The notes under the pieces: model-generated
Told to the model about the DNA's origin: nothing
The model's input: the letters and a program-made list of their open reading frames with translations, nothing else
Databases searched by the model: none
Program-made: the position numbers and the translations under genes
Part shown: positions 1 to 64,000 of the stretch, piece after piece
Layout of the letters: each line of letters starts with the position of its first letter
Position numbering within the stretch: the stretch's first letter is position 1
Virus record (IMG/VR): IMGVR_UViG_3300038443_002533
Location: 160,001 to 224,000 of that record
From: a virus
Taxonomy: Duplodnaviria; Caudoviricetes
DNA: 64,000 bases
Direction: 5' to 3' (one strand)

Positions 1-41
1 ACCCCCCTGTTTCCCTATCTAGAGAAACTAGGAGTAGTAAC

Positions 42-329
42 ATGAATGACCCAGTTATGGTTTGCAAGTTGCAGCTGCATGAGATCACCCCGAAGAAAAC
101 CAACGCCTGCTATGACAAGGACAACAAACCGACCTTGCCATTTTCCATTGTGAAATTCGGCGCGGTGTGGGAAGGTTCGGCGGAGAATCAAGCGATGAGT
201 GAAAATGCCGTGTTCGGTCATTGGACGCCCAGCGCGTCTTTCAATGCCACCATCGCCAACGAAGCTGTGATTGACAAACTGGTGCCAGGCCGTAAATACT
301 ACGTTACGTTCACCGAAGCACCGGACTGA
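42..329 (+). CDS. hypothetical phage protein
   Basis: 95-aa ORF with GGAG upstream; no recognised family. Confidence 0.8.
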   Translation: MNDPVMVCKLQLHEITPKKTNACYDKDNKPTLPFSIVKFGAVWEGSAENQAMSENAVFGHWTPSASFNATIANEAVIDKLVPGRKYYVTFTEAPD

Positions 330-336
330 AGCAATG

Positions 337-1030
337 CCGAGCAATCGGTTACCATGGCTGTGACTTACTGAGGGCGCACCTGAAAAGGGCTCGGTAAGTT
401 ACAGCAAGTTGTGCCCTTACATCGGACATATGGGTCGATGGGGTTTGTGCCGATAAGACTGGGTGCCAACGCCCGGACCTAAAGCACACAGGCGCATCCC
501 ACTCGGGAAGGCGAGTGGTCGGGCGTAATACGAGAACCTCGGGTTGCTACCCGGGGCTGTTTGCCAACAGGCGGCTTAAGTCGCTTTCGGCCCTGCTGGG
601 AGATCTCAGCGCACGTAAGCACTCGTGTTAATGCCCGCGGTGCGGCCGGCCAATTCTCGGCCTGCACCTCGATGTTCGTGACACGTCTGTTCGATTGCCG
701 GTTAACTCCGGCCAGACGAGTGTTTGAGTGGTTGGCGGGTGGGTATCCCGTCTGGGCAGCTGATATTCGCCTACCGCTTCCGAACTGCCTGAGCATAGCC
801 TTTAGGCACTTGACGCGCAAATCGCTCAGGTGGGCCTAAGGGATGTGCTAAGAGCATGTCAAACTTCTTTTCTAGAGAGATTGGTTGTGCCTAGCCACGA
901 TGGGAATCGTTGCGGCGCGATGGGAATCGCCACAAGGTGCAACAAGTAGTACACATTGGTGTATAGCCTGAAGTTGCCTTTACCAAGACCGCCGTCTGCA
1001 AACGGCGTAGAGGCAATTTTGGCATGTACT
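337..1030 (+). ncRNA. putative large structured non-coding RNA (~700 nt)
   Basis: No credible ORF; dense hairpins including a 16-bp stem (357-372/390-405) and GNRA-capped hairpins (337-348, 897-910, 917-930); strand inferred from flanking genes. Confidence 0.55.
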
Positions 1031-1046
1031 CCTGAAAGAGACAATA

Positions 1047-1550
1047 ATGAGAATGCAACGACATTTGGCCACCGAGTCGGACCAACCGACAGGCGAAGCC
1101 GAAGATTCACCGGCCTACATCGAAGCGCTGGCCAAAGCGCAGCCGTACATCGAAGAATGGATCGGCTACGACCTGGACAAGACGCTGTTCCGCCATGACA
1201 AGTGGGAAGGTGTCCTGCATTTCGGCGAACCGATCGTACCGATGCTCGACCGGCTCAAGCAAGACCTCGCTAGTGGTAAGCGAGTAAAAATTTTCACGGC
1301 ACGCGTATCCTACGCCGACGAACGCATCAACACCGTCGTTCGTAAAGCGATCCAAGACTTGATGTTCGAGCATACCGGCCAGGTGCTGGAAGTGACCAAC
1401 ATCAAAGACATGGGGATGCGCAATCTGTACGATGACCGCGCCACCGGGGTGATCCCGAACGAAGGGGTGGTCATCGAAGCCCCTAAACACCTGCCGGGCA
1501 CCAGCGCTCAGTTCACCAAAGATCTGAAAGCCGCCCTCGGTCAAGACTAA
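1047..1550 (+). CDS. HAD-superfamily phosphatase (polynucleotide 3'-phosphatase-like)
   Basis: Motif I GYDLDKTL, motif II KIFTAR, K plus YDD motifs III/IV. Confidence 0.75.
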   Translation: MRMQRHLATESDQPTGEAEDSPAYIEALAKAQPYIEEWIGYDLDKTLFRHDKWEGVLHFGEPIVPMLDRLKQDLASGKRVKIFTARVSYADERINTVVRKAIQDLMFEHTGQVLEVTNIKDMGMRNLYDDRATGVIPNEGVVIEAPKHLPGTSAQFTKDLKAALGQD

Positions 1551-1555
1551 ACACC

Positions 1556-1822
1556 ATGGCACTTATTCCTACTGGCGTTAACATCATCTACGATCTGTTG
1601 AACGCCCCGAAAGACAAGAACCCGCAAGAGCAGATGGCGGAACTGGGCATCACGTGCCAACGTGTTATCCCCGAACCCATCATCCATCTCTGGCGTTTCA
1701 TCTCTGTTGACCGCGCGACGATTCCCGCTGAGTTGCCCCCGTACCTCAGTCTGGTGTATCTGAACGTCCAGCAATGGAACGAAGAACTCGAAACGCTGAA
1801 GCAACTCAGCCTGAAGAAATAA
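1556..1822 (+). CDS. hypothetical phage protein
   Basis: 88-aa ORF directly after the HAD gene. Confidence 0.75.
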   Translation: MALIPTGVNIIYDLLNAPKDKNPQEQMAELGITCQRVIPEPIIHLWRFISVDRATIPAELPPYLSLVYLNVQQWNEELETLKQLSLKK

Positions 1823-1874
1823 ACGGCGTACCACCCACTTGACCCCGACCGCAGTCAGGACCAAGTGGTGTAAG

Positions 1875-2225
1875 TTACGGGTTGTACGGCACGGCCAAAC
1901 CGTTGCTGACGAGTTGATCGTTCAGGCTGGTCGAAGTATTCGGCAGATACACATCCGCCAGATAGCGACCATACTTCTCCTTCTTGTCCGCGACGGTTTG
2001 GATCACCACCGGGGCGTTAGCCGGCAGTTGTTGCTGAAGCCAAGCGCGTGAATCTTTCCCGGCTTGGGTGCTGACTTCGGGGGCGTTGATACCGTTGAAG
2101 CGGCAGGTCATGTTGATGTGGATATCGCATCCCAAGTCAACATTGAATTCTGCGGTATCGCCATCGATGACGCGAATCACGGTGGCGTTACGGATGTACA
2201 CATCTTTCTTTTTGGCGGCTGTCAT
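1875..2225 (-). CDS. thermonuclease / staphylococcal nuclease (SNase-like) protein
   Basis: VIRVIDGDT, RFNGINAPE, DKKEKYGRYLADV and LVSNGLA motifs; GGAG RBS upstream on minus strand. Confidence 0.9.
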   Translation of the reverse strand: MTAAKKKDVYIRNATVIRVIDGDTAEFNVDLGCDIHINMTCRFNGINAPEVSTQAGKDSRAWLQQQLPANAPVVIQTVADKKEKYGRYLADVYLPNTSTSLNDQLVSNGLAVPYNP

Positions 2226-2273
2226 GGTGGGCTCCTATGCAAAGGGGGTTCATAGCATCCGCGCAGTACCAAT

Positions 2274-2428
2274 GGTCAAGATGGCGAAGTGGAAGACGCA
2301 GCTGACGCTCCGGGTGCAAGTGATCAGTATTTGAACGAGCAGTAGGGTATCTACCGGGTCCATGATCGGGGCGGGTACTCAGATAAACTGTTCTAGTAGA
2401 ACGGAGGTTCGATTCCTTCTCTTGACCA
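2274..2428 (+). ncRNA. tRNA-like RNA A: Leu-type D arm, 8-bp acceptor, enlarged anticodon loop and variable region
   Basis: GGTCAAGA/TCTTGACC-A acceptor; D stem GCG/CGC; GCTGA/TCAGT stem with 18-nt loop; T arm GGAGG-TTCGATT-CCTTC. Confidence 0.7.
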
Positions 2429-2439
2429 CTCAGTTTTAT

Positions 2440-2515
2440 GGGGAAGTCGCCCAGCAGGTTTATTGACCTGACCCACTGTAGGCACGCGCAGGTGCGAATC
2501 CTGCCTTCCCCGCCA
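2440..2515 (+). ncRNA. tRNA-like RNA B lacking an anticodon arm
   Basis: GGGGAAG/CTTCCCC-G-CCA; T arm GCAGG-TGCGAAT-CCTGC; single extended arm GCC...GGC. Confidence 0.7.
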
Positions 2516-2532
2516 CTCAACCGTAGTACGTA

Positions 2533-2689
2533 GGGCATGTAGCTCAGTGATAGAGCACCGTCCATTACCCTTGGGGTCGCTGGTTCGAGTCCAGCCTGGG
2601 GAGTATGCGAATACTCGCTGGTAGCTCAGATGGTTAGAGCACAAGGCTTGCTTAGACGGAGGTCGTGGGTTTGATCCCTGCCATGTCCA
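2533..2689 (+). ncRNA. tRNA-like RNA C: Ala-type outer tRNA with a nested circularly permuted tRNA
   Basis: GGGCATG/CATGTCC-A (G3.U70); CCGTC/GACGG; inner CCTTG/CAAGG, T arm, GCGA-capped acceptor stem and D arm. Confidence 0.8.
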
Positions 2690-2698
2690 TCAAGAATT

Positions 2699-2807
2699 CT
2701 TAATAAGTGGTAAAGTAGATCAACGCGGAGAACCGACGCGCTACAAGGGATACCTCGCTCTGGTTGGTTCACTGGAACGAAGGAGTTTGACCCTGCCACT
2801 TATTAAG
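2699..2807 (+). ncRNA. 109-nt RNA element closed by a 14-bp terminal stem
   Basis: CTTAATAAGTGGTA (2699-2712) pairs with TGCCACTTATTAAG (2794-2807); internal hairpins. Confidence 0.55.
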
Positions 2808-2826
2808 TGTTTTTAAGTTTCACGTA

Positions 2827-2964
2827 GGGCGTTTAGCTCAGTTGGTAGAGCACGGCTAAAGGTGGGCACCGACAAACCCACACCAGCTTAACAGGCTGGG
2901 GCCGAAAGGCAGTCACCATTCATTAAAGCCGAGGTCATGTGTTCGAATCACGTAACGTCCACCA
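2827..2964 (+). ncRNA. tRNA-like RNA E: Ala-type acceptor with a 69-nt structured insert in the anticodon loop
   Basis: GGGCGTT/AACGTCC-A-CCA (G3.U70); canonical D and T arms; CGGCT/AGCCG stem enclosing 2858-2926. Confidence 0.8.
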
Positions 2965-2973
2965 AGTTTCAAA

Positions 2974-3138
2974 GGGTGTGTAGCTCAGCTGGTAGAGCGT
3001 AGTCATGCAAGATTGTGGGGGTTCGAGTCCCCCCATTCTCTCGATTGGGAATGTGGCGGAATTGGTAGACGCGCCGTTCTAACGGACGGTTATCACATTA
3101 GGCTAAGGTCATGGGTTCAAATCCTGTCACATCCACCA
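2974..3138 (+). ncRNA. tRNA-like RNA F: Ala-type outer tRNA with a nested permuted Leu-like tRNA (96-nt insert)
   Basis: GGGTGTG/CACATCC-A-CCA (G3.U70); TAGTC/GGCTA; inner T arm, CATTCTC/GGGAATG capped stem and Leu-type D arm. Confidence 0.8.
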
Positions 3139-3156
3139 AGTTTCAAGCAGTACCGT

Positions 3157-3234
3157 AGGGGAGTCGCCAAGTTGGTCCAAGGCCCCGGATTTTGATTCCG
3201 GCATTCGAAGGTTCGAATCCTTCCTCCTCTGCCA
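3157..3234 (+). tRNA. tRNA-Gln(UUG)
   Basis: Canonical cloverleaf, CCGGA-TTTTGAT-TCCGG, encoded CCA. Confidence 0.93.
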
Positions 3235-3315
3235 GATTTTCGTAGGACTGTTTGATGAACAGAGTAAAATCATCATGGTAGAGATACCACTTACTAGGCA
3301 CTAGGAGAATGTACC

Positions 3316-3780
3316 ATGGCTGGATTTGTGAAATTGATGTCGAATGAAAACCTGCCGGACGCAAGTCCGTTCAAAGGCTATCAGCTGATCAGCTTACCGG
3401 ACGCTGGCAAGGTCGAATTCAAACGTAATGAGCGAGGTCTCGATACGTGTGTGATCTACACCCCGGAGCATGATCCAGAAGAATACCTGATGTACGGCAA
3501 TGCGTATATCCTGAGCGACTCGGGTAAAACCATTGCTTCCCATGGCACCAACGTGCCCTGCGCATTGGAACCGGGTCAAGAGATCAATGACGCTAAGGTG
3601 GCGGTTAGCGCACTGCTTACGCTGGAACCTGACGATCTGAAAGCGGCCCTTTGCCATCTGGTTGCAACTAAGCCGGAAACCATCCGTGTCATGGGTGGCG
3701 TCATAGCCAATTTGGCGCGGGCCGGAAACGAAGCTGCTATTTACTCAATTCGTCCCGCGGTCGAACACATCAGCACGTAA
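3316..3780 (+). CDS. hypothetical phage protein inside the RNA cluster
   Basis: 154-aa ORF with AGGAG RBS. Confidence 0.8.
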   Translation: MAGFVKLMSNENLPDASPFKGYQLISLPDAGKVEFKRNERGLDTCVIYTPEHDPEEYLMYGNAYILSDSGKTIASHGTNVPCALEPGQEINDAKVAVSALLTLEPDDLKAALCHLVATKPETIRVMGGVIANLARAGNEAAIYSIRPAVEHIST

Positions 3781-3791
3781 CACCGATCAAT

Positions 3792-3950
3792 GCCCAAGTC
3801 AGTTATTCCCTCCAACCGATTTCGTCATGAAAGATGGCGCATCTGGCTAAAAGTGAATTCCAAGGCCTGACTAGGGCGCCCCTTTGGCTTTATTAGTTGA
3901 AAGAGGTGTTGTGCCACCACACGCCGTCAATCGAGTAGACTAATAAAGCC
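3792..3950 (+). ncRNA. two adjacent stem-closed RNA elements
   Basis: 3792-3802/3867-3877 (11 bp, one mismatch) and 3886-3897/3939-3950 (12 bp perfect). Confidence 0.45.
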
Positions 3951-3956
3951 TTCCCT

Positions 3957-4032
3957 TCCCCGATAGCTCAGCCGGTAGAGCGACGGACTGTTAATCCGCA
4001 GGTCCCTGGTTCGAATCCAGGTCGGGGAGCCA
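3957..4032 (+). tRNA. tRNA-Asn(GUU)
   Basis: Canonical cloverleaf, ACGGA-CTGTTAA-TCCGC, encoded CCA. Confidence 0.96.
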
Positions 4033-4034
4033 CG

Positions 4035-4893
4035 AACATAAAAGCTGGAATCTAAGCTAGTAGAGTTATCCTTTAACTTGTGCTGGGGTTGTGTTGTTGA
4101 CACTTTACAACTAAGGCTTGGGTTCCGCCTTTTGTGTTTAACTGTCTTTGGGTTTGACTTGGATCGACCGCGAGTCGCAATTACCATACGAGCGATTACG
4201 ATTATCGAAGAACATATTGGCCTGACTCACAAGTCACCTGGTCAAACCCACCCTTTTTCAGAGGACGCACGTGAGGTCGTGCAGGCTTGAGTATCAAGTC
4301 TAGAATGGGCGTGGCTCCTTACACCTACGGGGATACTTAAGGGAGTCGAGGGAAGTGAGATCTCATCAATCTCCACAATGTGGGTGCAACCCACCCCAAT
4401 ACTCGCACACAGGAACGCCGTGGAAATCGGTGAACAACCAGGAGATGAGCCTGGTCCTCTGAGCTATTCTAAATAAAGGTACTGATGAGCCGTGGAAGTC
4501 GGCCCCTGTGCATACAGGCAAGGTTGCAAACCCTTCGAAACATCTCTTGCGCTTCAAGATACAACGAGATGTATACCAATGGACTTAACAGTGGTAGCCG
4601 TTGCTCTTGTCACCTCCGGGGTCTTGATGGGAGTCTAGTAGCGTTTCTGACACGAGCGCTGAAACTGTACGACTGGTTCAACCCTGTCGGCGTCTGTCAA
4701 ACGTCGTGGAGAGAGGATCAGTAAGTTGTACAACGCGTAAGCTGTGCCGCACGCTCCTAGTGAGCGGGTTCAGTGAGAAGCTAGGTCGTGCAAGACCAAG
4801 TTGTGCAGCCATTGTGAGATTGCGTCGGTTTGGCCAGACTGGCGCAGTTGTATCGGTGTGAGGCGGGGGAGGGGTGCAAAACTCTCCCCCGTT
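4035..4893 (+). ncRNA. putative large structured non-coding RNA (~860 nt) downstream of tRNA-Asn
   Basis: No credible ORF; 9-bp long-range stem 4150-4158/4241-4249; many hairpins; ends in a GC-rich hairpin followed by a T-rich tract. Confidence 0.6.
4478..4577 (+). ncRNA. hammerhead ribozyme-like element (type I topology, expanded stem II region)
   Basis: GGTA-CTGATGA...GAAA-CATCTC/GAGATG-TA-TACC: full catalytic core with a GUA cleavage triplet. Confidence 0.65.
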
Positions 4894-4931
4894 TCTTATT
4901 CTTTTTATGCCGTCAAAATCTAGGAGTAACT

Positions 4932-5669
4932 ATGTGGAACTTTTTCAAACGACTGTTTGGCGGTGGTAAACGACAAGAACCCCAGATCGATAAGCCGAGC
5001 GGATCGGCGGGCCGCTGCACACCGTACATGACACCGCTCAGTTCCATCAAACCGAAGTCACCGGAGCCCGTTAAAGAAGATCTGAAGCGCCCCAACGGCC
5101 AATGGGAAGAAACGGAAAACCAACGGCCGCCCGAAAGCGTATGGCAACAAAGCTTGCGGCGCGAAATCAATAAGGTTGAAAAACGTCAACGCTACAATGA
5201 AATTTTGAGCCAAGCTGGGATGGATGTTCGCGCCAGGCGATTCGAAGCCGTGCAACAGTCCGTCGATCGGGTTCGCCAAGAAGCACTCAACTCCGCCACC
5301 CCCCAGATGAGTCGACCGCAATTACCGCCCCATGCGTTGACGGATTCGGCGCGCCTGGATTTGGTCCGAAGAGCAACGCTGAGCACCATGTCCCAGCGCC
5401 CAGGATTACAAGCTGGGCTAGACGCGGTTCAGCGTGACATCGAAGCGCGCCGTCGACAGAACGAAGAAGACGAACGTCGTCGCCGTGAAGCCGATGATGA
5501 AGACCGTCGCCGTCGTAACAACGATGACACATTGAATTTGTTGGTAGGCTTATCCTCGATAATTTCTGACACCGTATCCTCATCGTCTGATTCCAGCCCC
5601 AGCTCGGATCCGTTCAGCGGCGGCGGTGGTTCCTTTGACGGCGGTGGTGCTTCTGGAGATTGGTCATGA
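4932..5669 (+). CDS. hypothetical protein with Ser/Gly-rich C-terminal tail
   Basis: AGGAG RBS before ATG 4932; ends FSGGGGSFDGGGASGDWS. Confidence 0.85.
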   Translation: MWNFFKRLFGGGKRQEPQIDKPSGSAGRCTPYMTPLSSIKPKSPEPVKEDLKRPNGQWEETENQRPPESVWQQSLRREINKVEKRQRYNEILSQAGMDVRARRFEAVQQSVDRVRQEALNSATPQMSRPQLPPHALTDSARLDLVRRATLSTMSQRPGLQAGLDAVQRDIEARRRQNEEDERRRREADDEDRRRRNNDDTLNLLVGLSSIISDTVSSSSDSSPSSDPFSGGGGSFDGGGASGDWS

Positions 5670-5866
5670 CAACCCAAATTTCGCTCGAACGCATTCGTGA
5701 GTTGCAAGCGGAGATCGATCAGATCAACCGACTGCATATCGCTGACGTGGTGATCACCAAGAACGGGAAGCCGCTGGATGTCAGCCCCCGGATCCTCAAC
5801 GACATGCGTCTCACCGGCTTGAATACCTTCGGCCTCTTGAAAGACCTCGATAAACAGAACCCATGA
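5666..5866 (+). CDS. hypothetical phage protein
   Basis: ATGA-coupled to neighbours. Confidence 0.75.
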   Translation: MTTQISLERIRELQAEIDQINRLHIADVVITKNGKPLDVSPRILNDMRLTGLNTFGLLKDLDKQNP

Positions 5867-6141
5867 ACACATTCACCCAAATCGAACGTTTTCTCGACGA
5901 AAACCGCGGACCAAACCTCTCCGCGAACATGATCGGCATACTCGAAGAAGCCAAGACCCGCGATCTGAGCGTATTCCAATATTACAAAGCGGTCGAAATG
6001 GGTCGAATTGGTAAAGTCTGGGTAATGCCATGGTCCGGTGGAATGGCGATTTCTTTTGGCGATGCTGAAGAAGCCACTCATCTCTGGAGTGACGAGAAAG
6101 GCACTTGGAAGCCCAGTTCGTACTTCCGCCAGTACGTTTAG
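5863..6141 (+). CDS. hypothetical phage protein
   Basis: ATGA-coupled ORF. Confidence 0.75.
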   Translation: MNTFTQIERFLDENRGPNLSANMIGILEEAKTRDLSVFQYYKAVEMGRIGKVWVMPWSGGMAISFGDAEEATHLWSDEKGTWKPSSYFRQYV

Positions 6142-6162
6142 CAGATTTAGATAAGGAAAGCC

Positions 6163-6378
6163 ATGTGTGAAGAATTGACGTTACATCCACGGGCGATTTA
6201 CGCATATGAGCTGTCGGATATTCAGTTGCGCAGTTTGTACCGCCTCAACAAGAATGACCTCATGTGTGCGTGGCGCACCCCGACCGGGATCGTCGTGTAT
6301 CTCGATGGCCCCAAGCCGAACTGTTACGCGTGGAAGATGTACGGTTGGGAACCTTTTAACGAGGAAGAAAATGGGTAG
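6163..6378 (+). CDS. hypothetical phage protein
   Basis: AAGGA RBS; tiles the operon. Confidence 0.75.
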   Translation: MCEELTLHPRAIYAYELSDIQLRSLYRLNKNDLMCAWRTPTGIVVYLDGPKPNCYAWKMYGWEPFNEEENG

Positions 6379-6739
6379 ACATATTGCCAACGGGCAGATC
6401 GAAGTGAGTCTGCATCGGGATGCCGATTTCTCGTCTATGGCTGAGTGCAGTGCTTGGCTGGCCGAGCGTCTGAGATGGTATCCAAAGGAACATTACACGG
6501 TCACGGTCATGGCGGGCGGCACCTACGGCCTGAAAGGGGTGCTTTTCGATCAGATCTTCGAGCATGATTTTACCGCGATGCCAAATGTGAGCATCGTCGT
6601 GAAAAGATGGGACGACCACCCGAGTTTCTCGGCATACCACGGAACGAATCCTTACCCTGGTAACGGAACCCGTGTATTCGGCAATCGGGTTATGGTTGCA
6701 GCAATTCGGGCGATTTATCACCCGCTAGTGGCAAGTTAG
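6371..6739 (+). CDS. hypothetical phage protein
   Basis: Start reassigned to ATG 6371 after GAGGA. Confidence 0.7.
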   Translation: MGRHIANGQIEVSLHRDADFSSMAECSAWLAERLRWYPKEHYTVTVMAGGTYGLKGVLFDQIFEHDFTAMPNVSIVVKRWDDHPSFSAYHGTNPYPGNGTRVFGNRVMVAAIRAIYHPLVAS

Positions 6740-6823
6740 TAGTATGTAGTACGTAGTAGGTAGTGCATGATTTATCGGTGGAGATGGTGGGATCGAAAAC
6801 TCCATTCACCATCGAGAAAAATC

Positions 6824-7393
6824 ATGAAGAAAATTGCATCTTTGTTTCAACGTAACTATGACGGCGATCGTCAAGTGCGTAATGAAGTCGTTCCGGGTTC
6901 GGAATGGGTAATCCACGGCGAAGGGTATGCGACCCGTAAATGGGATGGCATGGCTATTAAGCTGGAGAACGCTCAGTTCTTTAAGCGTTATGATGCGAAG
7001 GCTGGCAGAACACCGCCCCCTGAATTCATTCCTGCCCAACCGGCGCCTGATCCACAAACTGGCCACTGGCCTGGTTGGGTGCCGTTGCAAGGGAAAGAAC
7101 TCAATCGCGTAGTAGCGGCGTATCAAGACAGCGGCATCACGGAAGACGGCACATTCGAATTCTGTGGACCGACGATTGGTACCCGCCATGGCGCCAACCC
7201 TGAACGGCTCACCAAGCACATCCTGGTGCCCCACGGGCAAGACATCCTGGCCGACTGTCCGCGTGACTTCGATGGGCTCAAAGCCTATCTGGCGAATGCG
7301 GATATCGAAGGGGTGGTGTGGTGGCATCCGGATGGTCGTAAGGTCAAGATCAAAGCAGCTGATTTTGGCCTCGTCAGGCACGCAGTAATCTGA
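6824..7393 (+). CDS. ATP-dependent RNA ligase (RLIG1/C12orf29, DUF5565-like)
   Basis: Ligase motifs RKWDG (I), EFCG (III), EGVVW (IV), KIK (V); HILVPHG motif. Confidence 0.7.
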   Translation: MKKIASLFQRNYDGDRQVRNEVVPGSEWVIHGEGYATRKWDGMAIKLENAQFFKRYDAKAGRTPPPEFIPAQPAPDPQTGHWPGWVPLQGKELNRVVAAYQDSGITEDGTFEFCGPTIGTRHGANPERLTKHILVPHGQDILADCPRDFDGLKAYLANADIEGVVWWHPDGRKVKIKAADFGLVRHAVI

Positions 7394-7405
7394 TGTAAGC
7401 TGAAT

Positions 7406-7434
7406 CGGAGGAGCTTCGGCTCCTCCGCTTATGC
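7406..7434 (+). terminator. stem-loop terminator (UUCG loop) followed by TATGC
   Basis: CGGAGGAGC-TTCG-GCTCCTCCG. Confidence 0.75.
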
Positions 7435-7457
7435 TGCCCGTTAATTAAGGGACCAAC

Positions 7458-7844
7458 ATGGTAAGTAGTTATGATTACAAGCGATTGGTGGCAGAGATTA
7501 AGAAATGCCCAACCCGACGCAAATACCAGCGTGCGTTTTTAGCGTTGGCGCAGGTCTTACGACAAGATTATTTGCCCATCAAACATGGTGGACACAACGA
7601 CGATGGTGAGATGTGTTTGTATTGGGATACCGGTACGCATTACTGCGATATCGAAGTCAACCCTTCAGCCACCTCGTTCTCGATTTATATCAGACAACGT
7701 AAAGACACCGAAGATGAAACAGAACGTTGCATCCGTCCCGAAAAAGAATGGTTCTTCGGAGCCGTCACCCTCGCCGAGTTCAGCGAAGACTGGATCACCC
7801 AACCCCTCACCCCCTTTAAAAAACAAAGCGGTGAAGAAGTGTAG
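7458..7844 (+). CDS. hypothetical phage protein
   Basis: 128-aa ORF with RBS. Confidence 0.75.
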   Translation: MVSSYDYKRLVAEIKKCPTRRKYQRAFLALAQVLRQDYLPIKHGGHNDDGEMCLYWDTGTHYCDIEVNPSATSFSIYIRQRKDTEDETERCIRPEKEWFFGAVTLAEFSEDWITQPLTPFKKQSGEEV

Positions 7845-7921
7845 CTGCCAGTGTTCCCACTGTGTCGCAATGGGGAATGTCCCCAAGAAGAAATAACCAA
7901 CAACATAATCAGGATATCCAC

Positions 7922-8923
7922 ATGAGCTATCAATCCAAAAAAGCAACGTGCCCGCTCTGCAAAGGAAACAAGACGGTCGATACCCAGCGCGAGGTCTTCA
8001 TCATCGGCGACGATGACAAACTGTCCGAAGATGTATTAGCGATCGCCGATGCGATGGCTGGCGATAACGCATGCCCGCATTGCAATGGCGTGGGCGAAGT
8101 GTCGGTACCGCCGTATAGCGACGGGAAAGGCGCGCTTCTGTCCACAGATAAGATGGCGGAGTTGGCCAAGGCAGGTACGGTATTGCGTTGCATCGGCAGT
8201 GCAGTGTTTGTCCAAGCTGTCGCCAACCAAGCTGCGCGTATTGTTCTGCCCGAGGATATCGTGGACACGTATGTCGGTTACTGGGCTGATCCTACCCGTG
8301 CCATCACACTGCGTGAGTATATCTTCCAGATCGCCCAAACCGCAGAAGAACTGGCGATGAAGATGTATGGGAATCTGGGCAACCCTATCTATGCCGGTCC
8401 ACGCAAGCCGGCGCAGCAACCAAGCGAAAAAGTCGAAACACCTCCTGCTCCACCAAGACCGTACTTCTTGACGGATGACCAGTACGATCTCATCGTGCGG
8501 ACCATGAAAAAGGTGTTTGGTCTCGATGGCTTGGAATTCAAGAAGTCCATCATGGATATCGCGAAGATCGCCCACGCCAATGGCGTCGAACAAACAACGA
8601 AAGCGATCCAAGCGTCGATGGCGGCCCATTACCCCGAACTTGGGCAGCCGTCACTTGTGCTGAGTCTGATCGATAACGTGGGTTATTACGCGAAAGTGCA
8701 AGTCTTGCTTTATGCGCAGGCTGCGATTGATGCCTACATCGAAGACATGGGGTATCCGCCTCGCGAGACGAGTATGCCTAACGATAAGGGGCAGTTCCTG
8801 GCGTTGTTTGAAGCCTTGATCTCGCAAAATCCTACCGCGTACGAACGTCCTGGTCAAACTGTGTATCAAGTCACCAAAGACGAACTGGAGTTGCTGTATG
8901 AGGTTCTGACCAAAGAAATTTAA
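7922..8923 (+). CDS. hypothetical protein with N-terminal DnaJ-type CxxCxG zinc-binding motifs
   Basis: CPLCKG...CPHCNG; start reassigned to ATG 7922 after AGGATATC. Confidence 0.8.
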   Translation: MSYQSKKATCPLCKGNKTVDTQREVFIIGDDDKLSEDVLAIADAMAGDNACPHCNGVGEVSVPPYSDGKGALLSTDKMAELAKAGTVLRCIGSAVFVQAVANQAARIVLPEDIVDTYVGYWADPTRAITLREYIFQIAQTAEELAMKMYGNLGNPIYAGPRKPAQQPSEKVETPPAPPRPYFLTDDQYDLIVRTMKKVFGLDGLEFKKSIMDIAKIAHANGVEQTTKAIQASMAAHYPELGQPSLVLSLIDNVGYYAKVQVLLYAQAAIDAYIEDMGYPPRETSMPNDKGQFLALFEALISQNPTAYERPGQTVYQVTKDELELLYEVLTKEI

Positions 8924-8926
8924 GTC

Positions 8927-8966
8927 GAGGGGGCTTCGGCCCCTTCACTATGCCGCCTATTTTTTG
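8927..8966 (+). terminator. stem-loop terminator, TATGCCG, T tract
   Basis: GAGGGGGC-TTCG-GCCCTTC then TATGCCG and TTTTTT. Confidence 0.75.
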
Positions 8967-9144
8967 TTCAGAAACTTTTTGGTATCCTTTTATCATCATT
9001 CTACATTACTTGTATGAAAGTCATCCGTAGCAGCAATCGATGTGCGGCTGATGTGGCACTAGAAATTTTCAAGTCTATATTCCAGTGGTGAATAAGAATA
9101 CCGATGTATGTATTCCTGCCCTTTCAACTATCTCGGAGAATACC

Positions 9145-10128
9145 ATGGACAATCAACAAGTTACCTTTTTCATCCCCGATGCTGAACAAGTTGCTCGCCT
9201 GATCCATGCGGATCCGGATCGTGACTTCCAACTGTTCGGGACCGGCGTACAAGTCTGGATCGGTCAAACCTACCTGCGTCTGAAGCAGAACGGCCTGCCG
9301 GTCAAACTCAGCCATAAAGTCCCGACCTCGGGCATCGTGGTGGTGCACGCTGACCACATCGGCATCGCCCTGCGCGCCCGTAGCTTGTTCTCCAACATCA
9401 CGTTGGTGACGGTGCGGGCTGACCGTCCGCCACGCAACATGGCGGATTATGAAATCGTCCAGAACGGCCACTCGGTCCGTAACGACCACACCTTCCACGT
9501 GCAGCACTGGCCGCAACCGGGCTTGGTGCAACGCGATGCACAGCGTGGTAGCCAAGTCAAGAACGTCGCGTTCAAAGGCGCTGTCGGTGAAATGGCCGAA
9601 GACCTGACCCGTCCGGCGTGGGCGGCTGATCTGGCTGCCCACGGTCTGGAATGGCGTACCGACGCGGTGGCTTTTTCGGACAACGCCTCGTCATACCAAG
9701 TGAATTGGAACGACTATCACGATGTCGACCTGGTGGTGGCCATGCGCAAAGATACGTCGCGTCTGTACACCAACAAACCGGCCAGCAAACTCATCAACGC
9801 GTGGCTCGCTGGCGTGCCGGCGATCCTGGGCCCGGAACAAGCGTTCCGTGAACTCAAGCAAGATGAGCTGGACTACATCGAGGTGAAGTCGGTCGAAGAA
9901 GCCCGCGCCGCGATCCTGCGTTTGCAAAACGACCCGGCCCTGTACCAAGCGATGGTGGAACGGGCCCGTGTTCGTGCCCATCAAGTCACGACCGAGCAAT
10001 GCACCGCGGCCTGGGCGAAGCTGTTGTTCGAAACCATCCCGCAGCGTAAAGGTTCGGTGGTCAAGGCACTGACCAAGTTGTTTGCGAAAAGCATGCGCAG
10101 CCGTTTGAGCTACATGTTGGCAGCATGA
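9145..10128 (+). CDS. putative GT-B glycosyltransferase
   Basis: C-terminal YHDVDLVVAMR...NKPASKLINAWLAGVPAI...YIEVKSVEEARAAILRL, typical of a nucleotide-sugar-binding domain. Confidence 0.6.
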   Translation: MDNQQVTFFIPDAEQVARLIHADPDRDFQLFGTGVQVWIGQTYLRLKQNGLPVKLSHKVPTSGIVVVHADHIGIALRARSLFSNITLVTVRADRPPRNMADYEIVQNGHSVRNDHTFHVQHWPQPGLVQRDAQRGSQVKNVAFKGAVGEMAEDLTRPAWAADLAAHGLEWRTDAVAFSDNASSYQVNWNDYHDVDLVVAMRKDTSRLYTNKPASKLINAWLAGVPAILGPEQAFRELKQDELDYIEVKSVEEARAAILRLQNDPALYQAMVERARVRAHQVTTEQCTAAWAKLLFETIPQRKGSVVKALTKLFAKSMRSRLSYMLAA

Positions 10129-10143
10129 AAAAAGGTAGGGACG

Positions 10144-10193
10144 CTGAGCTGACGGGGAAACCCGTCAGCTCAGTATGCCCGCTATCTTTTTTT
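10144..10193 (+). terminator. long stem-loop terminator
   Basis: CTGAGCTGACGG-GGAAAC-CCGTCAGCTCAG, TATGCC, T tract. Confidence 0.8.
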
Positions 10194-10198
10194 GATTC

Positions 10199-10206
10199 TA
10201 TATCAC
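10199..10206 (+). promoter_or_regulatory. phiKZ-type early promoter core TATATCAC
   Basis: Matches the TATATTAC-like motif repeated upstream of operons. Confidence 0.55.
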
Positions 10207-10310
10207 TTAAATAGCCCGGAAAAGTTAATTGATGACAAAGTGTTATTCTTTTCAAGAAACTTTACGGTATCCTTTTATCCGCTCCACCTATCCATTGAAA
10301 GGAGGCGTTA

Positions 10311-10742
10311 ATGCAAAGCAAGTCGTTTATCCAACCCCATCGGCGCCTGATGCTGAACACGGGTGGTTGGGTAACTAAGTTTCGCTTCTTACTGCCGTTT
10401 CTAACGGAAGATATCGATCAGGCGTTTCATGAAATCCTGTACGTGATGATTGAGTCGATGCGCTATCGCGATAAGGCGATGCGTGAAATCGTCACGATGG
10501 TGAAGAACCTGGAACAAACCATCGACGTGTGGGTGACCTGCAAAGAGGAGATCGTCCGCACCCTCAAACAACTGGCCTTAGAGATTTACTTTCAAGCAGA
10601 GGCACTCCATCTCTACAACGAGGACGGGATTCTGATGTACACCTACAGTCCCCATCCTGATCCCCATTTTGAAGACGTGATGCTGATCAGCGTCCCGCAG
10701 TTGACTTGGAACGGTGCCCTGTATGAGCCACGCAGCTATTAG
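10311..10742 (+). CDS. hypothetical protein, dispersed 'GLY' paralog family
   Basis: AGGAGG RBS; C-terminal LHLYNEDGILMYTY similar to 46288-47679 genes. Confidence 0.8.
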   Translation: MQSKSFIQPHRRLMLNTGGWVTKFRFLLPFLTEDIDQAFHEILYVMIESMRYRDKAMREIVTMVKNLEQTIDVWVTCKEEIVRTLKQLALEIYFQAEALHLYNEDGILMYTYSPHPDPHFEDVMLISVPQLTWNGALYEPRSY

Positions 10743-11283
10743 CCCGCATCGGGTATTTCTGATTGACCTGCATGATCCGCTCAGTCGTTTCATGCAAGTG
10801 TTGGAGGATTATTGCGACTTGGATTACCAAGACGGTGGCGGCATGCTGACCGAGCAAGAGATCGTGGTGTTGACCATGAACTTCTTGAACATCGCCCATA
10901 ACACCAACGAGGCGATCGAAGCGATGTCGATCCAAGTCAATACGTATTGTAAATACTACCCCACCCCGTATAACAAACATCGGATTTACGAAGCGATTGT
11001 GGTGTACATCCGCAGCATCCATCGCTTGTTTTTAGATGCGGGTCTGTATGGTGACGACAGCTATCTGGCTTACAGCTTCGGTGGATGGCATTTGCCGGGC
11101 GTACCACTCTTGGTACCGACCACTCATCTGCGTTGCTACCCACAGGGGATTTCCACCCTGGTAGACGCTGAACCCGTCGATCCCCGGCCGAGCCGGATCT
11201 TCCGCACCATCACTGAGTCCCACGATTCCTATTACAAAGACTGGCCTTTAACCCCACGCGCCACAGACATTCTTCCTTATTAA
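10723..11283 (+). CDS. hypothetical protein, dispersed 'GLY' paralog family
   Basis: LFLDAGLYGDDSYLAYSF motif. Confidence 0.8.
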   Translation: MSHAAISPHRVFLIDLHDPLSRFMQVLEDYCDLDYQDGGGMLTEQEIVVLTMNFLNIAHNTNEAIEAMSIQVNTYCKYYPTPYNKHRIYEAIVVYIRSIHRLFLDAGLYGDDSYLAYSFGGWHLPGVPLLVPTTHLRCYPQGISTLVDAEPVDPRPSRIFRTITESHDSYYKDWPLTPRATDILPY

Positions 11284-11319
11284 ACATCACAGCACTTAGC
11301 TTTTACACGTGAGGTCACT

Positions 11320-11694
11320 ATGCATCATCCTGTCGTTCTGCGCCACACCCACCGAACTTGGCTCAACAGCAAAGGTCAGGTCGTCTCAGCACTGCCGGGC
11401 GAAACCACGGAACCACGCACCGTGTCGATCAAATGGGAAGCCCGTGTGCTCGACGCTGCAACCGAACAACCGATCGAGGGTTTCCCGACCTTGAGCGGTA
11501 CCGACACCCTGGAGCAACACGCCCACCATGAAAGCGCCCTCGAAGAGCTGTACTACGAACGGCTGCGCTGGGTGGACGGTGATAAACCGGATATCGAACA
11601 ACTGAAGCAAAACGTCAACGCCGGGATCTGGACGCTCGATATCCAGATGGAAGATCCCACGCTATTGAACCCCGTCCCTGTCATGAACGACTGA
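11320..11694 (+). CDS. hypothetical phage protein
   Basis: GAGG RBS; followed by a terminator at 11701-11726. Confidence 0.8.
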   Translation: MHHPVVLRHTHRTWLNSKGQVVSALPGETTEPRTVSIKWEARVLDAATEQPIEGFPTLSGTDTLEQHAHHESALEELYYERLRWVDGDKPDIEQLKQNVNAGIWTLDIQMEDPTLLNPVPVMND

Positions 11695-11786
11695 TCATCT
11701 TCCACTCAGCCGAAAGGCTGGGTGGAGGTATGACGTTCTTTTTTTATGATCTTGCTTATTCTGTTGACAGAGATGGCCCTACGTGA

Positions 11787-11803
11787 TTTGACGACTATAT
11801 CAC
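11787..11803 (+). promoter_or_regulatory. phiKZ-type early promoter (ATTTGACGAC-TATATCAC)
   Basis: Conserved motif between a terminator and the next operon. Confidence 0.65.
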
Positions 11804-11858
11804 GATGATGAGCCATAACCAGGACTCCTCTCCTTCCACTTAACAACCAACAACAACT

Positions 11859-12449
11859 ATGCCGGGTAATTCCAAAGCTTCACGTAAACCGAAACACTCC
11901 GCGACACGTCCCACCCCGGTGGCTAAACAAATCGCAACCGCGTTCTCCCATCCACCGTTGGTGGTCGGGGATTTTATCAACCCTAATAGCTTCGTGAAGA
12001 AAGCCAGCGATCTCGCCCGCTTCTGTATGAATCGCATCGTCAACCAAACCGGTAACTTTGACGATTGGAACAAGTTGATGCACCGCATGTACGCAGGGTC
12101 GGTGGCGTATGCGGATTACTTCAAGCCCGACAACGGCATCGCTGCGACGATTAACGATGCCGTCGCTTCCCTCCAACTCATCATGGTGCGTACGCACTGT
12201 ATCGGGATCGATGGGTTCGGGATGCGTCCGGGTGAACATGCATTGGTAATCGATGCACTCGAACTGATCGATCGCTTGACGCGCAACATGACCAGCCAGG
12301 AAGTGCGCGATGCGTACAACAAGGCTGGGTGGTGGTTGGATGAGCTGGTCGCGCAAAACAAGAAAGCCAGTGACCTGTTCTACGAACGCCAAAAGATGCT
12401 CGGGCAGCTCGCACAAGAGTATCAAGCCGCACAAGCCGCAAGGGGTTAG
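11859..12449 (+). CDS. hypothetical phage protein
   Basis: 196-aa ORF with CAA-rich leader. Confidence 0.8.
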   Translation: MPGNSKASRKPKHSATRPTPVAKQIATAFSHPPLVVGDFINPNSFVKKASDLARFCMNRIVNQTGNFDDWNKLMHRMYAGSVAYADYFKPDNGIAATINDAVASLQLIMVRTHCIGIDGFGMRPGEHALVIDALELIDRLTRNMTSQEVRDAYNKAGWWLDELVAQNKKASDLFYERQKMLGQLAQEYQAAQAARG

Positions 12450-12450
12450 C

Positions 12451-12735
12451 ATGTATGAAGTGGGAAAAGTCTACATCTGGCAAAACCAGGTCGGGGAATG
12501 TGCAGCTTTAAATGGCACAGAAACCACAGTGCTGGAAGGTCCTTTTGTTTGGATCACCACCGTGACCCAGGCAAGGCAAACCGGTTGGTTAACCGATAGT
12601 TATCTGCCGGGTGAAGAAAAGAATGACCCGAACCAGATGGTGGCCTTCTTTGGCGATTTGCGGCTTAAAGACCCGCCTAATGGCGAAAAAATAATCATGG
12701 AGTTGTTCAAACAACCTGAAATGGAGACTGCGTAA
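12451..12735 (+). CDS. hypothetical phage protein
   Basis: Start reassigned to ATG 12451. Confidence 0.75.
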   Translation: MYEVGKVYIWQNQVGECAALNGTETTVLEGPFVWITTVTQARQTGWLTDSYLPGEEKNDPNQMVAFFGDLRLKDPPNGEKIIMELFKQPEMETA

Positions 12736-13076
12736 TGTGCGTGCCGGGCTATGAAGTGACGATGTGGGTGTGGGTCGAAAGCAAAACGACGGGACATACG
12801 CTGGTGGAACCGCGTCAGTTCACGGCGGTGGTGCATCCGCCTGTGTGGACGCAGGATGATCTGGTTGCGCTGGAAATGTCGCTCGATCATCAAGCCAAGC
12901 TGAAGTTCTTGGTCGAATTGCGCAAAGATCCGAATCCTTCGCCAAAGGTCCTCTCGATGTTGGTCGGTTCTGACTTCATCATTCGTGGCCTCTTGCAGAA
13001 GTGGAAATCCCCTCAAGACCAGCACGGTCAATATAAAACCGTGATCTACCCCCCGCATCAACTCCGGGCAGCATAA
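12735..13076 (+). CDS. hypothetical phage protein
   Basis: TAATG-coupled; terminator at 13081-13106. Confidence 0.75.
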   Translation: MCVPGYEVTMWVWVESKTTGHTLVEPRQFTAVVHPPVWTQDDLVALEMSLDHQAKLKFLVELRKDPNPSPKVLSMLVGSDFIIRGLLQKWKSPQDQHGQYKTVIYPPHQLRAA

Positions 13077-13187
13077 CCTACCCCATGACCCCTGCGGGTC
13101 ATGGGGGCGTATGCCCATAATAGAAAATCACCCACGGCGTTAAAGCTATGGTAGGAACTTCACAACTAACAATTAAAGGAAAGCAAC

Positions 13188-13688
13188 ATGAGCGACGAGC
13201 AAATCAAGAAGGAAGCGAAAAAGCTCGCTGACGCGAGCGACAACATGATGAATGTGGTCGCCAAAGCGATCCGCTTCGCACTGCAACATCAGCACAAAGA
13301 GATCAACATCAGTCTGGGCTTTTCACCGGAGATGGTTCCGCGCTCGTCCAAAGGTGTGCTGTCTGATAAACCGTTTGCGGCTGACGATTATACCACACAA
13401 GGCATGTGCTTGCTGGTGGTCAAGACCAACCCCGGCGCTGTCTTGACCGACGACATGCAAAAGCTCGTGTACGAGATGGAATCGCGCCGGGTGTCGATCG
13501 GGTCGCTGCAAGACAACGCTGATGTGTTCCCGGTGATCTTCTCAGTCAAGCATGGTGAAGATCTGGAAGAACTGGAACACCGAGACTATTGCCTGTTCAT
13601 GCGCAATGATCCGGAAGATCTGGCCGTCGTGGAATGCGGTCGTCACATTGCACAATTCCTCCGCAGCGGAACTCTGCCGCAAAGCTAA
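13188..13688 (+). CDS. hypothetical phage protein
   Basis: AAAGGA RBS with CAA-rich leader. Confidence 0.8.
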   Translation: MSDEQIKKEAKKLADASDNMMNVVAKAIRFALQHQHKEINISLGFSPEMVPRSSKGVLSDKPFAADDYTTQGMCLLVVKTNPGAVLTDDMQKLVYEMESRRVSIGSLQDNADVFPVIFSVKHGEDLEELEHRDYCLFMRNDPEDLAVVECGRHIAQFLRSGTLPQS

Positions 13689-13721
13689 ATCGCATCTATA
13701 ACTAACAACAAGGATATCAAC

Positions 13722-13931
13722 ATGATTCACCATCAATACGACCCGCTCGTTCTGTTCTCGGAAATGCCGAGCACCCAACCCACCGTCACGGTAACGGAAG
13801 CACCGGCGGTGGTCCAGAAACCAGCACCGATTCTGCCCTACCATGTCTTCGAGATCGATGGTCATCCGTTCGCCACGATCTACAAGAACGCGGACGACTA
13901 CAAAGACGCCCCAGATCTCGGGCACTGCTAA
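13722..13931 (+). CDS. hypothetical phage protein
   Basis: AACAACAAGGATATC leader. Confidence 0.7.
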   Translation: MIHHQYDPLVLFSEMPSTQPTVTVTEAPAVVQKPAPILPYHVFEIDGHPFATIYKNADDYKDAPDLGHC

Positions 13932-13941
13932 GGAGAGCATC

Positions 13942-14496
13942 ATGAACTTGCAAGAAGCTATCCAGGATGTGTGCCTGCGCAAACCCATCGCGGCCCCTTT
14001 CTTTGTGCCGGTCCATCAGGAAGCGTTGACGAAACAACATCTCGCGAAGACACGGACCAGCGCTCTACTTCGGCTGAGCCCTGAGGCACGGGAAATTTTG
14101 ATCAAGTCCAATCCGGTCTCACAAGAGGCTCTTCGAGACGTGGTGTCCGCGCTGCGTAATTTGTCCAACTCGCTCAAGTGTACTTTCGTCACGGCTAAAG
14201 CGCCTGTGCTTGAACCACTTACGGAAGAGAAGATGAAACAAATTCTCGACAACACGCACGTCATCGGCTTTGACCTTAGTGGAAACGCGAGTGATGTGAC
14301 CACCGTTTTCGATATGCAGGTTCCGAGGGATCAAGCGATTTTCACCGACAGCGATAAGTTCCTGACGGTTCAGCGCGGTAAGCGTCGTCGTGGTCAATCG
14401 GAATCGTTTCAATTCCACGCTGTTTTTGACGAGAACAGTACTGTCCACATCGATGAAGTCAAAGAGCTTCCACCACCCAAACCCGAAGATCAATAA
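13942..14496 (+). CDS. hypothetical phage protein
   Basis: Start reassigned to ATG 13942 after AAGGAG. Confidence 0.8.
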   Translation: MNLQEAIQDVCLRKPIAAPFFVPVHQEALTKQHLAKTRTSALLRLSPEAREILIKSNPVSQEALRDVVSALRNLSNSLKCTFVTAKAPVLEPLTEEKMKQILDNTHVIGFDLSGNASDVTTVFDMQVPRDQAIFTDSDKFLTVQRGKRRRGQSESFQFHAVFDENSTVHIDEVKELPPPKPEDQ

Positions 14497-14505
14497 GGAA
14501 CCCGT

Positions 14506-14919
14506 ATGTACAATCTCAGAAAAGACAAAGGTTTGCTGTACGGCGAGAATGTGTTTAACATCTTGGTCACTGCACCGGGTTACGAACATGGTGATGATGA
14601 CCGCACCATCGAAATCATGGCGCGTGCTGCGACATTGGGCGGTTTTTCCGCTTATCGGTTTGAAATCGATAACTTTAAATCGGACGTGTATGCGTGGATA
14701 AAATGCAACTACGTGACCGATGGTATCGACGTTGTTCTCGGTACGGGCGAAACCACCGTGTACGATGATAAGCGTGGTCGCGTACCGCTCGATACCGCAA
14801 TCGTGATCGAATTGCACGGCGACGAATTTCACCAAGCCGCCAAAGCCGTGTATCAGTTTCTCGTCCATGGCAATACGGATTTGCGGCACACGCATCGCCA
14901 ACCTTACCAGCGTTATTAA
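14506..14919 (+). CDS. hypothetical phage protein
   Basis: AAGGA RBS. Confidence 0.8.
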   Translation: MYNLRKDKGLLYGENVFNILVTAPGYEHGDDDRTIEIMARAATLGGFSAYRFEIDNFKSDVYAWIKCNYVTDGIDVVLGTGETTVYDDKRGRVPLDTAIVIELHGDEFHQAAKAVYQFLVHGNTDLRHTHRQPYQRY

Positions 14920-14950
14920 CACCACCTCAACCACAAGAAAGGATATCACC

Positions 14951-16162
14951 ATGAACAATAAAGACAACAAGGTCGTGCCTATCCGGCCTGGTGTGGAAAT
15001 CAAAAGGCCAACCGACACGACCGTTCGCTCGCTCGGGGAAGCGGAAGTCAATCTTCCTCCCACCACGCTTCGCTCCTATGCCGGGGTCGAACAAATGATG
15101 CAACAGACTTTGGAAAAACAGCATTTCGGTATCCTAAGTCATCTGAATCAACGGCAGCGCACTGAAGGGCCGCCGAAGAATGACGATTTCGATCCACTGG
15201 CATGGCAGCATCTGCTTAACGTCGAACACCTGACCGATAAGCCTGACCGCTTCCGTCCGACACAAACGCCACCCGAGAAACGTAATAAAATTCGCAACGC
15301 ATGCGTTTCCGGCCACTTCCCGGGTGAAGAAAAGAAATGCCCGCTCTGCCAGCGAGCGCGGTTCAATACCCTGGTGACCGGTTATTACATAGACAAACCC
15401 GGCCTGCCGCAGCTGCGTGAAACGATCATGCGCATGATCGGCGAAGGTCGGTATGATTCCGAGGATTACCGGTTCATCATGGACTACTTGGGTTTGCCGC
15501 ACAACATCGATCTGGATGGATTGAAAAAGTTCTACAACAAAATCCACAAGATCGAAACGATGTCTCGTTGGGCCAACAGCGCTCGCGATGGTCTGTTCTT
15601 TATCAGACACCCACTACTGGGTGAAATGGTGCCTCTGGCGTCCCCGTATTACGCTGGATCCGGACTGGTGGCTTCGCTCATCCAGATCGATGAGCAACTC
15701 CGCGAGATCTATAAGGAGGCAGCCACAATCAACTACGAAACCTCGTGGGCCGCCCTCGACCCGTTGGGTAAACTGCCTGACAATAAAGGCATGTCCGCAT
15801 CCAAGGTGAGTCTCGACATCGAAGCCGATCCGTTATCGGGGAAAGGGCCAGCCATCGTGTACCACACCATCGGCGGCGATGCCGAGCATCTTTACGCTGC
15901 CGCAAAGCGTAATCGTCCGTCCGTCGCCACCGGTATGGATAGAACCACGGTTCTTATCGAACCCGGTAATCCATTTGGTGCGATTATCGGTGGTCGGCAA
16001 GAGCGTCGCCGCCTCGAAATGTTTCATAAGCTGAACACGGGTTACAAACTCAAACGTGCGGATGGTCCTAAGAAGCGCGGCGTTAAGAACACCGATCAGC
16101 TCGTCAAGGATATCAAACCGCATCCGCTGCTCAAACACCTCATCAAGAAAACGGAGAAATAA
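14951..16162 (+). CDS. hypothetical protein with a CxxxH...CxxC zinc-finger-like motif
   Basis: CVSGH...CPLC; start at ATG 14951 after AAAGGATATCACC. Confidence 0.85.
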   Translation: MNNKDNKVVPIRPGVEIKRPTDTTVRSLGEAEVNLPPTTLRSYAGVEQMMQQTLEKQHFGILSHLNQRQRTEGPPKNDDFDPLAWQHLLNVEHLTDKPDRFRPTQTPPEKRNKIRNACVSGHFPGEEKKCPLCQRARFNTLVTGYYIDKPGLPQLRETIMRMIGEGRYDSEDYRFIMDYLGLPHNIDLDGLKKFYNKIHKIETMSRWANSARDGLFFIRHPLLGEMVPLASPYYAGSGLVASLIQIDEQLREIYKEAATINYETSWAALDPLGKLPDNKGMSASKVSLDIEADPLSGKGPAIVYHTIGGDAEHLYAAAKRNRPSVATGMDRTTVLIEPGNPFGAIIGGRQERRRLEMFHKLNTGYKLKRADGPKKRGVKNTDQLVKDIKPHPLLKHLIKKTEK

Positions 16163-16350
16163 TGATTCGTGAGTACACGGTCGTGAAAGATCACGATCTT
16201 GAAAATTTTGTCAAGGAAGTCAACCGCTTGATCCAGGTGGGTTGGCAGCCGCTGGGGAGTATGTCGGTTACGTCGTACGAGGTCCGTGATATTTTCACCC
16301 CGTCCAATTCCGCGATCGAAATGATGCACATGCAGGCCATGGTGAAGTAA
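16162..16350 (+). CDS. DUF1737-like small protein
   Basis: YTVV...VNRLIQVGWQPLG...QAMVK. Confidence 0.8.
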   Translation: MIREYTVVKDHDLENFVKEVNRLIQVGWQPLGSMSVTSYEVRDIFTPSNSAIEMMHMQAMVK

Positions 16351-16520
16351 TGGTCACGTTCAAAATCATCGAAGGGATTAGCGCGGTGGTCCTGGAGCGG
16401 CTGGTGAACGCGAAATTGAATATGGGCTGGAAGCTCCACGGAGGCGTGGTGGTACAAAACGATAAGTTTTACCAAGCCCTCACCATCACCCACCGTAAAA
16501 CTGTCAAAATCCCCAAGTAA
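16350..16520 (+). CDS. DUF1737-like small protein (56 aa, not in ORF track)
   Basis: MVTFKIIEG...LVNAKLNMGWKLHGG...FYQAL; TAATG-coupled. Confidence 0.75.
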   Translation: MVTFKIIEGISAVVLERLVNAKLNMGWKLHGGVVVQNDKFYQALTITHRKTVKIPK

Positions 16521-16533
16521 ACGGAGATCAACT

Positions 16534-16803
16534 ATGTCACCAGGATCAAATGAATTGAATCAACTCGATATCGCCAATCGCTGCACGCTAGTCGCAGCCA
16601 AGTTGGTCGACGAGTTGTTTGCAGGGCGTGACCCGCGTATGCCCGCGGCGCTGAACAAGAATGAGCTGATGACGGTGCTGAAAGTGGCCGCCCTCAATGG
16701 CTATGAGTTAGGCCTGAATGACGGATTCGCGACATCGGACCAGACGTTGAATCAGTCGTTCTTCCAACGCTTATTCGGCGCCTTCGCTAAACAAAAAGGT
16801 TAA
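16534..16803 (+). CDS. hypothetical phage protein
   Basis: GGAG RBS. Confidence 0.75.
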   Translation: MSPGSNELNQLDIANRCTLVAAKLVDELFAGRDPRMPAALNKNELMTVLKVAALNGYELGLNDGFATSDQTLNQSFFQRLFGAFAKQKG

Positions 16804-16805
16804 CA

Positions 16806-17267
16806 ATGAGCGCAGAAGTCCAGGATGATTTGGATAGCCGTGTTAGCGACTACATGGTTGTAACCGAATACGATCGAGATCGTCTCAACAAAGAAGTTAA
16901 TTCCCTGGTTCAGAAGGGATGGCAACCGTTGGGCGGAATTAGCGTGTCGCCTTATGTGTACACGCAAGGTGGCGAGACCTGTCACGATACGTGCTTCGCT
17001 CAAGCGATGGTGAAAACGCTGTTTACCAAATATACCGAATCAATGAAGTCCCGAGTGGACGCATTGTACCGGCTTATTGCATTAGCGGACCAGCTGAACG
17101 AAAGCGAAATCAACAGCTTGGATCTCAGCTTACGTGATCATCTGGTACAGCATTATCTTCGCGCCGGAGTATCGGCAAGAGAACTGGCGCCACGCTTTGG
17201 TTTAACCGAGGGCCGGATATCGCAGATTAGGAAAAGTGGGCATTTGAAAAGGGAGAAACATGGCTAA
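16806..17267 (+). CDS. DUF1737-like domain fused to a C-terminal helix-turn-helix
   Basis: VNSLVQKGWQPLGG...AQAMVK plus GVSARELAPRFGLTEGRISQIRK. Confidence 0.75.
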   Translation: MSAEVQDDLDSRVSDYMVVTEYDRDRLNKEVNSLVQKGWQPLGGISVSPYVYTQGGETCHDTCFAQAMVKTLFTKYTESMKSRVDALYRLIALADQLNESEINSLDLSLRDHLVQHYLRAGVSARELAPRFGLTEGRISQIRKSGHLKREKHG

Positions 17268-17586
17268 GAAAGAAGTGGGTCCGGGCGTGGTGTGCCGGAT
17301 CATCGGTTCTTCGGTAGGACCGAAAGGCAGTTCGATCGGGAAAATCGTGCGGGTGCTGGGGTTGACTGATCCGCCTATCCACGCGCTGTGGGGAGATATG
17401 TGGGACGTAGAAGCGATCGATGGCTCGATGTTCGAAGTCAAGATCACTTCGCCGGACTTGACCACAACGCACATCCAACAAAGCCGTGGTTGCGTATGTG
17501 CTACGGACTGGCTCGATCCGCTCGATGAAGATCCGACGGCACCGAAAGCCGACGCGACGGAACGCGAACGTGATCTGGTGAACTGA
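17260..17586 (+). CDS. hypothetical phage protein
   Basis: GGGAG RBS. Confidence 0.8.
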   Translation: MAKKEVGPGVVCRIIGSSVGPKGSSIGKIVRVLGLTDPPIHALWGDMWDVEAIDGSMFEVKITSPDLTTTHIQQSRGCVCATDWLDPLDEDPTAPKADATERERDLVN

Positions 17587-17771
17587 TGCGTCGAATGCCG
17601 ATGCCGCGCTTCGTACCGCAGGGGGATGAGTTTCCCCCTCCAACGGGGTATTGTCACAGCAGTATGTGGACGGCGCGCTTTACCTGGCTCGATCCTGTCC
17701 ATACAACCAACCAGTTAGACGACCAAGACCCAACAACAAAAACGAGATGTCAACCAGGGCCATCCGCGTAA
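17586..17771 (+). CDS. hypothetical phage protein
   Basis: TGATG-coupled; shares WLDP with the upstream gene. Confidence 0.55.
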   Translation: MRRMPMPRFVPQGDEFPPPTGYCHSSMWTARFTWLDPVHTTNQLDDQDPTTKTRCQPGPSA

Positions 17772-17826
17772 AGGTGAGACGTTGCACGATATCGCCTATC
17801 GATAACTGAGCTTTTTAAAGGAGGCG

Positions 17827-18291
17827 ATGATGCCACTACCTGTCGTCGAACAGCACCACCAAAGCATCTTGATGGATCTGGTCATGATCCTGCGAGAGCA
17901 ACCCTGTGAACTCGGGTTGCTCAAGGTAGTGAATGAACCGTTTTTGATACCGACTTGGGCATCAATGGCCTCGCCCCGCCACGCTTCGGTGGAACGGGAT
18001 TATCGCCGCTACATGCTGTATGGGTGCGACATCGTCCTCCAGCCCATCATCGATTCGATTGGGGTGAAAGAAGTCGTTGAGTTCCTCCGTTCACGGCGTG
18101 TCTCGCTCAGTCCGCTGGAAGACAACTTCGATTTCCATGTGCATTTCTTTCATGACCATGGTCGGTTGTCGTTCAGCGACGAGTTCATCACGTATCACTA
18201 CGTTCCCGATCAACGGGAGAAAGTATCCAACCGCGTAGCGGAAGTCGTCGCCCAGTTTCTGTTGTTTGGTCGAGTCCCCATGATTACATAA
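17827..18291 (+). CDS. hypothetical phage protein
   Basis: AAGGAGG RBS. Confidence 0.8.
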   Translation: MMPLPVVEQHHQSILMDLVMILREQPCELGLLKVVNEPFLIPTWASMASPRHASVERDYRRYMLYGCDIVLQPIIDSIGVKEVVEFLRSRRVSLSPLEDNFDFHVHFFHDHGRLSFSDEFITYHYVPDQREKVSNRVAEVVAQFLLFGRVPMIT

Positions 18292-18307
18292 AAAGAAAGG
18301 TATTGCT

Positions 18308-18679
18308 GTGGTAACTGTCCGTAAAGCTCCGTTGATGAAAGTGCGCGCTGGAGATTCCAGCCTCCAAACTTCCTTCAAAACCACCGCCACCATTCCCGCC
18401 ACCTTAGCGGCGTTGCGCGAGTACATGCAAAAGCATGCTGGCGATAAGCCGTTCAGTGAAAACGAACTGCATTCGCTGCGGTTCCGTCACCGCACCTGCG
18501 GTCAACAGGAAAACGATCAACGCGTCGAAGACGTGGAACACTGGCGCGGTCCGTGGTGGGTGATGTATGTCACCGATGAACACCGCCGTGAAGGCGAACG
18601 GGTCGCCAAGATTACCAAAAAGAAACCCACTTACCGCCAAACCATCTTCGGGGTGTGTGACCGATTCCCGATCGGTTAA
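18308..18679 (+). CDS. hypothetical phage protein
   Basis: GTG start after AAAGG. Confidence 0.75.
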   Translation: MVTVRKAPLMKVRAGDSSLQTSFKTTATIPATLAALREYMQKHAGDKPFSENELHSLRFRHRTCGQQENDQRVEDVEHWRGPWWVMYVTDEHRREGERVAKITKKKPTYRQTIFGVCDRFPIG

Positions 18680-18716
18680 GCGTAACCACTACAATTAAGA
18701 ATAAGGAAACTAGGAT

Positions 18717-19826
18717 ATGCAACTGAACCACGCCAACCTGCGCGACATTTCGTCCACCCCCTGGTTCGATATGGCGCCCCATCTGCACCGAGAAATCCAA
18801 ACCCTCGACGGACTCAACCGGATCCGAGAACTGCGCCGCAATTACCAATGTAGCGCGTTGCCACGTTTACAATCTCACATACTCGGCGGCCGCTGGCAGG
18901 TCGAGGGCGGGAATTACATGCGCTTCGAACTCAAAGTCCATGGCCAACCGTTCCCGACAGAAGTGAAGGAGTTGTGGGAAAAGATCAAATTCAACAACAC
19001 GGCCCACACCGAATACGAGTTTTATGACTTCTTCCGTCGTTTTCGGCACGATGATCAAACCTGGGCATGGCAACGTAGCATGGGTGGCGGTTACACGATG
19101 CCGTTGGCGGATGTACCCTGCATTCACTGCGGTCAGAAGTGGACCGTAGAAACGTCGCACGACTGTCGTATTCATGAAGCCGGCCGTTTCAACGAAGTCG
19201 AGTATCCGGCCACGCCCGATCTGGTGGGGAAGAAGTTGGCGGAAGTGCGTGAGATCGTCACCCGCACGCCGTCCAACGACGCGAAGCTGACGATGTACAA
19301 ATCGACGGTACTCCGTAGTGATCGCTTCATCGATACCACGCTCGTCGAAAATGAATTTTCCAAAGAAATGGAAGTTCGTAACGCTCAAGGGTATGCTACG
19401 GCCGACTCGTATTACGCTGGCCGAGCAGAATTGGTCGACTGGGATCAGTACGTGGTGCAGGAAGGCGACGTGTTGATCTTCTCGAAAGTTCAGTACATTC
19501 ATCCGGCTTGCGAGGTGGAACGCGTTACCGAAAAAGTCCGTGAAAGTTTGGCCGATGCGTTGACGCAAGCGGGTGTGAAAATTCACGGTAGTGTGCGTAT
19601 CCCGAACGGCTACACCGAAGCGATGTATTCGGGCGCGTGGTTCATTTTCGAAACCAATCTCGGGATGTTCCGTATCGGCTGGCGCCGCCATGTGATCTCC
19701 GTGTTGCGGGTGCAATACGGCGAGACGTCCTACGACGCCACCACGTTTGTCAAGGTACCCGGTTCGCATGACCAGCATTTCGATAGTTACAAAGAACTGA
19801 CCGAGCATTTCAAAACGCTCAAATAG
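18717..19826 (+). CDS. hypothetical phage protein
   Basis: 369-aa ORF, CIHC motif; terminator at ~19836-19860. Confidence 0.85.
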   Translation: MQLNHANLRDISSTPWFDMAPHLHREIQTLDGLNRIRELRRNYQCSALPRLQSHILGGRWQVEGGNYMRFELKVHGQPFPTEVKELWEKIKFNNTAHTEYEFYDFFRRFRHDDQTWAWQRSMGGGYTMPLADVPCIHCGQKWTVETSHDCRIHEAGRFNEVEYPATPDLVGKKLAEVREIVTRTPSNDAKLTMYKSTVLRSDRFIDTTLVENEFSKEMEVRNAQGYATADSYYAGRAELVDWDQYVVQEGDVLIFSKVQYIHPACEVERVTEKVRESLADALTQAGVKIHGSVRIPNGYTEAMYSGAWFIFETNLGMFRIGWRRHVISVLRVQYGETSYDATTFVKVPGSHDQHFDSYKELTEHFKTLK

Positions 19827-19889
19827 ACGGCATAACGGGAGAGCCTACGGGCTCTCCTATTTTTATGTCTCTTTCTTTTTTGGTTTGCT

Positions 19890-20156
19890 ATGACTGCTGA
19901 TGAAGAACTTAAACGGGTGATGGGGCGGATTCGAGCATGGCATAAGAACGAACTCACGCGTTACGCGATGGAGTTGCCAGACTACGAATATGAAATCACC
20001 AAGAAACGTTTCGATGCTTTTTTGAATCGTGCTCGTCGGCATCATCGCGCTCAGGCATTAACCGAGCTGCGGGACATGTTAGGCGAGATTACCTATTTCA
20101 TTTTACCGTGGGAAGCCATTGCCTGGTATGCCCGTCAGAAGAAAAAGACTATGTGA
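19890..20156 (+). CDS. hypothetical phage protein
   Basis: 88-aa ORF between a terminator and a promoter. Confidence 0.65.
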   Translation: MTADEELKRVMGRIRAWHKNELTRYAMELPDYEYEITKKRFDAFLNRARRHHRAQALTELRDMLGEITYFILPWEAIAWYARQKKKTM

Positions 20157-20202
20157 AAATATTGGTTGGCGCTATACGTATAGAAAACACTGGCCCTAGC
20201 GA

Positions 20203-20220
20203 TTTTGAGAGCTATATTAC
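20203..20220 (+). promoter_or_regulatory. phiKZ-type early promoter (TTTTGAGAGC-TATATTAC)
   Basis: Exact TATATTAC core ~32 nt upstream of ATG 20253. Confidence 0.7.
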
Positions 20221-20252
20221 TAGATTGATCGCCCACCCATAAAGGATACCCC

Positions 20253-21005
20253 ATGGCCACCCCAAGCCAACATTTCGAGCTGATTCAAAGCAACGTTTTC
20301 CAAGACATCGCTAAATTGATACCGTCCAGTATCGATACCACGGTGGCCATCAACCGCGATAAACCGCACCACATCGCGTGGCAGTTCACCATGACGCAAG
20401 ATGGCCTCTCGATTCTACGCACCATCACGGTCTCGGAAATTGATCTGAACGACAACTTCACGGTGACGATGGAAGAAGCGTTGAAAGAACCGCACTTCGT
20501 CACCAACACCGATACCTGGACGTATAACGCCGAGCAATTCGACAACATGCAGTACATGTACACCCGGATGCTGAGCTTCGTCTGCGGCCTGATCAAATCG
20601 GAACGGTTTCCCACACCCGAGAACATCGCGAACCTGAGCGAGATCAATCGCTGGTCGGGCAGCTTCCGCGCGACGCTGCACTATGTCAGCGACGAGTTCG
20701 GTGAGTGGTGGAAGATTCGGTTGTTCGATCCGAAAACTCAAGAGATCTACGTCGAGAACCTGCCAACGACCATCGACGGCGCCACGTGCAGCACGATGTA
20801 CCATCTCTACAATACAGCCTTCGAAAAAGGTCGCATTCACGGGATCAACGTCCTGGCTGAACGAATGGCGTCTGAAGAAGCGGGGCGGGCGCTCAACGCG
20901 TCATTGCTACGCGACTACGACATCCGGCCGGCACTGCGTGAATTCGTTCACTGCGGCAATCTCGAACACGCGGTACTGTCCACCCAAAAGTCGAAAAAGA
21001 AATGA
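20253..21005 (+). CDS. hypothetical phage protein
   Basis: AAAGGA RBS. Confidence 0.85.
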   Translation: MATPSQHFELIQSNVFQDIAKLIPSSIDTTVAINRDKPHHIAWQFTMTQDGLSILRTITVSEIDLNDNFTVTMEEALKEPHFVTNTDTWTYNAEQFDNMQYMYTRMLSFVCGLIKSERFPTPENIANLSEINRWSGSFRATLHYVSDEFGEWWKIRLFDPKTQEIYVENLPTTIDGATCSTMYHLYNTAFEKGRIHGINVLAERMASEEAGRALNASLLRDYDIRPALREFVHCGNLEHAVLSTQKSKKK

Positions 21006-21466
21006 GCGATAAGAAACTGGAATGGCGGGAAGTGGTCCTGGCTTCCCTGAATGCATTCGAGAGCGATGTTTGCCCCGAACACGTGATGCAGGAAGCCATC
21101 AACGAACTCCGTACCCGCCAGAACAACCGTCCACTGCGCGGTGAACGCCAACCGCCGGCGCCGCGTCGCCGACTGTCTGAAACCAGTCTCGATTACTGTC
21201 GGCGTTACAGTGGCGTAAATCCCGACGAGGTCTCGCACTTGATCGACGTGAACAGTTTACGCCTCGTCAACGGCATGCTCCTCGGGAACTTCATCCCCCA
21301 TGGCCCTCACGCCGAGCACGCCCAGCAAGTCACCGGTAATGGCCTCGGTCAGTTCGGCATGCGTGTGTCGGTGCGTTACAAAGAAGGCAACACCACCCAA
21401 ACCCAAAACCGCACGGTCGAATGGTGCGACATCATTACCTTCGACCTTGTTCTCAACCATAACTAA
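21002..21466 (+). CDS. hypothetical phage protein
   Basis: ATGA-coupled. Confidence 0.75.
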   Translation: MSDKKLEWREVVLASLNAFESDVCPEHVMQEAINELRTRQNNRPLRGERQPPAPRRRLSETSLDYCRRYSGVNPDEVSHLIDVNSLRLVNGMLLGNFIPHGPHAEHAQQVTGNGLGQFGMRVSVRYKEGNTTQTQNRTVEWCDIITFDLVLNHN

Positions 21467-21477
21467 GAAAGCCATCT

Positions 21478-22245
21478 ATGCAACCCAACCAACTCCCGGG
21501 ACTCCTCAGCGACAAACAGATCAAAGAATTGTGCGCGCCACCCACATTCGCGGTACTTCGTTACGACGACCCTGAATGGGAATATAGCTGGAAAGACTCA
21601 CTCACGTTGGGGCGGCAAGTCAATACCAGCGGTATCAAGGAATTCCGCCATCTCACGAATGAAGAACGCGAGGCATTCAAGCCGATGATCAAGCCATTCT
21701 TCCCGCACCAAATCAAGACGCGCAACGTGGTTCACAGTGCGACCGACGACAGAGCAAGCGACCGCTACGAGACACAGAAGATCGTGTCATATGGCCTCAG
21801 CTCGGCCGGGTATGATGTTCGCCTGGGTCGAAAGTTTAAGATCTTTACCAACATCCGTTCGGCACTGATCGATCCCCTCAACATGTCGGATGACTGCTAT
21901 GTGAATCACGAAGGCGATGACGTTATCATCCCGCCACATAGCTACATTCTGGGCCATACGCCGGAAGTGTTCGATATCCCGCGGGATGTGATGGTGGTTT
22001 GCGTAGGTAAATCCACCTACGCTCGTGCCGGATGCGCGGTCAATGTAACACCCATCGAACCTGGGTTTAAAGGGCAAGTGGTGATCGAGATCGCCAACCA
22101 GACGCCGCTTCCCATGAAGGTGTACGCTGATATGGGAATCGCACAATTCCTTTTCTTTAAGATGAGCGGACCATGCGAAACGTCTTACGCTGACCGCGAC
22201 GGCAAGTATCAAGGTCAAACCGGTATCACGACCGCGCGAGTATAA
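21478..22245 (+). CDS. dcd: dCTP deaminase
   Basis: IVSYGLSSAGYDVRLG, GKSTYARAG, TPIEPGFKGQVVIEIAN, YADRDGKYQGQTGIT. Confidence 0.95.
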   Translation: MQPNQLPGLLSDKQIKELCAPPTFAVLRYDDPEWEYSWKDSLTLGRQVNTSGIKEFRHLTNEEREAFKPMIKPFFPHQIKTRNVVHSATDDRASDRYETQKIVSYGLSSAGYDVRLGRKFKIFTNIRSALIDPLNMSDDCYVNHEGDDVIIPPHSYILGHTPEVFDIPRDVMVVCVGKSTYARAGCAVNVTPIEPGFKGQVVIEIANQTPLPMKVYADMGIAQFLFFKMSGPCETSYADRDGKYQGQTGITTARV

Positions 22246-22333
22246 AGTCTGTTCCACCTAAAGTGTAAGAAAACCAGAGAGGCTCTCGCGGGCTTCTCTG
22301 TATCTTTATAACCAACAACACAGGGAATCAACC

Positions 22334-22630
22334 ATGAACGCTCAAACTTTCGTCCAAGCGCCCACTAACGAGGTGGAGAAAAAATCGCGGGAACTTGACG
22401 CGGTCTACCTCGCGAAGCTGCGCAGTTATGCCATTGGCGCAATGTCTTCGTCGTCGGCCGCTAAAGTGGTCTTGGAGTTGACGACGCTCTATCACAAAGC
22501 ACTTCAAGTGCTCGGTCAGAATAGTGACCTGGGGGCAATCAATGCCGCTGTCGGTAAAGTTGCTTATTACCAAATCTCCGACGAACTCAAAGTTCATTTC
22601 ACACCTCAGCCCATCGTGCCGAGAATCTAA
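22334..22630 (+). CDS. hypothetical phage protein
   Basis: CAA-rich leader with RBS. Confidence 0.75.
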   Translation: MNAQTFVQAPTNEVEKKSRELDAVYLAKLRSYAIGAMSSSSAAKVVLELTTLYHKALQVLGQNSDLGAINAAVGKVAYYQISDELKVHFTPQPIVPRI

Positions 22631-22632
22631 TT

Positions 22633-22926
22633 ATGAAACTCAAAAAAGGTACGCCGCTAGAGTTCATCACCGCCGTATTAAGCCGCCTCGGTGTCGTTAA
22701 CGAATACAAAGACTACCTGATGGAAGCGTATGAACTCTACGCCGAACAGCGGGATGCGGGTGTTCCGGACAATGAGATCATGGCTCGATTTATCGCAATC
22801 AAGGAGAACGATCCGAAATTTGATAAAACCAAAGAAGCGGTAATGGACTTCCTCAAGAAAAGGCGAGAAGCGAATCAATTTGCCGCTAAAGTCCTGAAAG
22901 AGATTGCCGATAAGGGAAAGAAATAA
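22633..22926 (+). CDS. hypothetical phage protein
   Basis: Tiles the operon. Confidence 0.75.
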   Translation: MKLKKGTPLEFITAVLSRLGVVNEYKDYLMEAYELYAEQRDAGVPDNEIMARFIAIKENDPKFDKTKEAVMDFLKKRREANQFAAKVLKEIADKGKK

Positions 22927-22947
22927 CTAACAATAAAGGATATCACC

Positions 22948-23556
22948 ATGAAAAGCAACGAAATTAGCGCAATGGAAGATCCGGACTATAGCCGCTCGAC
23001 GGAAGGCACTTTCTGGGCCAAAGAAGCAGCGGAAGGAAAGAAACAAACCACGGATCATTTCCGCCACGAAGCTTACTGCGCCGCGGTGGGTGGCGGCGAC
23101 AACGACGATTACTGTAAATGTAGCCGCACCCATATCCGGAAAGAAAACAAACGGCTGGGTCTCCCTACGTCGCTGCCAGATAACACTTGGCGCAAGGCGA
23201 GTACATTGAGTGGTTCGGGCGATCCATACGCTAATGTCTTTCAAATCTACGACAACGTGGATTCGATGGATGCATTGCGAGCCGTCTTTCCAGATGGTGA
23301 AGCCAATCCTGAGGACTGGGTGTTATTTTCGACAAGCGGCACCCATGGCACATATGCCACAATCGAAGACGTCGAAGCTGAAGTCAACGAGAACGGGTTT
23401 AGCTTCGATGGCCTGACGTTCATCATTATCCACCCACGATCCATCTGCATGAAGTATGGCCGGGCGTATCCGGAAACCTCAGACGACTTCGCGTTCTTGA
23501 AACGATTGCGCGAAAGTTCCATTAAAGCCGTATCGGAAATCGGTTACCACAAATGA
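22948..23556 (+). CDS. hypothetical phage protein
   Basis: AAAGGATATCACC leader. Confidence 0.85.
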   Translation: MKSNEISAMEDPDYSRSTEGTFWAKEAAEGKKQTTDHFRHEAYCAAVGGGDNDDYCKCSRTHIRKENKRLGLPTSLPDNTWRKASTLSGSGDPYANVFQIYDNVDSMDALRAVFPDGEANPEDWVLFSTSGTHGTYATIEDVEAEVNENGFSFDGLTFIIIHPRSICMKYGRAYPETSDDFAFLKRLRESSIKAVSEIGYHK

Positions 23557-23909
23557 TCTCACTTAACGACGACTCCGTCAAAGGACGGATCCGGGAGGGT
23601 GCGCTGTGCGGGCTTAGCTATGAACAATTTTACTGGCCGCATGTACCCGAGCATTTACGTCAAGACAACTTCTCAGCCGACAGAGTTTTTGCAATAACCT
23701 CTTTATCGCTTGGTTGCTCGTGCTGGGCAGACGGTTATGGTGGCGGCACCTTTGGTCGTCCAGGCAAATACGGCAATGGCGCCATTCTGGTGTATAACCA
23801 ACGTGACATTATCGAGGTGAAAGATGAGCAAAATCAAGTACACGGTACTGCCGCCCCAAGCAACCCCGAAGGGATTGACAGCGCATCGTCGCCCACCCAA
23901 CCTGGGTGA
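23553..23909 (+). CDS. hypothetical phage protein
   Basis: ATGA-coupled; 3' end overlaps the next gene by 86 nt. Confidence 0.65.
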   Translation: MISLNDDSVKGRIREGALCGLSYEQFYWPHVPEHLRQDNFSADRVFAITSLSLGCSCWADGYGGGTFGRPGKYGNGAILVYNQRDIIEVKDEQNQVHGTAAPSNPEGIDSASSPTQPG

Positions 23910-24594
23910 GCATCAACTCGCCTTCCTGAACTCGAATAATCGCTACGGTTTCCAGGTGGATGAAATCCCTGAGGAACCGATCGTGGACGAGATGGCGGCA
24001 TTGTTCTTAACCGTGTTGTACAACCTACCCAAACTCTCCCGTTTCGAGCGACAGCAAGAGATGGCTAAACACCATCGCAAGATGTTGAGCGCGGGCTACG
24101 CCATGCAGGGTGGTGTCTACGTGAAAGTGAAGACGCTCACAGAAGAAGATTACGCGCGCGCTCGTCAAGCCAAGCACGGACTCATTAAGAGAAATCAACT
24201 CCAACAGATGCTGGTTCGCCCCAGTGTGCTGCAAGAGTTTGAAGCAGCGAAGCGTGACCCGCGCTGGCAACAGCCGTGGAACCATGCCGAGTACCACGAG
24301 GCGCTGTCGCGGAAGCATATCTATGCTACCCGTACCTTTGAACCGACTGCGGCGAAACTGCATGCCAAGGAGCATCAAACTCGCCTGGACAAACTGTTGG
24401 ATGAACTGGATCAACAGAGCAACATCAAGAATCCGATTCTCCGCCGGCTCGTCAGTCTGGAAAAAGCGGCATGCGTGTTGGCGTCTAACGAATTCGTCGC
24501 TACGTTTGATATCGATGAGTTCTTGAATGCGCCGATCACCCCTAAATCAGAACCAACAGGACACCACCGTATCAATCCCTATCTCGATAACTAA
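23824..24594 (+). CDS. hypothetical phage protein
   Basis: GAGGTG RBS. Confidence 0.8.
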   Translation: MSKIKYTVLPPQATPKGLTAHRRPPNLGEHQLAFLNSNNRYGFQVDEIPEEPIVDEMAALFLTVLYNLPKLSRFERQQEMAKHHRKMLSAGYAMQGGVYVKVKTLTEEDYARARQAKHGLIKRNQLQQMLVRPSVLQEFEAAKRDPRWQQPWNHAEYHEALSRKHIYATRTFEPTAAKLHAKEHQTRLDKLLDELDQQSNIKNPILRRLVSLEKAACVLASNEFVATFDIDEFLNAPITPKSEPTGHHRINPYLDN

Positions 24595-24612
24595 CAACAA
24601 AAGGAAATTATC

Positions 24613-25482
24613 ATGAACGCTCGACCCGTATGCAGCAAAGAATGGTTACTTGAGTTATGCGCTCAAGTGGCCGATCGCCCAGAGATCGCCCACCTCCACG
24701 ATAAAGACCATTACGAGGAAGGACTCAAGGTCATTGCCGTGGGTGATCTCGACCTCGATGAGACTTATCCCGATGTCTATGGCCTCCCGGACAAATTCCG
24801 GGTACTGTTTCCAGACACGTACCTAAAGCTCCAGTTCGTCTGGCAGAACCTGGTCGAGCTGCGTGACCGGCACCAGTTCTACGATGCCCCACACAGTCGA
24901 CTGATCCGCGCTATCGACGGTGTGCCTTTGTCGGGTCTGGTCTTTGAATTTCGGCCAGATAAATACGACATCAAACGTTGGGAGGAACGCACTAAATTCT
25001 TCCATGACATCATCGACGAGGCTGAAGCACGCATCGCGATTATGCAACCTGACCAACCGATCAAGCTCAAGCGCTTCCCGTTCGCATTCGGTGACTGGAT
25101 GCAAGTGGTGCAGACCGAGGACGGCACTAAATCGGTGTTGGTATCGACCGGAGGTAGCTTGGGCGGCGACATGGGAACATGGGCAGAATTTATCATGGTT
25201 AACCCTGATCCAGCGACACCTGATCAACCTTATCCGTTCGATGAAAAGAAAAGCTATTTTCACGACGACCGAGAACATACGGTCGGCGTCAACTACACCT
25301 GGCTCGCTGGCCCGATCTTGGCCGATTGGTTTGCCAGTGGCGTCGTGCATAATCGCGATGCTGTCGAGCTGATGGATTCGTACATCAACGATGGTGAATT
25401 CAAGGCTGGCCCTCGGAGCGAAACGATGGCACAAATTCGTGAACGCTTCGATCAAGAACATCCGCCTGAGGATGACGAGTAA
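24613..25482 (+). CDS. hypothetical phage protein
   Basis: CAA-rich leader, AAGGA RBS. Confidence 0.85.
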   Translation: MNARPVCSKEWLLELCAQVADRPEIAHLHDKDHYEEGLKVIAVGDLDLDETYPDVYGLPDKFRVLFPDTYLKLQFVWQNLVELRDRHQFYDAPHSRLIRAIDGVPLSGLVFEFRPDKYDIKRWEERTKFFHDIIDEAEARIAIMQPDQPIKLKRFPFAFGDWMQVVQTEDGTKSVLVSTGGSLGGDMGTWAEFIMVNPDPATPDQPYPFDEKKSYFHDDREHTVGVNYTWLAGPILADWFASGVVHNRDAVELMDSYINDGEFKAGPRSETMAQIRERFDQEHPPEDDE

Positions 25483-25503
25483 CCTACAACAAGAGAGGAT
25501 ATC

Positions 25504-25767
25504 ATGGCAAAAGATCAAGGACCGAAATCATTCATCGATCAGCAACGTGCTATCCATGAAGCAACGATCGCTGGGTTGATGGCGGATGGCCGTTTCTCTC
25601 AACCATTATGCGACAAACTCGATCAACTCTCCAAAGAACTGTACGAGATCGCGGTCTATCAATTCGAGTATGGTGAACCCGACGAGTATCATAAGTGCGC
25701 CGGCGCCATGAATTCACTCATGGGGGTGGTCACTGAGTTGTTGAACCAGGCTAACGGCAAAAAATAA
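25504..25767 (+). CDS. small helical protein, tandem paralog 1
   Basis: DGRFSQPLCDKLDQLSKELYEIAVYQFEYGEPD. Confidence 0.85.
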   Translation: MAKDQGPKSFIDQQRAIHEATIAGLMADGRFSQPLCDKLDQLSKELYEIAVYQFEYGEPDEYHKCAGAMNSLMGVVTELLNQANGKK

Positions 25768-25784
25768 TTCATACGAGGGATATC

Positions 25785-26042
25785 ATGCCGAAACAACCCA
25801 ACACCTTCATCGAAGAGCAATACGCTGCCCACCAATCAGCGTTGGCGACGATGCGGAGAGACGGCCGTTTCACGGCGGCGTTGTGTGACCAGCTCGAACA
25901 GCTTTCGAACAAGATGTACGAAGTGGCTCTTTATCAATTCGCATACGGCGAACCGGATCAGTTTCAGAAATGCTCCGACTCCATGACCACGTTCATTGAA
26001 ATGCTCAGCGAGATTCTCGATCAAGCCAATAGCAAAAAATAA
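25785..26042 (+). CDS. small helical protein, tandem paralog 2
   Basis: DGRFTAALCDQLEQLSNKMYEVALYQFAYGEPD. Confidence 0.85.
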   Translation: MPKQPNTFIEEQYAAHQSALATMRRDGRFTAALCDQLEQLSNKMYEVALYQFAYGEPDQFQKCSDSMTTFIEMLSEILDQANSKK

Positions 26043-26066
26043 CCAACAAAAGGAAAGGAATAACAA

Positions 26067-35223: not shown

Positions 35224-35652
35224 GTGATGGTAGATTACGCGCCATTTGTTGACCTCGATAAAAACGGGGTCATTATCGTCACGCTCGTCAGCGCGATTGA
35301 AGAATTCCCCAACGCCATCATTCTGCTCAACATCAGCGCCCAGTTCAAGAACGGATGGACGGGGGATCTTCCAGATCCAGAACGCATGGTAAAGGTGTGC
35401 TTTAAAAATCCGAACAACGGGATCATGTCGACTGAAACCGTGAACGGTGTCGTCCGGCAGATTGAGTCCTTATACGCCAATGAGATCGACGCACTCTGGT
35501 TTCAAAATCTCCCCAACACGGATTACACGGTGTTGGTCGGAGGACCGATTCCGGAAGACGCCGAAATACTGCAATGGGACTGGCAGGATCTGTGTCGGTT
35601 GAAAGAACATATTCGTATGTTGTACGATCCGACTGTGTCGACGCCACATTAA
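35224..35652 (+). CDS. hypothetical phage protein
   Basis: AAGGA RBS. Confidence 0.75.
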   Translation: MMVDYAPFVDLDKNGVIIVTLVSAIEEFPNAIILLNISAQFKNGWTGDLPDPERMVKVCFKNPNNGIMSTETVNGVVRQIESLYANEIDALWFQNLPNTDYTVLVGGPIPEDAEILQWDWQDLCRLKEHIRMLYDPTVSTPH

Positions 35653-35699
35653 CCGAGGATGGGCTTACGCCCATCTGTATTTTTTGGATATGAATTCCC

Positions 35700-36134
35700 A
35701 TGTACCTTCGATTGGATTTTGCACAGCGTATGGCCGTGGCCGTACTCAGTGAACTGGCTCACCGCAGCACACCCCAACCCGGGGCACCGGAAGAGATCAT
35801 CGACGCCTCGCCCGTCATGCTGGCCAATTTCGGCGGGACGTGTTACTACAGCAAGCATTACCAACGTTTCGCCTGGATTCGCCCTTACGTGATCAAGCAA
35901 AACGGGCAAGACGTGTTACAGACGGATCGTTTGATCGTGTCGTTCGGCTACTATAAGCCGCCGCAGGATTGGCAGAACGAGGAACACCTCAACCATATGA
36001 AACACACCTACGCTGCCGAGATCGTTGACGCAGCGAATCTGATCGTCGCGTTTCTACTCGACGGTTCTCTCCCTGACAACGTGAACCCGGGTGATACGCA
36101 TACACGCGATCCTTTGGTCACCATCATCGCGTAA
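35700..36134 (+). CDS. hypothetical phage protein
   Basis: Tiles the operon. Confidence 0.75.
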   Translation: MYLRLDFAQRMAVAVLSELAHRSTPQPGAPEEIIDASPVMLANFGGTCYYSKHYQRFAWIRPYVIKQNGQDVLQTDRLIVSFGYYKPPQDWQNEEHLNHMKHTYAAEIVDAANLIVAFLLDGSLPDNVNPGDTHTRDPLVTIIA

Positions 36135-36143
36135 GGACGCACC

Positions 36144-36302
36144 ATGGCAGCTCAATGGCAGTACGTCGCTCCCGATTCCAAACCGGCTCGTCCGAACGGG
36201 AACTGGATCTGCAAGTGTGGTATCGGTAATCATTCGTACGAGCGCGCCTGCTTCAAATGCGGCAAACCGTACGAGGAAATCCTCGATCCGGAAGAAAAGT
36301 AA
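36144..36302 (+). CDS. 52-aa RanBP2-type zinc-finger-like protein (not in ORF track)
   Basis: AAGGA RBS; GNWICKCGIGNHSYERACFKCG. Confidence 0.75.
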   Translation: MAAQWQYVAPDSKPARPNGNWICKCGIGNHSYERACFKCGKPYEEILDPEEK

Positions 36303-36337
36303 TCGCGTCACCATAACCAACAACAACTAGGACACCT

Positions 36338-36724
36338 ATGAAGTCAATCGCTGTTGCTCTACCACCTTGGGTGGACGAGAAGAGGAAAGAACTCGTCTAT
36401 AGCCCACAGCCTTCGCTGTACTTTACGCTGGGGCCATTGTTACAGTGGCAAGACATCGATGTGATGTTCACCGAGCTGGCTAACTACGCCGCGGGTTCTG
36501 GCGTCAAACTCCAGATCACGGAACTCGTCAAAGAACTCAAGGACCTGTGTTCGCCGCAGACCTTGGTGGCCCGCCTCTCGGTTTCCAATATTCTGAGAGA
36601 ACAGTTCATCCTGCACGTCGCGGCCGCTGAACAGCTCGGTACCACGTTGTACGCTTATGTGATCCGCCTCAGCCCACAAGGCAGTATCATGGGCATACGC
36701 GCCACCCACCTTTACCCTAACTGA
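36338..36724 (+). CDS. hypothetical phage protein
   Basis: CAA-rich leader, AGGA RBS. Confidence 0.8.
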   Translation: MKSIAVALPPWVDEKRKELVYSPQPSLYFTLGPLLQWQDIDVMFTELANYAAGSGVKLQITELVKELKDLCSPQTLVARLSVSNILREQFILHVAAAEQLGTTLYAYVIRLSPQGSIMGIRATHLYPN

Positions 36725-36735
36725 GAGTTACACGG

Positions 36736-37188
36736 ATGCAGATTTTCGAGAAGATCAAGGGATATTCACCCAACGCCGATGCCAGTGATTTTAACTTCGT
36801 ACGTCAAGTCATCGAAGAACTTGACCTCATTCCCACCAAAGACAAAGTGGTGTTTCCTGTGGCTAACCGTAGCTCCGCGTTTGCGGACATCGAATGCCAG
36901 CTGGGTTACAGCGACGATGGTCGCCCGTATGGGGAATTCAGCTTCGTGTTGCGGCGCGAAGAACTGGGGATGGCCCACACCGCGATTGTCACCACCACGG
37001 TGGAACAAGGTGGGTTGAAACTGCATCTGCAAATCCGTCCGAACAACAAGCTGCGTAAAGCCGGCCACCGCAGCATCACCCGCATCCTGCCGACCGCCAA
37101 AGCCATGGCACAAGCGATCTGCGCGAACTACGCACCCGGTTCGGTCGGACGTAAAGTTGTCCCCATTGTCACCAAACAACCAGCATAA
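36736..37188 (+). CDS. hypothetical phage protein
   Basis: Followed by a terminator at 37183-37228. Confidence 0.8.
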   Translation: MQIFEKIKGYSPNADASDFNFVRQVIEELDLIPTKDKVVFPVANRSSAFADIECQLGYSDDGRPYGEFSFVLRREELGMAHTAIVTTTVEQGGLKLHLQIRPNNKLRKAGHRSITRILPTAKAMAQAICANYAPGSVGRKVVPIVTKQPA

Positions 37189-37258
37189 GCCTACCACCCT
37201 GCCCCCGACGGGGTGGGGTAGTATGCCGTCTATTCCACAACCAAGAAAAGGAACTACC

Positions 37259-37570
37259 ATGTCTACTTCCGTCATCAAAGTCCCCGTGAACGATCAAGCA
37301 GCACTGCATTCCACGTTCGAAGGTCGCCGCCGCCCATCCTTGGGCGCTGTCTTTCAGCGCATTCTGACCGAGAAGAATATCGACGATACGAAGCTCGCCA
37401 CTCTCATCGATCAATGGATTGAACGTACGGGTGGCGAACTCACCGACCGTAGCGCTGAACATGAAGCAAAATACTGGAATATGCATTTGAAAGATCCGAA
37501 CCTGTCATGGGTGCGGTTCTGCGTCGGTTTGACTATCGTCGGAGTCAATGAATTGACGTTGTTGGCGTAA
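37259..37570 (+). CDS. hypothetical phage protein
   Basis: Start reassigned to ATG 37259 after AAGGA. Confidence 0.75.
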   Translation: MSTSVIKVPVNDQAALHSTFEGRRRPSLGAVFQRILTEKNIDDTKLATLIDQWIERTGGELTDRSAEHEAKYWNMHLKDPNLSWVRFCVGLTIVGVNELTLLA

Positions 37571-37667
37571 GTTGAATTAGCTTCAAAAGTTGCTGCGGTT
37601 AAAGAATATTGGCAAAACAAACACTATAGTACCACTATCTTTAACCCGGTAATACAAGGAGCTAATC

Positions 37668-38231
37668 ATGCGTAAGTCAGCGAATGAGCAAGACACGATC
37701 GTGGTGGCAGCGACCGGTAAATCAAAGGGTAAGCCAGCCGACACTGTGATCAAGGTCATGGAGTTGGTGGAAGAAAACCTCACCCATCCGAAGATCGAGG
37801 TGATCGACAACAAGCACCCGGCCAAGCCGGTGAAAGGCACGCGCTACAAAAAGGTCGAGGCGAAAGACGCCAATCCGGTGCATCAAAGCAAACCCAAAGC
37901 CAAAGCAGCGAAACCCAAGGAGAAGACTCAATCCTTGGTGAAGGAAATCGACGCGACGGCCGATGCGACCTTGGCGGTATTGCGCCAAGAAGAAACCAAA
38001 GCGGTGTTCGATACCGCGAACCGCTGGGCCAGCCGGGAAGACCTGACGCCCCTGGAACGGTGCCATGGCACGGCCCATGAAGTCTACGTAATGGACCATC
38101 CGCCATCCAAGGCAGGGCACAAGCAACAGCAAGCCCGACACGAGTCGTACATGACGCAATTCGATCAACACTTCCTCGGGGAAATCGAACAGCGTCGTAT
38201 CCGCGCTGCGCGTGAACTCTTTACCAATTAA
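37668..38231 (+). CDS. 'AAKDLF' paralog array member 1
   Basis: Ends RRIRAARELFTN. Confidence 0.85.
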   Translation: MRKSANEQDTIVVAATGKSKGKPADTVIKVMELVEENLTHPKIEVIDNKHPAKPVKGTRYKKVEAKDANPVHQSKPKAKAAKPKEKTQSLVKEIDATADATLAVLRQEETKAVFDTANRWASREDLTPLERCHGTAHEVYVMDHPPSKAGHKQQQARHESYMTQFDQHFLGEIEQRRIRAARELFTN

Positions 38232-38302
38232 TTTTTGAGCGAAAACGATAATCATGGGGGTGCAAGCCTCCATGATTATTAGTTTCATTGAAAGGATCGA
38301 CC

Positions 38303-39022
38303 ATGTTTTTCGATGATGGGGACGATAGCGATGAAGAAAGACAAGAAAGAGAGAATCTCAAGAAGATTACCGGTACGGTGATTACAATTTTAGGCATTCC
38401 TAAAGATGCGAGCGCGGCGGGTATCAACACACTGGTCAATGAGGTCTCTGAAACTGCGCTGAACAACATGCGCGATGTGGAAGTCTCCCACGTATCATCG
38501 GTGCCGGTTTTCACCGCGCGTAACATTGAATTGTTGGAATCGAAAGAAAACCTAGAAGATAAAACGCTGAGTCAGCCCATTGGGCGGGCGATGGCGACGA
38601 TTATTCACGCTGTCACGGAGTTGGAAGAGCGCGAAGGAAATTTAGAACGCGAACGTCAGTGGACAAGCCTCACTGAAGAAGAACAACAGGCGCTTATCAA
38701 AAAGCATCAACGCGACGAACGCGAATGGAATAAGCAGGCAGCTATCAACGCGGAACATCGACGGCAAGAGGAACTCGACAACGCTTTTGATATCGCGCAG
38801 AAATGGGGTAATCGCGCCGGACTCACCAACCAAGAAGTGGCCCATGGTGTCGCGTACGATTTCCATCGCCTCCATGCTCACCCCCATACCGTGGATGTCG
38901 AGACAGGTGCTGTCAAAATGTACAACCCTGCTCAAGATTACGCTGACCACTATCAAACCCATTTCGCGGAACAAATTCAATCACGCACGATTCGTGCGGC
39001 GAAAGCCCTATTCGGAGAATAA
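38303..39022 (+). CDS. 'AAKDLF' paralog array member 2
   Basis: Ends RTIRAAKALFGE. Confidence 0.85.
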   Translation: MFFDDGDDSDEERQERENLKKITGTVITILGIPKDASAAGINTLVNEVSETALNNMRDVEVSHVSSVPVFTARNIELLESKENLEDKTLSQPIGRAMATIIHAVTELEEREGNLERERQWTSLTEEEQQALIKKHQRDEREWNKQAAINAEHRRQEELDNAFDIAQKWGNRAGLTNQEVAHGVAYDFHRLHAHPHTVDVETGAVKMYNPAQDYADHYQTHFAEQIQSRTIRAAKALFGE

Positions 39023-39025
39023 ACC

Positions 39026-39682
39026 ATGCCTATCAAACAACAACGTGAGATGGAAGTTTCGGTGAAGGGTCGAACCTTCATGGTGAAGTATGAATGCTTG
39101 AAGAACGAGACCGTGAGCCCGGTTGAATTTCACGCGGCGCTGGAAGAAATCATCCAGATGAGCGGCGGCATCCGCGCTGGTTCACTCACGGGCATGTCGC
39201 AAAATAGCTTGCGGCAAAACTTTACTTTCCGCGAAGTCAGCAGCGATGAGCAGATCGAGCAGTATCACGCGGTCGAGACCATCAAGCAATTCATGGAAGG
39301 GATTGACGCTGTTGGTGATCGCGCTTTAATAGAGACCGTTTCGCCGCAATTCGCCAAAGTTTTCCAACAGTTGCGCGAAGGAGAACTGACTGCCGAAGAG
39401 GGGGTTAGTATCATGAATGACGCTATCGCGCTGGCGCGTCAAAACCAGCACCAGAAACATCAGCAACGTTACCTGGATATCGCCGAGCAATGGGCGAACA
39501 AACCGAATCTAACGTTGCGGGAAGCTTGTCATGGTGTCGCTTATGACACTTACTGCGTCGCTCATCCCGAACAACCCAAAGTCATGGCGCGTCAAGAATA
39601 CGGTCAACGTTACGATAGCCATTTCGTTGACCAAATCAAAAACCGCCAGATCAAGGCGGCCAAAGATTTGTTTGGAGAGTAA
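39026..39682 (+). CDS. 'AAKDLF' paralog array member 3
   Basis: Ends RQIKAAKDLFGE. Confidence 0.85.
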   Translation: MPIKQQREMEVSVKGRTFMVKYECLKNETVSPVEFHAALEEIIQMSGGIRAGSLTGMSQNSLRQNFTFREVSSDEQIEQYHAVETIKQFMEGIDAVGDRALIETVSPQFAKVFQQLREGELTAEEGVSIMNDAIALARQNQHQKHQQRYLDIAEQWANKPNLTLREACHGVAYDTYCVAHPEQPKVMARQEYGQRYDSHFVDQIKNRQIKAAKDLFGE

Positions 39683-39683
39683 G

Positions 39684-40127
39684 ATGAAAGGTACTCATGC
39701 CAACATCGATCCTATCGTCGATCTATATCAACGGTTTTACGTAAAGAGCAATAAGTTAAATGGCCAAGTGGATGATGAAGTGCTCGACCGTTTAACTGCT
39801 GAGTATGCCGACGATGTGAAGCGCGGGCGAGATGTCGATAAGGTTGTCGACGAGTTAACTGCAAAAGCCCTACGCTGGCAGTCTAAACGACAACACAGTG
39901 AAGCGTGCGAATTCTTCAACATCGCTGAGATGGTCGCTACCACGCCTGATATCACGGTGAGTGAAGCCTGCCATAAACTTGGGAAATTCTACTATTTGGC
40001 CAACCACAAGGTCAAAGGCGATCCCCAGGTTCTTTCTCAAAAGTATAACCAACTCTACGACAACCACTACACGAAACAAATCGAAGCGCGCCAAGTCCAG
40101 GCAGCCAAAGACCTTTTCGGGAATTAA
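39684..40127 (+). CDS. 'AAKDLF' paralog array member 4
   Basis: Ends RQVQAAKDLFGN. Confidence 0.85.
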   Translation: MKGTHANIDPIVDLYQRFYVKSNKLNGQVDDEVLDRLTAEYADDVKRGRDVDKVVDELTAKALRWQSKRQHSEACEFFNIAEMVATTPDITVSEACHKLGKFYYLANHKVKGDPQVLSQKYNQLYDNHYTKQIEARQVQAAKDLFGN

Positions 40128-40129
40128 CC

Positions 40130-41284
40130 ATGGCCCATAACTCGCAAGACATCGTGGGGGAAATCACCCTCAAAGAAATGACACCCGTCATCCGCGCGGT
40201 GTTTAACTGTTACAACCTTTCAATGAACCCACAAAGTCCTGGGGTGTATGCGTTCTGCACTGGCGAATCGTTCAGTCATTTCGGTATCGATGGTAACGGT
40301 ACGTGGGGTGAATTCATCGAAGACCTCGTTGATCTCGCCGTCGAACTCAAGGTCAGCGATGGCGACTATGCTGCCGGAGATTATGGTTACGGTCTTATCG
40401 TTAAGCTTTTGCTGACGCACTTTGGTCAGGGTAACCACCCCGCCGCCCACGAGCTGATTCAGATTGCGCAAGGGGCGTCGGAGTACGATAACATCGAGAT
40501 GTGGTATTTGTTTGATCTCGCCAAGCTGTTGGATGATGGCCATGGCCTTCATGCGTACCAGTTGGGCAGTGCGTGGTATTGCTCGAAACCCAGGCCAGGT
40601 GAGTTCGGCGGTTACAGTGAATTTCAGAACCAAAATGTAAAGATGTACCGCACCTCGGCAATGGTTGACCAGCATGCTCCGGCCGTCTCGACCCTACTGG
40701 ACGAAAAGAGCTACGAGCAAGTCGGAGCGATGTACGCCAGGGAAGCTGATGCACTCATCGGCGGGATCATTGATCCTTACGCGCAGCACCAGGTCGCCTG
40801 TCACGTGATCAAGAACTTGAACGACCATTACAGCAGTATGTTCGTCGAGCAACCCGCCAGTAACGATCCAACCACCGCTCAGAGCTACGAGACTACCGCT
40901 GTTCGGATGACGACGGATGAAGCGCATGCTGAAATCGCGCACTCGATGTACCACATCGCGCGCAAATGGGCGGATATGCCGGCTACTATCGACAATTACA
41001 CGTTGATCACGGGTGCGCTGGGTGAATTCACGCAACTGCTCCAGGAGGGTAATGGTGCCACCATACCGCCGATGCAGCTGTACCCCATCAACCCCACCGA
41101 CCAAATTTACGACCCCACCGTTTACCGCAATAACGAAATGGAAAAAGGGCGTTGGAACTTTAATCAACCGCTGCCACTCGTCGACCCCGTCTCGAACGTC
41201 AGCCTGTCTCAATCGTTCGAAGATATTTCGCGTGGCCTGGAGATGAACCGCATTAACGCTGCGAAAAAGATGTTTGGTTCTTAA
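40130..41284 (+). CDS. 'AAKDLF' paralog array member 5
   Basis: Ends NRINAAKKMFGS. Confidence 0.85.
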   Translation: MAHNSQDIVGEITLKEMTPVIRAVFNCYNLSMNPQSPGVYAFCTGESFSHFGIDGNGTWGEFIEDLVDLAVELKVSDGDYAAGDYGYGLIVKLLLTHFGQGNHPAAHELIQIAQGASEYDNIEMWYLFDLAKLLDDGHGLHAYQLGSAWYCSKPRPGEFGGYSEFQNQNVKMYRTSAMVDQHAPAVSTLLDEKSYEQVGAMYAREADALIGGIIDPYAQHQVACHVIKNLNDHYSSMFVEQPASNDPTTAQSYETTAVRMTTDEAHAEIAHSMYHIARKWADMPATIDNYTLITGALGEFTQLLQEGNGATIPPMQLYPINPTDQIYDPTVYRNNEMEKGRWNFNQPLPLVDPVSNVSLSQSFEDISRGLEMNRINAAKKMFGS

Positions 41285-41320
41285 CCCAACCGATTTCACT
41301 AATAACGAAAGGATATCACC

Positions 41321-41842
41321 ATGACGGTTATTCAAGGTTTTAGCCAAATTAAACAACTCGACGTGCTGTTCGACAAAGATGGTTACCCCGTTAATCCAAG
41401 CACACGGGAGGTTCTCGCCGACCTTACTTATATTCAACTTTATATCAATTCTGATTTTCCCAAACACGGGGAAGGAATCGATAGCGGTGGTGTGTATGGG
41501 TTCGAGTCCACGATCGGTTTTTCGATGGGTTACGGTTATTTGTACCGATGGCGTGAGCAATTGGGAAAGATGATTGGATATCCAGCTAAACCAACCGATC
41601 ACGGTGATTCTTACATGGAAGGCGCCTATCAAGCAGGCGCCGGTCCGTTCTATGAACTGATTTGGTTTACCGATAACAATGGCGTGATCAACACAGCATT
41701 CTGCCAAAAACTGCTCAAGGATTTTGAAGAATGGAATGAACGCGCGAAAGCTCTAGGTGACGAAAAGTTCTATTCGGGTTACGAGTGTTTCTTGGCTGTA
41801 TTTCAGAAAGCTGCTGATAACGGCGTAGTCAACTATCAATAA
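41321..41842 (+). CDS. hypothetical protein interrupting the array (no tag)
   Basis: AAAGGATATCACC leader; lacks the shared C-terminus. Confidence 0.85.
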   Translation: MTVIQGFSQIKQLDVLFDKDGYPVNPSTREVLADLTYIQLYINSDFPKHGEGIDSGGVYGFESTIGFSMGYGYLYRWREQLGKMIGYPAKPTDHGDSYMEGAYQAGAGPFYELIWFTDNNGVINTAFCQKLLKDFEEWNERAKALGDEKFYSGYECFLAVFQKAADNGVVNYQ

Positions 41843-41861
41843 CAGCAACGAAAGGATACCC

Positions 41862-42860
41862 ATGCCGCAAGACAACGAACCAAAGAGTTGGCAGAATGGT
41901 TGGGCTCAAGCAACACTGGCGTGGCAAATCTGCGCGAGTATCCACCGAACCTACGCGAAAGATAAAGATCCTTTCTTTACCACCCGTCAAAACGATTTTA
42001 TCAATAACACCGAACGTGCCCGGCAAAAGTATCTGGCACAGCAACCTAAGGATATCACCATGACCAACAAACGCGCCGCGCGCCAGTTCTTCACTGATGA
42101 AGATTATCGGAAAGCCATCCGCAAAACCGCTATTCGCGATATCGAGCAGAGTATCAAATTGGCTGACGATGAAGAACGTCGGGCGAAAAATGGTACGGTA
42201 CAGGAAGAATATTACCACCCGCCAGTCGATATGGCTGACGTCGCCGCCAACGCCATTATTAACAATCTCGATGATCGCGGTGGCGTGAACCTCGATTTCG
42301 ATCCAGAGATCAATCGCGAGATCGCTGACACGGTGGCTGAGATCGTGCGTCAGGCCACGGCGCCCGACAACAACATCTACGAACGTACACCCACGATCGA
42401 TCTCCACCCCTACACGCAACTCAACACCCCTGACTTAAAATCGCGGGACGGTGAAGTTTACCCGCAGCACATTCGTGAATTCTTGTTCGACCACATCATC
42501 GACAAAGCGATCGAACACGGCGAAGAACCCGGCGGATATACGCCGGTCGAACGGTGTCTGCGTACGGCACGCAGCATCATCAACGCCATCGATGGCGGCG
42601 CCGGCAATCAACCTATCGGGCAAGGTCTGCCTTTGTTGCAGTTGATCTTGGCACCCCACCCCCGTTATGTCGAAGCTCGGGTACGGCACGAAGAACCGAT
42701 GTTGCCCGAGAATGAGGTGATGGTCGATTACGGGTTGCTGCCACCCAACGATTATCAAACCGGCATGGCAGATGCCTTCGACCGCCGCTTCGATCAACGG
42801 TTCGACGACCAAATCAAAGCCCGCACGATCCGTGCAGCTAAAGATCTTTTCGAGGGATAA
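41862..42860 (+). CDS. 'AAKDLF' paralog array member 6 (possible second start at 42060)
   Basis: Ends RTIRAAKDLFEG. Confidence 0.85.
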   Translation: MPQDNEPKSWQNGWAQATLAWQICASIHRTYAKDKDPFFTTRQNDFINNTERARQKYLAQQPKDITMTNKRAARQFFTDEDYRKAIRKTAIRDIEQSIKLADDEERRAKNGTVQEEYYHPPVDMADVAANAIINNLDDRGGVNLDFDPEINREIADTVAEIVRQATAPDNNIYERTPTIDLHPYTQLNTPDLKSRDGEVYPQHIREFLFDHIIDKAIEHGEEPGGYTPVERCLRTARSIINAIDGGAGNQPIGQGLPLLQLILAPHPRYVEARVRHEEPMLPENEVMVDYGLLPPNDYQTGMADAFDRRFDQRFDDQIKARTIRAAKDLFEG

Positions 42861-42862
42861 AC

Positions 42863-43510
42863 ATGGGCCTGACTTTTACACGGGATTTTTACACCAACAA
42901 AGATTATCAGGAAGATATCCGAAACGTCGCTCGGCTTCATTTGGCTGAAATTCCTGTTCATCAGCCAGTTGCGGCTATCTTTCCCGAATACGAAATCAAA
43001 GATACCGCGGAGCGCGTAGCCTTGGCCGCCCTCGCCAGCATCGCAGAGATGGAAAATGCGGAGATGCTCGGTAAAGATAACGCTTACCGTGAAGACTACG
43101 TCGATCGTGTCGCTGAAATCATTCGTCAAGGAATGGCCCCGAGTTCACACGATGCACCCGTTCTCGATGCGGCGCAGTTCGATACGCAACCAGTGGAGAT
43201 GAACAAACCACTCGATCTGTTCGAACGCGCGCATGTGAAGTGGGGATTGGAACGTTGGGATGGTGTACAGGGGGCGTTCATGACCGCCGAGAAATGGGCA
43301 TGTCGTACCGACCTTACGGAGCGTGAACGTTGTCATGGCGTCGCGCATGACGTCTATCATCAGGCTGGCACCCGCGTTACACTGGACCGGATCGGGCAAG
43401 ACATGCCCGTGAACCCAGGTCAGGACTATGCGAACTTTTACGAAGGCCAGTTCGGTAGCCAAATCAGGAGCCGCACCATGAGAGCAGCGCTCGATTTGTT
43501 CAAGGATTAA
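42863..43510 (+). CDS. 'AAKDLF' paralog array member 7
   Basis: Ends RTMRAALDLFKD. Confidence 0.85.
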   Translation: MGLTFTRDFYTNKDYQEDIRNVARLHLAEIPVHQPVAAIFPEYEIKDTAERVALAALASIAEMENAEMLGKDNAYREDYVDRVAEIIRQGMAPSSHDAPVLDAAQFDTQPVEMNKPLDLFERAHVKWGLERWDGVQGAFMTAEKWACRTDLTERERCHGVAHDVYHQAGTRVTLDRIGQDMPVNPGQDYANFYEGQFGSQIRSRTMRAALDLFKD

Positions 43511-43515
43511 TCGCC

Positions 43516-44295
43516 ATGAAACGTGAAGAATACTTACCCCCTACCGACCCGAACGATCCCTCCTATAGATCCGCAAAAGGTATCATCAGCGCAGTGCACG
43601 ATTTCGCTGACCGTGGCGTCGTTTACGACATGTGGCCAATCGATGACCCGATTCGGGAAGCGGCGTTGTGTGTAGTCAGTGCCGTGCAACTGAAAGGGGG
43701 TAGTACGGTCGATAAGGCGCTGATGAAACTGCCAATGGACCAGAGACGCACCCTCGTCGACACGATTCGTAGCGTCATCGAAATCAGCGTCGATAAAATC
43801 AACCACGCCGGAGACCACGTTCACCAAATCGGCTCACCATTTCCCGATAACCCCAACGTGCTCCCGAAGATGACGCAGGCAGAACAACTCTGGGTAATCG
43901 CCAAAGAAGCGCACATCATCGCCAACCATTGGGACATGTTGCCTGATGAACTCGGTCAACGTGAGCGCATCATGGGGGCGGTGCACGATGTGCTCAGTCT
44001 GTTCCAGAATGGTAATCCCTCAGTGCCGGCCATGGTGTTGACACCGATCGATCCGGAAACCGATGAAGGGTGCGCTGCTATCATCCAACGCGATGGTGAA
44101 TTGATGGGGTTGGATTGGCAATACGGTCAACCCATGTACCCCGCACATCCCGCCCCTTCCCCCAACGCACAACTCTTTCACATTAACAACGCCCCTGGCT
44201 CGTTGACGCACACGTTCCAGGGTGTTTATGAAACCCTGCGCGAGCGTTATCGCACTTCGGCCCGCGACCTCTTTGGAGACCCTAGCAATGACTAA
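43516..44295 (+). CDS. 'AAKDLF' paralog array member 8
   Basis: Ends RYRTSARDLFGDPSND. Confidence 0.85.
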   Translation: MKREEYLPPTDPNDPSYRSAKGIISAVHDFADRGVVYDMWPIDDPIREAALCVVSAVQLKGGSTVDKALMKLPMDQRRTLVDTIRSVIEISVDKINHAGDHVHQIGSPFPDNPNVLPKMTQAEQLWVIAKEAHIIANHWDMLPDELGQRERIMGAVHDVLSLFQNGNPSVPAMVLTPIDPETDEGCAAIIQRDGELMGLDWQYGQPMYPAHPAPSPNAQLFHINNAPGSLTHTFQGVYETLRERYRTSARDLFGDPSND

Positions 44296-44749
44296 CAAAG
44301 CCTTGAGCATCGACGACATCGGGAAAAATAACCCGTACGAAAACACCCCAATCCTTACCCGAGAAGAAGCACTTGACGCTATCGCTCGCGCCGCGCTTAA
44401 CAAAGCAGAGCTGATGTGGGGCGAATCTCGAATGAGTTCGCGACTCACTATCGATGATCGAGTCTATGGTGCCGTTTATTCAACACTGAAATTACTGCAA
44501 GAAGGAGTGGAGGGGCGTATCCCGCCGTTTGATTTGGTGCCGCAATTGCCGTTGGACGAAGCCACGACAGAACCCACGATACCCGTCCGGCGTGAAGAAA
44601 AGATTGTCCTAGGCGGCTGGCCGCAAGATCCGATCTCGCTTGCCGCCACCCCGACCGACCCGGTTAGCTTGACGTCGACGTACGCCGACATTTACGACAG
44701 TTTCCGCGAACGCCTGGCGGCCAGTGCCCGTGACTTATTCCGCGATTAG
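44288..44749 (+). CDS. 'AAKDLF' paralog array member 9
   Basis: Ends RLAASARDLFRD. Confidence 0.85.
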   Translation: MTNKALSIDDIGKNNPYENTPILTREEALDAIARAALNKAELMWGESRMSSRLTIDDRVYGAVYSTLKLLQEGVEGRIPPFDLVPQLPLDEATTEPTIPVRREEKIVLGGWPQDPISLAATPTDPVSLTSTYADIYDSFRERLAASARDLFRD

Positions 44750-44757
44750 GGGGGAAT

Positions 44758-45642
44758 ATGCCACGTGACGATAATCCTAAACCCAAGAAGCCGGAAGACT
44801 TGGGGATCCCTTTCAGTCCGGAAGCGCAACGTGAGCTGATCCGGGAACAAGTTAACGAATTAATAGATAAAGCCGCAAAGGAGGCGGTGGACAAGGTCTT
44901 CAAGGAACGTTTTCCCGATAACCCTTACGAACAACCTGCCATCGATCCTGATGCGCCCCGTGCCTATACCAGTGAAGAGGTTGTTGACCAATTCATGGAA
45001 TCCGTAGCACATCGGATTCGCTACTGGCAAACACATCCGAACTGCGGCACGATGGAAGACCGGGTGTCAGGGGTGGTGCATTCGCTATTTGCAATTCTCG
45101 ATGGCCGCACTTTGCCTTTCCCTGCTTTTGACCTTGTGCCGGCGCCATGCGATGGGGATAAAGAGTATCATCTCGAAAAAGGTGAGAACTACTACGATCC
45201 TGAAGCAGTGATTTCAACGAATCTAACCCATCTTCTCTTTCCAAAACTGCATGAACTTTATCCGGATGCAAAACCGGAATCGATGGAGAAACAACTTACA
45301 CCGGAAAAAATGCGTGAAACGTTTGTTGGGCAAGCGATTGATATTGCTGATATTGTATCGCTCACTATACCTGATAAACATGAGGCATGTCAAAAGGTCG
45401 TGCGAGATATGATCAGGTTGATCGATGGTGAATATAGCCCAGGCATCCCACCGTTCATGCTGTTTCCTGCTCCCTCGCGCGAATTTAATCGCAATATGGA
45501 AGAGTACCGTCAACCGACTTGGGGTAATGATATCCCCCTTAACCGTAAAGCGCCGACGTACGGTGCGGAAGATTCGTTGGTGCAAACCTACGATGAAATC
45601 CGTGACCGCCAACACCGAGCAGCACGTGACATGTTCAAGTGA
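44758..45642 (+). CDS. 'AAKDLF' paralog array member 10 (internally duplicated domain)
   Basis: Ends RQHRAARDMFK. Confidence 0.85.
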   Translation: MPRDDNPKPKKPEDLGIPFSPEAQRELIREQVNELIDKAAKEAVDKVFKERFPDNPYEQPAIDPDAPRAYTSEEVVDQFMESVAHRIRYWQTHPNCGTMEDRVSGVVHSLFAILDGRTLPFPAFDLVPAPCDGDKEYHLEKGENYYDPEAVISTNLTHLLFPKLHELYPDAKPESMEKQLTPEKMRETFVGQAIDIADIVSLTIPDKHEACQKVVRDMIRLIDGEYSPGIPPFMLFPAPSREFNRNMEEYRQPTWGNDIPLNRKAPTYGAEDSLVQTYDEIRDRQHRAARDMFK

Positions 45643-45646
45643 CCGA

Positions 45647-45700
45647 GCATAAGCTCCAGCCCCGGTCAGGGGCTGGAGTATGCCGTCTATTCTTTTTTCA
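45647..45700 (+). terminator. GCATA...hairpin...TATGCCG terminator
   Basis: CTCCAGCCCC-GGTCA-GGGGCTGGAG flanked by GCATA/TATGC, then T tract. Confidence 0.8.
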
Positions 45701-45742
45701 CCCGTGGAGACTATTCTACGACACCACTTACCCACCCTTATC

Positions 45743-46312
45743 ATGCCAATCGCCATCTATCGCCACTTCAAACTGACCGTGGCTGTTTCGCGTCGAATGA
45801 CGCCCGTCGTTCTGAGCTTACACCGCCGTCGTTTCAAGTCGCTATACATGGAACAAAACAAAGAGGGTGTGTGGGTCACGCGTGTGGACTTTCACCACCT
45901 GTCGCGCTACCGGGATCAACCGATCACCAAACGTGAAGCGTGGGAATTCCAAAACGGCACGTTCTCCTTCATTCAAGAACACTACCGTCGGGAACATTGC
46001 ATTCACACTTGCTCGACGATCGTACCGCCGGCCAGTACCGTGGTGTGGACAGAGAACGGTCAAATCCGACCCATCCATGATCAGTTTGAAACTGAGATCT
46101 CGGCAATGGTTGCGGCACAGCGGTATTTGCATCACCACAAACCCAACCCGTACGACTTCATGATCGCGCAACTCGATCTGAATCCCAACACTTCACCCCG
46201 TCAACCCACGGTCACCTCGACGTTGTTGCCACCACTAGAAATGGTGGAAATCAATGCCCAGGTCGACCGCAGTGAGAACTCGGAAAAATGGGCTCAACTC
46301 TTTCTCGACTGA
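45743..46312 (+). CDS. hypothetical phage protein
   Basis: Start reassigned to ATG 45743 because ATG 45680 lies in the terminator. Confidence 0.7.
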   Translation: MPIAIYRHFKLTVAVSRRMTPVVLSLHRRRFKSLYMEQNKEGVWVTRVDFHHLSRYRDQPITKREAWEFQNGTFSFIQEHYRREHCIHTCSTIVPPASTVVWTENGQIRPIHDQFETEISAMVAAQRYLHHHKPNPYDFMIAQLDLNPNTSPRQPTVTSTLLPPLEMVEINAQVDRSENSEKWAQLFLD

Positions 46313-46737
46313 ACGACGATTTCGTGGAACTGTCCGATGCCGATTATCGCCGCTCGGTAGATCATCTTATCCTGATGGATGTGAGTGACATTTTGGAACA
46401 GATGCACGCCACCATCTTAGCTTACGGGGAGAAACCCGCGTATGAGAACCTCCAGTATGGTAGTATCGGCGCCTTCTTGTTTGACCTCTACCATGAGGTG
46501 GGGTATCTCCCCAATGGGAACCGGGGCGTCACCCAAAACATTCGTGACGTGTTGGACACAGCGCCCCAGTACTTCGACTGCCCCGAACTTACACCACTCC
46601 AGCGTCAGTGTTGGTATGTGGTGATGCAACAAATGGTGGATCGCTTTGTGGAGTTTCGGATGTATGACGCCAGCCACGTTCATGCCTTCGATTTTCACGA
46701 TTACCGAAATGGTACGCTGTATTTAAAACTACCTTAA
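46288..46737 (+). CDS. hypothetical protein, dispersed 'GLY' family
   Basis: FVEFRMYDASHVHAFDFHDYRNGTLYL. Confidence 0.8.
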   Translation: MGSTLSRLNDDFVELSDADYRRSVDHLILMDVSDILEQMHATILAYGEKPAYENLQYGSIGAFLFDLYHEVGYLPNGNRGVTQNIRDVLDTAPQYFDCPELTPLQRQCWYVVMQQMVDRFVEFRMYDASHVHAFDFHDYRNGTLYLKLP

Positions 46738-46739
46738 AC

Positions 46740-47189
46740 ATGACCCAACAACACATTTACGTGATCGACATTCATCGCGAGATCGAGCGGTTTCGGACCT
46801 ACCACGCTGGGTATGCCAATCCGCAAGTCCCGGTGTCGCTCCAAACCGAATACATCCACATGGTGGTGGAACAGATGATCGCCCACTTCGAGGTTGAAGC
46901 TGTAGCGGTGGAATCGTTCATCAACCATTACACCCTACTCATCACCGACTCCACCGTCTCGCCCCTCTTCAAATACCATCCCTTGAAGTTCCTGCGTCAG
47001 ATGGACAACGCGGGGTATCAACACTACCTGTACTGCCTGTATGGATTTGCGGAAGAGATCTTCCGTCTCTTGCAATCCCACGGGATGTTCAATGAGCGTG
47101 GCATCATTCGGGCTAGTTATCAACACGTCACGCAAGACTCGCTCTATCTCATCATTCGGCCGGAGGTCTCTCATGTCTTTCTCAGCTGA
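46740..47189 (+). CDS. hypothetical protein, dispersed 'GLY' family
   Basis: LLQSHGMFNERGIIRASYQHVTQDSLYL. Confidence 0.8.
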   Translation: MTQQHIYVIDIHREIERFRTYHAGYANPQVPVSLQTEYIHMVVEQMIAHFEVEAVAVESFINHYTLLITDSTVSPLFKYHPLKFLRQMDNAGYQHYLYCLYGFAEEIFRLLQSHGMFNERGIIRASYQHVTQDSLYLIIRPEVSHVFLS

Positions 47190-47679
47190 TCCCATCTTTA
47201 AGAGTGTCACTGGCGTACCGAGTTATCCGCTACTGGATGGCCACTACTACTTGGTGGACGCTACGTACGCCCTCAACGAGTATTACCGCACGCCGTTCCA
47301 TGTCCGGATGCATTTGCTGGGTGAAGGGGCGGAGTTGACCGAGTACGACATGGCGGATGTGGAACTCACCGAACTCGTCCCCTGCATCAATGACATCAGA
47401 AGTTGTGAAGATGAGCTGTCCAAGCACGTCGAACACTTGCTCGATGAAGGCGTCGAGATCGTAATCTCCGATATGGAGAACTGCGGGGTGCCAGTTCAAG
47501 ACGGACAACTCATCCCAAATACCCAAGAACAGATCCAGCACGCGCAAGCCACTTACGAACTCGGGCACCGTTTACGCGAACTGTTCATGAGCCACGGGCT
47601 GTATGACAAGTACGGCGAATTGGTGGCAGAATACACCGGCCTCTTAGAGAATGGTTTGATTGCACTGCGGCGTAGGTAA
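47173..47679 (+). CDS. hypothetical protein, dispersed 'GLY' family
   Basis: LFMSHGLYDKYGELVAEYTGLLENGLIAL; start at ATG 47173 after GGAGG. Confidence 0.8.
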   Translation: MSFSADPIFKSVTGVPSYPLLDGHYYLVDATYALNEYYRTPFHVRMHLLGEGAELTEYDMADVELTELVPCINDIRSCEDELSKHVEHLLDEGVEIVISDMENCGVPVQDGQLIPNTQEQIQHAQATYELGHRLRELFMSHGLYDKYGELVAEYTGLLENGLIALRRR

Positions 47680-47689
47680 GATACTATGT

Positions 47690-48020
47690 ACAATACACTG
47701 CCCTAGTGCAACTTACCGTGTCACACTAAGGGGGAAAGGTGTGCGAAAATTAACCGTGCTGAGGTAACTTCGGGAGAACTCGCTTAACCCGCTGGGATAT
47801 GGGGCGGAAGAAAACGCACGAACGGTACGGGTGATAAGACATCACCAAGTTGTTAGGAGGGGTTTTCGGTCGAGTGCATGCACGCGTCAATCCGAATAGC
47901 AGCCGTGAGCTGGATTGCTTGAACAGTCAAGCTCACGGGTGTAAATGACCCACAGTCAGGTACACTTGACGTTGGTATCGAGATCGGTTGGTTCAGAACT
48001 CGGGTATTGATGGCAGAGGT
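47690..48020 (+). ncRNA. putative structured ncRNA (~330 nt), possibly RNase P RNA-like
   Basis: ORF-free; TATG motif at 47685; P4-like helix 47767-47774/47999-48005; 8-bp stem 47903-47910/47931-47938; terminator at 48056-48081. Confidence 0.45.
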
Positions 48021-48154
48021 TCTTTTGCGTTGTTTCCTTATGTGATATGCTTTCGCCCATGGATCCTGCGGGGTCCATGGGTCTTTTTATGCCGTTTTTT
48101 CTTTTGGCTATTGTTATGAAGCACTCTATACCCCTCGACTGAAAAGAGACCCAC

Positions 48155-49684
48155 ATGAGAAAGTTTTCCTACAAAGCCCCCGAGCCCCAGGCGCCGGTGG
48201 TACCCGCGCAACCGCAGTTGTCGCTGGAAGAGCAGGCCATCTTGCAAGACGAACAAAATGAGGTGGTCGCTAAGCTGGATGAACAAAACGATGACATCGA
48301 CCGCCTGGTGGACACCGACGCCAGCATCCAAGACACCGTCCTGATCGTCGACCAAACGCCCGAACTCGGCGTGGTGGAACAAGCCCTGGTGGGCGCGGTA
48401 GCGGATGCAGCCGTGGCCGGCACCGACGCGGAACCTGAACAAGTCATCAGCGCCACGCCGGAAGGCTTGGCCAGTGAAAGCTTTGTTTCGGAAACTCTGG
48501 AACGCCTGAAGAAGATCTGGGAAAAGATCAAGGAATACTTGATCAACGCCTGGAAGTCGCTGGTGGAATATCTGGCAGGCGAAAAGCGTCAAATCGAAGC
48601 CGTGCAGAAAGAAGCCGAGAAGGTCGAAGCCTTCCTCGAAGAAAACAAGGCGATCCTGCAACTCGAATACGTGCCCAATCACCCGATCTTGCTGGGCCAT
48701 GATCCGGCGGTGAAAGAACGTGCTGACGCCAAGAAAGCGCAAGATCAAGCGGACTACGATAAGCGGGTGGCTGACGAAGCCCAGGCCAAGGCGGACTCCG
48801 AACAACGTGGTGAAGAAGAGCGCAAGGCCAAGATCGAACACGCCCTGGCCGAGCTGCGCAACAAAATCGCCAGCCATCATTTCCAGTTCAAGGGCAACGT
48901 CAGCCTGATCTCGACCACGAGTGGCGTGCCGAAAGACTTCGAGAAGGAAGTGGTGAATCTGTCCAGCTACGCCCAGCAAGTCCACAAGGCCATCGGCCAG
49001 ACCCTGCGCGAACTGTGCCACGCCTTTGACGATGTGCTGGGTAAGTTCGACAGCGCATCCCCGCAAGCGGCGATTCCGGGCTTTGTGGATCGTTTCCACA
49101 AAGACTTCGAGGTGCTGGGTCGCGCCATCGGCGAGATGAAGAACCATGACGGTCTGCTGCGCGCGCACACCCGGGTCCCCCTTCTGGGTCAGTTCGATGT
49201 GGAAATCACGGACGAGAAGAAAGAAGGCGACGTTAAGCTGGCAGCCACCCTCGGCGCAGTCGGCCGTGCCGCCATGAAAGTCTCGTATGGCACTGGCAAG
49301 AAAGAAGGTGACGTACCGCTGCTGCCGGAACTGCTGCAACCGGTTACAACGGCCACCATCAAGAAGTGGGCCGAGTTCCAACTGGGCCATGACGCCGTGG
49401 GTCTGGAAAACACGCTGAAAGAGTACGGTGAGAAGTTCGTGCCGAAACTGGACCGTCTGGTGCAAGTCCAGCAATCGGTCAAAGGCGTGGCCGACGAGAA
49501 CGAATCGTATCACGTCATCCAAGGTTTGATCAACGTCTGCCGTGGCCTGGACAAGATGATCATCGAGTTCACCCTCAAGTATGGCTCGTCCGTCCGCAAC
49601 ATCATGCAAAGCGCGCTGCGTTACCAACACGAAGCCGCCCAAGAACGCATTCGCCTCTACAAAGAAGCGGTCGCCAGCATCTAA
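48155..49684 (+). CDS. phiKZ-like internal head protein
   Basis: Acidic propeptide LSLEE...GLASES followed by FVSETLERLKKIWEKIKEYLINAWK helix. Confidence 0.8.
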   Translation: MRKFSYKAPEPQAPVVPAQPQLSLEEQAILQDEQNEVVAKLDEQNDDIDRLVDTDASIQDTVLIVDQTPELGVVEQALVGAVADAAVAGTDAEPEQVISATPEGLASESFVSETLERLKKIWEKIKEYLINAWKSLVEYLAGEKRQIEAVQKEAEKVEAFLEENKAILQLEYVPNHPILLGHDPAVKERADAKKAQDQADYDKRVADEAQAKADSEQRGEEERKAKIEHALAELRNKIASHHFQFKGNVSLISTTSGVPKDFEKEVVNLSSYAQQVHKAIGQTLRELCHAFDDVLGKFDSASPQAAIPGFVDRFHKDFEVLGRAIGEMKNHDGLLRAHTRVPLLGQFDVEITDEKKEGDVKLAATLGAVGRAAMKVSYGTGKKEGDVPLLPELLQPVTTATIKKWAEFQLGHDAVGLENTLKEYGEKFVPKLDRLVQVQQSVKGVADENESYHVIQGLINVCRGLDKMIIEFTLKYGSSVRNIMQSALRYQHEAAQERIRLYKEAVASI

Positions 49685-49738
49685 TCCTTGTGCCCCTTGG
49701 CTACGGCCAAGGGGTCTTTCTTTTTTTGAAAGTGTATT

Positions 49739-51115
49739 ATGCAACGTCATTTCAAACCGCTGCCCGTACCAGTACCTACGCTGGAGTTGTCACTGGAAGA
49801 AGAAGCCATTCTGACCGATGAAGTTCGCCAGAACGAAAACGAACTGGAACAACAGGCAAACGACGTCGATCAACTGGGTGACATCATCGTTACCATGGGG
49901 GACGTACAGACCGTCGTGTCCAACACCCCCGAAATAAAAGCCATCGACCAAGCGCTGGTTGGCGCGACTGCCGATGCCGCTGTAGCGGGTACGGATGCCG
50001 ATCCGGAAGATCTCGTCGGTAGCATGCTGCCCGACGAAGGCGTCAGCGCCGAGAGCTTCGTGCAGTCCATCAAAGACACGCTGGTCAAGATGTGGGAATC
50101 GATCAAGTCGGTCATCAGCAAAATGTGGGACCACATCAAGACGTTCTTCCAGAACATCGCTAACTTCTTTAACGGCACCAAGCGCCGGATCAAGAAGCTG
50201 CAAGGTATCTTGCATGACAACTCTTTGTCGGGCGCGGCTGTACTCGAAGATGACAAATTCAAAGGCAACCCAGCCTATCTGCTCATCCCCAACCGAAACG
50301 GACGCCAAAACGGCGGGGTGGCGTTCAGTGCGCCTCACTCGGTCAAAGAGGAGTACGAGGCGTTTGCCGAAGTCGCCATGAACACCTGCGTCTGGCTGAC
50401 CGCTGGCGGCCGTGATCTGATGCAAGTCACGGGTAAGATGGGTGAGAAGTTCAAGAACGTCTCTGACATGGAAGCGGACTATTCGGGCCTCGTGAAAGAG
50501 GTTCAGGATGGTTTGGCGGAGCTGGACAAAGCACTGCGGGTGGGTTACAAGAACACCGGCGGCAACAGCGAACGCTCTGGCCACGCGCTGATGGGTGGTC
50601 TGCATTTCAGTGGTCTGGGGATTGAAAATAGTGGCAGCACCCTGACCAAGACGCTGGAATTCCTGAACCAGATGAAATACAAGGTCGAGTCGGAAGTCGC
50701 CGAGAACCCGAAGACGTATGTCGTGCGGCTTACCGGCAAAGTCGACGACGTCAAGGCCATGCTCAAAACGGCCGAAGAATGGGTGCAGATGGGCGAAGCC
50801 AAGAAGATCATGTTCGAGACCTTGGTAAAGCAAGCCGAGACGGCGCGCAGCCAGATCGACAACGGGCTGAAAGGGTTGAAAGAGCAAGACCAGCTTACGC
50901 CGGAACGCAATCGTGAACTGAAACTCATGATCTCGCTCAACGGCAAAATCAACTCGATCGTTACCAAGACCATCTCGGGCATCGTGACTCATGGCACCCA
51001 CGTCACCAACGCGGTGCTGGACTACTCGATCGAGTCGGTGGAATCGATGATGGGGGTTACGAAGACGGGCGGTATCCATAAGGGGCCGGCAAATCCTTTC
51101 CCGAAAACAGCTTGA
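49739..51115 (+). CDS. phiKZ-like internal head protein (paralog)
   Basis: LSLEE...ADAAVAGTDA...GVSAES-FVQSIKDTLVKMWESIK. Confidence 0.85.
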   Translation: MQRHFKPLPVPVPTLELSLEEEAILTDEVRQNENELEQQANDVDQLGDIIVTMGDVQTVVSNTPEIKAIDQALVGATADAAVAGTDADPEDLVGSMLPDEGVSAESFVQSIKDTLVKMWESIKSVISKMWDHIKTFFQNIANFFNGTKRRIKKLQGILHDNSLSGAAVLEDDKFKGNPAYLLIPNRNGRQNGGVAFSAPHSVKEEYEAFAEVAMNTCVWLTAGGRDLMQVTGKMGEKFKNVSDMEADYSGLVKEVQDGLAELDKALRVGYKNTGGNSERSGHALMGGLHFSGLGIENSGSTLTKTLEFLNQMKYKVESEVAENPKTYVVRLTGKVDDVKAMLKTAEEWVQMGEAKKIMFETLVKQAETARSQIDNGLKGLKEQDQLTPERNRELKLMISLNGKINSIVTKTISGIVTHGTHVTNAVLDYSIESVESMMGVTKTGGIHKGPANPFPKTA

Positions 51116-51160
51116 CCGCATAGCTCCCGCTCCCCTTCGGGGTAGCGGGAGTATGTTCGT

Positions 51161-51517
51161 CTATTTCTTTTTTGGCCACACGGGCAGGGGTACCGATTTG
51201 CCAGCGAGATGGTGCGGGCTATCGGTACAGTATTCAATGCGGCCTTCGACAATAAAGTAGTGGCACGTCGTGTACGACACGCGTCGTTCGCGTTCTTCTA
51301 AGTTACGGGGTGCGTTGGAGCTGATCCGCATCGAGGGGTAGAACGAGGGTTGTTGGTAATCGTGGTTGAATGTCCAACCGATATTTTCATGGAACAGGGT
51401 GTATTGGTGTACCTCATCGCACGCTGGGCATAGGTGGCAGTAATACCAGCGCTTATTAAAATCGTTAAAAAAGCGCCGTAGATACGGGCCCACTTGTTCC
51501 ATCTCATCATATCCCAT
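51161..51517 (-). CDS. small Cys/His protein (DUF6527-like)
   Basis: CHLCPACDEVH...WTFN...PSFYPS...CHYFIVEGRIEYCTDSPHHLAG. Confidence 0.75.
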   Translation of the reverse strand: MGYDEMEQVGPYLRRFFNDFNKRWYYCHLCPACDEVHQYTLFHENIGWTFNHDYQQPSFYPSMRISSNAPRNLEERERRVSYTTCHYFIVEGRIEYCTDSPHHLAGKSVPLPVWPKKK

Positions 51518-51616
51518 CGTTTTCCCCTTTGCGGTTTTTTAGGCAAAGCCCCTCATAGTTTTTGAACAGCATAGTCGCCTCTCTAGGACCAACCGGTCCT
51601 AGAGAGGGCTATGGGC

Positions 51617-53668
51617 TTACCACCGCAGTGATGCAGGCTGGGTAATACTGGGTTCCACCAGCTCAGTAAATCCTTCTTGACTGAGCAAATACGTCAAGAC
51701 TTCGATCCCTTCGGTGGCCAGTTGATTCTCATCCACCGCAATCCCGAGAATCGTTTCGACTTGTTTCCGGCTCCAGTCGAGAATGTCATCCGAGCGGGTC
51801 GACAGATTCGGCTCGTTACCGGTGTCGAGCGTGACGGTGACGAACTTGATCGAACCATCTTGTCCTACTCGGTCGATCCGCGCCTCGGTTTGATCCAATT
51901 CTCCCGAACGGAACGGTCGGTTCATCATCATCGCGGTCGATGCCATGATAAGCGGGACTGCCGTCGAGAGCGATTGGAAGGTCGCGATCAAGGGATTGGC
52001 GTCTTCCATCTTGTCGAACGTATTGATGATGTTCGGCAGATCATGGTTGGTGAGACCATACACCCGCAATGGATTGTAACCTTTCTCCTTGAGGATGTCA
52101 TGGATCCGATCCACCACTTCGATGTAACTCGTAAAGATCACGGTCTTCTTGCGGGCACTGTCGATCACGGTTTCGTAATCCACATGACTGGCCAGATCCA
52201 GGTTACATTGCATCCGCCGTTTGCCCAGAATCCGCCCGAGCGCTTCGCCTTGGACTTTGAGCTTGTAATACTTGACCACCGACTTGGCGTTACGGAATTG
52301 ATCCTTGAGCGGCTGGACGAGATGGGCGATGATTTCCTTCTCGTAAGCGTTACAGAACTTCGATTCTTCTTTCATGGTCTCCGGGTCGTAGTTCTGGCGA
52401 ATCATCGTCACGTACCGCTTATACGTGCCGTAGCGGGCTTCTTGATGGGGATCATGGCGAATGATGTTTTCCCACACCCCAAGACCGGCGAAATAGTCTT
52501 GTTCGTACTTCTTGAAGTTGGTGCGGTAGTATTCCATCCGCTCCGCCACGAACTCACGCATCTCCAGCGACACCGCTTGCAGTGTGTATTGCTTCCCGTT
52601 GGGGATCTTGATCGGCAAGTCTTCGCGGGTGATCTCATTCTGGATGACCTTGGCCTTGGTCACGCGGTGCACCAGATAACCCAGACGGTTGGCCAGGATA
52701 TCCAAACCTTTCGAACTGGACTTACCAAAGATCGCGATGAAGCGTTCTTCTGCGTTGCGGTCAAAGAACGGGTCGATGGTCTTCAACAGCGGCACCACTT
52801 CTTTACCGATGGCCTTAATCGGGGTCCCTGACATCCATAGTACATGCTGGGCCTTGAGCGACTCGCGACAGAGTTCGATGAACAAGCGCGTGCGCAACGA
52901 ATCGATCTCGTTCATGTTGTGCGATTCATCCAGGATCACCGTGGGTTTGCGTCCTTGGTACGTCTTGAAGAATTCCACCGCCCGATCGAGTTGCTCGTAA
53001 TGGAACACGTAAAAGCGTTTGCCCATCACCAGCGGTTCGTTCGACGAGGATACCCAGAATGGCACCGGGGTCTTGTAAATCGTAGCCAACGTCGCAGCCC
53101 ACACCCGGTCCAATGCATTCTTCGGGGAGATCACCACCGTGCAATCCGAGTCGAGGCATTCCGACCACGCAATCGAGTTGATGGTCTTACCTGTGCCGGG
53201 ATCGGCAGCCAGCATATAGCCTTGCAGATTGAACTGCGGCACCTTCTCGTTGTAGGTGTGCAGGAACCCCATCTGGGTGTCAAACAGCGTCGCGGTCAGC
53301 CGGTTGAGGTTATGGAAGTTCAAGATGTCCGGGAAACGCTCTGTGGTGCGTTTAAACCAGGTTTCCCGACGCAATTCTTCCGCGGCCTTACGGATGGCCC
53401 GGTAATTGTAATTCCCGCCCCTGGGCGTTTCTAAAATACTTTCCAGTGTGTAGATGACTTCCGGCAGAAAGAACTTGTGGAAGACCACGTACGAACTGGT
53501 GATTTTGCTGAACATGTTCAGCCCGATCTTGGAGGTGCGCCAGATGCGCGCCAAGTCGTTGGTGTATTGGTAAGTGGGCAAGCCTTCGATCCGGATGAAG
53601 TTCCCTTCTTCCGAGACATGAATCGTGCCAATCATTTTGCGCAAGTTGCTCAGCAACATCCTTGCCAC
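51617..53668 (-). CDS. SF2 (SNF2-like) helicase
   Basis: Walker A AADPGTGKT, DESH, MSGTP, motif VI QTEARIDRVGQ. Confidence 0.9.
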   Translation of the reverse strand: MARMLLSNLRKMIGTIHVSEEGNFIRIEGLPTYQYTNDLARIWRTSKIGLNMFSKITSSYVVFHKFFLPEVIYTLESILETPRGGNYNYRAIRKAAEELRRETWFKRTTERFPDILNFHNLNRLTATLFDTQMGFLHTYNEKVPQFNLQGYMLAADPGTGKTINSIAWSECLDSDCTVVISPKNALDRVWAATLATIYKTPVPFWVSSSNEPLVMGKRFYVFHYEQLDRAVEFFKTYQGRKPTVILDESHNMNEIDSLRTRLFIELCRESLKAQHVLWMSGTPIKAIGKEVVPLLKTIDPFFDRNAEERFIAIFGKSSSKGLDILANRLGYLVHRVTKAKVIQNEITREDLPIKIPNGKQYTLQAVSLEMREFVAERMEYYRTNFKKYEQDYFAGLGVWENIIRHDPHQEARYGTYKRYVTMIRQNYDPETMKEESKFCNAYEKEIIAHLVQPLKDQFRNAKSVVKYYKLKVQGEALGRILGKRRMQCNLDLASHVDYETVIDSARKKTVIFTSYIEVVDRIHDILKEKGYNPLRVYGLTNHDLPNIINTFDKMEDANPLIATFQSLSTAVPLIMASTAMMMNRPFRSGELDQTEARIDRVGQDGSIKFVTVTLDTGNEPNLSTRSDDILDWSRKQVETILGIAVDENQLATEGIEVLTYLLSQEGFTELVEPSITQPASLRW

Positions 53669-53766
53669 CCTTGGAAGTATTTTTTAGTTAAAAACAGAGT
53701 GACATATAACACCCACTCTCTAGCCACACAATAGGCTAGAGAGTGGGGTGGGTGCTGCGTAGGAAC

Positions 53767-55338
53767 TTAGATCATCATGTCGGAACCGTTGAAGTCCCAC
53801 ACCGGGTTTTCACGGGCACTGCCAATCGGACCCGCCCCAGGCTTACGCAGCGTGGTATCCGGTCCGTCTACATCGTCGAGCAGGTTCCCGACTTCCTGCA
53901 TCGCCCAAGCGGCGTAGCGATCGATCATTGGGGTCTGTCGGGTCTTACGGTGTTTGCCCCGTTGTCGGGTCAAATACGCCTTACCGTTCACATACTCGAT
54001 GTGTTGGAACACTTCGAGATCGACTTCCTGGTCCAGACGCTGGGAGCCGTCATACATGCCTTTGCCGGGCAGCGTGCGGACCAAGTTCGCCGTCCCTTCC
54101 CGCACGAGCTTCTTGGCGTCGGACGAGAGCTGGTGCGGTGTGACGAACAGAATGTGCCGTGGGGCGCAGAAGTTACGAATGCGGCGGAACATGTCACGGA
54201 TGTCGGAACCGGCCGTGGTCATGATGCAACCGGTGGTCGGCAGCATCGCCAGGTAATCGACGAACAACGCCACCACTTCGTAACCATCGGCTTCCAAGGC
54301 CAGGACTTTGTTTTGCACGTCCAGGTAAGTCCAGCCCGACGGGTTGACCCGCATCATGCGAATATAGAAGCCCGTGGCTTGCATCCGCGGCATGATGTAG
54401 TCAGCCAGATCTTCTTCGCTCAAGCCCGTCAAATCCGGCAGGGTCTTGACCGCGTCTTCTTTATGCTCGTTGCAATGGAACTGTTCGTAGAGGAACTGGA
54501 AGTTTTCCTTCAAGCTGTCTTCGAACGAAATGCGCAGCAGCAACGGCTTCTTGGCTGGGTTACGCAGTACCGGGGTGTTGTACACCGCGATATGACGGAA
54601 CTCGGTCAGATTCCCGCCGGTCTTGAAGTTGTGCGCCAGCGCCGCTGGACTGATCACGGCTTCGCCGCGGCGATAGCCACCGTCGAGCATGCGGTTCATG
54701 CCTTGCAGACCTAGGCGCAGGATCGTGCTGCCTTCTTCGCCTTCCTTGACCGCTTGGAACACGTTGGCGACCTGCTCGCGTTTGCTGAAGTCGACTTCAT
54801 CGACCACTGCCGGATCTTTCTCGATGTGGCTGGTGGTGTACGGCTCCAGCATCTCGCGCAGTTCCATCGCGAAGGTGTTCATCGAGTGGATCTTGGCTTT
54901 GTTGAACTTCACCTTGCTGAACGCGTCGGTGATGATCTTCTCGACTTCCTTGTTGCGGAAGTAATTGCGGATCTGGTTGCGCAGGTTGATGCAGGTCCGT
55001 TTCAGCGCCCCTTCGGACAGTTCGGGCATAATGCCGCCCTGGAGGGCTTCGTAGGTGATGTCATCATCGCCGCAATTCATTTTGAGGCGTTGCAGCAATT
55101 CATTCGGCTCGTACTGATGGTCGTAGGGGTTACAGGCCATCATGTAAGCGGTTTCTTTCAACCCCATCAAGACTTCGGTGCCGCGGTCTTTGATATCGCG
55201 CCCCAGGCTCACGTCAGGGGTTTTGACTTCTTCCACGACCTTCAATACATCTTCCGCAGAGTTATTGGTATGACCCACTTGCTGGCTCTCGCGGTAGAGT
55301 AAACTGATCGCGCTGACAAGCAAAAGTTGAATGTTCAT
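53767..55338 (-). CDS. DnaB-like replicative helicase (phiKZ gp118-like)
   Basis: NRMLDGGYRRGE, degenerate Walker A ALAHNFKTG, ISFED, FVDYL, PHQLS, RGKHR; synteny with capsid gene. Confidence 0.85.
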   Translation of the reverse strand: MNIQLLLVSAISLLYRESQQVGHTNNSAEDVLKVVEEVKTPDVSLGRDIKDRGTEVLMGLKETAYMMACNPYDHQYEPNELLQRLKMNCGDDDITYEALQGGIMPELSEGALKRTCINLRNQIRNYFRNKEVEKIITDAFSKVKFNKAKIHSMNTFAMELREMLEPYTTSHIEKDPAVVDEVDFSKREQVANVFQAVKEGEEGSTILRLGLQGMNRMLDGGYRRGEAVISPAALAHNFKTGGNLTEFRHIAVYNTPVLRNPAKKPLLLRISFEDSLKENFQFLYEQFHCNEHKEDAVKTLPDLTGLSEEDLADYIMPRMQATGFYIRMMRVNPSGWTYLDVQNKVLALEADGYEVVALFVDYLAMLPTTGCIMTTAGSDIRDMFRRIRNFCAPRHILFVTPHQLSSDAKKLVREGTANLVRTLPGKGMYDGSQRLDQEVDLEVFQHIEYVNGKAYLTRQRGKHRKTRQTPMIDRYAAWAMQEVGNLLDDVDGPDTTLRKPGAGPIGSARENPVWDFNGSDMMI

Positions 55339-55456
55339 GATGTTGGTTCGGTTAAGGTTTATGCGATTGCCGTTATTCTTCTATGAGTAGCTCTTAAGTC
55401 CACATACTAAAGACTTGTCTCATCTTTTTAAATCTGGTTTCACAAGGAGTTCACCC

Positions 55457-56083
55457 ATGGTGGAACAAAAGAAACATGTCGTTTACGTGCCGTACTGGAT
55501 TGCCGGTGCGCTGCAACGTAATAACTTGCCGTTGTCCACCCTGCTGGACTACCGCAAAGTCGCCAAGTTCTTCAGCCCGCAAGAGCAGGCGAACATGCTG
55601 CTGTTCGAGGAAATCAACCCGTTCAAGGCCGAACTGAAAGACGGTCGTCTTCAGCCGGTGTATGGCGTGACCGAAGTGGGCTCGACCACCAGTATCACCG
55701 AGTCGTGCTTCGACGCCCCACTCTATGACGCGTGGCGTCAGTGTGTCTCAAATTCTACCGATGCAAATGATAATGCACTGGTGAACAATCTTTCGACGAT
55801 GAACTCGCTGTCCTGGAATGAAACGACGAAAGCTGAAGTGTCTGCGCGGTTTGATCCGGCCAACGCTGGCCGCTTGAACTACACCGGACCCTTTATTACA
55901 TATGACGTGGAACGTAATTACCTCCTCGTCGTGATTTACCCAGCGTTCTTTGAAAGTGCGGTACATGAAGCGAATGTGGTAGCTCTGTGCAAGCAGGTGC
56001 TGGAAACATTCTATGTGTACAACACGCCCGCATCGGGGTGCAAGACACCATACTTCCGGAAGTATCTCGAATCGTTAGGGTAA
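55457..56083 (+). CDS. conserved phiKZ-like protein upstream of the capsid gene
   Basis: AAGGAG RBS before ATG 55457; position between helicase and major capsid protein. Confidence 0.8.
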   Translation: MVEQKKHVVYVPYWIAGALQRNNLPLSTLLDYRKVAKFFSPQEQANMLLFEEINPFKAELKDGRLQPVYGVTEVGSTTSITESCFDAPLYDAWRQCVSNSTDANDNALVNNLSTMNSLSWNETTKAEVSARFDPANAGRLNYTGPFITYDVERNYLLVVIYPAFFESAVHEANVVALCKQVLETFYVYNTPASGCKTPYFRKYLESLG

Positions 56084-56187
56084 TTATGTTCTGACTTCGT
56101 CAGTAGATAATTATCTAATTATTTGAGCTGAATAAGCCCCAAAGCAAATTCCTTTCCCAATTTCTCCTGTAAGGGTTGGTTATAACC

Positions 56188-58380
56188 ATGAAAAGCATCA
56201 TCTTCAATAGCGACCGTGAAACCAAAGGCCTGGGCGGCTTCCTGGCACGCACCCATGACCTCGCGAATAACTTCGTTCACGCTGGCAGCGCAGCCAAAGT
56301 CGGTCAGAACCTCCTGGCCGTCGAATCGATCTCCAGCAACCCCGCGGCCGTCAACGAACTGCAAACCACGGCGCAGGAACTGCTGGCCAAGTTCAACCAA
56401 TTCGCCGCCGAATCGTTCCCGGTCACGGACAAGGCCGGCCGCGTCGGTCACGCCTACAACGACAACCAGATGAAGGCCGCGACCATCGCCGCCATGCTGG
56501 GTCACGACCTGAAGGGTGCGATCAACGCCCCAACCAAACCGGCCATGAGCCTGGAAGGCATCGCCGTCGCCGGCGTGCTGGACCAAACCCCGTACGAGCG
56601 CCGTGCTTCGAACGAAGCCTACGACGAACAATCGACGGCAACGTCGGTGGCCTTCTCGGTCGCCTACAACCTGGAATGCGCCCGCCAATCCGAGCTGGCC
56701 GAAACGCTGTTCCCGACCGTCGTGATTCCGCCGAACGAAGCCGGCCTGTTCATGTCGATCGACCTGGCCCTGCTGCAAGACGACGCCAACCGCCAGATCA
56801 GCGGCGCCGTGACGGACTTCCACCGTTACAACGTCATCCGTGCGCAGACCTACCCGGAACTGCTGCAAAACGACGCGTCCGACCTGGTGCCGGTGCTGCG
56901 TGACGAATCCAAGCAGAACTTCGTCGCCGACACGATCATCGCCCCGATCGTCCGCAAGATGGACAACGGCGAAGAAATCACCACCAGCTACCTGAAGACC
57001 GGTGCCAAGTTCGACCTGCTGTCGATCTCGCACACCGACACGATGGTCGCAAAGGGCCTGCCGAACCAGACCGACTCGATCGATCCGGGCGTCTTCCTGG
57101 AAGAGATCCTGATCCAACTCCAGTCGGCCGACGGCAACACCAAGGAAGTCATCAGCTTCAACGTCAAGGAACTGCCGGGCGCTGCCTACTACCAGGCACA
57201 ACAAGGCGACTACCGCGATCAACAACTGTCGTTCCAGAACGGCAGCCTGCTGATCAACGGCTCGACCACGACCGCTTCGGGCGCTGCTTCGACCCTGCTG
57301 GCTCCGATCGGCACCGGCGGCTACGAAGTCCGCCTGGCAGTCGACGTCTCCGGCCGCCTGAACCTGCAATTCGGCGCAGGCTCGGTCTACGGTCCGGCAC
57401 CGGAAGTCACTGCGGTTGCCAAGAACGGCACGCAAGTCTCGACGGCTTCGGGCGCTGGCGCCACGATCGCTGCCATCTTCGCCAACGCGTCGATCATCGG
57501 CTACAAACTGTACGCAAAGCGTTCGAACCTGAACCGCCGTCTGCGCGGCCAAACGATGGACACGAACACGAAGAAGCAGTTCTACCCGCTGAACCTGCTG
57601 GCTCCGGTCACCATCGTGCGTCCGCACTCGGCTGGCGACGTCAACGACGCGCGCGACCTGTCGTTCCTGATCTTCACGACCAAGACCCGCTCGTCGATCG
57701 ACGCGGTCGAAGTGCTGCAAGCGCACGCCGCAACGATGAAGTCGATGCAAGGCCAATACCACGTCCCGGGCGAATCGGTCGAGACGTTCGGTCTGGCTCG
57801 CTGGCTGCTGGATCCGTACTACGCGCACGACACCTACGTCGCACCGGACGTGGTCGATTCGATCAAGTCGTCCGAGCGCGCTGCCGACATCCAGGCATCG
57901 CTGGTCAACCTGATCCGTGACCACGTGTACAAAATGTGGCAACTGTCGTCCTACGGTCCGGCTTCGGCATCGCAGAACGGCGGCGTCGCAACGATCCCGA
58001 CGGTCATCATCGCCTGCGATCCGCGTATCGAACAGTACCTGAACATCACCGGCGACCTGCGTCTGCTGGGCGACAAGTTCCCGGTCAAGGTCGTGTCCGA
58101 TACGAACAAGAACCTCCGCGGCAAGCTGTACGTCACGTTCGGCAACATGGAAACCGCAGCGCAAGGCGTCCCGAACGTCCTGCACTTCGGCACCACCATG
58201 TATCGTCCGGAAATGACGATCATCCTGCCGGTCTCGCGCGATGGCCAGACCTCGAAAGAGATCACCGTCTCGCCGGCGTTCCGCCACTTCGTCAACCTGC
58301 CGCTCCTGGTCGAGATGGACGTGTCGGGCATCGAAGACGTGGTCGACGCCAAGCTGCCGATCGTAATGCACACCGTCTAA
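56188..58380 (+). CDS. major capsid protein (phiKZ gp120-like)
   Basis: ~730 aa; ASNEAYDE cleavage region, VAYNLECARQSELAETLFPTVVIPP, V.P.FRHFVNLP C-terminus; extreme codon bias. Confidence 0.9.
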   Translation: MKSIIFNSDRETKGLGGFLARTHDLANNFVHAGSAAKVGQNLLAVESISSNPAAVNELQTTAQELLAKFNQFAAESFPVTDKAGRVGHAYNDNQMKAATIAAMLGHDLKGAINAPTKPAMSLEGIAVAGVLDQTPYERRASNEAYDEQSTATSVAFSVAYNLECARQSELAETLFPTVVIPPNEAGLFMSIDLALLQDDANRQISGAVTDFHRYNVIRAQTYPELLQNDASDLVPVLRDESKQNFVADTIIAPIVRKMDNGEEITTSYLKTGAKFDLLSISHTDTMVAKGLPNQTDSIDPGVFLEEILIQLQSADGNTKEVISFNVKELPGAAYYQAQQGDYRDQQLSFQNGSLLINGSTTTASGAASTLLAPIGTGGYEVRLAVDVSGRLNLQFGAGSVYGPAPEVTAVAKNGTQVSTASGAGATIAAIFANASIIGYKLYAKRSNLNRRLRGQTMDTNTKKQFYPLNLLAPVTIVRPHSAGDVNDARDLSFLIFTTKTRSSIDAVEVLQAHAATMKSMQGQYHVPGESVETFGLARWLLDPYYAHDTYVAPDVVDSIKSSERAADIQASLVNLIRDHVYKMWQLSSYGPASASQNGGVATIPTVIIACDPRIEQYLNITGDLRLLGDKFPVKVVSDTNKNLRGKLYVTFGNMETAAQGVPNVLHFGTTMYRPEMTIILPVSRDGQTSKEITVSPAFRHFVNLPLLVEMDVSGIEDVVDAKLPIVMHTV

Positions 58381-58479
58381 TCCAAGACGGAACTGATGAA
58401 CCGCTGTGTCAGGATAACCTCTTGCCATGGTGGTTCGTCCATGGCTATAAGCAACCCTTACAGCTAAGCATTGGGGCTA

Positions 58480-58505
58480 CCCTCCTACCCGCAAGGGTAG
58501 GAGGG
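58480..58505 (+). terminator. GCAA-loop terminator after the capsid gene
   Basis: CCCTCCTACCC-GCAA-GGGTAGGAGGG. Confidence 0.8.
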
Positions 58506-58541
58506 CCAGCTGCTATGCCGTCAAAAACTTTCTCTAGATTA

Positions 58542-58558
58542 TTTCACGTCTATATCAC
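58542..58558 (+). promoter_or_regulatory. phiKZ-type early promoter (TTTCACGTC-TATATCAC)
   Basis: Conserved motif upstream of the operon carrying the nvRNAP subunit. Confidence 0.75.
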
Positions 58559-58590
58559 TAAATTGATCTGCATAGAAAGCGTGGCTGCCT

Positions 58591-59799
58591 ATGCCTAACC
58601 AATTTAACAGAAATAGAGTGTCGACCATGGAACAAGACGACGTCGTAACGTTTTACGGGAAGGTCCGCATCGCCACGATTAAACCTGGCGATACCGAACA
58701 AGGGGGCTTGACCCACTTTCAAGTCAATACCCGCTATGTGAACAATACCCGGCAAATCGTGCGGGTCAAACATCGTTCGAATTTGGAAACCAGCTTTCCG
58801 GCGGTGCCGGTGCGGAGCCCTTATGCGCACGATGAAATGTTTATCGTTAGAAAAGAATTGGTGGTATCTATCACTTGTATCGAAGCGATGCGCAGCTATT
58901 TCGTCAACCTGCCAGAAGGCGGCGAAGTCACGAGTGAACTCGAATGCTTTCGCAGAGCGTTTCTGCAAGTGTATGAAAATGTGTTTCGGGTCCATCAACC
59001 GCGGGAACTGCGGGCGGTGGTCGAACACACCTTCACCGAGAAAGATCTGGAAAGCCATGGCGGGATCTTCTACCATGATGAACTCGATCTGCTGATCAAG
59101 ACCGGTGACGCACCGTTTGAGATCGCCCATCCGAACAGTCCGCTGGGTCGGCAACACACCCTCGAAGAGCGTGCCGTGCAACTACGCGATGAGCACGGTT
59201 TCATCTTCTGGATAGAAATTATTGATAACCTAGAAAGGTATGATGAACGTTTCGTACCGATCTGTAACCAGGTGTACAAGATCGTACCCAAGAAAGATAA
59301 AAATAGACCGGATGGGTTGTATATTGTATCGAGCAAACCGTCAGCAGGTCGGATTACGTCCACCGAAATCTCGACCCGGCATTACCCGATGGAAGATATC
59401 GAAAAGGAACTCGGTATCTACAGCAGCTACGAGTCCGCCAAAGCCAACGGCGATGTGGCTGGGGCACGACGGCGTGAGATGCAAGAACGGGAGCACGAGT
59501 TTGCTCGACAAAAGCAAGAGTGGAACGAAACCGAACTGCGCTATAAACGTGAAGCGATCGAACGCGACCGCGCGTTAAAGGACGCTGAAGCAGAACGTCA
59601 ACGCCAGAACCAGACGATGGACGATCTGCGGGAACGGCAAACCCACCTGATGAAAATGCAAGAAATGCAAAACAAAGAGCGTTTCGACCAACGCCAAGCG
59701 GAACGAAAAGATGCGTCTGAGATGATCAAGTTCTTACCTGTGATCCTCTCTGGCATCGGCACGATTCTGATGGCCTGGTCAACGTTCCGCGGTAAGTAG
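58591..59799 (+). CDS. conserved phiKZ-like protein with C-terminal coiled coil and hydrophobic tail
   Basis: Synteny between capsid and RNAP genes; E/R-rich coiled coil. Confidence 0.85.
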   Translation: MPNQFNRNRVSTMEQDDVVTFYGKVRIATIKPGDTEQGGLTHFQVNTRYVNNTRQIVRVKHRSNLETSFPAVPVRSPYAHDEMFIVRKELVVSITCIEAMRSYFVNLPEGGEVTSELECFRRAFLQVYENVFRVHQPRELRAVVEHTFTEKDLESHGGIFYHDELDLLIKTGDAPFEIAHPNSPLGRQHTLEERAVQLRDEHGFIFWIEIIDNLERYDERFVPICNQVYKIVPKKDKNRPDGLYIVSSKPSAGRITSTEISTRHYPMEDIEKELGIYSSYESAKANGDVAGARRREMQEREHEFARQKQEWNETELRYKREAIERDRALKDAEAERQRQNQTMDDLRERQTHLMKMQEMQNKERFDQRQAERKDASEMIKFLPVILSGIGTILMAWSTFRGK

Positions 59800-59833
59800 A
59801 ATAATCCCAACCCGTAACAAAGGAGCTGCGTAC

Positions 59834-61528
59834 ATGGATCCCTCCCTTCGATCTTTTGTGATCGACGATTTCCCACCTCTGAATATGAAAGTGGCCGAAG
59901 GGTTCGCGGTATCGGAAATCCCCAAGTCCGAACGCTTTATCAAGATGTTGTTCGAATCGATCGTCGATACCTTCCCGCCGGGATTGCGGTTTGTCGACGC
60001 GCAGCGCTGTACGCCGATGGAAGAATACCGGGAAGCCACCAAACGACATAACCAAAAGTCGTCGAAGAATTCCCAGCGTTCGCAATTCGACATCGCCAAG
60101 TCGAACGTGTACATGATGAAATACCTGTTCGAGTACACGCCACCCGGCAGCCAAGTCACGATCCAACTCAAGCCGCGCTATCTGTATTTGCCCTGGGTCG
60201 ACGATGGCGGCTTCATCAAGATCAGCGATTCGCTGTACACGATTTCGCCGGTGGCGGCAGACCGGGTGATCTCGGTGATGCGCAAAACTATCTTCGTGCG
60301 CCTGATCAAATCGCGCTTCAACATCAACCGCATCAGCCAGCATTTCAAAGTGGACAACGTCGATACGTTCGCTCACGTGGTGTGGTCGAAGATTCACCAA
60401 AAGAAAGTGGTGCGCGACAAGAACGATCCGGACAGCGTGGTGGCAGAATCGACCCTCGGCCATTACCTGTTCTGCAAGTACGGTGTGCTGGAAGCGTTCC
60501 GGCAATTCGCGGGTACCAACGTCGTGGTGGGCGATGCCGAACACATCACCGAAGAGAAATACCCGCCGGACCAATGGCACATCGCGCGGACCTCGCGCAA
60601 TGAACTCAACGGTCACCCGAATGGGCGGCGCGCCGAGACCTATCGACCGACCCGACTGCGGATCGCGATCCCGCGTGGTCAAGACACTCCGATGGTGCAC
60701 AACCTGATCGGGGCGTTCTTCTATCTGGCCGATCGCTTCCCGGATCGCCTGGCGTATTTGCAAGAATACGTGGTGCGCCAAGATGAGCAGAAGCTGGCCC
60801 ACGAACGGCGGATGTGGACGCTGATCCTGGGGCATCTGGTGGCACCGGGTTCGCCTGAAGGTAAAGTGCTGAAGGAAATGGACAGCCACATGCGGTCGCT
60901 CGATGAATACATCGACCCGATCGTGAAAGAGCAGTTGAAGAACATCGGCTATCAAGTGGACAACGTGTACCAGTTGTTTGCCCGCTTGATCCAGGACTTC
61001 GACCCGCTGTTGCTGGCCAACCGCAGTAAGCTCTCGTCGATGTATGACAAAGAGCTGAACGTGCTCCAGTTCGTGTTGTTCGAAATCAGCAAGAACATCA
61101 TGGAACTCGGGTTCCACATGCTCAAGCTGTGCGAAGAATCGAACCTGTCGCCCGAGAAGCTCAACAGCGCATTCGGCAACAAGATCCGTACCGGCGCGAT
61201 CTTCCACATCTACAAGTCGTCTGGTGCGGTTTCCGCCAACTCGTACCCGGGCGATAACAAGGTGTTCAAGATTACCACCCTGTTGGTGCCGCAACAACAC
61301 ACCAACAAAGGCGGTCGTAAGAAGGGTGGTTTGCAGCTGTCCGATCCGATCAACCAACTGCACATCTCGGTGGTTGAAGTCGGCGGGTATGCCAACCTGC
61401 CCAAATCGCAGCCGTCGGGTCACTTCCGCATCAATCCCTTCGTGGGCTTGACACTGGACAACGTGATCAGGCGTCATGCGGAACTGGTCGACGTCTACGA
61501 CGACGCCCAGCGCAAGATCGAAATGTAA
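59834..61528 (+). CDS. non-virion RNA polymerase beta-like subunit (phiKZ gp123-like)
   Basis: LYLPWVDDGG..ISDSLYTISPVAADRVIS, LGHYLFCKYG, VEVGGYANLPKSQPSG..RINPF; synteny. Confidence 0.8.
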   Translation: MDPSLRSFVIDDFPPLNMKVAEGFAVSEIPKSERFIKMLFESIVDTFPPGLRFVDAQRCTPMEEYREATKRHNQKSSKNSQRSQFDIAKSNVYMMKYLFEYTPPGSQVTIQLKPRYLYLPWVDDGGFIKISDSLYTISPVAADRVISVMRKTIFVRLIKSRFNINRISQHFKVDNVDTFAHVVWSKIHQKKVVRDKNDPDSVVAESTLGHYLFCKYGVLEAFRQFAGTNVVVGDAEHITEEKYPPDQWHIARTSRNELNGHPNGRRAETYRPTRLRIAIPRGQDTPMVHNLIGAFFYLADRFPDRLAYLQEYVVRQDEQKLAHERRMWTLILGHLVAPGSPEGKVLKEMDSHMRSLDEYIDPIVKEQLKNIGYQVDNVYQLFARLIQDFDPLLLANRSKLSSMYDKELNVLQFVLFEISKNIMELGFHMLKLCEESNLSPEKLNSAFGNKIRTGAIFHIYKSSGAVSANSYPGDNKVFKITTLLVPQQHTNKGGRKKGGLQLSDPINQLHISVVEVGGYANLPKSQPSGHFRINPFVGLTLDNVIRRHAELVDVYDDAQRKIEM

Positions 61529-61564
61529 GTCGTATCCAGAACTAACAACAGCGAGGATATCACC

Positions 61565-61723
61565 ATGGAGCAAGAACCGAAACCGCCTGACACACCGCCA
61601 CCGATCTCACTCACCGACCGGTGGCGCCGCATTCGGCGCCAGCAGGATATCCAGCGCGATCTGGAAGCCTGTGCTGAAGTCATCACCAAACACTTGATCG
61701 ACAAGATCAAGCGCAAACGCTAA
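61565..61723 (+). CDS. 52-aa hypothetical protein (not in ORF track)
   Basis: GAGGATATCACC leader; MEQEPKPP...KRKR. Confidence 0.65.
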   Translation: MEQEPKPPDTPPPISLTDRWRRIRRQQDIQRDLEACAEVITKHLIDKIKRKR

Positions 61724-61747
61724 TCACAACAAAAAAGGAACATCGCC

Positions 61748-63670
61748 ATGTACAATCCGAATCAACTGCAATTCCCGCCCGATCAGTTCCTGGTGGCGCC
61801 GATGCCGATCGACCCGCAACGTCCACCGATCATGTTCGACATCCGCTGCGCGCCGTGGCTGCAAAACTACGTGCCGTGGATCACCGGCATCATGATGGAC
61901 ATGATCACGCGCGAAGCTCAGGGTCCGGTGTCGATCCACTTCTACAACCGCATGTCCCAGGGCAACTGGAACAACCCGGAATTCGCCGGCGAGGTGGCGA
62001 ACTGCGCGGACTTCATCTACATCCAAGCGGGCGCTAACCAAGCCCCGCAGGAAATCCCGCGTTACATCCAGATGTATCTGGCGCTGCGCTCCAAGTTCGA
62101 AGTGCAGCTCACACCAGCACTGCGGGGTTTCATCGCCCAGCCGGATCAACCGCTGTTCGATCAAGCGATCAACCAGTTCCGACAGATCATCGACCAGATC
62201 CTGCAAATCCGTGGCGGCGGTGCCCCGGCGGCACAGCAGATGCGTCCAGCGCCGCAAGTCGGTGGTTATCCGGCACCGGTCGGTGCAGCGCCGTATGGGT
62301 CGATGGCGCCGGCCGTGGGTGGCTACCAAGCCCAACCGCAAGCAGGCGCCTACGTGCCGCCGGGTTCGCGGCAAAGTGGTGGCGGCCGCGATTACGGTTC
62401 GCCAGCACCGGCTTTCCAACCGCCGCCGCAAGCTCCGCAAGCGCAGCCGCAGCGTGCTCCAGTGGCGCAAGCGCCGGTGACGGCACCGACGGCGGCCGCA
62501 CCAGCACCCACCGGCCCGCGTCTGGAAGACCTGGTCGATCCGGATAAAGTCAAGTGGAATCCGGTCCCGACCATGTCGCCGATGCTGTACAACCCCGTCA
62601 AGGTCAAGATGATGTATACGCTGGACCCCGAAGGCCATACCAACACTCAACTCGTCATTACCAACATGGATCCCATCAATTACGATCGCCACAACATCGA
62701 CACGCTCTTCGGCCGGGTGCCTGCCAACATGCCCGTGCAGAAAGACAACGCGCCGATCGTGGTCGAACTCAAGGAAGCGGTGAACCAGGCGTTGGAAGAA
62801 AGCCAGGAAGTCGACGACGAGAAAGAGCGCGTGTATGAAACCCTGGGGCTGCGCAACGTCATCGCCACCTTCAGCCTGGAAGAAGCGATCCTCGACGCCC
62901 GCACCGAGATGGAAGCCAAGGTCGACCGCGACAACCGGCCGATGGTGTTCCAAGCGTACGCGCAGATCTATACCCCGATCATGGGGGACAAGACCGAGTA
63001 CGAGCTGATCCGCAAGCTGGGTGAATCGAACAGCTACCTGGAACTGCGTGAAAAGCTGGTGGCTGCCGGCGGTACGGCGTCGCCCGCGCTGCTGACCGAC
63101 ATCAGCCTGAAGCTGACCAACCTGATGAACGAGATCCTGCGCACGCGTCTGTCGATCCCTGCCGAGAACCTCGAAGTCGAAGATTTCGCCACCGATCTGG
63201 ACGCCCTCTTCGATGCACTGAAGAAAACGTTCGGCGAAAACGGCGACCGCATCTACCGTGCTTTCATCAAGGACCAGCAGAAACGCATCCAGGCGATGTT
63301 CAACGCGCCGAATCTGGACGAGGAATCGGGCCGGGATCTGCACGCGAGCCTGCTCGAAGGTCGCCTGACCGGCAGCTGGGATGATCGTAAAGATACCCCA
63401 GCGTTCACGTTCTTCGGCCCGAACGTGCGCATCACCTTCATCAACGTGCTGTCGCACGATCTGCTGATCCAGGGCATGCGTGGTCTCGGCAACGTGATCA
63501 CCAAGCAACACAGCGGGGTGTTGTACGATCTGGCGGTGTCGCTGTTCCAAATCGATACCGGTGATCTGGTGATCGATCGCCAGTACGTGGTCTCGCTTGA
63601 CGGTCGGGTGATGGAAATCACGCAAGGTTTGTTCGTCGAACCGTCCTACCTGCTGTCGTTGGTGAAATAA
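61748..63670 (+). CDS. large conserved phiKZ-like protein with a Pro/Ala/Gln-rich linker
   Basis: 640 aa, strong codon bias, AAAAGGA RBS. Confidence 0.9.
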   Translation: MYNPNQLQFPPDQFLVAPMPIDPQRPPIMFDIRCAPWLQNYVPWITGIMMDMITREAQGPVSIHFYNRMSQGNWNNPEFAGEVANCADFIYIQAGANQAPQEIPRYIQMYLALRSKFEVQLTPALRGFIAQPDQPLFDQAINQFRQIIDQILQIRGGGAPAAQQMRPAPQVGGYPAPVGAAPYGSMAPAVGGYQAQPQAGAYVPPGSRQSGGGRDYGSPAPAFQPPPQAPQAQPQRAPVAQAPVTAPTAAAPAPTGPRLEDLVDPDKVKWNPVPTMSPMLYNPVKVKMMYTLDPEGHTNTQLVITNMDPINYDRHNIDTLFGRVPANMPVQKDNAPIVVELKEAVNQALEESQEVDDEKERVYETLGLRNVIATFSLEEAILDARTEMEAKVDRDNRPMVFQAYAQIYTPIMGDKTEYELIRKLGESNSYLELREKLVAAGGTASPALLTDISLKLTNLMNEILRTRLSIPAENLEVEDFATDLDALFDALKKTFGENGDRIYRAFIKDQQKRIQAMFNAPNLDEESGRDLHASLLEGRLTGSWDDRKDTPAFTFFGPNVRITFINVLSHDLLIQGMRGLGNVITKQHSGVLYDLAVSLFQIDTGDLVIDRQYVVSLDGRVMEITQGLFVEPSYLLSLVK

Positions 63671-63739
63671 GTTTAACGTGGTGAGCTTTGTCAGGGGTTC
63701 GGTTCGCCGACCCCTGATTTTTTTACCCTCTTTTTAGGA

Positions 63740-64000: not shown

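Follow-up and report, generated by a model that had tools for sequence, protein, structure and literature searches.

A conserved, modular RNA of about 690 nucleotides at the head of a tRNA island in chimallin-encoding jumbo phages

We describe a conserved, modular RNA of approximately 690 nt that is encoded on the + strand of a phage genome, whose fold is backed by covariation, which belongs to no catalogued family, and which holds a fixed place at the head of a tRNA island. The window, meaning the entire 64,000-nucleotide stretch that was analyzed, comprises bases 160,001-224,000 of a virus record that is 272,470 bp long and bears direct terminal repeats. The genome carries a chimallin homologue scoring above the Pfam cut-off and is therefore that of a nucleus-forming jumbo phage, with Ralstonia and Burkholderia jumbo phages as its closest cultured relatives by DNA or protein search. 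The best explanation of the data, which we consider reasonably probable, is that the locus is a structured noncoding RNA gene of a new jumbo-phage family, whose ~690-nt product would be processed and would act in trans as an architectural RNA similar to GOLLD and ROOL.

The RNA occupies a gap between two small genes, arranged as follows in window coordinates.

42-329 (stop codon 327-329): orfA, 95 aa, phrog_6978, of unknown function
330-1046: gene-free gap, from the orfA stop to the orfB ATG
1047-1550, + strand (ATG at 1047): orfB, 167 aa, a HAD-type phosphatase with a DxDxT motif, preceded by an RBS-like AAAGAG from 1036

The motif of orfB reads DLDKT in translation, and the proteins flanking the RNA matched no Pfam family. 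Downstream of orfB, arrays of tRNAs and tRNA-like RNAs were present in all 10 homologue loci scanned. Homologues of orfA (61-69% identical) occur in 12 viral contigs that have no other gene in common with this phage, and among RNA-bearing relatives orfA lies either between a promoter-like block and the RNA or 5′ of that block. Because orfA is scattered among otherwise unrelated contigs and shifts in position, it is a mobile small gene.

The original prediction held that the region contains no credible gene, and this was borne out. The gap has just two mechanical open reading frames (92 aa on the + strand at 561-839 and 113 aa on the - strand at 479-820), both of which are broken by stops and frame-shifting gaps in homologues, leaving no conserved reading frame. 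The folding energy also departs from that of shuffled controls, with the + strand at -314.4 kcal/mol (z -8.7 relative to dinucleotide shuffles) and the reverse complement at -257 (z -3.4). As a native control, every other 717-nt window in the first ~80% of the genome was folded on both strands (302 folds) and energy was regressed on GC. By this measure the + strand lies 3.66 residual standard deviations below expectation, beyond the most extreme of the 302 native folds (-2.96), whereas the - strand lies at +0.05. The excess of structure is thus real and specific to the + strand. The strand is likewise fixed as + by the many G-U pairs, which would become A-C mismatches on the opposite strand.

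Use of the protein encoded at 3316-3780, between tRNA genes, as a query led to a 226-kb IMG/VR contig to which the whole region aligns (nhmmer, E = 4.5e-57), at the same place between orfA and orfB homologues. A search with orfB returned proteins 51-85% identical on metagenomic contigs of up to 273 kb, and a gene-free gap of 420-1200 nt is situated directly 5′ of the orfB homologue in 11 of the 12 contigs fetched; in the twelfth (P0016 on L051) the gap is just 181 nt and shows no sign of the RNA. The covariance model R1, built on the central 170 nt, matches the + strand of the gap in nine distinct sequences with scores of 32-200 bits. R1 gives low scores or none in loci L046, L050, L039 and L057, which nevertheless carry the outer motifs of the family, for a total of 13 distinct variants from metagenomic contigs of related ~270-kb chimallin-encoding phages. 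Identity among homologues is 47-77% in a MAFFT alignment of 10 sequences, and over alignable positions the RNA (67-82% nucleotide identity) is as conserved as the neighboring coding gene (66-81%). The RNA lies upstream of orfB in the same orientation in 13 of 13 variants, is adjacent to it save in L039, and in most members ends 15-25 nt 5′ of the orfB start codon.

Beyond these sequences, a blastn search of 50,697 phage records with the region and two divergent homologues gave no match, and motif scans of viral and metagenome contigs revealed no homologue other than those already found. An index of other sequence stretches contained no look-alike of the RNA beyond the phage's own genome. R1 and R2, the latter a model of the 3′ module described below, found nothing in Burkholderia phages FLC9 and BcepSauron or in the more distant 322-kb relative behind L023, and gave no credible match in Ralstonia phages RP12, FLC1-1B and FLC4-3B; a weak R2 match in RP12 (E 0.78) is a terminator-like hairpin that follows a gene on the opposite strand. 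Several other groups of candidates were rejected. Relatives identified through orfA (L002-L013) are non-syntenic and lack the RNA, loci identified through an RNA ligase (L014-L017) are non-syntenic, and a search of viral contigs for the twin-hairpin pattern gave only unrelated coding repeats. A motif scan of genome contigs gave three matches in MAGs (two Treponema and one deltaproteobacterium), which fail R1 and were taken as chance.

The 5′ module has the following elements, with window coordinates taken from a constrained fold.

336-349, + strand: H1, 5-bp hairpin (stem 336-340/345-349) with a GCAA (GNRA) tetraloop
357-405, + strand: H2, long hairpin of 15-16 bp (357-371/391-405) with an inner hairpin; its 3′ end abuts an AAGUU motif
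406-414, + strand: A1, conserved AAGUUGUGC, of which 408-414 supplies the 5′ strand of P_a (long-range)
408-414/793-799, + strand: P_a, 7 pairs, with its partner GCAUAGC nearly 400 nt downstream
415-443, + strand: H4, conserved hairpin UCCUUACA...GGGGA
446-488, + strand: H5, hairpin whose internal loop (UAAG/AGUAG-type) is conserved and which also has an apical hairpin
489-493/787-791, + strand: P_x, long-range helix with 5′ strand CAGGC
499-668, + strand: core (R1), comprising two hairpins, the second with a conserved 9-nt loop, and between them a four-way junction with a closing helix of 14-15 bp
674-678/781-785, + strand: P_y, helix around a variable branched domain (680-779)
787-799, + strand: conserved GCCUG-N-GCAUAGC, which supplies the 3′ strand of P_x (787-791) and that of P_a (793-799) and includes A3 (791-799)
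800-841, + strand: P_b, hairpin (800-807/834-841 plus an inner helix) stacked on P_a without a gap
842-872, + strand: A4 and P_c, a purine-pyrimidine tail (GAUGUGC) with hairpin P_c (842-849/853-860), then a U-rich run

Covariation was assessed on 9-13 sequences, all of one phage clade, and by segment, because a whole-length MAFFT alignment misplaced the variable parts. The helix that closes the module, P_a, has all seven pairs intact in each of the 12 sequences examined and shows double compensations in L039 and L057, while slid controls give 14-48%. In the core, 96.8% of cells are paired across 53 pairs and 36 of the 53 show double changes; slid partners pair at 37-42%, and the observed values were reached by none of 500 shuffles. 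The covariation scores of H4 (9 pairs, 94.3% paired, 7 of 9 changed on both sides) and of the eight outer pairs of P_b (95.8% paired, 4 of 8 with double changes) were likewise reached by 0 of 500 shuffles. Compensation is seen in P_x in L034 (UAGGC/GCCUA) and L047 (CAGGU/ACCUG), and in P_y in the same two loci (G-C to A-U), with P_y wholly rewritten in L049 (UGCGUG/CGCGCA). It had been proposed that homologues be sought with nhmmer and then tested for covariation, and covariation backs most of the fold.

Other parts of the module are more variable. The H1 stem is kept in L024, L035 and L049 with GCAA, GCGA or GAAA loops, and the other members have no H1. At the position of H2, each of the 13 homologues has its own long hairpin of differing sequence abutting the motif. 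H5 folds in every homologue taken singly, in a stretch where the alignment is too poor for column counts. The branched domain at 680-779 is missing or short in L024, L044, L041/L042 and L047.

The description of the region as dense in hairpins was correct for most of the stems named, since the GCAA hairpin, H2, 499-505/512-518 and the twin GGGA hairpins are present at the predicted places. However, a further predicted stem (788-794/824-830) exists in the window sequence and is not kept in relatives, where 51% of cells are paired, a value equal to shuffled and slid controls. Its bases belong to the conserved P_x and P_a. Two tertiary contacts were considered and dropped: a core pseudoknot (GAGAA/UUCUC), inspected by eye and only partly consistent among homologues, and the UAUGG/CCUAAG halves of a tetraloop receptor, which are not conserved. 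The junction GAGAA at 533-537 is complementary to the conserved loop …AUUCUC at 651-658, and the two change jointly in L047 (AAGAA/UUCUU) and not in L044, a pattern that a core pseudoknot could produce. We also observed that the near-invariant CUCCUUA at 414-421 in H4, paired with GGGG(A), resembles the 3′ end of 16S rRNA (the anti-Shine-Dalgarno sequence, CCUCCUUA); this likeness may be coincidental.

The remainder of the RNA consists of a three-way junction and a second, smaller module.

884-943, + strand: P_d three-way junction (884-891/936-943), bearing the twin GGGA-tetraloop hairpins
898-912 and 917-930, + strand: twin GGGA hairpins (898-902/908-912 and 917-921/926-930)
944-1033, + strand: 3′ module (model R2), with P_a' 949-954/959-964, P_b' 966-983/1007-1023 and tail A4' at about 1024-1033

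The 3′ module has the motif AAGU-helix-tetraloop-helix-AGCC, followed by a stacked hairpin and a UUUGG-purine-pyrimidine tail. It contains 23 pairs, is 95.5% paired, and has double changes in 12 of 23 pairs, values that were reached by 0 of 500 shuffles. The RNA contains one motif twice, composed each time of a closing helix (P_a), a stacked hairpin (P_b) and a purine-pyrimidine tail. The 5′ copy surrounds an inserted domain of ~380 nt, whereas the 3′ copy has just a tetraloop inside. Both strands of P_d are compensated in L035, L044 and L047, judged by eye from the alignments. It had been noted previously that the twin hairpins differ by a compensatory closing pair. Both hairpins are indeed present, but that comparison is between paralogous hairpins within one sequence. 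Ten homologues retain the second hairpin, showing replacements of U-A by C-G pairs and a GNRA loop that reads either GGGA or GUGA, and such orthologous changes are the better evidence; the first GGGA hairpin is present in the closest relatives only.

The architecture is modular. The outer scaffold (H2, A1, H4, A3, P_b and A4) is the best-conserved portion, the R1 core is swapped for unrelated sequence in L046, L050 and L039, and the 3′ module is missing in L041/L042 and L057. Two loci have tRNA-like genes within or beside the RNA. Between the modules of L049 (L049:2698-2857) lies a tRNA-shaped gene with recognizable acceptor and T arms and a ~100-nt insert in the anticodon region, which was not called by ARAGORN and has no Rfam match at E <= 0.5. 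Directly 3′ of the RNA in L039 (L039:2662-2760) is a tRNA-like gene that scores 29.6 bits with the Rfam tRNA-Sec model, below threshold, and this gene together with a 66-aa open reading frame parts the RNA from orfB.

Searches for known RNA families were carried out with Rfam 15, which gave no match for the RNA region at the gathering score. Relaxing the threshold to E <= 10 for positions 250-1150 brought up nothing credible, and in 10 homologue loci the stretch holding the RNA was without a match at E <= 0.5. These searches included the models for GOLLD (RF01998) and ROOL (RF03087), neither of which matched in the window or in the 10 homologue loci at any of these thresholds. T-box and riboswitch models were also without a match in the window and the 10 loci. 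RNase P RNA and tmRNA had no Rfam match, and ARAGORN found no tmRNA. Group I and group II introns were rejected on the basis of no Rfam match, no conserved open reading frame and an intergenic position. The YrlA model (RF02553) has no match inside the RNA region, its sub-threshold matches being confined to the downstream arrays. The literature searched contained no description of the RNA. Since it matches none of GOLLD, ROOL, the introns, RNase P, T-box or YrlA, the RNA is classed here as a new family of the GOLLD/ROOL kind. This agrees with the earlier impressions that it is a large structured RNA of the ROOL/GOLLD sort, here a conserved, covariation-backed RNA of ~690 nt on the + strand beside a tRNA island, and that no family could be assigned to it.

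GOLLD is found at phage tRNA islands and consists of two domains with a variable linker between them, in which tRNAs are sometimes located; one part of it is conserved and another is more variable (10.1101/2024.12.08.627333). The RNA described here resembles GOLLD in being an ornate, multi-junction phage RNA of more than 600 nt at tRNA islands, and in having two domains, with the tRNA-like gene between the modules of L049 paralleling the tRNA of the GOLLD linker. However, its helices and conserved motifs differ and give no covariance-model match. Moreover, its outer scaffold (P_a, P_b and H4) is conserved while the inner core is swapped, its basic motif is duplicated, and its carriers are chimallin-encoding jumbo phages rather than Lactobacillales or lake phages. 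ROOL is an RNA of ~500-600 nt from phages and prophages, often near tRNA genes, with complex junctions and no known protein partner (10.1101/2024.12.08.627333). The phage RNA shares with ROOL the vicinity of tRNA genes and the complex junctions, but the 5′ and 3′ regions of ROOL intertwine via pseudoknots, whereas this RNA is nested and modular with separable modules. Both GOLLD and ROOL have proved to be cages built of RNA alone. Phage T4 provides another precedent in its species 1 and 2 RNAs (rnaC/rnaD), stable noncoding RNAs of the phage tRNA operon with no assigned function. The T4 RNAs and the jumbo-phage RNA are alike in being noncoding and in lying within or heading a phage tRNA gene cluster, but the latter is several times larger and lies 5′ of a phosphatase gene, not between tRNAs.

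A promoter-like block (…TTGTAATATTGC…TTATTTA…TATGCTGTGCGAGA…) is conserved 190-700 nt 5′ of the RNA in 12 of 13 loci. Its spacing is unlike that of sigma-70 promoters, and its TATG-like element is reminiscent of the promoters of phiKZ-type phage RNA polymerases. The copy upstream of the RNA in the genome studied is as follows.

genome about 159,690-159,800 (L001:860-975), 5′ of window base 1: promoter-like block, …TTGTAATATTGC…TTATTTA…ATGCTGTGCGAGA

Given this shared block upstream and the tRNA arrays downstream, the RNA is the first noncoding element of the transcription unit of a tRNA island. Transcription would proceed rightward from the promoter-like block and would take in the RNA, the phosphatase gene and the island of tRNAs and tRNA-like RNAs as a single unit. 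In the predicted fold, P_a would close a branched domain of ~380 nt within which P_x, the four-way-junction core and P_y are nested; the GNRA-tetraloop hairpins would then precede the 3′ module, which would repeat the motif around a tetraloop. The RNA is probably processed from the operon transcript and probably acts in trans through its shape. Release from the polycistronic transcript might even occur separately for the two modules, as a tRNA-like gene sits between them in L049. GNRA tetraloops are typical of tertiary docking. Once released, the RNA could serve as an architectural RNA resembling GOLLD and ROOL, its three-dimensional shape allowing it to bind proteins or to assemble with itself, in a role that may be tied to tRNA and RNA-repair processes of the island. 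A search for one possible partner found no Ro60/TROVE gene in the phage genome, while control genomes did match.

Alternatively, the RNA might be a cis-acting leader that switches orfB and the tRNA island in the manner of a giant riboswitch or T-box, although we consider this rather unlikely. In such a switch, A3 (791-799) would pair either with A1, forming P_a and closing the domain, or with the A4 tail (P_alt), and A4 might otherwise form P_c, a weak terminator-like element. The same competition would be repeated in the 3′ module beside the orfB ribosome-binding site, and folding or liganding of the large domain would gate read-through, processing or translation. Consistent with this scheme, the RNA is invariably 5′ of orfB in the same orientation, in most members at the short distance noted above, the 3′ module abuts the orfB ribosome-binding site in most members, and P_c with its U-rich tail was flagged as terminator-like. 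When the A1 strand is omitted, RNAalifold pairs A3 with the A4 tail instead. P_alt (A4 with 791-797) reaches 93% pairing, and four of its pairs have changed on both sides, among them an A-U/U-A exchange that runs along clade lines and two pairs compensated in L057, but pairing is already 71% at a slide of -2. The corresponding P_alt' of the 3′ module is 86% paired with three double changes, compared with 74% when slid by 2. Since the A1, A3 and A4 strands alternate purine and pyrimidine, a 2-nt slide by itself gives this 71-74% pairing, and the switch is thus a lead rather than a result; P_a, in contrast, pairs perfectly.

The family resembles riboswitch and T-box leaders in that the 3′ strand of a closing helix has a conserved alternative partner downstream and in that it precedes the genes of an operon. 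Nevertheless, it is 3-5 times larger than such leaders, has no T-box motif and matches no T-box or riboswitch model, its supposed sensor core is not conserved across the family, and its alternative pairing may stem from the alternating purine-pyrimidine sequence. Outside the window's own clade P_c has no U run, the U-rich part of 842-872 being limited to the closest relatives L034 and L035. Also weighing against a leader, the 3′ module is absent from L041/L042, the RNA of L039 is separated from orfB, and the modules of L049 are split. The separable modules and the non-adjacency of the RNA to orfB at some loci therefore favor a trans-acting RNA over a dedicated leader. It should be noted that an inner core that is unrelated in L046, L050 and L039 is odd for a single conserved three-dimensional machine.

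A more ambitious version of switching, which we regard as speculative and improbable, is that the RNA is a giant conformational sensor for the tRNA island, whose tandem modules toggle between P_a and P_alt. If this were true, the folding of the ~380-nt domain, or its occupancy by a tRNA-like RNA or a protein, would gate expression of the phosphatase and the tRNA array by processing, read-through or translation. A nucleus-forming phage would then be using the logic of a T-box on a scaffold that is unrelated and far larger.

It is very improbable that the RNA is a ribozyme, whether one that processes the island's unusual tRNA-like transcripts in the manner of RNase P or one that cuts the polycistronic transcript by self-cleavage. 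Large ribozymes are of comparable size and typically have multi-way junctions and GNRA loops, features that are found here in an RNA that heads an array of tRNA-like RNAs. However, models for RNase P, group I and group II introns, hammerhead, twister, pistol, hatchet and HDV gave no match in the region even at E <= 10, nor did they match any of the 10 homologue loci at E <= 0.5, and no invariant block resembling a catalytic core is common to the 13 members, three of which have the core swapped. A non-functional origin, as a decayed mobile element, an intron remnant or GC-rich foldable spacer DNA, has next to no probability: the orfA-based relatives L002-L013 have no such gap and an HNH endonuclease gene has inserted beside the RNA in L041, but this reading is already contradicted by covariation, with compensatory changes in nearly every helix and clean slid controls, and is opposed by conservation equal to that of the adjacent coding gene, a fixed genomic position in 13 phages and strand-specific stability.

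To our knowledge, structured RNAs longer than ~500 nt are seldom met apart from rRNA, introns and a small number of 'ornate' classes, and every newly found class of large RNA that we are aware of has shown new RNA architecture. The support for the present family, with strong covariation, modular design, GNRA loops and a swappable core in a conserved scaffold, justifies structural work. Its carriers are Chimalliviridae-like phages, in which RNA traffic across the protein nucleus is poorly understood. The island that the RNA heads encodes tRNA look-alikes without anticodons together with RNA-repair enzymes, so the RNA may belong to an unexplored phage RNA system.

Two observations concern the surroundings of the RNA. 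The downstream tRNA-like arrays of 5 of 10 loci contain sub-threshold matches to YrlA (Y RNA-like), such as L035:4672-4782, L050:3937-4046 and L047:4079-4152. In addition, the RNAs of L041 and L042 are 94% identical, and an HNH/NUMOD4 endonuclease gene in the former (L041:1886-2464) replaces the promoter-like block and leader present in the latter (L042:2273-2476). This gene looks like a free-standing homing endonuclease that inserted beside the RNA gene.

Follow-up and report, generated by a model that had tools for sequence, protein, structure and literature searches.

A tRNA-Gln(UUG)-derived tRNA-like RNA lacking a decoding loop in the RNA array of a jumbo phage

The locus and its genomic setting

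The window analysed here is a stretch of 64,000 nucleotides (positions 160,001 to 224,000 of the virus record IMGVR_UViG_3300038443_002533). The genome to which it belongs is complete, has a size of 272,470 bp with direct terminal repeats and encodes chimallin, which identifies the phage as a nucleus-forming jumbo phage. ARAGORN at its default score called just two tRNA genes, tRNA-Gln(UUG) (3157-3234, plus strand), which is intact, and tRNA-Asn(GUU) (3957-4032). The phage tRNA-Gln is nearest to the tRNA-Gln of Ralstonia phages FLC4-3B and FLC1-1B and of Burkholderia phage FLC9. RNAs that derive from tRNAs but have altered anticodon arms form an array at approximately 2274-3138 on the plus strand, and its second element, RNA B (2440-2515, plus strand), is a 76-nt tRNA-like RNA of the tRNA-Gln(UUG) family.

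The array is adjoined by a gene coding for an SNase-family nuclease (1875-2225, minus strand). Further from the array are found a gene coding for an RLIG1-like RNA ligase (6767-7393, plus strand) and a PolyA_pol/CCA-adding-enzyme head domain of a CCA-type nucleotidyltransferase (26073-26450, plus strand). Neither a Ro60/TROVE gene (PF05731) nor RtcB was found in the complete genome.

The spacers separating B from its neighbours A and C are about 8 and 18 nt long, respectively. The spacer 3' of B contains a GTAGTA-like motif (2522-2528) that recurs between many of the tRNAs in this group of phages and is consistent with a putative co-transcription. No sigma-70 promoter or terminator was found in the region 1800-3400. 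The tetranucleotide TATG at 2437-2440, which we take to be the phiKZ late-promoter motif at a start site, ends exactly on G1 of B; it comprises four bases only and the array neighbours are without it. Two minus-strand ORFs overlapping B (2188-2565 and 2393-2644) were discarded, as they were uncalled as genes in an independent assembly.

Sequence and predicted fold of RNA B

Analysis of the nucleotide sequence confirmed the coordinates and the length proposed for B in an earlier sequence-only reading, together with an acceptor stem of 7/7 Watson-Crick pairs, a T stem of 5/5 pairs and a G73-CCA end. The 5' strand of the acceptor stem (2440-2446) contributes to a G1-C72 pair in place of the weak 1-72 pair of the clade tRNA-Gln, and the 3' strand (2505-2515) carries the discriminator G73 and an encoded CCA. 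The T arm (2488-2504) has a loop with the change U55G.

The nucleotides at 2447-2460 correspond to former positions 8-20a, are near-unchanged with respect to tRNA-Gln (U8 C9, the D-stem 5' strand GCC, A14 G15 and G18 G19) and form the 5' strand of a predicted long arm. Former positions 21-25 (2461-2465), the 3' strand of the D stem, are changed at four of five bases; the D stem is destroyed and this segment is now predicted to provide the apical tetraloop and one G-U pair. The 5' strand of the former anticodon stem (2467-2471) is identical to that of the tRNA-Gln from locus L072, and its first four bases are predicted to pair with the old D loop. In the former anticodon loop (2472-2478) all seven bases are replaced, leaving neither U33 nor a purine at 37. 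The last segment (2479-2487) comprises the 3' strand of the former anticodon stem, from which C40 is deleted, and the variable region 44-48, and contains a GGC predicted to pair with the old D-stem 5' strand.

The three-segment middle arm as drawn previously proved to be exactly the minimum free energy (MFE) structure (-30.9 kcal/mol, z -2.6), which represents 60% of the ensemble. The pairs of this arm were predicted with probabilities of 0.87-0.96, the same fold was predicted when B was kept inside its flanks, and G18/G19 were predicted to be paired across the two registers of the arm, which differ by 2 kcal/mol, with a probability of at least 0.999. The architecture predicted for B is a three-way junction and not a cloverleaf. 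The earlier statement that B has no anticodon arm holds for the predicted fold but not for the sequence, in which both anticodon-stem strands remain with one base deleted.

Comparison with canonical tRNA (RF00005) showed that the 7-bp acceptor stem, the T arm and NCCA are present in B. The canonical D stem is absent, the partners of G10/C11/C12 at 23-25 being all changed, and a 5-bp anticodon stem with a 7-nt loop was not found. In the T loop the canonical U54-U55-C56 is interrupted by G55, a feature left unmentioned in the earlier reading, which occurs in 0/120 canonical tRNAs of the fetched loci. B was called neither by ARAGORN nor by Rfam. A perfect acceptor/T-arm half (top half) followed by NCCA was found twice on the plus strand of the real genome, namely in B and, by inspection, in tRNA-Asn, versus 0 times in 200 shuffled genomes. 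When the middle arm was compared with shuffled middles, 10% of these were equally stable and 5.7% were equally stable as one hairpin; the top half thus goes far beyond chance expectation, whereas the stability of the middle arm alone does not. A pseudoknot between T-loop 55-57 and linker 46-48 was dismissed, since it would use up the bases needed to span the T stem.

Descent from tRNA-Gln(UUG)

Searches with nhmmer using B against all fetched loci revealed that the top ten matches were tRNA-Gln(UUG) genes, aligned over nearly the full length. Among 135 tRNAs of 20 isotypes, both the best global and the best middle-only score were obtained with Gln. A covariance model derived from B gave clade tRNA-Gln genes as the nine best non-self matches (34-44 bits), and the Gln-profile score of the middle of B exceeded that of 100,000/100,000 shuffles. 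The Gln genes compared are clade relatives that stand in for the actual ancestor of B.

Relative to eight Gln genes, the base present in B is one seen in Gln at 7/8 positions of 8-15, at all positions of 27-31, at 4/5 of 39-43 and at 4/5 of 44-48, and is unlike Gln at 4/5 positions of 21-25 and at 7/7 anticodon-loop positions. B and the clade tRNA-Gln(UUG) genes (FLC1-1B, FLC4-3B, FLC9 and uncultured relatives) thus share U8 C9 GCC, A14 G15, G18 G19, the anticodon-stem strands, the variable region, the T arm and G73, whereas B differs from them in the replaced anticodon loop, the broken D stem, the deletion of C40, U55G and G1-C72.

A single-base gap suffices to align B with the 77-nt Gln genes. 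Since this alignment is in register, B did not arise by deletion of the anticodon arm, and its length of 76 nt calls for no explanation of its own; the tRNA length, previously regarded as a sign of mimic design, is inherited from the 77-nt tRNA-Gln via a one-base deletion. A deletion of the anticodon arm combined with insertion of a hairpin in the D loop was ruled out on the same alignment.

These comparisons identify B as a duplicate of a phage-type tRNA-Gln(UUG) gene which is now, as judged from its sequence, non-decoding, with the anticodon loop and D stem lost and the acceptor stem, T arm and CCA intact; the old D and anticodon strands are predicted to re-pair into one arm. The Gln ancestry of B is newly established here. 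In the literature that was searched, no tRNA with D and anticodon arms re-paired into one arm was described.

Origin of the single arm

The changes separating B from tRNA-Gln were clustered, affecting 7/7 sites of the anticodon loop, 4/5 of positions 21-25 and 4/30 in the rest of the middle. The chance of finding all seven loop sites among 15 changes in 42 sites is 2.4e-4, and comparison of the two blocks (11/12) with the rest (4/30) gave p=3e-6, this grouping being post hoc. In the predicted fold, what used to be the 5' strand of the D arm and the D loop is base-paired to the former anticodon-arm strands plus position 44. Taken in the register that adjoins the GCC/GGC pair, the new loop approximates the reverse complement of D-loop positions 13-19: 5/7 positions agree for the present D loop (p=0.018), and 6/7 for a D loop of ancestral type, which has C13 (p=0.007). 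With any register allowed, p ranged from 0.02 to 0.18. Template switching between imperfect inverted repeats gives multi-base changes without selection (PMC8604942), and the observed pattern suggests that the new loop was copied from the D-loop complement by such a switch. Selection for pairing of the D loop with the anticodon loop in the RNA would leave the same pattern. A spacer inversion between inverted repeats was rejected by inspection, as it fails to reproduce the sequence of B.

When the same sites were filled with random letters, 43% of the variants folded at least as well as B and 35% did so as one hairpin. Among randomly mutated Gln genes, 7-12% folded as well as B and 4-6% as one hairpin, and comparison of changes at paired and unpaired positions of B gave p=0.19. 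Construction of the long arm by selection was therefore not supported by the shuffles, the mutated Gln genes or the same-site random letters. Since 35-43% of the same-site random variants fold as well, the single arm is predicted to be largely the next-best (latent) fold of the broken Gln scaffold.

Decoding and charging

The determinants of glutamine identity are the anticodon, the 10-25 pair and pairs of the acceptor stem, while a G1-C72 pair counteracts recognition in the indirect glutamine pathway as an antideterminant (PMC9976931). From the Gln identity set (YUG anticodon, 10-25 pair, weak 1-72 pair and G73) only G73 is left in B. Unlike its array neighbours, B is also without the alanine mark, having G3-C70 and G73 instead of G3-U70/A73. 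The features of RNase P substrates, U-1, G+1, a 7-bp stem and RCCA (PMC11143913), are all present in the sequence of B. The proposal that B is a substrate mimic is therefore retained for the acceptor/T/CCA half with its RNase P features, while a synthetase or EF-Tu role is unlikely, the Gln determinants being gone and the Ala mark absent. By its sequence features B is unable to decode and has lost Gln identity, and we infer that it is an uncharged CCA-ended RNA presenting the acceptor stem and T arm.

The non-decoding character proposed earlier was upheld by the missing D stem, U33 and purine 37, and by the energy of the best cloverleaf-like fold. Such a cloverleaf can indeed be drawn, with a 4-bp anticodon stem, an 8-nt loop and CCA at sequence positions 34-36, but its energy exceeds that of the MFE structure by 9.6 kcal/mol and its ensemble weight is ~1e-4. 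That B is an odd decoder, either as this cloverleaf with a Trp-like combination of CCA and G73 or as a D-armless tRNA with its anticodon in the apical loop, is hardly credible, even if the long arm may approximate the reach of a D plus anticodon helix. The Trp reading was ruled out by the loop size, by U33 and R37 and by the energy. The apical loop has 4 nt, and interpreting it as an 8-nt anticodon loop was ruled out as well, its sequence being D-arm-derived and its UUG out of register; neither form was called by ARAGORN or Rfam.

Serylation is the single charging route left open to B. An aminoacylated mimic of the kind proposed earlier, bound by EF-Tu after charging by a synthetase that ignores the anticodon (SerRS being the most plausible one), would agree with G1-C72, G2-C71 and G73, which match the bacterial tRNA-Ser acceptor, and with the anticodon independence of serine identity (PMC9976931). 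This possibility is very improbable: serine identity resides mainly in a long variable arm (PMC9976931), which is missing in B, the arm of B being at the D-arm position, and neither the alanine mark nor the Gln determinants offer another route.

Retention of the acceptor stem and T arm in RNA B

Columns invariant in Gln are changed in B at 2/22 sites of the top half versus 15/33 of the middle (Fisher p=0.006). The probability that the 12 pairs and the CCA would all persist neutrally is 0.023 if the low per-site rate (4/30) is applied, and <1e-5 with the overall rate of the middle. The stem differences with respect to Gln, C50-G64 and G1-C72, retain pairing in B; these compensatory changes may predate the loss of function. 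The top-half statistics moderately favour selection, and the support is only moderate because clade relatives stand in for the actual ancestor and B was picked for its perfect stems. Since G18/G19 are sequestered in the predicted arm, U55G fits the loss of the G18 contact, and it could equally be decay.

Searches for homologues

Nine related uncultured phages were reached through neighbouring proteins. Their arrays harbor many anticodon-less tRNA-like RNAs, in sets and orders that differ, and B was absent from the arrays of these nine relatives; the contig of the closest relative, L065, stops ~600 bases beyond the anchor gene, which makes it uninformative for B. Six whole jumbo-phage genomes, five from cultured phages and one from an uncultured phage, yielded ordinary tRNAs only when searched by BLAST and with covariance models. 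Among phage records, BLAST with B as query found partial matches in the T arm or D loop and no full-length match, and six DNA patterns searched in IMG/VR, metagenomes and GTDB gave, among the matches listed, chance or unrelated sequences only. The homologue search in phage genomes suggested with the earlier reading thus returned no B homologue in ~14 relatives or among the listed matches of the public pattern scans. B is a singleton among the loci searched.

Comparison with known RNAs

The T4 species 1 and 2 stable RNAs (rnaC and rnaD) resemble B in being small non-decoding RNAs in a phage tRNA cluster. They are presumably longer (120-140 nt), and B differs from them in being tRNA-sized and having a traceable Gln ancestry. 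The tRNA-like domain of tmRNA, which we take to consist of an acceptor stem, a T arm and CCA without an anticodon, resembles B in these respects, whereas the G3-U70/A73 mark, the tag frame and the pseudoknots are all missing in B, which has only 76 nt and is not recognised as tmRNA by ARAGORN or Rfam.

Plant mitochondrial t-elements (PMC1920247) share with B a conserved T arm, an acceptor-like stem, a non-canonical middle and candidate substrate status for RNase P/Z. Unlike these, B is found in a phage, is free-standing in an RNA array, has an encoded CCA and has no mRNA end to define. YrlA and the bacterial and phage Y RNAs (RF02553; PMC4201824) are, like B, tRNA-derived and non-decoding, and some Y RNAs serve as substrates for RNase P and the CCA enzyme (PMC4201824). 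YrlA has a D-T elbow in permuted order, a Ro60-binding stem and an adjacent Ro60 gene, whereas B has the normal order and no free D loop; RF02553 gave no match on B and matched only its neighbours at 2558-2662 and 2912-3025, both below the gathering score. The D-armless mitochondrial tRNA-Ser (PMC7609411, PMC9976931) resembles B in the three-way arrangement of acceptor, one arm and T arm, but has a working anticodon loop where B has a D-arm-derived tetraloop. By the sequence features tested B is classified as neither a canonical tRNA, a tmRNA nor a Y RNA. It would in its working be most like a t-element or a mimic of the tRNA top half, and it can be grouped with the non-decoding RNAs encoded in phage tRNA clusters, which are poorly understood.

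Possible role of RNA B

The reading we tentatively prefer, as the most likely one, is that B is an uncharged acceptor/T/CCA mimic or decoy. The anticodon loop of a tRNA-Gln duplicate would have been replaced as a single block, the likely mechanism being a template switch in which the D-loop complement was copied. B would then be co-transcribed with the array, be released from the transcript through RNase P of the host and trimming of its 3' end, and, since its glutamine identity is gone, accumulate with a free CCA-OH end. Host factors that recognise nothing beyond the acceptor stem, T arm and CCA tail might be titrated by B as a decoy or sink, and these factors could include defence toxins attacking the tRNA tail. 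Selection would act on the top half, the exact sequence of the arm being perhaps of small importance. The singleton status of B among the loci searched, the unexceptional arm and the choice of B for its perfect stems weigh against this reading, and the decoy role is a reasoned guess.

That B is instead a young pseudogene, a tRNA-Gln duplicate which received one or two multi-base template switches and a one-base deletion too recently to have decayed, is a serious alternative and ranks close behind the mimic or decoy. The block changes (p=3e-6, post hoc), the resemblance of the new loop to the reverse complement of the D loop, which template switching can generate without selection (PMC8604942), and the proportion of same-site random variants that fold as well all agree with it, as do the absence of B from all relatives examined and a U55G change tolerated by no canonical tRNA in the set. 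It is less compatible with the intact 12/12 top-half pairs and CCA (p=0.023 even at the low rate), with stem differences that keep pairing and with the recurrence in relatives of non-decoding neighbour elements of the same kind. We consider it improbable that B is processing punctuation, that is, a t-element-like site serving only RNase P and 3' nucleases in the release of A and C. Its RNase P features (PMC11143913), the short spacers to both neighbours and the precedent of plant mitochondria (PMC1920247) would suit such a signal, but A and C possess acceptor-type ends of their own, and both A (in L022) and C-like RNAs are found in relatives that lack B.

The surface formed by the acceptor stem, T arm and CCA is exactly what several defence effectors recognise. 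The effector FaRel2 modifies minihelices, with determinants only partly present in B, and G2-C71 of B mismatches the C2-G71 determinant of one toxSAS studied in detail (PMC11559606). Jumbo phages are equipped with tRNAs and with enzymes of RNA repair that counter attacks on translation (PMC7824862), and phage resistance to defences attacking the tRNA acceptor end or CCA tail has been described as unknown (PMC12851939). A more specific version of the preferred mimic or decoy reading, in which a fold-switched phage tRNA is a stable, anticodon-less and uncharged decoy against defences of this type, is unlikely as it stands. The broader mimic or decoy reading is favoured by the context of B, an array of anticodon-less tRNA-like RNAs such as relatives also have, in a chimallin phage that itself encodes an RNA ligase and a CCA-type enzyme.

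If functional, B would be the simplest test case in the array of tRNA mimics of this phage, because its identifiable ancestor shows which parts were kept (acceptor, T arm and CCA) and which discarded (anticodon, D-T elbow and Gln identity). It would also be a candidate counter-defence against effectors that cut or block tRNA tails, and a natural RNA fold switch starting from a tRNA. If a pseudogene, B would show how such arrays acquire members, a tRNA gene being duplicated and its anticodon loop then overwritten as a block.

Other tRNA-like RNAs in related phages

Inspection of the fetched loci revealed further tRNA-like RNAs. A clear homologue of the upstream element A (window ~2274-2431) is located at L022:9486-9644, with unrelated sequence at the place of B. 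The inner permuted T-then-D module of element C (window 2558-2662) closely resembles an RNA of Vibrio phage BONAISHI (L005:3994-4090), which lies just upstream of an annotated RNA-binding-protein gene; the window genome is without TROVE.

A tRNA-like RNA of 87-89 nt was found in three relatives (L022:14218-14305, L066:12462-12550 and L068:17520-17606). Its scaffold, with a long D stem and a variable arm, is presumably of the selenocysteine-tRNA type; it has no UCA anticodon and its CCA is not encoded. Minimal RNAs of 63-65 nt with acceptor and T arm and no anticodon arm were found in one relative each (L024:7126-7190 and L078:10841-10905). Anticodon-less tRNA-like RNAs of ~117 nt with G55 occur in unrelated phages at L031:11658-11774 (minus strand), L026:64-180, L040:7478-7594 and L055:986-1107 (minus strand), and as they were retrieved with a G55 pattern their likeness to B is biased.

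In Xanthomonas phage RTH11 an unannotated tRNA-like gene (L004:5767-5848), in which the D arm is very short, one loop contains GGA, the variable arm is long and the end is G73-CCA, is possibly a D-truncated tRNA-Ser. Vibrio phage VPT02 carries an annotated 72-nt tRNA-Trp with a much reduced D arm (L075:3906-3977). In Vibrio phage BUCT194, an unannotated tRNA-like run (L073:280-960) located upstream of a DUF2828 gene has a repeated short TAACAGCAA motif replacing the anticodon arms.

Follow-up and report, generated by a model that had tools for sequence, protein, structure and literature searches.

The window analysed here is a stretch of 64,000 nucleotides, bases 160001-224000 of a virus record of 272,470 bp that has direct terminal repeats and is rated complete. 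The record is that of a jumbo phage of 272 kb whose source is probably a rhizosphere metagenome. By DNA comparison its closest named relatives are FLC9, FLC4-3B and BcepSaruman, jumbo phages of Burkholderia and Ralstonia. Between about 2270 and 4900 the window is poor in open reading frames (ORFs). This stretch contains several tRNA-like genes, a single ORF of 154 aa, and two canonical tRNAs, which are the only ones called by ARAGORN in the whole genome. One of the tRNA-like genes, hereafter element C, spans 160 bases of the plus strand (2533-2692) and is dissected in Table 1 together with its surroundings and relatives. Genes for a SNase-family nuclease and an RNA ligase lie on either side of the array. 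The phage has only two canonical tRNAs, yet it encodes a CCA-adding-enzyme family protein as well as this ligase. Within 1800-5000 we found no sigma-70-like promoter, and the only terminator-like hairpin lies at 4860-4895. The spacer word YGTAGTA is not enriched in the window (4.6 matches expected and 10 found, a number that 2 of 100 shuffles also reached).

Table 1. Parts of element C in their order along the plus strand, features around it in the window, and related elements in this and other phages.
Feature	Position	Strand	Remarks
Outer acceptor, 5' strand GGGCATG	2533..2539	+	7/7 pairs with 2682-2688, including G3.U70; identical in G002 orthologue
Linker TA			between outer acceptor 5' strand and outer D arm
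Outer D arm GCTC-AGTGATA-GAGC	2542..2556	+	4/4 pairs; G18 A19; G19 in G002 orthologue
Linker A			between outer D arm and outer anticodon stem 5' strand
Outer anticodon stem, 5' strand CCGTC	2558..2562	+	5/5 pairs with 2655-2659
Junction strand J1 CATTAC	2563..2568	+	unpaired; 3-20 nt in homologues, sequence not conserved
Inner anticodon-type stem, 3' strand CCTTG	2569..2573	+	5/5 pairs with 2642-2646
Variable GGGTC			between CCTTG (2569-2573) and inner T arm
Inner T arm GCTGG-TTCGAGT-CCAGC	2579..2595	+	5/5 pairs; canonical T loop; C56
Inner acceptor as 11-bp hairpin CTGGGGA+GTAT / GCGA / ATAC+TCGCTGG	2596..2621	+	
Cap GTAT-GCGA-ATAC	2603-2614		extends inner acceptor helix
Linker TA			between inner acceptor 5' strand and inner D arm
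Inner D arm GCTC-AGATGGTTA-GAGC	2624..2640	+	4/4 pairs; G18 G19; loop identical in L007c
Linker A			between inner D arm and inner anticodon stem 5' strand
Inner anticodon-type stem, 5' strand CAAGG	2642..2646	+	pairs with 2569-2573
Junction strand J2 CTTGCTTA	2647..2654	+	unpaired; 4-27 nt in nested homologues
Outer anticodon stem, 3' strand GACGG	2655..2659	+	pairs with 2558-2562
Variable AGGTC			between outer anticodon stem 3' strand and outer T arm
Outer T arm GTGGG-TTTGATC-CCTGC	2665..2681	+	5/5 pairs; U56 opposite A19
Outer acceptor, 3' strand CATGTCC + A73 + TCA	2682..2692	+	TCA instead of CCA
SNase-family nuclease	1875-2225	-	
Canonical tRNA-Gln	at 3157		
Canonical tRNA-Asn	at 3957		
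Terminator-like hairpin	4860-4895		single one found in 1800-5000
RNA ligase	6767-7393		phrog_14301, E 1e-71; Pfam RLIG1
CCA-adding-enzyme family protein	26067-27329		64.6 bits
Element F (winF)	window 2974-3138		inner acceptor 7 bp + small closing loop, then Leu-type D arm
FLC9F	FLC9, L010 4212-4362 (LC667451 129228-129377, minus strand)		inner acceptor 7 bp + small closing loop, then Leu-type D arm
L008x	L008 5325-5476		inner core of ~50 nt identical to element C; tetraloop GAAG vs GCGA, identical stem
Element on L007	L007 3060-3189		inner unit cut down to T arm, 7-bp hairpin, unstemmed TGGTTAA D-loop
Element on L007	L007 3209-3368		full plan; every stem of different sequence
Element on L007	L007 3387-3558		full plan; every stem of different sequence
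Element on L007	L007 3580-3744		two complete cloverleaves, acceptor strands swapped
G002C	G002, L037 1501-1621		inner unit = T arm, 7-bp hairpin, unstemmed TGGTTAA D-loop

Close strains do not have the same array. In contigs from two RNA libraries, which may be DNA, a related strain has an array that joins 2548 to about 3206. A soil-metagenome contig from an unrelated study covers 2525-2781 without break and with 6 differences, and this independent sequence makes an assembly artefact or a chimera at element C unlikely. The 154-aa protein of the array, for which family searches gave no informative match, is present in the phage of the window and in the related contigs L007 and L008. We considered it as a partner of element C and rejected it, given its absence from G002, FLC9, FLC4-3B, BcepSaruman and G008. 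No conserved protein partner of element C was found.

Taken in linear order, element C resembles two broken tandem tRNAs. The sequence-only reading had proposed that the two apparent halves pair crosswise, and each of the stems that it named was recovered in place. Crosswise pairing gives 7/7 pairs in the outer acceptor, 5/5 in each of the two anticodon stems and 6/7 in the inner acceptor (CTGGGGA/TCGCTGG, with one G.G mismatch, at 3:70), whereas the reading as two consecutive tRNAs leaves the acceptors with 2/7 and 3/7 pairs and the anticodon stems with 2/5 and 1/5. Given the base composition of the element, the chance of finding all 17 prescribed pairs is about 2e-7. The inner acceptor, which had been described as capped, is indeed a closed hairpin with a GCGA loop. 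The nested fold has a free energy of -54.0 kcal/mol against -55.9 for the MFE fold, with which it shares the outer acceptor, the outer D arm, the inner T arm and the inner acceptor hairpin. By MFE folding, overall stability is unexceptional relative to shuffled sequence (z = -0.3). Hence, support for the nested fold comes from the comparison with other phages and not from energy.

Relatives were sought with protein queries. The 154-aa protein retrieved two contigs of related jumbo phages, L007 (322 kb) and L008 (226 kb), and a SNF2 helicase retrieved eleven more loci, including one of G002 (271 kb, 78% identity), which of the complete genomes is the most similar. Relatives were not found with an upstream 167-aa protein as query, and exact-pattern scans of IMG/VR and JGI metagenomes with the cap and the outer 5' half returned no further contigs. 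The homologous arrays were read and segmented by script. This uncovered the architecture of element C in eight further elements, in the phage of the window, in the uncultured IMG/VR phages G002, G006 and G012, and in the cultured Burkholderia phage FLC9. Below, winC stands for element C and L007a to L007d for the elements on contig L007. winC and G002C have identical outer frames (GGGCATG/CATGTCC, CCGTC/GACGG), which makes G002C the orthologue of winC in this part. L008x differs from winC entirely in its outer acceptor and outer T arm.

We built a covariance model, R1, from four members and re-aligned eight to it. In the resulting alignment 95.7% of the cells are standard pairs, against 71.6% in shuffles, and 31 of the 46 pairs changed on both sides; none of 500 shuffles reached these values on any of five measures, though the alignment is fitted to the model, four of its eight rows are seeds and the sequences are related. 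When the 3' partners are slid by 1-3 columns, pairing falls to 34-47%, and the covariation score, which is 0.63 in register, becomes 0.09-0.14. Both-sided change also affects the helices specific to the nested fold: 5/7 pairs in the outer acceptor, 4/5 in the outer anticodon stem (where homologues have CTGTC/GACAG, CTGCC/GGCAG and TCCTC/GGGGA) and 10/11 in the inner acceptor with its cap. Across the family 97% of the cells of the inner acceptor hairpin pair, and three of the five pairs of the inner T arm changed on both sides. Segmentation by hand, which is independent of R1, gives the same picture. The model also matches plain and tandem tRNAs, with up to 82 bits, and scores below about 90 bits were therefore read by eye. 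In this way we discarded the 82-bit match at 5284-5449 of FLC9 L010, which is a tRNA-His plus a tRNA-Phe, and the matches in G008 and at 2226-2384 of G002, which are tandem tRNAs. The nested topology that had been read from a single sequence is thus conserved in related phages, with cross-pairing and compensatory changes.

Which parts of the design are conserved? The insert that the homologues share consists of a T arm, a closed acceptor hairpin and a D arm or GG-containing D-loop, i.e. it is by its predicted fold a second elbow module with a minihelix. In all four C-type members the inner helix runs 4 bp past the 7-bp acceptor, N-1 being paired with N73, and this extension covaries (GTAT/ATAC, GTGT/ACGT, GTAA/TTAC). 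The hairpin loops in the family are the tetraloops GCGA, GAAG and UUCG. In the F-type elements (winF and FLC9F) TCGATT or UUCG closes the 7-bp inner acceptor. Only three members have an inner anticodon stem, which is absent from L008x, G002C and L007a. The inner unit of element C is opened within the anticodon loop, that of winF behind the anticodon hairpin and that of FLC9 ahead of it. The junctions of the four C-type members measure 6+8, 8+17, 7+4 and 5+11 nt, those of FLC9 20+7 nt and those of winF 12+27 nt. The sequence-only reading had seen a circularly permuted tRNA in the inner unit. The gene order of such a tRNA is there in this copy; the complete unit is not kept in homologues. It had also taken the 14 nt of the junctions as the sum of two 7-nt anticodon loops, which in the light of the lengths in homologues is a coincidence. 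Given this variation of stems and junctions, the complete permuted tRNA and the two 7-nt loops belong to this copy and not to the family.

The junctions are also where one can look for traces of splicing. Element C could be the precursor of an intron-containing tRNA, the insert being excised and the exons joined by the phage's nuclease and RNA ligase to give one working tRNA, perhaps two. The presence of a SNase-family nuclease and an RNA ligase on the flanks of the array fits this idea, as does the fact that ARAGORN, when introns are allowed, takes the elements A, E and F next to element C for tRNAs with an intron. Moreover, with five nucleotides of J2 joined to two of J1 the inner unit would have CTTGCAC, a canonical loop for Ala, and the UGC inside J2 may be a remnant of such an anticodon loop. 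Yet, ARAGORN with the -i option makes no call at element C, and no crossover gives a canonical outer loop. As had been noted from the sequence, there is none that gives two canonical loops. Splicing to two working tRNAs was accordingly rejected, a canonical loop being possible for the inner unit only and not conserved. The bulge-helix-bulge motif is absent, as a search for 4-bp helices between the two strands returned just the two stems. The junctions vary in length and sequence among homologues, the insert is under selection for a tRNA-like fold, and its length falls short of a group I intron. Finally, the L008 locus has no SNase gene and the genome of the phage has no RtcB gene. We therefore give this explanation very little credence.

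The elbow, too, suggests selection on the fold. Both domains have the elbow nucleotides of canonical tRNA (G18, the 19:56 pair and T54-Psi55-C56), with U56 in the outer one. In winC the D loop of the outer frame is AGTGATA and its T loop TTTGATC, giving A19-U56; in the G002 orthologue AGTGGTA and TTCAATT give G19-C56. The replacement of G19-C56 by A19-U56, which had been suspected from element C by itself, is thus a double substitution relative to the orthologous outer frame of the closest complete relative. The inner domain of winC has G18, G19 and C56, and G19-C56 is found in five other frames. L007a, with AGCCTGTTA and TTAAAAT, probably has G18 and U19-A56. L007b has A19 opposite C56, uncompensated, and hence compensation at 19:56 is not universal. 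Two further places show compensated change. The pair 49:65 is G-C in winC and U-A in G002C, whose outer T arm is TTGGG-TTCAATT-CCTGA, and the inner anticodon stem is CAAGG/CCTTG in winC and CAATC/GATTG in L007c, i.e. two compensated pairs. All D and T loops are canonical, though neighbouring proteins are only about 60-80% identical.

These observations bear on the idea that element C is a non-functional scar, in which recombination or gene conversion between tandem tRNAs swapped a central block and the cross-complementarity was merely inherited. The modules do look shuffled: winC shares its outer frame with G002C, whereas its inner core corresponds to that of L008x and to the T arm of L007a. 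Close strains also differ in the array. In addition, the acceptors of the F-type elements and of L007d pair almost equally well when read linearly (5-6 of 7), which leaves these members ambiguous; the C-type members, with 1-3 of 7, are clearly nested. But the covarying extension of the cap and its tetraloop could not be inherited from the spacer of tandem genes, and neither the compensated changes between orthologues nor the maintenance of canonical loops next to diverged proteins is expected of a scar. Taken together, the cap extension with its tetraloops, the compensated changes and the loops suggest selection after any gene conversion. We thus consider it very improbable that element C is a scar.

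The alanine identity nucleotides G1-C72, G2-C71, G3.U70 and A73 are all present in the outer frame of winC. The same set is found in elements E and F of the window, in both elements of G002, and in L007b and L007c, and L007d has it except for a C at 73. Eight of the 11 outer frames that were read have G3.U70, the exceptions being L007a, FLC9F and L008x, and positions 4-7 vary. AlaRS recognises the acceptor stem only. Hence, by our reasoning, an RNA lacking an anticodon can still be charged. The tail of element C is UCA, so that CCA repair would be required before charging; the G002 orthologue ends in A-CCA. Some outer acceptors are imperfect, with two mismatches in L008x, a bulged G in L007a to L007c and two extra bases in FLC9, which argues against universal aminoacylation.

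Does the inner acceptor mature as well? RNase P and 3' processing could open the cap and produce a strand-swapped pair of tRNAs in two pieces, joined by about 24 intermolecular pairs and bearing two CCA-completed acceptor ends, a double-headed complex that resembles tRNA. There is a precedent in the YrlA of M. smegmatis: this RNA has an acceptor of 7 bp, and in vivo RNase P cleaves it into two fragments and CCA is added (PMC4201824). winF, FLC9 and G002C have exactly 7 bp under a small loop, and the phage encodes a CCA-adding enzyme despite having just two canonical tRNAs. On the other hand, the covarying 4-bp extension in all four C-type members suggests that the hairpin is selected to stay closed and is a poor site for RNase P. 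The inner acceptor also has no encoded CCA and carries the G.G mismatch at 3:70. On balance a two-piece product is unlikely, and we prefer a closed single RNA.

We favour, with a probability of roughly 0.6, the explanation that element C encodes a stable tRNA mimic that has two elbows and does not decode, that probably accepts alanine and that acts as a decoy or adaptor through proteins recognising the body of tRNAs. As far as can be told from the sequence, it is an alanine-type frame in which the anticodon loop is replaced by the top half of a second tRNA with an 11-bp GNRA-capped hairpin. As for transcription, processing, charging and role, we infer the following course. Element C would be transcribed together with the phage's array of tRNA-like genes. 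RNase P would generate the outer 5' end, and the 3' end would result from trimming and CCA addition, the UCA tail presumably being repaired by the phage's own CCA-adding enzyme. The RNA may then fold into two L-shaped domains joined at their anticodon stems, with an outer end that could be charged by AlaRS. No codon pairing is possible, so that such an RNA would not be an adaptor in translation but would occupy or recruit proteins that recognise the tRNA body. It might thus serve as a decoy or adaptor in a tRNA conflict, e.g. against tRNA-cleaving defence nucleases or tRNA-processing enzymes of the host.

One may also speculate that the product is a matured double-headed tRNA, with both acceptor ends free and at least one of them alanylated. 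Such an RNA could be an aminoacyl donor outside the ribosome, or a mimic or plug of two neighbouring ribosome-bound tRNAs. We find this doubtful; if true, it would stand for a new class of RNA effectors of phages, made from tRNA parts. The closed two-elbow mimic is of interest in itself. In the full-text literature on nested or permuted tRNAs in phages we did not find a tRNA frame bearing the top half of a second tRNA. The grafting of a second tRNA elbow onto a tRNA frame would thus be a new building plan for tRNA mimicry, and a two-elbow RNA would provide a structural link between tRNAs and tRNA-like Y RNAs.

Clusters of tRNA genes in phages are usually regarded as helpers for codon usage or as spares against tRNA-cleaving defences. 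The 272 kb of the phage studied here contain only two working tRNAs, and also a conserved array of tRNA-shaped RNAs that would not decode. Several of the RNAs of the array keep just those features that are read by enzymes ignoring the anticodon, i.e. RNase P, the CCA enzyme and AlaRS. As the cultured phage FLC9 carries a member, the role of such anticodon-less tRNA look-alikes in infection can be put to the test.

How does element C compare with known RNA classes? An Rfam search at gathering thresholds makes no call at element C, and ARAGORN finds no tRNA there with or without introns. The canonical tRNA model (RF00005) gives partial matches at model positions 7-64, with 27.1 and 18.4 bits against a cut-off of 29 bits. 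We rejected this class, for there is no acceptor of a contiguous cloverleaf (2/7 and 3/7) and no 7-nt loop with U33 and a purine at 37.

Circularly permuted tRNA genes are known from Cyanidioschyzon merolae and some archaea, where a bulge-helix-bulge motif and a circular intermediate lead to normal decoding tRNAs. Element C resembles them in that the 3' half precedes the 5' half and the acceptor strands are joined by a short linker. It differs in being embedded in another tRNA, in belonging to a bacterial phage and in having no pair of anticodon loops that could be restored. A second comparison is with tmRNA, which has an alanine-type acceptor and a large insert in place of the anticodon arm, and of which two-piece forms arise from permuted genes. 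The two share an acceptor with G3.U70 and A73 and a T arm, on an RNA that does not decode by an anticodon. However, element C keeps a full D arm and an anticodon stem and shows no pseudoknots and no convincing tag frame. We rejected tmRNA as a candidate: ARAGORN makes no such call, and the phage has no SmpB gene.

Species 1 and 2 of phage T4 (rnaC and rnaD) are small stable RNAs of unexplained function that also come from a phage tRNA cluster, and rnaC has a canonical T arm at its end and paired termini. Unlike element C, neither rnaC nor rnaD has a second elbow, their inserts are plain hairpins, and they are not matched by R1. A man-made parallel is given by the tRNA scaffolds of Ponchon and Dardel, who reportedly placed foreign RNA where the anticodon loop would be. 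There, too, an RNA module sits on the anticodon stem of a tRNA body and borrows the processing and stability of the tRNA. But these scaffolds are laboratory designs, whereas element C is natural and conserved and its cargo is the top half of a tRNA.

A further likeness to discuss is that with YrlA (Rfam RF02553), a tRNA-like Y RNA found in bacteria and in mycobacteriophages (Chen et al. 2014, PMC4201824). YrlAs bear tRNA modifications, and a YrlA whose acceptor has 7 bp is processed by RNase P and the CCA enzyme; according to the authors of the family, dimeric tRNAs give false YrlA matches (PMC4201824). The order of parts is the same in element C, i.e. stem, T arm, acceptor-like closed hairpin, D arm and stem, with canonical T and D loops. 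The RNA might then be a Y RNA for the Ro60 (Rsr) of the host, with the outer tRNA frame taking the place of the usual Ro-binding helix. In favour of this, the inner module is wired as in YrlA, and the Rfam model aligns end to end (model positions 1-114) over 2558-2662 with 31.3 bits and an E of 8e-6 within the genome. Yet, this score is far under the 69-bit cut-off, and 13 of 14 control genomes also give matches, with E up to 10 and all below the cut-off. Published YrlAs sit at most 4 kb from Ro60 (PMC4201824), and a search of the complete 272 kb genome found no TROVE/Ro60 gene. Nor did a regular expression find in 2533-2692 the motif GNCGAAN0-1G, through which YrlA contacts Ro60 near its 5' end. 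Membership in YrlA was rejected on these grounds, and binding of host Ro60 strikes us as hardly probable. The closing stem in element C is not a Ro60-binding helix; it is the anticodon stem of a second tRNA body, which is complete. We rate element C a variant of the tRNA-mimic and Y-RNA-like kind, and one whose design is conserved.

An exchange of acceptor strands between two complete cloverleaves was found in L007, an uncultured jumbo-phage contig related to the window phage (see table). The outer acceptor, GGGAGTT/AACGTCC, forms 6 of its 7 pairs and carries G3.U70, the alanine identity pair, and the inner one, TATCTCC-GTTA-GGAGGTA, forms all seven. Conventional tandem pairing still gives 5/7 acceptor pairs in each unit, so that a switch is conceivable: judging from these pairings, the RNA might alternate between a two-tRNA state and a single nested fold. 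Of the two cloverleaves, one is class I-like; the other has a long variable arm and belongs to class II.

Acceptor 3' strands are also irregular in a conserved way (L007:3060-3558; L010:4340-4505, in Burkholderia phage FLC9). A bulged G lies between positions 68 and 69 in all three L007 elements of that stretch (ATC[G]CTCC, AGC[G]CCCT), and two FLC9 elements have two additional C between T stem and acceptor (CC-TTGCGG). Some ten tRNAs and tRNA-like genes lie in the FLC9 array (L010:3769-5450), across which GenBank record LC667451 annotates no RNA gene; a CDS at 5042-5215, a 58-aa 'hypothetical protein', overlaps one of them.

Coordinates of array features and of the CCA-adding-enzyme ORF (L037, G002, the most similar complete relative; L008, related uncultured jumbo-phage contig; L010, FLC9; L026, FLC4-3B)
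Feature	Location	Remarks
Double cloverleaf	L007:3580-3744	acceptor strands exchanged
Element E	window 2827-2964	alanine-type frame, non-tRNA insert
Element E orthologue	L037:1019-1148
FLC9 frame	L010 4388-4505	different hairpin insert
FLC4-3B frame	L026 1501-1612	different hairpin insert; minus strand
Element A	window 2274-2432	~155 nt; Leu-type D arm, large expansion
Element A counterpart	L008:5487-5645
Element A counterpart	L037:1330-1480
Conserved stretch	L037:1160-1300	non-coding, ~130 nt, 5' start AAGAGCACAAACCC
Conserved stretch, copy	L008:5660-5790
CCA-adding-enzyme family ORF	window 26067-27329	420 aa

The arrays vary even between near strains. A close strain (~97% identity over 2271-2548), with contigs in two root RNA libraries, has an array in which 16 nt from the start of element C, the nested two-elbow RNA, lead through ~25 other letters to 3206; array composition therefore varies at this scale. 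The ~130-nt stretch is common to the G002 and L008 arrays, and the window has no obvious copy. Within 1800-5000 of the window we found no sigma-70-like promoter and a single terminator-like hairpin (4860-4895); one transcription unit may take in the whole RNA array together with the ~860-nt structured region and the 154-aa ORF. GTAGTA and/or GTTTCA words occur in the spacers preceding most L007 and FLC9 elements. The phage encodes a CCA-adding-enzyme family protein although it has only two canonical tRNAs.

Element A is kept in three phages (the window phage, L008 and G002), and ARAGORN, with introns allowed, calls it a tRNA-Leu with a 73-nt intron. In element E and its G002 orthologue the insert hairpin covaries (CCAGC-TTAACAG-GCTGG versus CCGGC-TTAATA-GCCGG), and GCC-GAAA-GGC is kept in both. 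In element E the GCC-GAAA-GGC sequence, at 2901, also matches GNCGAAN0-1G, the motif of the tRNA-like Y RNA family YrlA, a likeness that may be coincidental.

Follow-up and report, generated by a model that had tools for sequence, protein, structure and literature searches.

Within the 64,000 nucleotides of viral DNA analysed here (the window), three small genes encode tRNA-shaped RNAs in which a structured insert stands in place of the anticodon loop and the acceptor end carries the full alanine identity set: G1-C72, G2-C71, G3·U70 and A73. We call them elements C (2533-2692), E (2827-2964) and F (2974-3138); all lie on the plus strand. Their structure and identity set are conserved, with covariation, in three phage genomes: G000, the record that contains the window; G003 (L214), a 271-kb virus; and L129, a contig from a JGI metagenome. 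Best read, C, E and F would be non-decoding RNAs charged by the host AlaRS, a sequence-based reading to which we give about an even chance of being right.

In MFE folds each of the three RNAs is closed through its own ends, with 7/7 acceptor pairs, normal D and T arms and a perfect or near-perfect 5-bp anticodon stem. Inserts of 92 nt in C, 69 nt in E and 96 nt in F replace the anticodon loop, so that none of the RNAs has a usable decoding loop, as the preliminary description had held. The structure of C, drawn from the MFE fold, a pair table and RNAalifold of 7 homologues, pairs GGGCATG (2533-2539) with CATGTCC (2682-2688) in the acceptor, which puts G3 at 2535, U70 at 2686 and A73 at 2689, followed by TCA. 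Its anticodon stem is CCGTC (2558-2562) / GACGG (2655-2659), and an A19-U56 elbow pair joins the outer T loop (TTTGATC) and the D loop (AGTGATA). For E, the MFE fold, the pair table and ARAGORN with introns allowed give an acceptor of GGGCGTT (2827-2833) / AACGTCC (2954-2960) with G3 at 2829, U70 at 2958 and A73 at 2961, an encoded CCA at 2962-2964 and an anticodon stem of CGGCT (2853-2857) / AGCCG (2927-2931). The corresponding parts of F, obtained from the same three sources and from a compensated homologue in another relative (L001:1580-1744), are GGGTGTG (2974-2980) / CACATCC (3128-3134), G3 at 2976, U70 at 3132, A73 at 3135, CCA at 3136-3138 and TAGTC (3000-3004) / GGCTA (3101-3105). All elements have in common a D arm of GCTC/GAGC and a variable loop AGGTC.

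A strict scan of both strands of the window for 7/7 acceptor pairs, a D arm, a T arm, a 5/5 anticodon stem and an insert of at least 12 nt returned exactly three matches, namely C, E and F. With introns allowed, ARAGORN bounded E and F at identical coordinates; without introns it called none of the three as a tRNA, and a 7-nt anticodon loop with U33 and an NGC anticodon, as expected of tRNA-Ala, is found in none of them. F may alternatively be split into a pair of tRNA-like units lying side by side (with Rfam tRNA scores of 39.6 and 31.7 bits; partial matches at 2974-3041 and 3047-3135). The stems are mismatched if F is taken as two adjacent units or as 3047-3135 (two mismatches in the stem of the latter), whereas the nested reading over 2974-3138 has 7/7 pairs in both the outer and the inner capped stem. 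The homologue L001:1580-1744 shows compensatory changes in the outer stem, the inner stem and the outer anticodon stem. We therefore prefer the nested reading of F.

The insert of C (2563-2654, plus strand) is a circularly permuted, loop-capped tRNA-like module composed of a T arm, a capped acceptor with a GCGA loop and a D arm. Judged by its sequence, it is a module of the YrlA (Y RNA-like) type. It scores 31.3 bits (E 2.5e-4) against the Rfam YrlA model, below the gathering score of 69. Vibrio phage BONAISHI has two YrlA-like RNAs that are not annotated, and with one of them the insert shares 79% identity over 85 nt. These two RNAs, which themselves score 36 and 59.3 bits for YrlA (both under the gathering threshold), are followed immediately downstream by the gene for a Ro60 orthologue, a protein with TROVE and vWA_Ro60 domains. 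Element iv of L129 reaches 49.9 bits, again below the gathering score. RNAalifold of 7 nested homologues recovered the full double-tRNA architecture, with 20/38 pairs compensated. The Ro60-binding stem motif of YrlA, GNCGAAN0-1G (PMC4201824), is absent in C, where the corresponding strand is CCGUCCAUUAC, and the middle helix of the YrlA model is deleted in the alignment with C. No TROVE (Ro60) gene was found in G000 or in the relatives G001 (L001) and G002 (L002/L130), and a query with the BONAISHI Ro60 protein gave no match in G000. A strain variant, T2653A, was considered as the source of CUUGCA, a perfect alanine loop, and was rejected, the sequence actually being CUUGCUAA.

The insert of F (3005-3100, plus strand), defined by the MFE fold and the partial Rfam tRNA matches, follows the same nested design as C, with two additions: its inner D arm is of the Leu type, and an extra hairpin, GCCGT-UCUAACGG-ACGGT, stands at its 3' side. 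Its T arm is GGGGG/CCCCC and its capped acceptor CATTCTC-TCGATT-GGGAATG. E carries a different insert (2858-2926, plus strand), a domain that folds into three hairpins (GTGGG/CCCAC; CCAGC-UUAACAG-GCTGG; GCC-GAAA-GGC) and that recurs on other tRNA bodies at L129:5940-6080 and L214:629-758.

AlaRS charges helices with G3·U70 and A73 whatever the anticodon, including minihelices and tmRNA. That all three RNAs share G1-C72, G2-C71, G3·U70 and A73 had been noted in the preliminary description, as had the variation at acceptor positions 4-7 beneath a constant GGG/UCC-A; the folds and pair table bear out the former and the acceptor stems the latter. E and F encode the terminal CCA, and C, with TCA, would need CCA addition. 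We compared these acceptors with 424 distinct canonical tRNAs called by ARAGORN in all retrieved loci (19 Ala and 405 non-Ala). G3·U70 is present in 19/19 tRNA-Ala versus 9/405 non-Ala tRNAs, and the full GGG/UCC plus A73 signature in 18/19 versus 1/405. Its presence in all three elements exceeds chance expectation, and since the signature is nearly restricted to tRNA-Ala, the acceptors of C, E and F are of the alanine type by the usual criteria. The pair C4-G69, frequent in the background tRNA-Ala, is also found in C and E. A nearest-neighbour search among 448 tRNAs did not single out any isotype for the outer bodies, to which Ile, Val, Lys and Ala alike are nearest.

Two routes, the neighbouring 154-aa gene and DNA patterns, led to the relatives. 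L129 contains four insert-bearing elements and G003 two, and every one of them (4/4 and 2/2) has G1-C72, G2-C71, G3·U70, A73 and an encoded CCA. With the window phage included, the full signature is present in 9/9 insert-bearing class-I elements, which have six different acceptor 5' strands, and CCA is encoded in 8/9. Pairs 1-3 are invariant among the nine, whereas pairs 4-7 vary by compensatory change; paralogues differ in 0/18 comparisons at pairs 1-3 versus 15/24 at pairs 4-7. The wobble pair G51·U63 serves as an internal control: it drifts to G-C or U-A among the nine elements, indicating that wobble pairs are not generally frozen, and G3·U70 never does. Between the window and its L129 orthologues, 1/21 acceptor pairs changed versus 9/30 pairs of the anticodon and T stems (Fisher p = 0.03). 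The alanine-type acceptor top is kept throughout while inserts have moved from one body to another: the E-type insert is carried by an F-like body in L129 and by a third one in G003, and the E-type body in L129 bears a nested module. A second wobble, U50·G64, is invariant alongside G3·U70 in 9/9 elements and is absent elsewhere. The most economical reading, which would join purifying selection for the exact alanine set on the acceptor top in G000, L129 and G003 to tRNA-type processing and AlaRS charging, commands roughly half of our confidence.

The mark is not uniform in the wider family. G001 has five homologous elements, all with an 8-nt 3' strand in which a G bulges out between pairs 4 and 5. 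MFE folds support this structure, as does covariation of the first pair among A-U, G-C and C-G. Two of the five, with identical acceptor strands, have G3·U70, and the other 3/5 have G3-C70. In G002, the homologue whose insert is closest to that of C, about 82% identical to C over the 5' body and most of the insert, has the acceptor GCGCGGAG/CTCCAAGC, with G-A and C-A mismatches and no G·U, and a Ser-like element has A3-U70 and a bulged U. The G3·U70 mark is equally missing from insert-bearing elements of L131 and L150 and from those of two cultured jumbo phages, Burkholderia phage FLC9 and Ralstonia phage FLC4-3B. Conservation of the G·U pair in homologues thus holds for 9/9 elements of G000, L129 and G003 and fails in 3/5 elements of G001, in the G002 homologue of C, and in FLC9 and FLC4-3B. 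Likewise, the earlier suggestion that these RNAs are selected fits the conserved acceptor top (9/9) with covarying pairs 4-7 and is weakened by the missing mark in other relatives. Such uneven conservation implies that the alanine marks are genuine and under constraint in one sub-lineage, and that the family at large does not depend on them.

Searches for further relatives added little. In the first metagenome scan, a conserved 21-mer upstream of the neighbouring gene had no match; a looser 17-mer gave 76 loci, among which the only distant relatives were L150 and L178, and neither contains alanine-type elements. Patterns specific to the inserts, and hence unbiased as to the acceptor, retrieved no lineage past G003. 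The pattern GTTC...CCAAGTTTCA, which includes a generic trailer, matched 119 loci, mostly by chance, and a stricter pattern of T arm plus trailer found, beyond the known relatives, only ordinary phage tRNA clusters. The trailer ACCAAGTTTCAA also stands 3' of an ordinary tRNA-Ala and an ordinary tRNA-Val in Stenotrophomonas phage Moby, and we consequently treat it as a generic spacer outside the signature.

The window corresponds to bases 160001-224000 of G000, a 272,470-bp IMG/VR virus record with direct terminal repeats. In a close relative, a gene for chimallin, the shell protein of the phage nucleus, adjoins the region homologous to the window, which suggests that the window phage is a nucleus-forming jumbo phage (chimallivirus). 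The DNA sample that best matches this phage is of the rhizosphere type. ARAGORN found only two ordinary tRNAs in the whole G000 genome, tRNA-Gln (3157-3234) and tRNA-Asn (3957-4032, both in window coordinates), and upstream of tRNA-Gln lies a dense tRNA-like array (2274-3138). Genes for an SNase-like nuclease and an RLIG1-like ligase are found in the vicinity of the array. Further away, at 26073-26450 on the plus strand (G000:186073-186450), a 421-aa open frame contains a nucleotidyltransferase domain of the CCA-adding enzyme / poly(A) polymerase family (PF01743, 64.6 bits). Its product is a possible maturation or repair factor for RNA 3' ends, C being without an encoded CCA. We did not find genes for AlaRS, SmpB, RtcB, a FemAB/Fem-type transferase or an aminoacyl-lipid synthase in the phage genome; the lack of AlaRS, SmpB, a Fem-type transferase and an aminoacyl-lipid synthase leaves no pointer to a downstream use of the Ala-RNA. 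Contigs of a ~97% identical strain from the RNA libraries of two root metatranscriptome runs span elements A and B, tRNA-Gln, tRNA-Asn and the 154-aa gene; these contigs have no informative coverage of C, E and F and, as contigs, cannot reveal RNA ends.

Taken together, these features point to the following course of events. The body of each RNA is the normal top half of a tRNA (acceptor, D arm, T arm and anticodon stem), in which a payload replaces the anticodon loop: a capped tRNA-like module of the Y-RNA type in C and F, and the three-hairpin domain in E. RNase P and 3' trimming would free the RNAs from the array transcript in the manner of tRNAs, and the CCA would be kept or added, for which the CCA-adding-type enzyme of the phage may be available. 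The host AlaRS would then read G3·U70, A73 and G1-C72/G2-C71, this being the sole charging route that needs no anticodon. Alanylation, probably together with EF-Tu binding, would either protect the 3' end or admit the payload to the tRNA-handling machinery. [quoted passage not shown] Following that proposal, we take 3'-end protection with EF-Tu loading as the default purpose of charging; we rate it together with the reading as a whole, at a level where error and correctness seem equally probable. The bulged G beside pair 4 in all five G001 elements might alter recognition by AlaRS. U50·G64 is invariant yet is no AlaRS determinant, which leaves room for a different reader of the acceptor/T helix. 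Tentatively, and with more doubt than confidence, we extend the proposal to the clade: its phages might use an Ala-accepting tRNA chassis as a universal carrier of interchangeable payloads, charged by AlaRS and taken up by EF-Tu or by other tRNA-handling machinery. If that is so, Y-RNA modules would be used independently of Ro60, and the carriers would be a second natural alanylated non-decoding RNA besides tmRNA.

The same acceptor ends can be explained by descent. A phage tRNA-Ala gene may have been duplicated and loaded with inserts, so that the alanine marks are relics and charging is absent or irrelevant, the acceptor top being held by generic constraints (RNase P, CCA addition, helix stability) or by gene conversion. 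We find this combined account rather doubtful. It would accommodate the loss of G·U in the relatives named above, the D-arm and variable-loop modules common to all elements, and the shuffling of bodies and inserts between genomes, a sign of active recombination among copies. It also fits the slow evolution of the entire acceptor between orthologues, which includes pairs 5-7 that AlaRS does not read. The body comparison, in which tRNA-Ala is not preferred over tRNA-Ile, -Val or -Lys, does not favour such an origin. The junction strand CUUGC in C matches positions 32-36 of the tRNA-Ala(UGC) loop, as does that of L129 element i; however, CUUG stands at the matching place in the YrlA consensus, and CUUGC therefore need not be an anticodon relic. 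Moreover, a change of G·U to G-C is a single transition that would improve the helix, yet the pair is unchanged in nine elements on six stems while position 51:63 drifts.

A reader other than AlaRS could also account for the conserved acceptor/T-helix signature. In such a case the signature (G3·U70, U50·G64, A73 and CCA, plus the bulged G in G001) would be recognized by the CCA-adding-type enzyme of the phage, by a phage RNA-binding or repair protein, or by a host defence toxin acting on tRNA acceptor ends, for which the RNAs would be decoys; we think any of these unlikely. The joint presence of U50·G64 and G3·U70 in 9/9 elements, with U50·G64 absent elsewhere, is consistent with it, and the concerted shift to a bulged G in all five G001 elements looks more like co-evolution with a lineage-specific partner than with a universal AlaRS. 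Genes for an SNase-like nuclease and an RLIG1-like ligase near the array, and for a CCA-adding-family protein, would provide RNA-end enzymes. But no candidate reader was identified, the decoy and repair roles are speculation, and the exact match to the known AlaRS identity set would have to be a coincidence. We regard it as highly improbable that the three elements are tRNA-Ala precursors with introns, or that E acts as a tmRNA-like rescuer, the insert being either removed or used as a tag template. The ARAGORN calls of E and F with introns allowed, the RLIG1-like ligase gene nearby and a short frame in the E insert that ends at UAA in a hairpin loop, and is also present in L129 and L214, would agree with this. 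On the other hand, the inserts fall short of the length of group I introns and have no Rfam intron or ribozyme match; they are conserved structured domains with covariation, and their removal does not leave a 7-nt loop with U33 and an alanine anticodon. Neither ARAGORN nor Rfam called a tmRNA, the phage has no RtcB and no SmpB, and the putative tag peptide, read by eye from the frames of E, L129 and L214, is not conserved (KVGTDKPTPA, KITVGRRDPTSV and FVGMRTPTPA, respectively).

C, E and F, for which charging by AlaRS is the reading we favour, resemble several known systems in part. Alanine minihelices and tRNAs with a transplanted G3·U70, reportedly described by Hou and Schimmel and by McClain and Foss in 1988, are the basis for predicting alanylation of any stable acceptor/T helix with G3·U70 and A73; these were laboratory constructs, whereas the phage elements are natural, conserved genes. 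tmRNA (SsrA) resembles C, E and F in its G3·U70, A73 and CCA acceptor formed by the 5' and 3' ends and in a large structured insertion at the place of the anticodon arm, and its charging by AlaRS without an anticodon is what we predict for the phage RNAs. Unlike tmRNA, the phage RNAs retain the complete D arm and the anticodon stem, and they lack both pseudoknots and a conserved tag frame. Their length is 114-165 nt, and each genome has several paralogues. Species 1 and 2 of phage T4 (rnaC, rnaD) are non-decoding stable RNAs of the T4 tRNA cluster whose function is unknown. They are similar to C, E and F in lying inside a phage tRNA array and in having tRNA-like ends that permit tRNA-type processing; we know of no report of alanine identity or of a Y-RNA-type module in them.

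The 3' tRNA-like structures of plant RNA viruses (PMC7749636, PMC10870377) are likewise tRNA mimics of viral origin, which host synthetases charge for a non-decoding purpose. They form the 3' ends of genomic RNAs and have Val, His or Tyr identity and pseudoknotted acceptors, while C, E and F are small independent RNAs encoded by a DNA phage, and their acceptor stems are canonical. YrlA (Rfam RF02553; Chen et al. 2014, PMC4201824) shares the T arm, the capped acceptor-like stem and the D arm with the inserts of C and F. In C, the place of its Ro60-binding stem is taken by an entire tRNA body whose free ends are of the Ala type, and the Ro60 gene that usually adjoins YrlA is missing from the phage and from G001 and G002. 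Our literature search did not find a description of a tRNA body fused to a YrlA-type module, nor of Ala-type anticodon-less RNAs in jumbo phages. C, E and F draw on known kinds of RNA, namely tRNA mimics, Y RNA-like RNAs and, as predicted, non-decoding RNAs charged with alanine. Relatives with bulged or mismatched stems provide natural controls, and the stem swaps among them suggest that a single family of phage tRNA mimics may have several 'identities'. Overall, if C, E and F are alanylated, they would represent a new natural class of RNA in a DNA virus, aminoacylated yet non-decoding, beside tmRNA and the tRNA-like ends of plant viruses, and Y-RNA-type modules would be able to work outside the Ro60 context.

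The outer T stem of the anticodon-less, tRNA-shaped RNAs of the window (T arms at 2665-2681, 2937-2953 and 3111-3127 in elements C, E and F) carries a U50.G64 wobble pair, which is also found in their homologues on L129, a related metagenome contig, and at L214, the locus of G003. The pair is invariant in 9/9 Ala-type elements (acceptors with G1-C72, G2-C71, G3.U70 and A73) of the 272-kb jumbo phage record (G000), L129 and G003, and the T-stem pairs beside it covary among these elements. U50.G64 is absent from the homologues in G001, a 322-kb relative. To our knowledge, the pair is not an AlaRS determinant. In G001, the acceptor 3' strand of all five insert-bearing elements (L001:1060-1744 and 2489-2626) is 8 nt long and precedes A-CCA; a G bulges out of it between pairs 4 and 5, in the order 3 bp, G, 4 bp. 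Pair 1 of these acceptors covaries (A-U, G-C, C-G). The acceptor architecture is changed across this whole lineage.

Inserts and tRNA bodies are reshuffled among genomes (L129:5066-5222 and 5940-6080; L214:629-758; E, 2827-2964, and F, 2974-3138, of the window): three different bodies bear the three-hairpin E-type insert, and on L129 an E-type body carries a nested YrlA-type (Y RNA-like) module. Within the E-type and F-type inserts, all hairpin loops compared contain UAA (UUAACAG, CUAACAG, UUAAUAG, UCUAACGG and CUAAUCA; window 2885-2899 and 3075-3092, L001:1680-1696, L129:6002-6017, L214:686-702). This UAA could be a triplet resembling a stop codon, or a motif conserved in the loop.

Three further elements belong to the window array. 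Element A (2274-2429), which is not Ala-type, has a Leu-like class-II tRNA body (GGTCAAG/CTTGACC) with an insert of ~73 nt; its counterparts lie at L002:3486-3646, in G002 (89% identity to the window), and at L214:940-1090. Element B (2440-2515) is a 76-nt tRNA-like RNA (acceptor GGGGAAG/CTTCCCC, G73, CCA; Rfam tRNA, 25.4 bits) with a good T arm and degenerate D and anticodon arms. Element D (2693-2815), between C and E, is a long hairpin with a 12-bp closing stem (CTTAATAAGTGG/CCACTTATTAAG); it shows none of the features of a tRNA and matches nothing in Rfam. Array content varies among strains, since RNA-library contigs of a ~97% identical strain fuse the start of C to the end of F. These contigs also connect 1823 with 2271 of the window, so the SNase-like gene (minus strand, 1875-2225) is missing from that strain.

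Related RNAs occur in other phages. Vibrio phage BONAISHI (MH595538.1) encodes two unannotated YrlA-like RNAs (L209:385-504 and 587-698) directly upstream of ORF49c. This gene, whose annotation reads 'RNA binding protein', encodes an orthologue of Ro60 that contains TROVE and vWA_Ro60 domains. In two cultured jumbo phages, Burkholderia phage FLC9 (L212:2020-2320) and Ralstonia phage FLC4-3B (L213:3374-3489), the tRNA clusters also include tRNA-like elements, nested or with inserts, that lack annotation. None of the FLC9 and FLC4-3B elements has an Ala-type acceptor; one has central G-A and C-A acceptor mismatches, as does C', the homologue of C in G002.

What the first reader, a model, noticed from the sequence alone, without database searches (positions are those of the whole stretch)
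2974..3138. Element F: second nested tRNA with the same architecture but different sequence
The outer tRNA is GGGTGTG/CACATCC-A-CCA (G3.U70), with canonical D and T arms and a TAGTC/GGCTA stem. The 96-nt insert runs T arm (GGGGG-TTCGAGT-CCCCC), 7-bp acceptor capped by TCGATT (CATTCTC/GGGAATG), Leu-type D arm (TGGCGGAATTGGTAGACGC), then CCGTT/GACGG hairpin. This is again a permuted tRNA. The same design recurring with unrelated stem sequences argues against an assembly artefact or one-off rearrangement.
Basis: seen in the sequence. Interest (0 to 1): 0.85.

Follow-up and report, generated by a model that had tools for sequence, protein, structure and literature searches.

The report
Back-to-front tRNA inside a phage tRNA
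A giant phage carries a 165-base RNA gene built as an alanine-type tRNA whose anticodon loop is replaced by a second tRNA body written in rotated order with a sealed acceptor end, so it cannot read codons and is more likely a tRNA look-alike adaptor or decoy than a working tRNA.

Summary
Element F is one RNA gene in the only tRNA operon of a complete 272-kb uncultivated jumbo phage.

- **Outer part:** a full class-I tRNA chassis with alanine identity marks (G3.U70, A73, encoded CCA).
- **Insert:** the TAGTC/GGCTA anticodon stem encloses 96 nt that form a circularly permuted Leu-type tRNA body. Its order is T arm, 7-bp acceptor sealed by a 6-nt cap, D arm, then a hairpin with a 6-nt loop.
- **Nested versus tandem:** nested pairing beats the tandem-tRNA reading that Rfam gives, with 7/7 and 7/7 acceptor pairs against 6/7 and 5/7, and -54.6 against -38.0 kcal/mol.
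- **Sister elements:** four elements in this phage and two related phages share the design, with 17 of 38 pairs changed on both sides.
- **No ortholog:** F itself has none.
- **Not found:** Ro60, RtcB, a group I intron or a BHB motif.

Best reading: an unspliced, non-decoding, probably alanine-charged tRNA chassis carrying a YrlA-type tRNA mimic. Its cap may be opened by RNase P.

This scan had already noted permuted tRNA mimics and tRNA-shaped introns on other DNA. In what I searched, mounting a permuted mimic inside a tRNA occurs only in this clade.

The parts
2974..2980 (+). Outer acceptor stem, 5' strand GGGTGTG
   Evidence: Pairs 7/7 with 3128-3134, including G3.U70.
2983..2998 (+). Outer D arm GCTC-AGCTGGTA-GAGC, preceded by U8 A9
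   Evidence: Read in sequence. Aligned to the Rfam tRNA model.
3000..3004 (+). Outer anticodon stem, 5' strand TAGTC
   Evidence: Pairs 5/5 with 3101-3105. The same stem position pairs in 40 of 40 cells across 8 chassis.
3005..3011 (+). 7-nt anticodon-loop-like stretch AUGCAAG (U33, GCA, A37) on the 5' side only
   Evidence: ARAGORN -i reads it as the loop of tRNA-Cys(gca), with the insert starting after it.
3012..3016 (+). Closing helix of the insert, 5' strand ATTGT (weak)
   Evidence: TGT/ACA plus an A-T with 3095-3099. Included in the evaluated nested model.
3017..3033 (+). Inner T arm GGGGG-TTCGAGT-CCCCC
   Evidence: Found by the T-loop scan of the whole genome. Present in the free fold.
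3034..3040 (+). Inner acceptor stem, 3' strand CATTCTC
   Evidence: Pairs 7/7 with 3047-3053.
3041..3046 (+). 6-nt cap TCGATT sealing the inner acceptor. It has U at the discriminator place, no CCA, and U(-1)/G(+1) at the expected RNase P site.
   Evidence: Read in sequence. The RNase P analogy comes from M. smegmatis YrlA (PMC4201824).
3047..3053 (+). Inner acceptor stem, 5' strand GGGAATG
3056..3072 (+). Inner Leu-type D arm (GCG-GAATTGGTAGA-CGC), preceded by U8 G9
   Evidence: 93% identical over 29 nt to E. coli tRNA-Leu genes. Drawn as a D arm by ARAGORN on the rotated insert.
3074..3089 (+). Hairpin CCGTT-CTAACG-GACGG in the anticodon-arm position of the inner body, with a 6-nt loop
   Evidence: ARAGORN reports a two-base anticodon.
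3095..3099 (+). Closing helix of the insert, 3' strand ACATT. It sits in the variable-arm position of the inner body.
3101..3105 (+). Outer anticodon stem, 3' strand GGCTA
3106..3110 (+). Outer variable loop AGGTC, identical in the eight chassis I parsed (my listing of the eight from the sequences)
   Evidence: Chassis strings printed for C, E and F; AGGTC columns fully conserved.
3111..3127 (+). Outer T arm ATGGG-TTCAAAT-CCTGT
3128..3138 (+). Outer acceptor 3' strand CACATCC, then A73 and encoded CCA

Best explanation
Element F is one RNA gene, not two tRNAs and not a decoding tRNA.

**What it is (shown).** It folds into two tRNA-shaped bodies joined on their anticodon sides. The outer body is a complete tRNA chassis with the alanine identity set and an encoded CCA. 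The inner body is a circularly permuted Leu-type tRNA look-alike with a sealed acceptor end, the topology known from YrlA Y RNAs. The operon context is also shown.

**How I think it works (inferred).**
- It is transcribed within the phage's single tRNA operon.
- RNase P and 3' trimming release it at its outer ends, as they release its neighbours.
- It is not spliced.
- The chassis supplies tRNA-style processing, stability and probably charging by AlaRS.
- The insert is the working cargo: a second tRNA elbow that binds, tethers or decoys a tRNA-recognising factor without ever entering decoding.
- Whether the 7-bp cap is also opened by RNase P is left open here and is listed as a separate variant.
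For: **Structure**
- Every helix is present.
- The free fold forms both nested acceptor stems. Forcing tandem pairing costs 16.6 kcal/mol.
- The rotated insert is drawn as a class-II cloverleaf.

**Family**
- Four sister elements give the same nested consensus, with 17 of 38 pairs changed on both sides.
- In register, 98% of cells pair, against 32-47% when slid. None of 1000 column shuffles reaches the observed count.

**Chassis and cargo logic**
- The E and F chassis are 77% identical, while their inserts are at shuffle level (49.5% against a shuffle mean of 44%).
- Between phages, the inner module of element C is 90% identical. Its chassis is 67-77% identical and the adjacent gene 66%.

**Alanine marks**
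- G1-C72, G2-C71, G3.U70 and A73 stay fixed in C, E and F, while positions 4-7 change with compensation.
- G3.U70 occurs in 5 of 8 chassis.
- That G3.U70 is enough for AlaRS is established knowledge.

**Against decoding or splicing**
- The Ala-type acceptor is combined with a Cys-like loop.
- Sister elements lack canonical loops (read in sequence).

**Operon context**
- F starts 9 nt after E's CCA and ends 18 nt before tRNA-Gln.
- No terminator-like site occurs before 4860.

**Module is a known kind**
- The Rfam YrlA model hits the sister element at 31 bits.
- That sister's inner module is 79% identical to a YrlA-like RNA beside an 'RNA binding protein' gene in Vibrio phage BONAISHI.
Against: - No transcript, end-mapping, charging or binding data exist.
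- F has no ortholog in the two related phages, so selection on F itself is not shown.
- F's closing helix has only 3-4 pairs, and the idealised double cloverleaf lies 10 kcal/mol above the free fold.
- The 5' linker is a near-perfect anticodon loop (U33, A37), which a pure cargo model does not need.
- No partner protein is known. The three phages lack Ro60-like genes.
- F's inner D and T stems do not carry the YrlA consensus.
Confidence: 0.5

Rival explanations
1. Two-piece, two-headed tRNA mimic. RNase P cuts the inner cap just 5' of G3047. The upstream piece is trimmed to its discriminator and receives CCA from the phage's own CCA-adding enzyme. The result is two tRNA-sized RNAs (about 71 and 92 nt) that stay paired as two complete L-shaped bodies, each with a free CCA end. 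This is a variant of the best explanation, not its opposite.
For: - F's inner acceptor is exactly 7 bp, with U(-1)/G(+1) at the junction.
- M. smegmatis YrlA, the one YrlA with a 7-bp stem, is cut by RNase P and receives CCA in vivo (PMC4201824; bioRxiv 10.1101/312249).
- The phage encodes a CCA-adding enzyme (window 26067-27329, E 4.6e-105), although the canonical tRNA genes I read in these phages, and E and F themselves, encode their own CCA.
- Other IMG/VR phages have permuted Leu-type modules whose cap begins with ACCA (L214, L232).
Against: - F's cap has no CCA, and its discriminator is U rather than the A73 that LeuRS needs (established knowledge).
- The sister elements have 11-12-bp continuous acceptor hairpins that should resist RNase P.
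- Phage CCA enzymes are usually explained as tRNA repair enzymes (PMC7824862).
Confidence: 0.2
2. Intron-containing tRNA. The 89-nt insert is cut out by proteins and the halves are rejoined by the phage RNA ligase, giving a 76-nt tRNA with anticodon GCA. A circular or linear permuted tRNA-like by-product may also result.
For: - ARAGORN -i calls tRNA-Cys(gca) with the insert right after a canonical 7-nt loop.
- Two sister elements also carry canonical-looking 5' linkers (AUUCUAA, GUUUGAG).
- An RLIG1-like ligase (6767-7393) and an SNase homologue (1875-2225, minus strand) lie nearby.
- Phage tRNA introns that look like tRNAs are on record (Devoto 2019, PMC6784885), and this scan noted them in other genomes.
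Against: - The acceptor says Ala (G3.U70, A73) while the anticodon says Cys, so a spliced product would mistranslate.
- Elements C and E have no usable loop.
- The permuted order puts the RNase P and RNase Z sites in the cap, not at the exon borders. The route proposed for non-permuted tRNA-shaped introns therefore cannot excise this insert.
- No group I intron, BHB motif or RtcB was found.
- Ligase homologues in 4 other phage contigs have no tRNA within 8 kb.
- The insert is better conserved than the chassis.
Confidence: 0.12
3. Decaying pair of tandem tRNA genes (an Ala-like gene followed by a Leu-like gene) whose acceptor stems happen to cross-pair. No function of its own.
For: - Rfam scores the halves as two tRNAs above threshold (39.6 and 31.7 bits against 29).
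- The stretch from inner T arm to D arm is 85% identical to a true tRNA-Lys/tRNA-Leu junction in Caulobacter phages.
- Tandem acceptor pairing still gives 6/7 and 5/7.
- F has no ortholog.
Against: - Nested pairing gives 12 Watson-Crick pairs plus 2 G.U. Tandem pairing gives 8 plus 3 G.U and 3 mismatches.
- Both tandem halves would have 6-nt anticodon loops. The first would have a 1-nt variable region, and the second no variable-arm stem.
- The 5' 31 nt and 3' 38 nt of F together match the chassis of element E at 77%.
- All the helices listed under parts are intact, which is not what decay predicts.
Confidence: 0.1
4. Assembly artefact: a chimeric join between similar tRNA genes.
For: - tRNA arrays are repeat-rich.
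- F is seen in a single metagenome assembly.
Against: - A misjoin would not create two perfectly complementary nested acceptor stems plus a matching anticodon stem.
- The same design occurs in two other independently assembled phage genomes.
- The genome is a closed contig with terminal repeats.
Confidence: 0.02

Closest known systems
YrlA, the tRNA-like Y RNA of bacteria and phages (Rfam RF02553; Chen et al. 2014, PMC4201824; Wang et al. 2018, bioRxiv 10.1101/312249)
   Same: - The insert has the YrlA topology: T arm, then an acceptor-like stem closed by a loop, then a D arm.
- The nucleotides for the elbow contacts are all present (T54/A58 of the T loop, GG of the D loop, U8/A14).
- A 7-bp version of YrlA is known to be opened by RNase P and given CCA.
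   Different: - The module sits in the anticodon loop of a full tRNA instead of on a Ro60-binding stem.
- None of the three phages has a Ro60/TROVE gene.
- F's D arm is Leu-type and lacks the conserved YrlA D and T stem sequences.
- F's insert has an extra hairpin.
- The Rfam model does not hit F's insert at all.
Stable RNA species 1 (rnaC) of phage T4, in the T4 tRNA cluster
   Same: - A stable, non-decoding RNA encoded among phage tRNA genes.
- It keeps an acceptor-like stem and a canonical T arm around an enlarged interior.
- Its function is still unknown.
   Different: - rnaC has no second tRNA body, no alanine identity marks and no complete chassis.
- It shares no sequence similarity with F.
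'Enigmatic' tRNA introns of Lak megaphages (Devoto et al. 2019, PMC6784885), one of which 'itself may encode a tRNA'
   Same: A tRNA-shaped insert inside the anticodon loop of a phage tRNA gene, in a very large phage.
   Different: - By this scan's notes on other phages, such inserts run in normal order from a tRNA 5' end to a 3' tail, so RNase P and RNase Z could excise them. Devoto et al. say only that the insert may encode a tRNA.
- F's insert is rotated, with the would-be cut sites in its cap.
- Their host tRNAs have matching identity and anticodon. F's does not.
Circularly permuted tRNA genes of the red alga Cyanidioschyzon merolae (Soma et al. 2007; cited from my own knowledge)
   Same: The 3' half precedes the 5' half, joined by a short intervening sequence at the acceptor ends.
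   Different: - Those genes are matured through a circular intermediate made by the BHB splicing endonuclease, and they yield decoding tRNAs.
- F has no BHB motif, sits in a phage of bacteria, and has a 6-nt anticodon loop.
tmRNA
   Same: An alanine-identity tRNA-like acceptor and T domain (G3.U70) joined to a large non-anticodon insert, so it can be charged without decoding in the ordinary way.
   Different: - F keeps a full D arm and anticodon stem.
- F has no pseudoknots and no tag reading frame.
- ARAGORN's tmRNA search finds nothing.
Engineered 'tRNA scaffold' for expressing recombinant RNAs (Ponchon and Dardel 2007; cited from my own knowledge)
   Same: A cargo RNA is inserted in place of the anticodon loop, so that the chassis gives correct processing and protection from nucleases.
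   Different: - That scaffold is man-made. F would be a natural counterpart.
- The cargo here is itself a tRNA mimic.

Membership tests
Canonical decoding tRNA | A 7-nt anticodon hairpin loop closing a 5-bp stem, within about 76-90 nt | tested here: not met
   - Default ARAGORN finds only tRNA-Gln and tRNA-Asn.
- F's stem is closed by 96 nt.
- The inner hairpin loop has 6 nt.
Canonical decoding tRNA | Acceptor, D and T arms with the tertiary-contact nucleotides | tested here: met
   - Both bodies have U8, A14, G18G19 and T54...A58.
- The 15:48 pair can form in both (G15/C48 outer, A15/U48 inner), as read in sequence.
Alanine-accepting tRNA-like RNA | G3.U70 in the acceptor stem with A73 and a CCA end | tested here: met
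   - Present in F.
- Kept in C, E and F while positions 4-7 covary.
- Actual charging cannot be tested with these tools.
YrlA (RF02553) | Permuted tRNA-like domain: T arm, closed acceptor-like stem, D arm | tested here: met
YrlA (RF02553) | Score at or above the Rfam gathering threshold (69 bits), with the conserved D and T stem sequences | tested here: not met
   - No YrlA match lies in register with F's insert.
- The only overlapping hit (2912-3025, 21.8 bits) joins E's T arm to F's outer D arm.
- The sister element reaches 31.3 bits.
YrlA (RF02553) | Ro60-binding terminal stem and a neighbouring Ro60/Rsr (TROVE) gene | tested here: not met
   - F's ends form a tRNA acceptor stem.
- No TROVE or phrog_850 match in this phage or in the two relatives.
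Group I intron in a tRNA anticodon loop | A self-splicing core of roughly 200 nt or more that matches Rfam Intron_gpI | tested here: not met
   - The insert is 89-96 nt.
- No intron family matches F at E up to 10; the only intron-family row in that search, group-II-D1D4-4 at 12.8 bits, lies at 2577-2728, outside F.
- None matches at the gathering threshold either.
Archaeal/eukaryal protein-spliced tRNA intron | A bulge-helix-bulge motif at the exon-intron borders, and an RtcB-type ligase | tested here: not met
   - The borders give a 7-nt/1-nt asymmetric loop, not two 3-nt bulges around 4 bp (read in sequence).
- No RtcB is present.
Non-permuted tRNA-shaped phage intron (Lak-type) | The insert runs from a tRNA-like 5' end to a 3' tail, so its ends coincide with the RNase P and RNase Z sites | tested here: not met
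   - The arm order in F is D, T, D, T.
- The acceptor ends of the insert lie in its middle, at 3034-3053.
Permuted tRNA gene (C. merolae type) | The 3' half lies before the 5' half, and a functional anticodon arm results after maturation | tested here: inconclusive
   - The order is met.
- The anticodon loop has 6 nt, and no circularisation signal was found.
tmRNA | Tag reading frame and pseudoknots, detected by ARAGORN | tested here: not met
   No tmRNA is called in the window or the genome.

The most novel reading that the evidence does not exclude
F and its sisters are a new class of phage RNA: alanine-charged, non-decoding 'double-headed' tRNA mimics. An ordinary tRNA chassis displays a second tRNA body, which may itself be opened and CCA-tailed. 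The molecule would work as a bivalent adaptor or decoy for tRNA-recognising host factors, for example tRNA-targeting defence nucleases or enzymes that modify CCA ends, independently of Ro60.
Probability: 0.25. Interest if true: 0.85.

Novelty: new variant of a known kind. Interest (0 to 1): 0.62.

Why it matters
**For annotation.** Standard pipelines would either miss F or call it two tRNAs, as Rfam does. This phage would then appear to carry more tRNAs than the two it really has.

**For biology.** If the RNA is expressed as predicted, three things follow:
- The YrlA-type tRNA mimic can work without Ro60 and can be mounted on a real tRNA.
- Phages use a tRNA chassis as a natural scaffold for swapping RNA cargo. 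E and F share a chassis but not an insert.
- Alanine identity is kept on RNAs that cannot decode, which points to charging, or at least AlaRS/EF-Tu binding, as part of the mechanism.

**For testing.** The question of what tRNA mimics in phage tRNA clusters do has been open since the T4 species 1 and 2 RNAs. F gives a compact 165-nt object that can be tested in E. coli.

Tried and rejected

- Structure: AlphaFold on the conserved 154-aa protein inside the array (3316-3780) gave pLDDT 51. I did not use it, and Pfam has no match.

**Searches for more relatives**
- Protein-guided scans with that 154-aa protein found only two phage contigs in IMG/VR and none in the metagenome collection.
- A 26-nt conserved DNA word from element A found only the L002 contig.
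- No isolate phage is close; the best protein identity is 34%.

**Searches for the same architecture elsewhere**
- None of those modules lies inside a tRNA chassis outside this clade.
- The detector's extra 'nested' calls (L054, L184/L235, L205/L218) are ordinary tandem tRNAs with similar acceptor stems.

**Ideas rejected**
- Ligase link: homologues of the RLIG1-like ligase in 4 other contigs have no tRNA genes within 8 kb.
- Partner genes: no TROVE, phrog_850 or RtcB.
- Known RNA families: no ribozyme matches anywhere searched and no intron family matches F; a weak group II row (12.8 bits) lies upstream at 2577-2728, outside F.
- A second array in G001: two T-loop-like words near 281.8 kb lie in coding sequence.
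- BLAST matches of F's insert to Caulobacter and Synechococcus phages are true tandem tRNA junctions, not nested elements.

Full report
**1. What is there**

Numbering F from 1 to 165 (window 2974-3138), the parts are as follows.

| Part | Positions | Sequence or note |
|---|---|---|
| Outer acceptor | 1-7 with 155-161 | GGGTGTG/CACATCC, 7/7 including G3.U70 |
| Outer D arm | 10-25 | canonical |
| Outer anticodon stem | 27-31 with 128-132 | TAGTC/GGCTA, 5/5 |
| Anticodon-like stretch | 32-38 | AUGCAAG, 7 nt |
| Closing helix | 39-43 with 122-126 | ATTGT/ACATT, weak |
| Inner T arm | 44-60 | GGGGG-TTCGAGT-CCCCC |
| Inner acceptor | 61-67 with 74-80 | CATTCTC/GGGAATG, 7/7, capped by TCGATT |
| Inner D arm | 83-99 | Leu-type |
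| Hairpin | 101-116 | 6-nt loop |
| Variable loop | 133-137 | AGGTC |
| Outer T arm | 138-154 | ATGGG-TTCAAAT-CCTGT |
| 3' end | 162-165 | A73 and CCA |

How the standard tools read it:
- Default ARAGORN sees only tRNA-Gln (3157-3234) and tRNA-Asn (3957-4032) in the window.
- With introns allowed, ARAGORN calls 2974-3138 a tRNA-Cys(gca) with an 89-nt insert.
- Rfam reads the same stretch as two tandem tRNAs, at 2974-3041 (39.6 bits) and 3047-3135 (31.7 bits). Both have mismatched acceptors and deleted anticodon loops.

**2. Context**

- The window is bases 160001-224000 of a complete 272,470-bp virus record with direct terminal repeats.
- The record has no close cultured relative; the best protein identity to an isolate is 34%.
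- Nearly all of the genome's T-loop-like hairpins, and every one that belongs to a tRNA-like element, lie within 1.6 kb, at window 2403-4005 (a few isolated matches elsewhere are not tRNA-like).
- That stretch holds two canonical tRNAs. Upstream of them is a run of non-canonical tRNA-like elements at 2274-3138.
- F starts 9 nt after the CCA of the preceding element E and ends 18 nt before tRNA-Gln.
- No terminator-like site occurs before 4860 and no sigma-70-like promoter lies inside the run. F is therefore most simply part of one polycistronic tRNA transcript.

**3. Nested or tandem?**

- Acceptor pairing: nested gives 7/7 and 7/7, tandem gives 6/7 and 5/7. In detail that is 12 Watson-Crick pairs plus 2 G.U, against 8 plus 3 G.U and 3 mismatches.
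- Energy: the unconstrained fold (-54.6 kcal/mol) already contains both nested acceptor stems. Forcing the tandem stems gives -38.0 kcal/mol.
- Tandem defects: the first 'tRNA' would have a 6-nt loop and a 1-nt variable region. The second would have a 6-nt loop and no variable-arm stem.
- Nested fit: the 5' 31 nt and 3' 38 nt of F together form a chassis 77% identical to that of element E, and the two inserts are no more alike than shuffled sequence.
- Rotation test: when the insert is rotated back to normal order, ARAGORN draws a class-II cloverleaf with a long variable arm and a two-base 'anticodon'.
- Caveat: the idealised double cloverleaf scores -44.3 kcal/mol, which is 10 kcal/mol above the free fold. 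The free fold prefers a local TAGTC/GATTG hairpin to the long-range anticodon stem. I prefer the long-range stem by homology, as explained next.

**4. The design recurs and covaries**

- A protein inside the array (3316-3780) led to two related phage genomes, at about 60% amino-acid identity.
- Both carry such elements.
- For the four sister elements with a class-I insert (window 2533-2690; L001 209-368 and 387-558; L002 2325-2480), RNAalifold predicts on its own the same nested layout: outer acceptor, D arm and anticodon stem, then inner T arm, capped acceptor and D arm, then outer T arm.
- In that consensus, 17 of 38 pairs are changed on both sides.
- In register, 98% of cells pair, against 32-47% when the partners are slid. 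None of 1000 column shuffles reaches the observed count.
- Across eight chassis, the outer anticodon stem pairs in 40 of 40 cells, with up to four pair types per position.
- F itself has no ortholog. The evidence for selection therefore applies to the design, not to F.

**5. What the insert is**

- Its topology is that of YrlA, which its discoverers describe as a circularly permuted tRNA with a closed acceptor stem (PMC4201824; bioRxiv 10.1101/312249).
- The Rfam YrlA model hits the sister element at 31 bits, below the threshold of 69.
- That sister's module is 79% identical to an unannotated YrlA-like RNA next to an 'RNA binding protein' gene in Vibrio phage BONAISHI. A similar pairing exists in Enterococcus phage EA1.
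- F's insert differs from these. Its D arm is Leu-type, it has an extra hairpin, and the YrlA model does not find it.
- A scan of IMG/VR for 'T loop, short gap, Leu-type D arm' returned 120 junctions. Five cross-pair 7/7. At least L174, L214, L232 and L233 look like permuted Leu-type modules in other large phages, and two of them have ACCA at the start of the cap.
- None of those modules sits in a tRNA chassis.
- None of the three phages of this clade encodes a Ro60-like protein or RtcB.

**6. What the chassis says**

- G1-C72, G2-C71, G3.U70 and A73 are invariant in elements C, E and F, while positions 4-7 change with compensation.
- A wobble pair held fixed among covarying Watson-Crick neighbours indicates selection. 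G3.U70 is the established main determinant for AlaRS, which does not read the anticodon.
- I therefore infer that the chassis is charged with alanine.
- This also argues against splicing. A spliced F would combine alanine identity with a Cys anticodon.
- The sister elements show Arg-like or Gln-like linkers, or unusable ones, on similar chassis.

**7. Mechanism**

Best-supported reading (0.5). F is a stable, unspliced, non-decoding RNA.
- The chassis gives RNase P and 3'-end processing, protection and probably alanylation.
- The insert is the cargo, a second tRNA elbow for a tRNA-recognising factor.
- Supporting this, between phages the inner module of element C is 90% identical. Its chassis is 67-77% identical and the flanking gene 66%.

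Variant (0.2). The 7-bp cap is opened by RNase P and CCA is added, as shown for M. smegmatis YrlA. The phage's own CCA-adding enzyme would supply the CCA.

Rivals:
- A protein-spliced intron (0.12).
- A decaying tandem tRNA pair (0.10).
- An assembly artefact (0.02).

What is shown and what is inferred:
- Shown: the sequence, the fold, the covariation of the design, the gene context and the absences listed above.
- Inferred: transcription, processing, charging and function.

**8. Comparison and novelty**

- YrlA-type mimics, the T4 species 1 RNA and tRNA-shaped inserts in Lak phage tRNAs are on record.
- This scan had already noted permuted mimics and tRNA-shaped introns in other genomes, and the array itself in this genome.
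- I found no paper describing a permuted tRNA mimic mounted in the anticodon loop of an alanine-type tRNA. Those searches cover open-access text only.
- I rate F a new variant of a known kind.

**9. Limits**

- Only three phage genomes carry the design, and F is a singleton.

Noticed in passing
window 2274-2429: Element A is a class-II tRNA-like chassis with a long variable arm and a large insert (ARAGORN -i gives 73 nt) in the anticodon region. It is 87.5% identical to L002 2486-2642, although the neighbouring gene is only 66% identical.
   Followed up: partly
window 2440-2515: A 76-nt tRNA-like RNA with an intact acceptor stem, T arm and CCA but no anticodon arm. It scores 25 bits against the Rfam tRNA model, below threshold.
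   Followed up: no
window 2697-2812: A roughly 110-nt structured element inside the array, closed by an 11-bp stem (TTAATAAGTGG/CCACTTATTAA). It has no tRNA features and no Rfam match.
   Followed up: no
window 2827-2964 and 2974-3138: Neighbouring elements E and F share a chassis (77% identical, same unusual A49-U65 and U50.G64 T-stem pairs) but have unrelated inserts. This looks like cargo swapping on a duplicated chassis.
   Followed up: yes
window 2961-2973 and 3135-3147; L001 365-378; L002 2466-2476: Several elements in all three phages are followed by the same trailer, CCA-AGTTTCAA. Many are preceded by CGTAG or GTAGTA. These may be processing or transcription signals.
   Followed up: no
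L001 61-190, 209-368, 387-558, 1489-1622: All four tRNA-like elements of this relative pair best if one G is bulged from the 3' strand of the acceptor stem at the same place (AGC-G-CCCT, ATC-G-CTCC twice, AAC-G-CCCG). This is a shared oddity that might be a recognition mark.
   Followed up: partly
L214 about 1544-2262 (reverse strand) and L232 9114-9172: Other IMG/VR phage contigs carry permuted Leu-type tRNA-like modules. L214 has three in a row. In L214 and L232 the cap begins with ACCA, which suggests the sealed acceptor is opened to a CCA end.
   Followed up: partly
L181 2270-2540: Two tandem tRNA-Leu-type chassis, each with its anticodon region replaced by a long insert. This is another example of tRNA-chassis RNAs in an unrelated phage contig.
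   Followed up: no
L004 (Vibrio phage BONAISHI, MH595538 about 54.5 kb) and L131 (Enterococcus phage EA1, PQ571287 about 109.3 kb): Unannotated YrlA-like permuted tRNA modules lie next to genes annotated 'RNA binding protein' (phrog_850 in EA1). These are probably phage Ro60/Y-RNA pairs.
   Followed up: partly
window 4000-5000: Another first-stage note proposed a hammerhead ribozyme at 4478-4577 and a large ncRNA at 4035-4893. Rfam gives no match at E up to 1 in this stretch. A strong terminator-like hairpin lies at 4860-4895.
   Followed up: partly
window 1875-2225 (minus strand), 6767-7393, 26067-27329: Pfam and PHROGs confirm an SNase homologue, an RLIG1-like RNA ligase and a CCA-adding enzyme. 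The ORF at 1047-1550, called a HAD phosphatase in another note, has no Pfam match.
   Followed up: partly
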